Below are positions 1-16,099 of a DNA stretch of 16,099 nucleotides, piece by piece (positions within the stretch are counted from its first letter, which is position 1; each line of letters starts with the position of its first letter). Origin of the DNA: a virus (lineage: Duplodnaviria > Heunggongvirae > Uroviricota > Caudoviricetes); the IMG/VR virus record IMGVR_UViG_2802429227_000005, positions 1 to 16,099 of that record; one strand, written 5' to 3'. The notes under the pieces were generated by a model. The model searched no databases and was not told the DNA's origin. It was given only the letters and a program-made list of their open reading frames with translations. The position numbers were made by a program, and so were the translations under genes.

Positions 1-192
1 TCAGGAGCATTTCTGATTAACGCCACCGTTAAGAATCCACCCTTCAACAGCTTCACGAAGGTATGATTTGGGGTGGGTTCTGACTGGCTTCGGAAATCCG
101 TGCCGTTTGGTATAGTTCCAGATTGTCTGACGTGATGAAACACCGAGCTTGTTCATCACTTCTTTCTCAGGAATCAGGCTGGTATCGGTCAT
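1..192 (-). CDS. xis: Excisionase-like / AlpA-family small HTH DNA-binding protein (63 aa)
   Basis: Complete ORF in the six-frame track; small basic protein with an HTH-like core (LGVSSRQTIWNYTKRHGFPKP) typical of AlpA/Xis-type excisionases; sits at the left edge where an int-xis module is expected in a lambdoid prophage. Confidence 0.5.
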   Translation of the reverse strand: MTDTSLIPEKEVMNKLGVSSRQTIWNYTKRHGFPKPVRTHPKSYLREAVEGWILNGGVNQKCS

Positions 193-204
193 CTTAATTC
201 TCCA

Positions 205-232
205 GGCAAAAATAAACCGCCATATAGCGGCT
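205..232 (-). terminator. Rho-independent terminator candidate (short GC stem CCGC/GCGG followed by TTTATTTTT on the minus strand)
   Basis: Plus strand reads aaaaataaaccgccatatagcggc; on the minus strand this is a hairpin followed by a U-tract, downstream of the 293..508 ORF. The stem is short. Confidence 0.45.
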
Positions 233-292
233 CTATCAGATATGAACAGGCCTCATCGAGTGTGAGGCAGTGTGATTTCTTTATTTCCACTC

Positions 293-508
293 TTAATGTT
301 TGTCAGTGAATGGTTTCTCCATCTCCATTAATGCCTTATTCATCTCATTTCGTAACTCTATAGCCATCCTGACGGCTTCAACTTGTGCAGGATGTCGGTT
401 AATTGCTGGAGAATATCGTCGGGAGCGAAGGATTGAGAAAACAAAGATAATGCAAGCAACTATCTGAATTGCATTGCATGTTATTGATACAATGTTAATT
501 GCAGCCAT
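293..508 (-). CDS. Hypothetical small protein (71 aa), hydrophobic N-terminus, possible membrane protein
   Basis: ORF in the six-frame track; N-terminal hydrophobic stretch (IVSITCNAIQIVACIIFVFSIL); flanked by terminators on both sides. Confidence 0.4.
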   Translation of the reverse strand: MAAINIVSITCNAIQIVACIIFVFSILRSRRYSPAINRHPAQVEAVRMAIELRNEMNKALMEMEKPFTDKH

Positions 509-516
509 CTACTACC

Positions 517-540
517 CCCAAAAAAACCGCCATCAGGCGG
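517..540 (-). terminator. Rho-independent terminator (stem CCGCC/GGCGG, loop TGAT, then T7 on the minus strand)
   Basis: Plus strand aaaaaaaccgccatcaggcgg; perfect 5-bp GC stem plus U-tract on the minus strand; the stop codon of the 533..700 ORF lies in the loop. Confidence 0.6.
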
Positions 541-700
541 CTTGGTGTTCTTTCAGTTCTTCAATTCGAATATTGGTTACTTCTGCATGTGCTATCTGCG
601 CCCATATCATCCAGTGGTTATAGCAGTCATTGATATCCTCTGCTTCGATAACTCTGTCGAATGGCTCTCCATTCCATTCACCTGTGACTCGAAAGTGCAT
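533..700 (-). CDS. Hypothetical small protein (55 aa; below the ORF-track size cutoff)
   Basis: Manual translation of the minus strand: MHFRVTGEWNGEPFDRVIEAEDINDCYNHWMIWAQIAHAEVTNIRIEELKEHQAA; GGAG Shine-Dalgarno about 8 nt upstream of the ATG; ends inside a terminator hairpin. Confidence 0.4.
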   Translation of the reverse strand: MHFRVTGEWNGEPFDRVIEAEDINDCYNHWMIWAQIAHAEVTNIRIEELKEHQAA

Positions 701-740
701 TTATCATCTCCATAAAACAAAACCCGCCGTAGCGAGTTCA

Positions 741-768
741 GATAAAAGAAATCCCCGCGAGTGCGAGG
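741..768 (-). terminator. Rho-independent terminator candidate downstream of the 789..1088 ORF
   Basis: Minus strand reads CCTCGC-ACTC-GCGGGG (6-bp stem with one G-U pair) followed by ATTTCTTTTATC. Confidence 0.45.
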
Positions 769-788
769 ATAGTTACTTGTTCATATTA

Positions 789-1088
789 TTAATCGTCAAT
801 GTATTTTGAGCATTGTGGGCAATCATCAATCCCACAATACGATTCATATGCATCCTTTATTGCGTCGCGGGCTTCAGTAAGAGTATTGAATAAGTTGCAG
901 CTATTATCTTTTTGATATAGGTAAGTTCCTAATTTATAAGCAGAAGAAGCATCATTTCCGCTGTCTAAAATTACATCGTTATGGATTCTGCACCTTGCAA
1001 GAACTCCTGATCCCATAAGGGTCTGCATAGCCCATTGCTCTTGATCTTCACACAAATCATGAATGCTCATTTCAACACCTCTCTTCAC
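789..1088 (-). CDS. Hypothetical protein (99 aa), Cys-rich C-terminus (CGIDDCPQC)
   Basis: ORF in the six-frame track; preceded (1089..1184) by a markedly AT-rich intergenic stretch and followed by a terminator, i.e. it looks like an independent moron-like unit. Confidence 0.5.
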   Translation of the reverse strand: MKRGVEMSIHDLCEDQEQWAMQTLMGSGVLARCRIHNDVILDSGNDASSAYKLGTYLYQKDNSCNLFNTLTEARDAIKDAYESYCGIDDCPQCSKYIDD

Positions 1089-1184
1089 GTTTCACACACG
1101 TTAAGATTAACAGTGTTTTTACATGCTTTGGAAGATTTATTTTATAAAAACTCTTTTAATACAAATAGATATAATAGTTCACTA

Positions 1185-2009
1185 TTATAGCTCCTTTAAT
1201 CGAGGCGGTTCTGGTAGTGGCATCCAGTGTGACGGCTCACATACCCCCTCAACACCATTCATGTAAAAGAATTGAAATAACCCTTTACCTTTGTGAAACC
1301 CTACCATCTGCTCTTTTGTGTCTGAGCAATAAACCAAAACATCTTCTTCGTTCGGCATTCGCTCACTACAGCTTATCCAACCATCCGGAGTTACCGGATA
1401 GTTGCCATTCACAAGGTCAGATCGAACATATAGCGTGTCATCATGGTGCTGATTGTGGCTGCACCACGTTAATTCGCTTAACTCGCCATCTTCTGGCCAT
1501 ACTCCAGCCGTTTGCAGCCAGATATGGGCTGGCGCATCTTGGCAAGGTGTATTAACTGGCAACTTGTAAGTTTGGCTTACAGGTTCGGCACCATGAAGCA
1601 TGGCGTCGCTCCGCTCTATGCCATCCAGCGCGATTCGCAGTGCATGAATTGTGGTAGAGCTATCGTTTGGGGCTATTCCATATCGCTCGAATACAGCTAA
1701 ATGGTTGCGCATAATCTCAGGCGTAAGCTCTTTGTAAGCATAAGCAAGAGGCTCTGATGCATTATCCTGCACAACCGACGCAGGCGCGGCAGCATAAACA
1801 GGAATAACGTCCGCTTGCTCTTTATTGCTTTCATCCGTTAAAGCCCAGAATAATTTTCCAGCCGGATGTTTGAAAATATAAGCAACTGGTTCTGCTTCCA
1901 GCGATGCCAGTGCAATTCGTGCCAGTTCCATTTGTTCGCCACGGGTAAGCCCGTTTTCAAGCGGATTTTTAATGAACAATTCAATACGTTCTTTGGTAAT
2001 AGAATTCAT
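1185..2009 (-). CDS. Phage protein with a DUF551-like C-terminal domain (274 aa)
   Basis: C-terminal motif ...CEPSHWMPLPEPP matches the W-x-PLPEPP signature I recall for DUF551 prophage proteins; last gene of a translationally coupled leftward operon. Confidence 0.6.
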   Translation of the reverse strand: MNSITKERIELFIKNPLENGLTRGEQMELARIALASLEAEPVAYIFKHPAGKLFWALTDESNKEQADVIPVYAAAPASVVQDNASEPLAYAYKELTPEIMRNHLAVFERYGIAPNDSSTTIHALRIALDGIERSDAMLHGAEPVSQTYKLPVNTPCQDAPAHIWLQTAGVWPEDGELSELTWCSHNQHHDDTLYVRSDLVNGNYPVTPDGWISCSERMPNEEDVLVYCSDTKEQMVGFHKGKGLFQFFYMNGVEGVCEPSHWMPLPEPPRLKEL

Positions 2010-2010
2010 G

Positions 2011-2202
2011 CTATTTCACCTTAATCTCAACATTTCGCAGCTTTAGCTCTACTGGCAGGTCTGACTTTCCTGTTAATGCTAATGCGAGATTTTCTGGGGT
2101 AATGAGAGCAGTTATTGCTTTCCCCATTGCCAGACGAATAATTATTCGTATTTCGCGATCGTCACATGCTCCTGGTCGAACGATTGATATTTGTCCGTCC
2201 AT
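2011..2202 (-). CDS. Hypothetical small protein (63 aa)
   Basis: ORF in the six-frame track; its start is 1 nt from the upstream gene's end and its end 1 nt from the next gene's start, suggesting coupling. Confidence 0.45.
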   Translation of the reverse strand: MDGQISIVRPGACDDREIRIIIRLAMGKAITALITPENLALALTGKSDLPVELKLRNVEIKVK

Positions 2203-2203
2203 C

Positions 2204-2953
2204 TCACTCTCCTTTGATGCGAATGCCAGCGGCGCGGATTGCAGCGATGACCTCAGAAACTTTGTATGCCATTAGCGTTTGGTAATCCTCGTGAAAATCT
2301 GTTCGATGAAGCATGCTGCTACGTTCTGGGAGCGATATTTCCCGAGCATCCAGTTCCTTAACGCGTTCCTCCAGTTCGTAGACCCTGCATTGTTCTCTAT
2401 CATCAATCAGATATAACCCAAGACATTCGCTTTCTACCCAACCGCCAAAATCATGATCGTAACGCTCACATGAAAACTCACCGTCACCGTCCTTTGTTGG
2501 AATGGTGTAACTATCTAATGGGCCACCATATGTCGGCACATTTCCCAATGTTGGATGCTCAATCCACATGAAAAATGCACGTCCGGTTATTGGGCAAATA
2601 TCTGGCCGCCATTGGTTACGAACAGCCTTGGTTTCGGATAATTCTTCAGCGTGTTGTTTTACTTCCTCAAGCTCAACTCTCAGCTTCCCTACCGTTAGCG
2701 CAATATCCTCGTTCTCCTGATCGCGGCGTTTTATGTATTGCTGGTTTCTTTCCCGTTCATCCAGCAGCGCCAGCACGGTTTCTGGCCCTGCCAGAAGCTT
2801 GAAGGCGTTGAGCGCATCAATATCCACACCGTAATCTTTAAGTTCCTGTTCACTTAACAAATCATCATCAACTGGCAACATTAACAGGCGTTCCATTGCT
2901 GGAATTGCACGTTCCGCCGCCTCACGCAGTGCCTGGTAATTAATTTCGCTCAC
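2204..2953 (-). CDS. Hypothetical early-left (ea-region) protein, 249 aa, acidic coiled-coil-like N-terminus
   Basis: Long ORF with stop/start overlap to neighbours (2950..2953); position matches the ea/b2-type region of lambdoid phages; no family recognised with certainty. Confidence 0.55.
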   Translation of the reverse strand: MSEINYQALREAAERAIPAMERLLMLPVDDDLLSEQELKDYGVDIDALNAFKLLAGPETVLALLDERERNQQYIKRRDQENEDIALTVGKLRVELEEVKQHAEELSETKAVRNQWRPDICPITGRAFFMWIEHPTLGNVPTYGGPLDSYTIPTKDGDGEFSCERYDHDFGGWVESECLGLYLIDDREQCRVYELEERVKELDAREISLPERSSMLHRTDFHEDYQTLMAYKVSEVIAAIRAAGIRIKGE

Positions 2954-3450
2954 TGGTTGCCTCCTTTGCGAAGCTGGTCGGCGAACAAACGTACACCAGA
3001 CGCTTCACTGCGTAGAAACTTAACGGCATAATCAAAACCACCTCGTTCTGCGTCGTCTGCTGCGTTGTCGAGGTTATCTGCGTACATCTCTACCCCCTGC
3101 GCCCGTACTTCAGCCAGGAAAGCATCGGTGGCTGGGGTGTCTGATTGCAGAGACTTTGCGCGATAGTCATTCCACCCTCTTGCATACATGGGATTAACTT
3201 GCACTCCATCTTTTACGCAATATGCCTGCCCTCCACGGTTGATAACCTCAATTTCGCCCATAGCGCCAGACTTCAGCCCCGCATTCTCCGCCGCCAGCTC
3301 CGCGCACTTGGCCTCCGCTTCAGCAAATTTACGCACCAGATATTCAGCGTTTGTTTCGTTAACCTTTAGATCTCGTGGGATGCATTTACCTTTCAGAAAA
3401 CCATCCATCTCAATTAGTGACATTTGTTTCATTTCTTGCCACTCCGCCAC
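2950..3450 (-). CDS. Hypothetical early-left protein (166 aa from the GTG at 3450, or 160 aa from the ATG at 3432)
   Basis: ORF in the six-frame track; the start is ambiguous between GTG 3450 and an in-frame ATG at 3432 with GGAG upstream; overlaps the stop of the 3429..3593 small ORF. Confidence 0.5.
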
Positions 3451-3593
3451 ATCGCATTCAGATATTTGTTTTGATTCACTGAAGGAAAAGAATTTCTCTT
3501 AAGCAATTCCTCTCTCGATGGCATTGGCTTTACGCGTTGGCGAATAATCATTTCTGCCGGAAGAATGCCGGGATTGTATGCAAGTCCTCTCAT
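3429..3593 (-). CDS. Hypothetical small protein (54 aa; below the ORF-track cutoff)
   Basis: Manual translation: [54 protein letters not shown]; GAGGA Shine-Dalgarno 7 nt upstream of the ATG; fills the gap between flanking genes. Confidence 0.3.
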
Positions 3594-3609
3594 GGTAAAT
3601 TCCTCTTTG

Positions 3610-3924
3610 TTAATTTATTCGTATGCCTGCTCTTTCTTCATCGAGTTTTTTTAGCTTGTATCGCATAGCTCTTACTGAATAAATTGAGCGGCAGGTTGCA
3701 ATTGCTATTTCTTCTGCGGAGAACTTACCGAAAAGTGATACTTCGGCTCTTGTCCAGCGTCTTCCACGAAGTCGGCTAACAATGTCAGCGCCAATCCTTG
3801 TTGCTTTCGCCATTACTGCTTTTTCAGTCCTTCCCAGTTTTTCAGCGATAACTTCAACTGGCATTGTTGTCGCTACTTCGCGCAAGAAATCGACTTCCCA
3901 TTTCTCCCATGGAGTCTTTTTCAT
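3610..3924 (-). CDS. Hypothetical protein (104 aa) with two tandem W-x3-E...L repeats, possibly HTH/Myb-like DNA binding
   Basis: Internal repeat visible in the translation ([32 protein letters not shown] and [31 protein letters not shown]); immediately downstream of the Gp157-like gene. Confidence 0.5.
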
Positions 3925-3935
3925 AGGCGATACCG

Positions 3936-4424
3936 TTATTTGATAAGAAGTGAAGGTTTCCCAACTTTGAGTTGAGCGCCGGGGATATTTATTCCTGCTT
4001 TTAGTTGGTGTTTGATTGCCAGTTTGTCGGCTTTTATTGTTGTTTCAAACTCAACGTATTCTGGAGGAAGGGCGCTTGAGTCGATGATTTCTACAATTTC
4101 TGACGGTTTGCGGATTGTTACCTGGTGAATACCTGCTCGAATATTTTTCTTGCCAAACATTTCAAGCGATGACGCTATATATGATTTGATGCTGTCAATC
4201 TTATTTTGAATTACTGCAGCTCGCTCATTCAGTGACTTTGCCTCTTCCTTGAGGCGTTCGGCATAACCAGATTCATTTTTAATGACGGAAAGAAGTTGCT
4301 CTATTTTATCGGTAAATTCTCCTTCCATGCCTTCTATTGTGTCAGCAATCATCTCTGGTTCTAAATCTGAATCCATCAATTTTGCGTATTCATTGGCAAT
4401 TTCATACAGTTTGCTCACTGGCAA
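3936..4424 (-). CDS. Siphovirus Gp157-like protein (162 aa), recombination-associated partner often found next to RecT/Erf
   Basis: Coiled-coil N-terminus (LYEIANEYAKLMDSDLEPEMIADTIEGMEGEFTDKIEQL...) resembles the Gp157 family as I recall it; sits directly downstream of recT, overlapping its end. Confidence 0.5.
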   Translation of the reverse strand: MPVSKLYEIANEYAKLMDSDLEPEMIADTIEGMEGEFTDKIEQLLSVIKNESGYAERLKEEAKSLNERAAVIQNKIDSIKSYIASSLEMFGKKNIRAGIHQVTIRKPSEIVEIIDSSALPPEYVEFETTIKADKLAIKHQLKAGINIPGAQLKVGKPSLLIK

Positions 4425-5304
4425 CCTCCAGTTTCGCTTTGCATTCTATGTAAATGGCTTGTACGTTCTGCTGCAATTTCATTCCAGATGTCAGGCGATA
4501 TGCTTCTGCAAAATATCGCTTCAAATCATCCATGTTTTCTGCCTGAGCCATTTCATCACAAAGAAGTTGTGCTTTATCCATTATTTCCTGCTGGCGTTTC
4601 CGTTCATCTTCGCGGATATCTTCCTCTGATTTGTGCGGCATAACTGGTTCCTGATGCATACCTTCATCTTCGTTAAGCAGGTGAATGGCATTATCCAGTC
4701 GCTGGGCTTTAGGCCAGTATTTGCTGGCGCGTTTAACTATTGTTTTACGCGCCATCTCTTCCCAGAATGTTTTCCACGGTCCATTCTTTGCCTTGCTCGT
4801 TGCTTCCACAGCTTTAATTTCTGCCAGACTCATTTCTTCAGTCAGGTAGTCACCATCTGCTGTTTTAACCGTGCAATAACCACCAACAATAGAGCCTCGC
4901 TCACCAAATGCGTTGTATTTGTGGGTTGGTGCTGAATCAAGGCCATTTGATTCATAGGTGTCGTTTGAGTACACCAGTTTGCATTGCCCCCACTTAATTG
5001 ATCCTGTCGACTGTGCAAGGTGAAGTAATCCCATATAGCTGATATCAAGGCACACCATGCCGTCGCGCGGAACCAGATAAGCAAGTTTGCTGGCTGGGTT
5101 TAAGGTGATGCCGATCGCCGCAACATTGATGATGGCGTTCTGTGCGCTGGTTGGATTTGCCAGTGCCGTTTTAGCCAGGTAATCATTTTTCTGGAAATAC
5201 TGAATTGCAAACTGGCTTTCCTTAGCCCATGTCACCGTCTGTTCAGTCAATGCTCCGCAGAATAACTGCTCTTGCTGTTTAACGAATTCAACGATATTGC
5301 TCAT
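4402..5304 (-). CDS. recT: RecT-family single-strand annealing protein (300 aa)
   Basis: Motif NGPWKTFWEEMARKTIVKRASKYWP matches the conserved RecT core (E. coli RecT NGPWVTHWEEMAKKTAIRRLFKYLP); in the bet position of the early-left operon. Confidence 0.85.
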   Translation of the reverse strand: MSNIVEFVKQQEQLFCGALTEQTVTWAKESQFAIQYFQKNDYLAKTALANPTSAQNAIINVAAIGITLNPASKLAYLVPRDGMVCLDISYMGLLHLAQSTGSIKWGQCKLVYSNDTYESNGLDSAPTHKYNAFGERGSIVGGYCTVKTADGDYLTEEMSLAEIKAVEATSKAKNGPWKTFWEEMARKTIVKRASKYWPKAQRLDNAIHLLNEDEGMHQEPVMPHKSEEDIREDERKRQQEIMDKAQLLCDEMAQAENMDDLKRYFAEAYRLTSGMKLQQNVQAIYIECKAKLEVASEQTV

Positions 5305-5612
5305 GCTGCTTCTCCAAAAATGTGTCTGCGTTTGAATATTGCGAAGGCATATTCAGCCTTAACTCTTTCGGTTATTGCATCCCAGAACCATTCAGCGGCT
5401 TTTTCCTGATAGTTACAGTCATCATCTTCCAGCCAGTCGATAGCGTCCTTAGTGTGTTCATCTGGTTTATATGAGCGAAGCATTTCGCTTATTGGGTCGC
5501 AACGTTTGCAGAGGCGATCAACTTCACTGTTGATTCGTTCGTAATCTTCATCAGTAAAACTTGCGATTATTTGCGATATTTCACGCTTATCATTCAGAGT
5601 CAGAATCATCAT
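5301..5612 (-). CDS. Hypothetical acidic protein (103 aa) in the gam/arf position upstream of recT
   Basis: ORF with an AGGAG Shine-Dalgarno; ATGA stop/start overlap with recT; no resemblance to lambda Gam that I can see. Confidence 0.5.
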   Translation of the reverse strand: MMILTLNDKREISQIIASFTDEDYERINSEVDRLCKRCDPISEMLRSYKPDEHTKDAIDWLEDDDCNYQEKAAEWFWDAITERVKAEYAFAIFKRRHIFGEAA

Positions 5613-5693
5613 CTTTCTCCTGTTCTTTGTGCTGATTGAGCATTTTGTTCATCTGACGAATGAATTCTTCGTCTGACCAGTTATCTGTAAAAC

Positions 5694-5846
5694 TCATTTC
5701 CTGCGATACCACGGAAGGTTGATAGCTGATTTCATCGCTTTATTTGCTTCAAGCCACATTTTGGAATCACCAATAAATCTGGCTATTACTGCTTTGTTCT
5801 GTGCAGCACGAAGCATCTGGTGATTAATGGCTATTTCATTGCGCAT
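5694..5846 (-). CDS. Small hypothetical protein (50 aa) in the kil position
   Basis: Manual translation: MRNEIAINHQMLRAAQNKAVIARFIGDSKMWLEANKAMKSAINLPWYRRK; start overlaps the 3' end of the CIII-like gene; between cIII-like and the recombination genes as kil is in lambda. Confidence 0.3.
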   Translation of the reverse strand: MRNEIAINHQMLRAAQNKAVIARFIGDSKMWLEANKAMKSAINLPWYRRK

Positions 5847-5965
5847 AACGCCTCCAGTTGTTTCTTTGCTGCTCTGATTAATTGTTTAACTCGGCGTGAT
5901 AATTCAGATTCGTGCGGGTAGAAAGCGGACATGACGCCGCTACCCGCGAGCTGAAAGTGCATCAT
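5831..5965 (-). CDS. cIII: CIII-like protein (44 aa; putative FtsH inhibitor that would stabilise CII)
   Basis: Translation MMHFQLAGSGVMSAFYPHESELSRRVKQLIRAAKKQLEALCAMK aligns in pattern with lambda CIII (...AGWPVAGCPSESLLERITRKLRDGWKRL...); GGAG 6 nt upstream of the ATG-ATG. The ORF-track entry 5831..6070 has a longer, probably spurious N-terminal extension. Confidence 0.5.
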   Translation of the reverse strand: MMHFQLAGSGVMSAFYPHESELSRRVKQLIRAAKKQLEALCAMK

Positions 5966-6025
5966 GGGTAACTCCTTATATTTGATTGCATAACGAAAAC
6001 GCCTCGAGTGAAGCGTTATTGGTAT

Positions 6026-6055
6026 GCATATAAAAAGGCCCTCACATTGGAGGGC
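6026..6055 (-). terminator. Rho-independent terminator candidate in the PL operon (between ral and cIII-like)
   Basis: Minus strand GCCCTC-CAATGT-GAGGGC (6-bp stem) followed by CTTTTTATAT. Confidence 0.5.
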
Positions 6056-6191
6056 AAAGAAGATTTCCAATAATCAGAACAAGTCGGCTCCTGTTTAGTT
6101 ACGAGCGACATTGCTCCGTGTATTCACTCGTTGGAATGAATACACAGTGCAGTGTTTATTCTGTTGTTTATGCCAAAAATAAAGGCCACCA

Positions 6192-6392
6192 TCAGGCAGC
6201 CTTGTTATTCTGTTTACCAAGTTCTCTGGCAATCATTGCCGTAGTTCGTATTGCCCATTTATCGACATATTTCCCATCCTCCATTACAGGAAACATTTCT
6301 TCAGGCTTAACCATGCATTCCGATTGCAGCTTGCATCAATTGCATCGCTTGAATTGTCCACACCATTGATTTTTATCAATAGTCGTAGTCAT
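6192..6392 (-). pseudogene. ral: ral-like restriction-alleviation gene interrupted by an in-frame TGA at codon 19 (6336..6338)
   Basis: Minus-strand frame reads MTTTIDKNQWCGQFKRCN-TGA-CKLQSECMVKPEEMFPVMEDGKYVDKWAIRTTAMIARELGKQNNKAA: 66 codons in one frame with a single internal stop. The family assignment is from memory of lambda Ral. Confidence 0.5.
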
Positions 6393-6462
6393 ACGGATAG
6401 TCCTGGTATTGTTCCATCACATCCTGAGGATGCTCTTCGAACTCTTCAAATTCTTCTTCCAT
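6376..6462 (-). CDS. Very small acidic ORF (28 aa), orf28-like, overlapping the ral start
   Basis: Manual translation MEEEFEEFEEHPQDVMEQYQDYPYDYDY; AAGGTGA Shine-Dalgarno 5 nt upstream; its stop overlaps the ral ATG (6390..6392); position matches the small ORF between sieB/N and ral in lambda. Confidence 0.4.
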   Translation of the reverse strand: MEEEFEEFEEHPQDVMEQYQDYPYDYDY

Positions 6463-6608
6463 ATATCACCTTAAATAGTGGATTGCGGTAGTAAAGATTG
6501 TGCCTGTCTTTTAACCACATCAGGCTCGGTGGTTCTCGTGTACCCCTACAGCGAGAAATCGGATAAACTCTATTCACCCCCTACAGAGAGAATGATGGAG
6601 ATTCACCG

Positions 6609-7148
6609 ATGAGTAACTGGTGGCAGGAACTATTACGTTTCTTCCTGCGTGGTCTTACGCTACAACAGTTAATTCATATGCTTATTATTTTAATTGCCTT
6701 GATAATAATCACCCCTGCATCAATTAAAGAGTGGGTAGATATAAGGAACCCAGAAATACTTCCAGATCACTGGATGTATTACGCAATGCTTTTGTGTATC
6801 AGTTATGTTCTGAACAGGGTGATGGAGTTTATATTTCTGGCATCTTCAGACAGATATAAAAAATATCTCAGTAAGAGAGATGAGGCTAAAGTAATTGTGG
6901 AGACTGAGCGCCTGTTCAATTCTCTGAGTATTCAGGAAAAAGAGGTTTTAGCATTTGCTGTTATGGCAAATAACAAAATCGTACTTAAGCACGGCGATCC
7001 GGTCGCTTTATCTCTTATGAGAAAAGGCCTTCTCCATCGCTCAGGTGTGACTTACAGCGCGTCAGGTAAAGAGAAATTTGTTATACCTGACGTCTGGTTC
7101 CATGAGTGTTATATGCGCTTTGCTGGTAAAGCTGATGAGCTAATTTAG
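6609..7148 (+). CDS. sieB: Superinfection-exclusion protein B-like membrane protein (179 aa)
   Basis: N-terminal transmembrane segment (LIHMLIILIALIIITPA); rightward gene embedded in the leftward PL operon and ending 21 bp from the 3' end of N, as sieB does in lambda. Assignment is positional and topological, not by sequence identity. Confidence 0.45.
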   Translation: MSNWWQELLRFFLRGLTLQQLIHMLIILIALIIITPASIKEWVDIRNPEILPDHWMYYAMLLCISYVLNRVMEFIFLASSDRYKKYLSKRDEAKVIVETERLFNSLSIQEKEVLAFAVMANNKIVLKHGDPVALSLMRKGLLHRSGVTYSASGKEKFVIPDVWFHECYMRFAGKADELI

Positions 7149-7169
7149 TTCCTCGACGGCGGGGGATCG

Positions 7170-7442
7170 TCACCTCGCTGTCAGTTGTTTTGATTTCCGG
7201 TAGCCTGCCGCGTAAATGGCTACGTTTGGCAGGCAAATACTTCCACTGCATTCATCTGCCTTCTTGCAGCAAAGGCTTCCTAGTGATGCTGCTTTGTCTG
7301 CTCTGACGCAACCAGAGAGCTTTAGCGCAATTTTTCGCGCCAGTGCTTCATTACTGCGTCGCTCGGCAATAAGTTCTGCTCTGCGAGCTTTGTAGCGGCT
7401 TTTTGCCGTACCTTTGGATTCTTTCCAGACAATGGTTACCAT
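7170..7442 (-). CDS. N: N-like transcription antiterminator with an arginine-rich motif, phage-21 type (90 aa from the ATG at 7442)
   Basis: Arg-rich N-terminal segment GTAKSRYKARRAELIAERR matches the phi21 N RNA-binding peptide as I recall it; C-terminus YAAGYRKSKQLTAR resembles P22 gp24; GGAGA Shine-Dalgarno before the ATG at 7442; a nut site lies upstream. Confidence 0.7.
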   Translation of the reverse strand: MVTIVWKESKGTAKSRYKARRAELIAERRSNEALARKIALKLSGCVRADKAASLGSLCCKKADECSGSICLPNVAIYAAGYRKSKQLTAR

Positions 7443-7553
7443 GATGGTCTCCTTTAAGTGGCTTTGGCGCATGACGCGTCGAGGTGCTTATCTTCTCGAT
7501 CGCTGTCTTGCAGCTGCAATTCGCGCCATCCCCAAAACCACTCAAGTTCTGGT

Positions 7554-7593
7554 CTCAACGGTTAGGTTGAGAGTCCGTCGATGTTAAAGAGCC
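7554..7593 (-). promoter_or_regulatory. nutL site: boxA (GGCTCTTTAA) followed by a boxB hairpin (UCUCAAC-CUAACC-GUUGAGA)
   Basis: Minus strand reads GGCTCTTTAACATCGACGGACTCTCAACCTAACCGTTGAGA between PL and N; the boxB loop CUAACC matches the one in nutR. Confidence 0.6.
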
Positions 7594-7638
7594 TGCCAAT
7601 CTGTTCCGTTTGGCTTCCAGCGTCCTGCTGATGGCTTA

Positions 7639-7692
7639 AATTTAAGACTTCTTAATTTATTGGTCAAGTGCATTTTTGAAGAAAACTTAATT
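7639..7692 (-). promoter_or_regulatory. PL promoter (-35 TTGACC at 7662..7667, -10 TAAATT at 7639..7644, minus strand) with two OL operators of P22 type
   Basis: Operator-like TTAAG-N4-CTTAA palindromes at 7642..7655 and TGAAG-N4-CTTAA at 7677..7690, same pattern as the OR sites; 17-bp promoter spacer. Confidence 0.5.
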
Positions 7693-7729
7693 TTATGGAC
7701 GTTAATTTAGTTTGTCTTTGATTTTTAAC

Positions 7730-7756
7730 GGGAAATAAAAAAGGGGCGAAAGCCCC
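7730..7756 (-). terminator. Rho-independent terminator directly after the c2 stop codon (GGGGC-GAAA-GCCCC then T-run)
   Basis: Minus strand GGGGCTTTCGCCCC followed by TTTTTTATTTCC; the stem starts about 1 nt after the c2 stop. Confidence 0.7.
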
Positions 7757-8407
7757 TTAAGGAAGGTTTGCTAGCTTGGCATCAACGACAACGCCAATGA
7801 TTTTACAGTTCCCATTGATTTCAATCATTGGGTATTGTGGATTGAGTGGTTTCAGGAATTTTCTACCGGCATCAATAACTAACTTTTTGAATGTCGCCTC
7901 GTTTTCTCCTTCAAGTTTGGCGACTACCAGCTTTCCATTACGTGGTTCGACTTCTGGGTCGACGAGAATAATCATCCCCTCAGGAATACTCAGTCCTGCC
8001 GGGGCAGTCATTGAATCGCCTTTAACGTCGAGCCAAAAAGAGTCTTCAGAACAATCTACCGTTGTGTCGTACCAGTTATCTATTGCACGCCTATGATATG
8101 GCTCTACAGCTTCCATCCAACATCCTGCGCTTACCCAACTAATTAGAGGATACGAACCTCTTGGATCATGCCTGCTGTGATAGGCAATGTTTGAAAGACT
8201 ATCCTCTCCTTTCAACAGGTAATCAGGGGAGCACTGCAAAGCCTTGGCTAAGGCCAATAGGTTTTCGCCATTGGGCTCAGTTTCAGATCGCTCCCACTGG
8301 GAAATAGCAACATTAGACACGCCAACCATCTTGCCAAGGGCAGCCTGCCTAATCTTGAGTTCTTTTCTGCGAGCGCGAATACGCTCACCCATCAGTTGTG
8401 TATTCAT
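7757..8407 (-). CDS. c2: Phage repressor, P22 C2 type (HTH_XRE N-terminal domain plus LexA/S24-like C-terminal domain; 216 aa)
   Basis: Translation MNTQLMGERIRARRKELKIRQAALGKMVGVSNVAISQWERSETEP... matches the P22 c2 repressor almost residue for residue as I recall it; C-terminal GDSM and K (Ser-Lys dyad) self-cleavage motifs are present. Confidence 0.9.
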   Translation of the reverse strand: MNTQLMGERIRARRKELKIRQAALGKMVGVSNVAISQWERSETEPNGENLLALAKALQCSPDYLLKGEDSLSNIAYHSRHDPRGSYPLISWVSAGCWMEAVEPYHRRAIDNWYDTTVDCSEDSFWLDVKGDSMTAPAGLSIPEGMIILVDPEVEPRNGKLVVAKLEGENEATFKKLVIDAGRKFLKPLNPQYPMIEINGNCKIIGVVVDAKLANLP

Positions 8408-8473
8408 AGTTAAGACATCTTAAATAAACTTGACTTAAGATTCCTTTGGTGGATAATTTAAGTGTTCTTTAAT
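8408..8473 (+). promoter_or_regulatory. OR operator triplet with PR (-35 TTGACT at 8430..8435, -10 GATAAT at 8453..8458) and divergent PRM
   Basis: Three TTAAG-N4-CTT(A/T)(A/G) palindromes at 8410..8423, 8435..8448 and 8458..8471, spaced about 23-25 bp apart, overlapping PR; OR3 abuts the c2 start codon. Confidence 0.7.
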
Positions 8474-8487
8474 TTCGGAGCGAGTCT

Positions 8488-8673
8488 ATGTACAAAAAAG
8501 ATGTTATTGACCACTTCGGAACCCAGCGTGCTGTTGCTAAAGCACTAGGCATTAGCGATGCAGCAGTCTCTCAGTGGAAAGAAGTTATCCCAGAGAAAGA
8601 CGCCTATCGATTGGAAATCGTTACAGCTGGCGCCCTGAAGTATCAAGAAAGTGCTTACCGCCAAGCGGCATAA
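8488..8673 (+). CDS. cro: Cro repressor, P22 type (61 aa)
   Basis: Translation MYKKDVIDHFGTQRAVAKALGISDAAVSQWKEVIPEKDAYRLEIVTAGALKYQESAYRQAA matches P22 Cro as I recall it; GGAG Shine-Dalgarno; divergent from c2 across OR. Confidence 0.85.
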   Translation: MYKKDVIDHFGTQRAVAKALGISDAAVSQWKEVIPEKDAYRLEIVTAGALKYQESAYRQAA

Positions 8674-8680
8674 GCAAATT

Positions 8681-8720
8681 GCTCTTTAACAGTTCTGGCC
8701 TTTCACCTCTAACCGGGTGA
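8681..8720 (+). promoter_or_regulatory. nutR site: boxA (GCTCTTTAACA) plus a phi21-type boxB hairpin (TCACC-TCTAACC-GGGTGA)
   Basis: Read directly downstream of cro; boxB shares the CUAACC loop with nutL. Confidence 0.65.
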
Positions 8721-8778
8721 GCAAACATCAGCGGCAAATCCATTGGGTGTGCCGCTATAACTCAATATCAATATAGGA

Positions 8779-8811
8779 AAATTAACAAATGGCACAAGCA
8801 AGCTACAGCAA
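8779..8811 (-). promoter_or_regulatory. pRE-like CII-dependent promoter: TTGC-N6-TTGC (8798..8811) then 13 nt then -10 TAATTT (8779..8784), leftward
   Basis: Minus strand GCTTGCTGTAGCTTGC-TTGTGCCATTTGT-TAATTT; the TTGC repeats lie in the first codons of the cII-like gene, as in lambda pRE. Confidence 0.55.
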
Positions 8812-9085
8812 GCCAACACAGCGAGAAATTGATCGCGCTGAAACTGATTTACTCATCAACCTGTCAACGCTTACCCAGCGCGGTCTGGCAAAGATGATTG
8901 GCTGTCATGAATCGAAGATAAGCAGAACGGACTGGAGATTTATTGCTTCGGTCTTGTGTGCTTTCGGAATGGCATCAGACATCAGTCCGATTAGCAGGGC
9001 TTTTAAGTATGCGCTTGATGAAATCACAAAGAAAAAATCCCCGGTGGCCGCCGGGGACTCTAAGCAAATTGATATGCAATTCTGA
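8789..9085 (+). CDS. c1: CII-like transcriptional activator (P22 c1 type; 98 aa)
   Basis: Pattern similarity to lambda CII: ...ESKISRTDWRF... against ...KSQISRWKRDW..., and C-terminus TKKKSPVAAGDSKQIDMQF against TNKKRPAATERSEQIQMEF; position after cro and nutR. Confidence 0.75.
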   Translation: MAQASYSKPTQREIDRAETDLLINLSTLTQRGLAKMIGCHESKISRTDWRFIASVLCAFGMASDISPISRAFKYALDEITKKKSPVAAGDSKQIDMQF

Positions 9086-9108
9086 GGGAATTACTGGATC
9101 AATCCACA
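9031..9108 (-). ncRNA. OOP-like antisense RNA candidate (about 78 nt), with an extended -10 promoter and a terminator inside the 3' end of the cII-like gene
   Basis: Minus-strand hairpin CCCCGG-CGGCCA-CCGGGG (plus 9039..9056) followed by ATTTTTTC; about 77 nt upstream on the minus strand is TGtCATAAT (plus 9115..9123). Geometry mirrors lambda pO/OOP. Confidence 0.5.
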
Positions 9109-9117
9109 GGAGTCATT

Positions 9118-9279
9118 ATGACAAAACGTCGTAAGAAATACCAGGAAAAAGAAGAGATTCGACACCCTGATTCACCTGAGGGATTAGTGGTAGCCGCAGC
9201 AAATAACAGGGCGTTCGCAGAGCGCCTTGTTGGTGTTTACAGACTAGCCAAAGCAGGAGTGAAACATGGGCGTCGTTAA
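9118..9279 (+). CDS. Hypothetical small basic protein (53 aa; below the ORF-track cutoff) between c1 and the O-like gene
   Basis: Manual translation [53 protein letters not shown]; strong AGGAG Shine-Dalgarno 5 nt upstream of the ATG; overlaps the O-like start by 14 nt in another frame. Confidence 0.3.
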   Translation: MTKRRKKYQEKEEIRHPDSPEGLVVAAANNRAFAERLVGVYRLAKAGVKHGRR

Positions 9280-10096
9280 GTTAGCTGATTACAGGCCTCA
9301 ACTGGAGGTCGTGGAGCATCGCGTGGCAGAACTCGAAGATGGCTACACTCGGACTGCAAACACACTGTTAGAAGCCGCCATGCTTTCTGGACTTACTCTA
9401 CATCAGTTACTGATTGTTATGGCTGTGTGGCGCAAGACATACGGTTACAACAAAAAAATAGATTGGATCGGAAACGAACAGTTCGCTGAACTCACTGGCA
9501 TGGCACCAACCAAATGCTCTACCGCCAAAAACGAGCTTATCAGAATGGGAGTTCTCATTCAGGTGGGGCGTCAAGTTGGTATGAATACAAACATTTCCGA
9601 GTGGAAAACGAAAGTTAACGGATTCGGTAAAACATTTACCAATTCGGTAAAACAAACCTTCACCAAATCGGTAAAAAGCAATTTACCGAATCAGTCAAAC
9701 ACAAAAGACAATATACAAAAGACAATAAATACAAATACCCCCTTACCCCCTAACGGGGGCGGCGATGGGCAGGTTAAACCTGAACGTCGCAAGGCAGAAC
9801 GAATCGACTACGAATCCTTCCTGAACGCCTACAACACCGAAGTCGGTGACAGACTTCCACATGCTGTTGCGGTCAACGAGAAACGCAAACGCCGCCTGAA
9901 GAAAATCATCCCGCAACTGAAAACGCCAAACGTGGACGGTTTCAGAGCGTATGTCAGGGCGTTTGTGCATCAGGCCAAGCCGTTTTACTTCGGAGACAAC
10001 GACACGGGCTGGACGGCAGATTTTGATTACCTGCTGAGGGAAGATTCGTTAACGGGAGTGCGGGAAGGGAAGTTTGCAGACAGGGGGATTGCATGA
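9266..10096 (+). CDS. O: Replication initiator, lambda O-like N-terminal domain (P22 gene 18 type; 276 aa)
   Basis: N-terminal region aligns with lambda O ([18 protein letters not shown]...WRKTYGYNK...NISEW against VADLDDGYARLSNMLLEA...LRKTYGWNK...NISEW); iterons inside the gene. Confidence 0.8.
9622..9737. repeat. Origin of replication inside the O-like gene: ATTCGGTAAAAC iterons followed by an AT-rich stretch
   Basis: Direct repeats ATTCGGTAAAAC at 9622..9633 and 9642..9653, degenerate AATCGGTAAAAA at 9666..9677, inverted TTTACCGAAT at 9682..9691, then AT-rich 9700..9737. Confidence 0.6.
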
Positions 10097-11469
10097 AACA
10101 GGATATCGAAGCGAGCGTTATCGGTGGCTTGCTGATTGGTGGATTAACACCAACTGCCAGTGACGTTCTGGCAACGCTGGAGCCGGAAGCGTTTTCAATT
10201 CCGCTCTACCGGAAAGCCTTCGAGGTTATCCGCAAGCAGGCGAGAAACAGAAACCTAATCGACGCGCTGATGGTTGCCGAGGCGTGCGGAGAGGAGCATT
10301 TCACGTCAATCCTGATGACCAGCAAAAACTGCCCGAGTGCCGCAAACCTGAAGGGATATGCCGGAATGGTCGCGGATAACTATCACCGCCGTCTGGTGCT
10401 GGAAATCATGGATGAAATGCGTGAACCAATTCAGAGCGGAACCATCGACGCATCGAGTCAGGCGATGGATGAACTTGTAAAGCGTCTTTCAGCCATCAGA
10501 AAGCCACGTGACGAGGTTAAACCTGTACGGTTAGGGGAAATCATCACCGACTACACTGACACGCTTGACAGGCGTCTGAGGAACGGAGAAGAGTCCGATA
10601 CCCTGAAGACCGGAATCGAAGAACTTGATGCCATCACCGGAGGGATGAACGCGGAAGACCTTGTGATAATCGCTGCTCGTCCTGGTATGGGGAAAACCGA
10701 ACTGGCGCTGAAGATTGCCGAAGGCGTTGCAAGCCGCGTTATTCCTGGTTCTGACGTCCGGCGCGGAGTGTTGATTTTCTCGATGGAAATGAGCGCATTG
10801 CAGATTGCAGAGCGAAGCATTGCCAACGCCGGGAGGATGCCGGTTAGCGTGCTGCGAAATCCTGCTTCGATGGATGACGAAGGCTGGGCGCGCGTTGCTA
10901 ACGGCATGAGTCAGCTTGCAGATTTGGATGTATGGGTAGTCGATGCCTCGCGGTTATCGGTCGAAGAAATACGCTCAATCGCAGAACGGCACAAACAGGA
11001 AAATCCAAACCTGTCACTCATCATGGTGGATTATCTTGGCCTGATTGAGAAGCCGAAAGCAGATCGCAACGACCTCGCAATTGCTCACATCTCCGGAAGC
11101 CTGAAGGCGATGGCGAAAGACCTGAAAACACCGGTTATCCCCCTGAGTCAGCTTTCGCGCGATGTTGAGAAGCGACCAAACAAACGCCCGACAAACGCAG
11201 ATTTGCGTGATTCAGGAAGCATTGAACAGGACGCAGACTCAATCATCATGCTCTATCGGGAAGCGGTATATGACGAGAACAGTAGCGCCGCGCCATTTGC
11301 TGAAATCATCGTGACGAAAAACCGTTTTGGCTCACTTGGTACGGTTTACCAGCGGTTCTGCAACGGACACTTTGTTGCATGTGACCAGGATGAAGCCAGA
11401 CAGATTTGCACAACATCAAATGCACCCGCTGCACGTGGCAGACGATATGCACAAGGGGCTGACGTATGA
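10093..11469 (+). CDS. Replicative DNA helicase, DnaB-like (P22 gene 12 type; 458 aa)
   Basis: Walker A ([15 protein letters not shown]), DnaB-type architecture and length; ATGA overlap with the O-like stop. Confidence 0.85.
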
Positions 11470-11496
11470 CCATCTACATCACTGAGCTAATAACAG

Positions 11497-11526
11497 GCCT
11501 GCTGGTAATCGCAGGCTTTTTTATTT
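11497..11526 (+). terminator. Rho-independent terminator after the replication genes (tR2-like): GCCTGC-TGGTAATC-GCAGGC then TTTTTTATTT
   Basis: Perfect 6-bp GC-rich stem with a T-run on the plus strand, directly downstream of the helicase stop. Confidence 0.7.
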
Positions 11527-11541
11527 GGGGGAGAGTAAATC

Positions 11542-11748
11542 GTGGCTGAGTTTATGCTCGTCGCACTCAAATGCGTTGGCGTTGGATGGATTCTTCTGAC
11601 GTTTTTTATTGTTCTGCATGGCTACATTCGTCTTGTTAATGACGGTAAAGAGCCATGGTGTACGTTGTTTTGCGCTGCATTTGTCTGGGTGATTATCGGT
11701 GTTATGCCTGTCGCTGTAGCAAAAATGGCGTGGCGTTTTTTGAGTTGA
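11542..11748 (+). CDS. Hypothetical small membrane protein (68 aa, two predicted TM helices), GTG start
   Basis: ORF in the six-frame track; GGGGGAGAG Shine-Dalgarno 7 nt upstream of the GTG; two hydrophobic helices (LVALKCVGVGWILLTFFIVL and FCAAFVWVIIGVMPVAVA). Confidence 0.4.
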   Translation: MAEFMLVALKCVGVGWILLTFFIVLHGYIRLVNDGKEPWCTLFCAAFVWVIIGVMPVAVAKMAWRFLS

Positions 11749-11765
11749 ACTGAGGATAAGTATCG

Positions 11766-12080
11766 ATGGACGAATCAAGAAAGCAGTTTGAAGAAAGTTG
11801 GTTGCGACGTGGGGGCGAATCCTCAGACCTTATCCGTTACCCTGAAAATCACCATGAAATTGGCAGCGGTAATATTGGTGGTCAATACGTGATGGTCGAT
11901 GTTCAAGGCCACTGGCAAACGTGGCAGGCATCGCGAGCAGCTATTGAAATTGAGTTGCAAAAGCCAAAGAAAGGCCCACTTCCCGGTGATTATCACATTG
12001 GCTATGACTCAGGTGCAGAATCACAATACGAAAGCGATGTAGAGGCCATCCGCGCTGCTGGAGTCAAAGTGAAGGAGTAA
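11766..12080 (+). CDS. Hypothetical acidic protein (104 aa), nin-region accessory gene
   Basis: ORF in the six-frame track with plausible Shine-Dalgarno; immediately followed by ninB; no family recognised. Confidence 0.5.
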   Translation: MDESRKQFEESWLRRGGESSDLIRYPENHHEIGSGNIGGQYVMVDVQGHWQTWQASRAAIEIELQKPKKGPLPGDYHIGYDSGAESQYESDVEAIRAAGVKVKE

Positions 12081-12082
12081 CG

Positions 12083-12493
12083 ATGAAGCAAACAATCTTC
12101 CTCCGAACTAAGCAACAACAGCAAGCTGCAATAAATGCCATCCTCGCAACACCACTCGATAAAGACAAGCCAGTCACCATCCGCATTACTGACTACAAGC
12201 GCAACCTTGACCAGAACGCAAAATTTCACGCGATGGTCGCAGATATCGCCAGGCAAGTTCAGTGGCGCGATAAATGGTTAAAACCAGAACAATGGAAGGT
12301 TTTGTTGATCAGCGGTCATGCAGTGGCTACAAAGCAGGAAGCTGATGTTTTGCCCGGCCTTGAAGGCGAATACGTCAACATTCGCGAAAGCAGCGCGCAG
12401 ATGAGCGTGAAGCGTATGGCAAGTCTGATCGAGTACACAACAGCATGGGCTATTGGTCAGGGTGTCAGATTTACCGACAGGAGGTACGAATGA
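12083..12493 (+). CDS. ninB: NinB (Orf-family recombination mediator; 136 aa)
   Basis: Similarity to lambda NinB ([30 protein letters not shown] against VVTIQERNRSLDQNRKLWACLGDVSRQVEW); GAAGGAG Shine-Dalgarno. Confidence 0.8.
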
Positions 12494-12672
12494 GACGACA
12501 GCGACGAAGTTTCACCGACATCATCTGCGAAAACTGCAAATACCTTCCAACGAAACGCTCCAGAAATAAACGCAAGCCAATCCCAAAAGAATCTGACGTA
12601 AAAACCTTCAACTACACGGCTCACCTGTGGGATATCCGGTGGCTTAGAGAACGTGCGAGGAAAACAAGGTGA
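12490..12672 (+). CDS. ninE: NinE (60 aa)
   Basis: Translation [60 protein letters not shown] closely matches lambda NinE as I recall it; ATGA overlap with the ninB stop. The ORF-track entry starts earlier (12445) at a probably non-native start. Confidence 0.75.
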
Positions 12673-12839
12673 TTGACCAAAATCGAAGTTACGAACAAGG
12701 AAGTGTCGAGCGAGCTTTAACGTGCGCTAACTGCGGTCAGAAGCTGCATGTGCTGGAAGTTCACGTGTGTGAAGCGTGCTGCGCAGAACTGATGAGCGAT
12801 CCGAATAGCTCAATGTACGAGGAAGAAGACGATGAATGA
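12669..12839 (+). CDS. ninF: NinF (56 aa, GTG start; below the ORF-track cutoff)
   Basis: Manual translation [56 protein letters not shown], a Cys-rich zinc-ribbon-like protein matching lambda NinF as I recall it; GTGA overlap with the ninE stop. Confidence 0.65.
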
Positions 12840-13554
12840 GTTAATAAATGGCAATGCCATCAAAATGACAAGCATTGAAATCGCTGAGTTGGTTGGTAAG
12901 CGTCATGACAATGTGAAACGTACCATCGAAACGCTGGCTAAAAATGGTGTTATCCGGCTTCCTCAAATTGAGGATTGTGGAAGAATCAATGGGTTAGGCT
13001 TAAATCAAAGTTTTTGTGTGTATGTATTCGAAGGCGAACAAGGAAAGCGAGACAGTATTGTCGTTGTAGCCCAGTTGTCGCCGGAATTCACCGCTCGTCT
13101 TGTTGACCGTTGGCGAGAGCTTGAAGAAACTGCGGTTAATATCCCCAAAACGTTACCGGAAGCGTTGCGCCTTGCTGCTGATCTTGCTGAGCAGAAAATG
13201 CAACTGGAAAACCAGCTCGCAATTGCCGCACCTAAAGTTGAGTTTGCCGATCGAGTTGGCGAGGCCAGCGGAATTTTGATTGGAAACTATGCAAAGGTTG
13301 TTGGTATTGGTCCAAACAAACTGTTTGCATGGATGCGCGATCACAAAATCCTTATTGCTTCAGGTTCCCGGCGCAATGTGCCAATGCAGGAATATATGGA
13401 TCGCGGCTATTTCACAGTGAAAGAAACAGCGGTCAACACAAATCACGGAATACAGATATCGTTCACCACAAAAATCACCGGGCGTGGTCAACAGTGGCTG
13501 ACCAGAAAGCTGCTCGATAACGGAATGCTGAAAGTAACCGGGGAGGCTGCTTAA
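12832..13554 (+). CDS. Phage regulatory protein Rha / antirepressor (Rha N-terminal domain plus KilAC/ANT-like C-terminal domain; 240 aa)
   Basis: N-terminus MTSIEIAELVGKRHDNVKRTIETLAKNG matches the Rha domain; C-terminal LPEALRLAADLAEQ...AAPKVEFADRV matches the ANT/KilAC pattern; inserted between ninF and the YbcO-like gene. Confidence 0.7.
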   Translation: MNELINGNAIKMTSIEIAELVGKRHDNVKRTIETLAKNGVIRLPQIEDCGRINGLGLNQSFCVYVFEGEQGKRDSIVVVAQLSPEFTARLVDRWRELEETAVNIPKTLPEALRLAADLAEQKMQLENQLAIAAPKVEFADRVGEASGILIGNYAKVVGIGPNKLFAWMRDHKILIASGSRRNVPMQEYMDRGYFTVKETAVNTNHGIQISFTTKITGRGQQWLTRKLLDNGMLKVTGEAA

Positions 13555-13844
13555 TGGCTAATCTACGCAAAGAAGCACGCGGCAGAGAATGCCAGGTACG
13601 TATTTACGGCGTATGCAATGGCAATCCTGAAACTACAGTTCTGGCACATTACCGGATGGCTGGAATTTGCGGAACGGGAATGAAGCCTGACGACCTGATC
13701 GGTGCATGGGCTTGTAGTTCGTGTCACGATGAAATCGACCGACGCACCCATAACCTCGACAACAAAGACGCCAGACTTTACCACCTCGAAGGCGTGATCA
13801 GGACGCAGGCGATACTGCTGAAGGAGGGAAAGATTAAGCCATGA
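13554..13844 (+). CDS. ybcO: YbcO-like DUF1364 zinc-binding putative nuclease (96 aa)
   Basis: Translation MANLRKEARGRECQVRIYGVCNGNPETTVLAHYRMAGICGTG...CSSCHDEIDRR closely resembles E. coli DLP12 YbcO as I recall it. Confidence 0.7.
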   Translation: MANLRKEARGRECQVRIYGVCNGNPETTVLAHYRMAGICGTGMKPDDLIGAWACSSCHDEIDRRTHNLDNKDARLYHLEGVIRTQAILLKEGKIKP

Positions 13845-14203
13845 ACGAATATCAGTTTGTGCTTCCATACCCGCCGTCGGTGAATACCTACTGGCGAAGA
13901 CGAGGAAGCCAATACTACATCAGCGATAAAGGCCAGAAATACCGAAAAGACGTTCAGCAAATCATCCGCCAACTTAAGTTAGACATTTTCACCAAATCAC
14001 GACTCCGCATCAAAGTAATCGCAGACGTTCCAGACTCCCGCCGCCGCGACCTCGACAACATCCTGAAAGGTTTACTCGACTCCCTTATCCACGCCGGATT
14101 TGCGGAAGACGACGAGCAATTCGATGACATTCGCGTAATTCGTGGTGTGAAAGTACCAGGCGGACGGCTTGGAATAAAAATCACCGAACTGGAGAACGTA
14201 TGA
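13841..14203 (+). CDS. rusA: RusA Holliday-junction resolvase (120 aa)
   Basis: Similarity to E. coli RusA (LPYPPSVNTYWRRRG..., DLDNILKGLLDSLIHAGF..DDEQ against LPWPPSNNRYYRHNRG..., DLDNLQKAAFDALTKAGF..DDAQ); ATGA overlap with upstream gene. Confidence 0.85.
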   Translation: MNEYQFVLPYPPSVNTYWRRRGSQYYISDKGQKYRKDVQQIIRQLKLDIFTKSRLRIKVIADVPDSRRRDLDNILKGLLDSLIHAGFAEDDEQFDDIRVIRGVKVPGGRLGIKITELENV

Positions 14204-14388
14204 ACGCCACAATTCAAACGATACCAGAGCTTCTTATCCAGACACGAGGCAATCAGACCGAAGTGGCGAGGATGCTTTCCTGCGCAAGAGGAACAGTGCT
14301 CAAGTACAACCGAGACAGCAAAGGCGAGCGTCACGTAATAGTTAACGGCGTCCTGATGGTCACGCCAGGCAAAAAGGGAAGACGATGA
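14200..14388 (+). CDS. ninH: NinH-like small HTH protein (62 aa)
   Basis: TIPELLIQTRGNQTEVARMLSCARGTVLKYNRDSKGERHVIVNGVLMV against lambda NinH TIPDMLVEAYGNQTEVARRLKCSRGTVRKYVDDKDGKMHAIVNDVLMV. Confidence 0.7.
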   Translation: MNATIQTIPELLIQTRGNQTEVARMLSCARGTVLKYNRDSKGERHVIVNGVLMVTPGKKGRR

Positions 14389-14903
14389 GCATAAGAGAGC
14401 TAAACCTCACCAAAGAACAGCACGATTGGCTGAATGGCTGGCTTGAACTGTGGGGCGCATGGGTTTATTCAGGTCGTCTGGAAAAGCGCATGAGCAGCGT
14501 AATAGCGAAGTTCATGGAGAGCGTAGAGCCGGGAAGAGTTATGACAAGGCCAATGTGCAATGATGATGATGGAATGTTGATTTCTCAGGTCGTCGATTCT
14601 GTCATGTGCATTGACAAGAAAGCCTTTGGCATCCTCCTCAGCTACTACGCTCATGGTTCATCTAAGCGAGCAATTGCATCCTACTATCACGCGACTGCAA
14701 AGCCACGCAAGATGTGTGGACGCGGTGGCGAGGGATGGAGAAAACCTTCACTGGCAACCTGTAGAAACGAAATTGACGATATCCTGAAAGCGTCATTATT
14801 TGTTTTGTACCAACCAATGCAAAATGCTTTCAAAATGCGTAAACGTGTTGAGAAAGTTAAGCATGTTGCTGTTAAAAGCCTTGACATGCAATTAGCCATT
14901 TAG
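14385..14903 (+). CDS. Q: Late-gene antiterminator Q, non-lambda type (172 aa)
   Basis: Last gene before a PR'-like promoter and the lysis cassette; N-terminal LELWGAWV motif and Cys-rich segment resemble non-lambda Q families as I recall them; ATGA-coupled to ninH. Confidence 0.55.
   Translation: MSIRELNLTKEQHDWLNGWLELWGAWVYSGRLEKRMSSVIAKFMESVEPGRVMTRPMCNDDDGMLISQVVDSVMCIDKKAFGILLSYYAHGSSKRAIASYYHATAKPRKMCGRGGEGWRKPSLATCRNEIDDILKASLFVLYQPMQNAFKMRKRVEKVKHVAVKSLDMQLAI
14678..14710 (-). promoter_or_regulatory. paQ-like CII-dependent antisense promoter inside Q: TTGC-N6-TTGC (14697..14710) then 13 nt then -10 TAGGAT (14678..14683)
   Basis: Minus strand TTGCGTGGCTTTGC-AGTCGCGTGATAG-TAGGAT; identical spacing architecture to the pRE-like site at 8779..8811. 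Confidence 0.45.
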
Positions 14904-14910
14904 CCATAAT
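14881..14910 (+). promoter_or_regulatory. PR' late promoter candidate (-35 TTGACA at 14881..14886, 18-bp spacer, -10 CATAAT at 14905..14910); qut expected to overlap
   Basis: Consensus-like hexamers overlapping the Q stop codon; oriented toward S/R. Confidence 0.45.
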
Positions 14911-14920
14911 TAGAGGGTAA

Positions 14921-14962
14921 GCTGCCATTAGTGACTCTTAAGTTGCAACGGTGGCTTTTTTT
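14921..14962 (+). terminator. tR'-like terminator candidate: weak hairpin followed by a T7 run (14956..14962)
   Basis: GCCATT...GGTGGC imperfect stem (includes G-U pairs) then TTTTTTT; lies about 45 nt downstream of the predicted PR' start. The hairpin is weak. Confidence 0.3.
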
Positions 14963-15382
14963 GTTTGCACAACAGGTAAGAGCATTGAACCCTCAGACCT
15001 CGCGGAATTGGTGAAAGGTGCCGCGCAGTGCTCTTATCGTTGTGGTGAATGCACAGGCTGATGTGTAAGGGCAAGAATCTTTCGCTGGATTCGGTGTGGC
15101 CACGTAGCCCGCTGTAGGCAGTTGCAGCAAACCGGAGATCAGCACCGGTCGCCACAATCCAAACTGAGCCGTAGCCACTGGCTATCCTGAACTCATCAGT
15201 GATAGTTATGCTGCGGCCTTCTACATATGACCTTCGTGAAAGCGGGTGGCAAGAGGCTGCGCTAACAACCTCATGCCGTTTTGCCCGTGCATATCGGTCA
15301 CGAACAAATCTGATTACTAAACACAGTAGCCTGGATTTGTTCTATCAGTAATCGACCTTATTCCTAATTAAATAGAGCAAAT

Positions 15383-15396
15383 CCCCTTATTGGGGG
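15383..15396 (+). promoter_or_regulatory. sdi-like stem-loop (CCCC-TTATT-GGGG) immediately upstream of the dual start of S
   Basis: Hairpin overlapping the Shine-Dalgarno for the Met1/Met3 starts (ATGAAGATG at 15403..15411), as in lambda S translational control. Confidence 0.5.
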
Positions 15397-15402
15397 TAAG
15401 AC

Positions 15403-15726
15403 ATGAAGATGCCAGAAAAACATGACCTGTTAGCTGCCATTCTCGCGGCAAAGGAACAAGGCATCGGGGCAATCCTTGCGTTTGCAATGGCGTACCTTCG
15501 CGGCAGATATAATGGCGGTGCGTTTACAAAAACAGTAATCGACGCAACGATGTGCGCCATTATCGCCTGGTTCATTCGTGACCTTCTCGACTTCGCCGGA
15601 CTAAGTAGCAATCTCGCTTATATAACGAGCGTGTTTATCGGCTACATCGGTACTGACTCGATTGGTTCGCTTATCAAACGCTTCGCTGCTAAAAAAGCCG
15701 GAGTAGAAGATGGTGGAAATCAATAA
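15403..15726 (+). CDS. S: Holin S, lambda type, with dual start (S107 antiholin / S105 holin; 107 aa)
   Basis: Translation [107 protein letters not shown] is essentially lambda S as I recall it. Confidence 0.9.
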
Positions 15727-16045
15727 TCAACGTAAGGCGTTCCTCGATATGCTGGCGTGGTCAGAGGGAACTGATAACGGACGACAGAAAACCAGAAATC
15801 ATGGTTATGACGTCATTGTAGGCGGAGAGCTATTCACTGATTACTCAGATCACCCTCGCAAACTTGTCACGCTAAACCCAAAACTCAAATCAACAGCAGC
15901 CGGGCGCTATCAGCTTCTTTCCCGTTGGTGGGATGCCTATCGTAAGCAGCTTGGCCTGAAAGACTTCTCTCCGAAAAGCCAGGACGCTGTGGCACTGCAA
16001 CAGATTAAAGAGCGTGGCGCTTTACCGATGATTGATCGCGGTGAT
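15710..16045 (+). pseudogene. R: Endolysin R (lambda-type lytic transglycosylase) truncated after codon 112 by an IS2 insertion
   Basis: Translation [42 protein letters not shown]...IKERGALPMIDRGD matches lambda R, then at 16046 the frame runs into IS2 terminal sequence (WICPYISRHLL...) instead of continuing as lambda R does. Confidence 0.85.
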
Positions 16046-16099
16046 TGGATTTGCCCCTATATTTCCAGACATCTGTTATCACTTAACCCATTACAAGCC
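16046..16099 (-). mobile_element. IS2 right end (inverted repeat plus the 3' end of the transposase ORF), partial, cut by the window edge
   Basis: TGGATTTGCCCCTATATTTCCAGACATCTGTTATCACTTAACCCATTACAAGCC is the reverse complement of the IS2 right terminus as I recall it; minus strand 16057..16099 encodes ...ACNGLSDNRCLEI-stop, the transposase C-terminus. Confidence 0.8.

What the first reader, a model, noticed from the sequence alone, without database searches (positions are those of the whole stretch)
15302..15355. Interleaved inverted repeats upstream of S that could form a pseudoknot or alternative hairpins
GAACAAATC (15302..15310) pairs with GATTTGTTC (15334..15342), and TGATTACT (15311..15318), which lies inside that loop, pairs with AGTAATC(G) (15347..15354) outside it. 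This A-B-A'-B' order is the topology of an H-type pseudoknot, or of two mutually exclusive hairpins, in the late mRNA leader about 50 nt upstream of the sdi structure. It could modulate S translation or RNA stability, or be a protein-binding palindrome pair.
Basis: seen in the sequence. Interest (0 to 1): 0.4.

Follow-up and report, generated by a model that had tools for sequence, protein, structure and literature searches.

The report
Conserved folded leader before phage holin
The two interleaved repeats are really there, but only the first is conserved: it belongs to a triple repeat inside a roughly 170-base folded RNA leader that lambda-like phages keep in front of their lysis-timing (holin) gene, and the proposed pseudoknot has no comparative support.

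Summary
Observation confirmed. GAACAAATC (15302-15310) pairs 9/9 with GATTTGTTC (15334-15342), and GATTACT (15312-15318) pairs 7/7 with AGTAATC (15347-15353). This interleaved order occurs in 1 of 2000 shuffles of the leader.

The pseudoknot reading is not supported. Across 41 diverged homologous leaders, pair B/B' is paired in about 49% of cells, the same as shuffled controls. Loop-to-spacer complementarity beats shuffles in only 1 of 28 distinct combinations, the lambda type. Natural lambda-type variants break B/B' seven times with no compensating change.

Pair A/A' is real. Its 7-bp core is paired in 41/41 leaders. Its 3' arm, GGATTTGTTC (15333-15342), is invariant. That arm is also complementary to a third copy, GAGCAAATCC (15375-15384), paired 41/41, and this third copy runs into the known sdi stem.

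The A and C folds are predicted to be nearly equal in energy (median difference -0.4 kcal/mol). The whole stretch 15233-15396 behaves as a conserved plus-strand RNA structure, with compensatory changes in two upstream helices. It precedes holins of at least three Pfam families, all with dual starts.

It matches no Rfam family. The CUS-3 record annotates the same stretch only as a 'boundary sequence'. My best reading is a cis-acting leader with alternative hairpins that tunes holin translation or mRNA processing. The function is inferred, not shown.

The parts
14881..14910 (+). pR'-like late promoter (TTGACA-18-CATAAT) at the end of the Q-like gene. It places the finding about 390 nt into the late transcript.
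   Evidence: 11 of 12 consensus matches; Q-like ORF 14385-14903; annotation of the CUS-3 homolog
15233..15239 (+). P0 5' arm, TTCGTGA. It pairs with 15298-15304.
   Evidence: I4, 7/7; 98.9% of cells paired in 41 leaders, nearly invariant
15242..15288 (+). P1 irregular hairpin. P1a is 15242-15247 with 15283-15288. P1b is 15248-15256 with 15269-15277. A GTTTT bulge lies at 15278-15282.
   Evidence: P1a 97% paired, with a C-G / U-A / U.G exchange at one pair; P1b has 7 of 9 pairs with changes on both sides. By eye, other classes carry entirely different stem sequences.
15298..15304 (+). P0 3' arm, TCACGAA. It overlaps copy 1 by GAA (15302-15304).
15302..15310 (+). Repeat copy 1, GAACAAATC.
   Evidence: I3; core GAACAAA paired 41/41 (284 Watson-Crick + 3 G.U cells); positions 8 and 9 paired in only 10/41 and 27/41
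15311..15318 (+). Bases 15314-15318 also form the 5' side of a small apical hairpin with 15325-15329 (AGTAG).
   Evidence: apical hairpin in the minimum-energy fold; the G15329A variant turns U.G into U-A
15333..15342 (+). Repeat copy 2 (inverted), GGATTTGTTC. It is the shared 3' arm of helix A and 5' arm of helix C, and is invariant.
   Evidence: (invariant columns)
15347..15354 (+). In the predicted fold, 15351-15355 (ATCGA) instead pairs with TCGGT 15294-15298 as a nested extension of helix A.
   Evidence: minimum-energy fold; T15352C in 6 leaders breaks B/B' but makes G15297-C15352; G15297A makes A-U
15343..15374 (+). A/U-rich spacer between copies 2 and 3. It is 23-32 nt long in the family and contains a semi-conserved ATTCYTAAT motif.
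15375..15384 (+). Repeat copy 3, GAGCAAATCC. This is the 3' arm of helix C; in the window the helix extends to 13 bp, 15333-15345 with 15372-15384. Its last bases are also the start of the sdi stem.
   Evidence: I1 and D2; 10-bp core paired 41/41 (400 Watson-Crick + 10 G.U, no mismatch)
15382..15396 (+). sdi stem-loop (TCCCC TTATT GGGGG), nt -21 to -7. It sequesters the GGGGG Shine-Dalgarno that serves Met1.
   Evidence: local fold -8.0 kcal/mol; element positions as summarised in bioRxiv 10.1101/2025.05.14.654169
15403..15726 (+). S holin gene with a dual start (ATG 15403 and ATG 15409; MKM...).
   Evidence: Pfam PF05106, E 2.4e-30

Best explanation
The finding is one piece of a conserved, structured, cis-acting RNA leader on the late (plus-strand) transcript, directly upstream of the holin start.

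Anatomy, shown by comparison of homologs:
- A closing helix P0 (15233-15239 / 15298-15304) encloses an irregular hairpin P1.
- Then come three copies of one 10-nt motif: copy 1 GAACAAATC (15302-15310), inverted copy 2 GGATTTGTTC (15333-15342) and copy 3 GAGCAAATCC (15375-15384).
- Copy 2 can pair with copy 1.
- Copy 2 can instead pair with copy 3 (helix C). The last bases of copy 3 are also the first bases of the sdi stem, which hides the Shine-Dalgarno for the antiholin start.
- Neighbouring helices therefore overlap in a chain: P0 and A share GAA, A and C share all of copy 2, and C and sdi share 1-3 nt.

Inferred mechanism. The leader partitions between an 'A + sdi' fold and a 'P0 + C' fold. 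That partition sets how the ribosome, and perhaps RNases, see the holin initiation region. It would thereby tune holin/antiholin output or mRNA stability, and so lysis timing.

It is better explained by nested pairings than by a pseudoknot.
For: The stretch is conserved.
- 190 phage records match it, from Escherichia, Salmonella, Shigella and Klebsiella phages, down to 71% identity in P22. A related class occurs in a Pantoea phage.
- Two viral-contig scans gave 173 unique leaders, reduced to 43 representatives below 93% identity.

Structure is supported on 41 representatives.
- RNAalifold predicts P0, P1a and helix C.
- The full model is 86.6% paired against 83.3% in shuffles (0/500). Its covariation score is 0.160 against 0.114 (0/500). 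Slid controls give about 37%.
- The helix A core is paired 41/41 and the helix C core 41/41, with no mismatch.

The substitution pattern points to plus-strand RNA.
- Every substitution in copies 1 and 3 is A-to-G opposite a U of copy 2, giving G.U. These fall at 2 positions in copy 1 and 4 positions in copy 3. They would be C.A mismatches on the other strand.
- P1a has 51 G.U cells against 1 A.C cell.

Helix A is a real hairpin. The copy1-to-copy2 segment differs in sequence and length (41-62 nt) in seven classes. In each it folds into one extended hairpin, with z from -1.9 to -5.3.

The two states are near-isoenergetic. The ensemble free energy of the helix A state minus that of the helix C state has a median of -0.4 kcal/mol, range -4.2 to +4.0. 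P(A) + P(C) is about 1 in most of the 41 leaders.

Removing the 5' domain in silico shifts the balance. P(A) goes from 0.54 to 0.81, P(C) from 0.42 to 0.18 and P(sdi) from 0.47 to 0.63.

The leader is coupled to holin starts. It precedes holins of PF05106, PF16080, PF16083 and one unassigned family. The five clearest types begin with two Met codons two or three codons apart; the sixth type (MRPGSLM...) is less clear. In every leader where a start could be called, an sdi-like hairpin of differing sequence begins in the CC of copy 3.
Against: - There are no compensatory double changes in the cores of helix A or helix C. The columns are almost invariant, so classical covariation neither supports nor refutes them. 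A sequence-specific binding site would look the same.
- Predicted Shine-Dalgarno accessibility does not differ systematically between the two states (mean unpaired probability 0.30 against 0.31). The link to start-site choice is therefore not supported by simple thermodynamics.
- In the window itself helix A is predicted at 0.99 and helix C at 0.00, so bistability may be weak in this lineage.
- P1b shows 54 A.C cells against 10 G.U cells. This is the opposite of the plus-strand signature. It is partly an alignment problem.
- Search pattern 1 fixed part of copy 1, and pattern 2 fixed copies 2 and 3. Some of the invariance is therefore ascertainment.
- No experimental data on this stretch could be retrieved. 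The known S control region is nt -21 to +47 only.
Confidence: 0.5

Rival explanations
1. H-type pseudoknot. Helix A (15302-15310 / 15334-15342) and helix B (15311-15318 / 15347-15354) form together and modulate S translation or RNA stability.
For: Both stems exist and are perfect. The interleaved 9+7 arrangement occurs in 0.05% of shuffles. In the lambda type, loop-spacer complementarity is better than 97% of shuffled spacers (-8.1 against -4.7 kcal/mol). The isolated B duplex is worth -6.9 kcal/mol.
Against: - Helix B is paired in about 49% of cells across 41 homologs, equal to shuffles (272/500).
- Only 1 of 28 distinct loop/spacer combinations beats shuffles; the median z is +0.25.
- In 77 lambda-type leaders, seven carry changes in B' that break helix B (T15352C in 6 leaders, C15353A in 1) and none is compensated.
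- T15352C and G15297A instead fit the nested pairing 15294-15298 / 15351-15355, which is the one in the minimum-energy fold.
- Arm B also forms the apical hairpin.
- The geometry is strained. This is inference from general pseudoknot stereochemistry: 0-1 nt between the two 5' arms, and only 4 nt (15343-15346) to cross a 9-bp stem.
Confidence: 0.05
2. DNA-level 'boundary sequence'. The stretch is a homology patch between the Q/late-promoter module and the lysis module. It is kept similar by frequent recombination among lambdoid phages, and the repeats have no function of their own.
For: - The CUS-3 record annotates the 241 bp upstream of S as 'bsq3; boundary sequence'.
- Mosaic junctions fall at or inside the invariant blocks. 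L138 has a lambda-type 5' domain joined to a P22-type 3' part at copy 1. L131 and L139 have an unrelated 5' domain joined at copy 1. Oslo and PS119 have a lambda-type leader joined to a class II holin at the sdi loop.
- The same leader sits in front of unrelated holins.
Against: - Passive homology does not explain the compensatory changes in P1a, P1b and sdi.
- It does not explain the exclusively wobble-compatible A-to-G substitutions in copies 1 and 3.
- It does not explain the retained hairpin despite a 20-nt insertion.
- The two ideas are not exclusive. A functional RNA would also serve as a crossover patch.
Confidence: 0.15
3. Sequence-specific binding sites. The three copies of GAACAAATCC / GGATTTGTTC bind a host or phage protein, on RNA or on DNA, and complementarity between them is a by-product.
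For: The copies are the most invariant blocks of the leader, more so than pairing alone requires. They show no compensatory double changes, while neighbouring helices covary freely. Copies 1 and 3 are direct repeats (D2).
Against: - The only tolerated changes keep RNA pairing, and they occur only on the A-rich copies, never as T-to-C in copy 2. A symmetric DNA site should not show this asymmetry.
- Three-way pairing by itself predicts frozen sequence.
- No candidate protein is known, and no literature was found.
Confidence: 0.15
4. Processing and stability element. P0+P1, about 22 bp of irregular duplex, is an RNase III-type cleavage site. Cleavage there would separate variable upstream cargo from the lysis mRNA. 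The helix A hairpin would then sit near the new 5' end as a protective stem-loop.
For: - P0, P1a and P1b stack to about 22 bp and are supported by covariation.
- The region between Q and this leader is highly variable: tRNA genes in Oslo and different leaders in other phages.
[quoted passage not shown] 1988, Virology 167:568) exists. It is cited in PMC7547250.
- In P22, an abundant small RNA, P22E, ends just 5' of this domain. Its sequence is given in PMC13397905 and was compared with alignment A1.
Against: The positions of the RNase III sites in the 1988 paper could not be read, so the link is unverified. The hypothesis does not explain copy 3 or its overlap with sdi.
Confidence: 0.15

Closest known systems
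sdi (structure-directed initiation) stem-loop and dual-start control region of lambda S and P22 gene 13
   Same: Same transcript and strand. Both are RNA hairpins upstream of the two holin start codons. Copy 3 of the repeat (15375-15384) shares its last 1-3 nt with the sdi stem (15382-15396). The sdi hairpin covaries in the same set of phages.
   Different: The characterised control region comprises four elements between nt -21 and +47 (summary in bioRxiv 10.1101/2025.05.14.654169). The finding lies at nt -101 to -49 and the triple repeat at -101 to -19. No experiment is known to me for them.
'Boundary sequences' of lambdoid phages (bsq3 in the CUS-3 record CP000711; from my own knowledge, the concept comes from the HK620 genome paper, Clark et al. 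2001, which I could not read here)
   Same: It is the same DNA stretch: 241 bp immediately upstream of S. Mosaic junctions occur at its conserved blocks.
   Different: That concept is DNA-level, a recombination linker. It says nothing about RNA folding, the triple repeat or the link to sdi.
Leader switches with overlapping alternative helices (1:2 / 2:3 / 3:4 topology, as in the trp attenuator or riboswitch expression platforms)
   Same: One segment (copy 2) is complementary to two partners. The alternative helices overlap their neighbours in a chain that ends at a ribosome-binding-site hairpin. The sequence of the shared segment is frozen.
   Different: There is no leader peptide conserved across classes; indels that are not multiples of three separate the classes in alignment A2. 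No intrinsic terminator was found. No ligand or trigger is known, and the output is unproven.
H-type RNA pseudoknots (for example, translational-control pseudoknots in phage and viral mRNAs)
   Same: The A-B-A'-B' order of two perfect stems in the window.
   Different: Stem 2 is not conserved and is not compensated when broken. The connecting loops are very short. Nested alternatives are predicted and fit the natural variants better.
RNase III processing hairpins in lambda leaders (N leader, sib); named from established knowledge
   Same: P0+P1 is a long irregular hairpin of about 22 bp in the leader of a phage operon.
   Different: Cleavage is not shown here. The finding itself (helix A and B) lies 3' of that hairpin.

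Membership tests
H-type RNA pseudoknot | Two stems in interleaved order (the 5' arm of stem 2 lies in the loop of stem 1) | tested here: met
   I3 is 15302-15310 / 15334-15342 and I6 is 15312-15318 / 15347-15353
H-type RNA pseudoknot | Both stems maintained (conserved or covarying) in homologs | tested here: not met
   stem B about 49% paired, equal to shuffles; 1 of 28 loop/spacer combinations beats shuffles; 7 breaking variants and 0 compensations.
H-type RNA pseudoknot | Loop lengths able to span the stems, and a net stability above nested alternatives | tested here: inconclusive
   The loops are 0-1 nt and 4 nt (read from the sequence). The B duplex is -6.9 kcal/mol. No pseudoknot energy tool was available. 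Nested alternatives occupy both B and B' in the minimum-energy fold.
lambda S translational initiation region (sdi and dual start) | Lies within nt -21 to +47 of S and contains the SD-sequestering stem | tested here: not met
   The finding spans nt -101 to -49 (15302-15355; AUG1 is at 15403). The sdi stem itself is present at 15382-15396.
Alternative-helix leader switch | One segment complementary to two different partners, with both pairings kept in homologs | tested here: met
   copy 2 pairs with copy 1 (7-bp core) and with copy 3 (10-bp core) in 41/41 leaders, with no mismatch.
Alternative-helix leader switch | The two folds are of comparable stability | tested here: met
   median difference -0.4 kcal/mol, range -4.2 to +4.0. 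This is in silico only. The window itself favours helix A by 4.2 kcal/mol.
Alternative-helix leader switch | A trigger and a regulatory output | not testable with these tools
   Predicted Shine-Dalgarno accessibility does not differ between the states. In-silico removal of the 5' domain shifts the balance.
Lambdoid 'boundary sequence' (bsq3) | Conserved non-coding stretch at the junction of the Q / late-promoter module and the lysis module, with mosaic junctions at it | tested here: met
   annotation; 190 records; junctions at copy 1 and at the sdi loop.
Any Rfam family | Match to a curated covariance model | tested here: not met
   the only hit at E up to 1 is snoU85 on the minus strand, 15.2 bits against a gathering score of 41. 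It is spurious.
RNase III processing site | About two turns of mostly continuous double-stranded RNA | tested here: met
   P0 (7) + P1a (6) + P1b (9) = 22 bp with internal loops, at 15233-15304.
RNase III processing site | RNase III-dependent cleavage | not testable with these tools
   Daniels et al. 1988 is known to me only by its title. The full text is not held.

The most novel reading that the evidence does not exclude
The leader is a conformational relay. Four conserved helices overlap their neighbours in a chain: P0 and A share GAA, A and C share all of copy 2, and C and sdi share 1-3 nt. The state of the far-upstream domain, intact or removed by processing or unfolding, would be passed about 150 nt downstream to the sdi hairpin. 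It would thereby set the holin/antiholin start-codon ratio. This would be a portable lysis-timing control cassette, shared by unrelated holin families in lambdoid phages.
Probability: 0.15. Interest if true: 0.7.

Novelty: new member of a known kind. Interest (0 to 1): 0.4.

Why it matters
Lambda S is the textbook lysis timer. Its control is described as four elements within nt -21 to +47.

If the conserved leader upstream (nt -170 to -19) really folds into alternative states that touch sdi, several things follow:
- the accepted model of holin/antiholin partition and of lysis-time setting is incomplete;
- constructs that lack the native leader may not report native regulation;
- it would explain why this non-coding stretch is kept nearly unchanged across phages that have swapped both their Q genes and their holin genes;
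- it would add a widespread, easily tested RNA family to phage annotation.

If the leader is only a recombination patch, the finding is ordinary.

Tried and rejected
- Rfam scan of 14300-16099 at E up to 1: only a spurious snoRNA hit.
- tRNA scan of the window: none.
- Terminator scan of 14850-15500: none, so helix A is not an intrinsic terminator by that consensus.
- Genome-collection scan with GGATTTGTTCN{20,40}CAAATCC. The pattern was too loose for 596 Gb. All 120 returned loci were chance matches in unrelated taxa, and none was recognised by an nhmmer profile of the leader.
- Literature. Searches on late leader / RNase III / S gene, boundary sequence, sdi / dual start, the repeat sequences themselves, Lozeron, and S105/S107 found nothing on this stretch. 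Daniels 1988, Nam 1990 and Chang 1995 are not held.
- P22E small RNA (PMC13397905). I considered it as a transcript of the element, but its sequence ends just upstream of P0, so it does not cover the element.
- The 50-codon ORF 15199-15351 as a leader peptide. Rejected, because classes differ by indels that are not multiples of three in A1 and A2.
- The idea that helix C exposes the Shine-Dalgarno: not borne out by predicted accessibility across 41 leaders.
- Plus-strand signature in P1b: A.C mismatches outnumber G.U there, so I do not use that helix as strand evidence.

Full report
WHAT THE WINDOW IS

The window is the early-right to lysis region of a P22-like (Kapi1/CUS-3-type) lambdoid prophage. 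A Q-like antiterminator gene lies at 14385-14903. A pR'-like promoter lies at 14881-14910. The lambda-type holin gene S is at 15403-15726 with the dual start MKM. The endolysin gene follows and is cut at about 16045 by the end of an IS2 element. The finding (15302-15355) therefore lies in the late-transcript leader, at nt -101 to -49 relative to the first S start codon. It corresponds to lambda 45085-45138, since lambda coordinate = window coordinate + 29783.

THE OBSERVATION

Both repeats are real. The pair 15302-15310 / 15334-15342 is 9/9 complementary. The pair 15312-15318 / 15347-15353 is 7/7, with an eighth U.G pair possible. In 2000 dinucleotide-preserving shuffles of the 486-nt leader, a perfect repeat of at least 9 bp appears in 5% and an interleaved 9+7 arrangement in 0.05%. 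The 68-nt stretch folds with z = -2.95.

The 3' arm of A, extended to GGATTTGTTCTAT (15333-15345), is complementary to ATAGAGCAAATCC (15372-15384). And TTCGTGA (15233-15239) is complementary to TCACGAA (15298-15304), which overlaps arm A by three bases.

RELATIVES

The 211 bp upstream of S match 190 phage records, from about 99% identity (CUS-3, IME10, lambda at 96.7%) down to 71% (P22). In Oslo and PS119 the match stops exactly at the holin start, because a different holin follows. The CUS-3 record annotates the stretch only as 'bsq3; boundary sequence'.

Two pattern scans of viral contigs gave 173 unique leaders, which I oriented with an nhmmer profile. Clustering at 93% identity left 43 representatives, of which 41 full-length ones form alignment A2. 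They fall into several classes. One class has a 20-nt insertion between arms A and A', and it also occurs in a Pantoea phage.

On A2, the 7-bp core of helix A (GAACAAA / TTTGTTC) is paired in 41/41 leaders: 284 Watson-Crick and 3 G.U cells, with no mismatch. Positions 8 and 9 are paired in only 10/41 and 27/41.

Helix B is paired in about 49% of cells. The whole A+B structure is no better than shuffled controls (272/500 shuffles reach it). A search for any loop-to-spacer complementarity, sequence by sequence, beats shuffled spacers in only 1 of 28 distinct combinations, the lambda type.

Within 77 lambda-type leaders, arm B' carries T15352C in six leaders and C15353A in one. Both break helix B, and arm B never changes. 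T15352C instead converts G15297.U15352 into a G-C pair in a nested pairing of ATCGA (15351-15355) with TCGGT (15294-15298). That nested pairing is part of the predicted minimum-energy fold. G15297A likewise gives an A-U pair. Arm B also forms a small apical hairpin (15314-15318 / 15325-15329), and the natural variant G15329A improves it.

The pseudoknot is therefore not supported. I cannot exclude it for the lambda lineage alone.

WHAT IS CONSERVED INSTEAD

RNAalifold on A2 predicts P0, P1a and helix C (copy 2 with copy 3), not helix A. The model with P0, P1a, P1b, the apical hairpin and helix C is 86.6% paired against 83.3% in shuffles (0/500). Its covariation score is 0.160 against 0.114 (0/500). 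Slid controls give about 37%.

P1a and P1b carry compensatory changes. One P1a pair is C-G in lambda, U-A in P22 and U.G elsewhere. Seven of the nine P1b pairs change on both sides. The 10-bp core of helix C is paired 41/41: 400 Watson-Crick and 10 G.U cells, with no mismatch.

Every substitution seen in copies 1 and 3 is A-to-G opposite a U of copy 2. Copy 2 itself never shows T-to-C. That asymmetry is what RNA pairing on the plus strand predicts, and it is not what a symmetric DNA site predicts. P1a agrees, with 51 G.U against 1 A.C. P1b does not, with 54 A.C against 10 G.U, partly through misalignment, so I do not lean on it.

Helix A is nevertheless a real hairpin. In seven classes whose copy1-to-copy2 segments differ in sequence and length (41-62 nt), the segment folds into one extended hairpin. 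Each has the same 7-bp base, a class-specific second tier that engages the GG of copy 2, and an apical stem, with z from -1.9 to -5.3.

TWO STATES

In most leaders the predicted probabilities of helix A and helix C sum to about 1. The split ranges from 0 to 1 among homologs; for example P22 is 0.46/0.52 and the window is 0.99/0.00. With each helix enforced in turn, the ensemble free energies differ by a median of -0.4 kcal/mol, range -4.2 to +4.0.

The absence of compensatory double changes in the copies fits a three-way constraint, since a change in copy 2 would need two simultaneous compensations. It fits sequence-specific recognition equally well, so I keep that as a rival.

LINK TO THE KNOWN CONTROL REGION

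The characterised S initiation region has four elements. They are the GGGGG Shine-Dalgarno (-12 to -7), UAAG (-6 to -3), the upstream stem-loop at -21 to -7 (sdi), and an intragenic stem-loop at +31 to +47 (bioRxiv 10.1101/2025.05.14.654169). In the window, sdi is 15382-15396.

Copy 3 ends at 15384, so helix C and sdi compete for 1-3 nt. This overlap is present in every leader where a start could be called.

The same leader precedes holins of Pfam families PF05106, PF16080 and PF16083 and one unassigned family. The five clearest types begin with two Met codons two or three codons apart; the sixth (MRPGSLM...) is less clear. Each has an sdi-like hairpin of different sequence: CCCC/GGGG, CCUCAC/GUGAGG, CCUCC/GGAGG or CCCCAA/UUGGGG. 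The leader, sdi and the dual start thus travel together as a cassette.

MECHANISM

Shown: conserved plus-strand RNA structure, and a segment (copy 2) with two conserved partners.

Inferred: the leader partitions between 'helix A + sdi' and 'P0 + helix C', and this tunes initiation at the holin starts or the fate of the mRNA.

In silico, removing the 5' domain raises P(A) from 0.54 to 0.81 and P(sdi) from 0.47 to 0.63. This fits a relay from P0 to sdi. However, predicted Shine-Dalgarno accessibility is the same in both states on average, 0.30 against 0.31. I therefore rate the specific relay idea at 0.15 and the general cis-acting-leader reading at 0.5.

A processing role is a compatible alternative. 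P0+P1 gives about 22 bp of irregular duplex. A 1988 paper reports RNase III sites in the lambda late leader, but I know it by title only.

KNOWN OR NEW

No Rfam family matches. No paper in the searchable library describes the stretch. The existing label is the DNA-level 'boundary sequence'.

I file it as a probable new member of a known kind, a cis-acting structured mRNA leader with alternative helices. The caveat is that older subscription literature could not be read.

The broader claim, alternative hairpins in the late leader that bear on S, is partly supported but with a different partner.

Noticed in passing
window 16046-16099 (junction near 16045): The window ends in the terminal sequence of IS2. 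It is 100% identical to multi-copy 'IS3-like element IS2' ends in 3343 E. coli genomes. Homology to intact endolysin genes stops at about 16045. The R endolysin gene of this prophage is therefore interrupted, and the prophage is probably lysis-defective.
   Followed up: partly
window 15257-15268 (P1b loop) and the same position in L135, L079, L019, L075: The loop of the P1b hairpin occurs in both orientations among homologs: GCGCTAAC against GTTAGCGC, and GCGTCAAC against GTTGACGC. The stem is kept. This looks like hairpin-loop inversion by template switching at a quasi-palindrome.
   Followed up: no
L003 (P22) about 1175-1200 and most non-lambda-type leaders; absent from the window (its counterpart is 15195-15232): Just upstream of P0, most classes carry AAAAGAAAACCCAGCnnnnnGCTGGG. 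Read on the minus strand, this is a hairpin followed by TTTTCTTTT, that is, a terminator-like site facing the lysis genes. The published P22 small RNA P22E (PMC13397905) ends inside it.
   Followed up: partly
window 15357-15368 with 15389-15400; direct repeat CCTTATT at 15356-15362 and 15385-15391: The spacer sequence CTTATTCCTAAT can form 12 pairs (3 of them G.U) with ATTGGGGGTAAG, which covers both Shine-Dalgarno elements of S. In the predicted minimum-energy fold this pairing replaces sdi (-88.3 against -86.6 kcal/mol). P22 has a partly matching pair, TTCAT with GTGAG. I did not test it systematically.
   Followed up: partly
L138, L131/L139/L143/L155, L006 (Oslo), L007 (PS119), L075: Mosaic junctions sit exactly at the invariant blocks. 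Examples: a lambda-type 5' domain joined to a P22-type 3' part at copy 1; an unrelated 5' domain with its own 9-bp hairpin joined at copy 1; a lambda-type leader joined to a class II holin at the sdi loop; a P22-type leader joined to a lambda-type S.
   Followed up: partly
window 14977-14984 with 15029-15036: A perfect 8-bp inverted repeat, TAAGAGCA / TGCTCTTA, with a 44-nt loop lies in the part of the late leader that is not shared with lambda. No tRNA or Rfam match was found there. In phage Oslo, two tRNA genes occupy the equivalent interval.
   Followed up: no
holin starts behind the shared leader (L007, L149, L024, L156, L222 and others): Holins of at least three Pfam families, and one with no Pfam match (MFRMNTSNGFW..., 93-108 aa), share the leader. 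The five clearest types begin with two Met codons two or three codons apart (MKM, MKKM, MYRM, MFRM, MKNM, MNKM); the sixth (MRPGSLM...) is less clear. The dual-start arrangement appears to be tied to the leader rather than to the protein family.
   Followed up: partly
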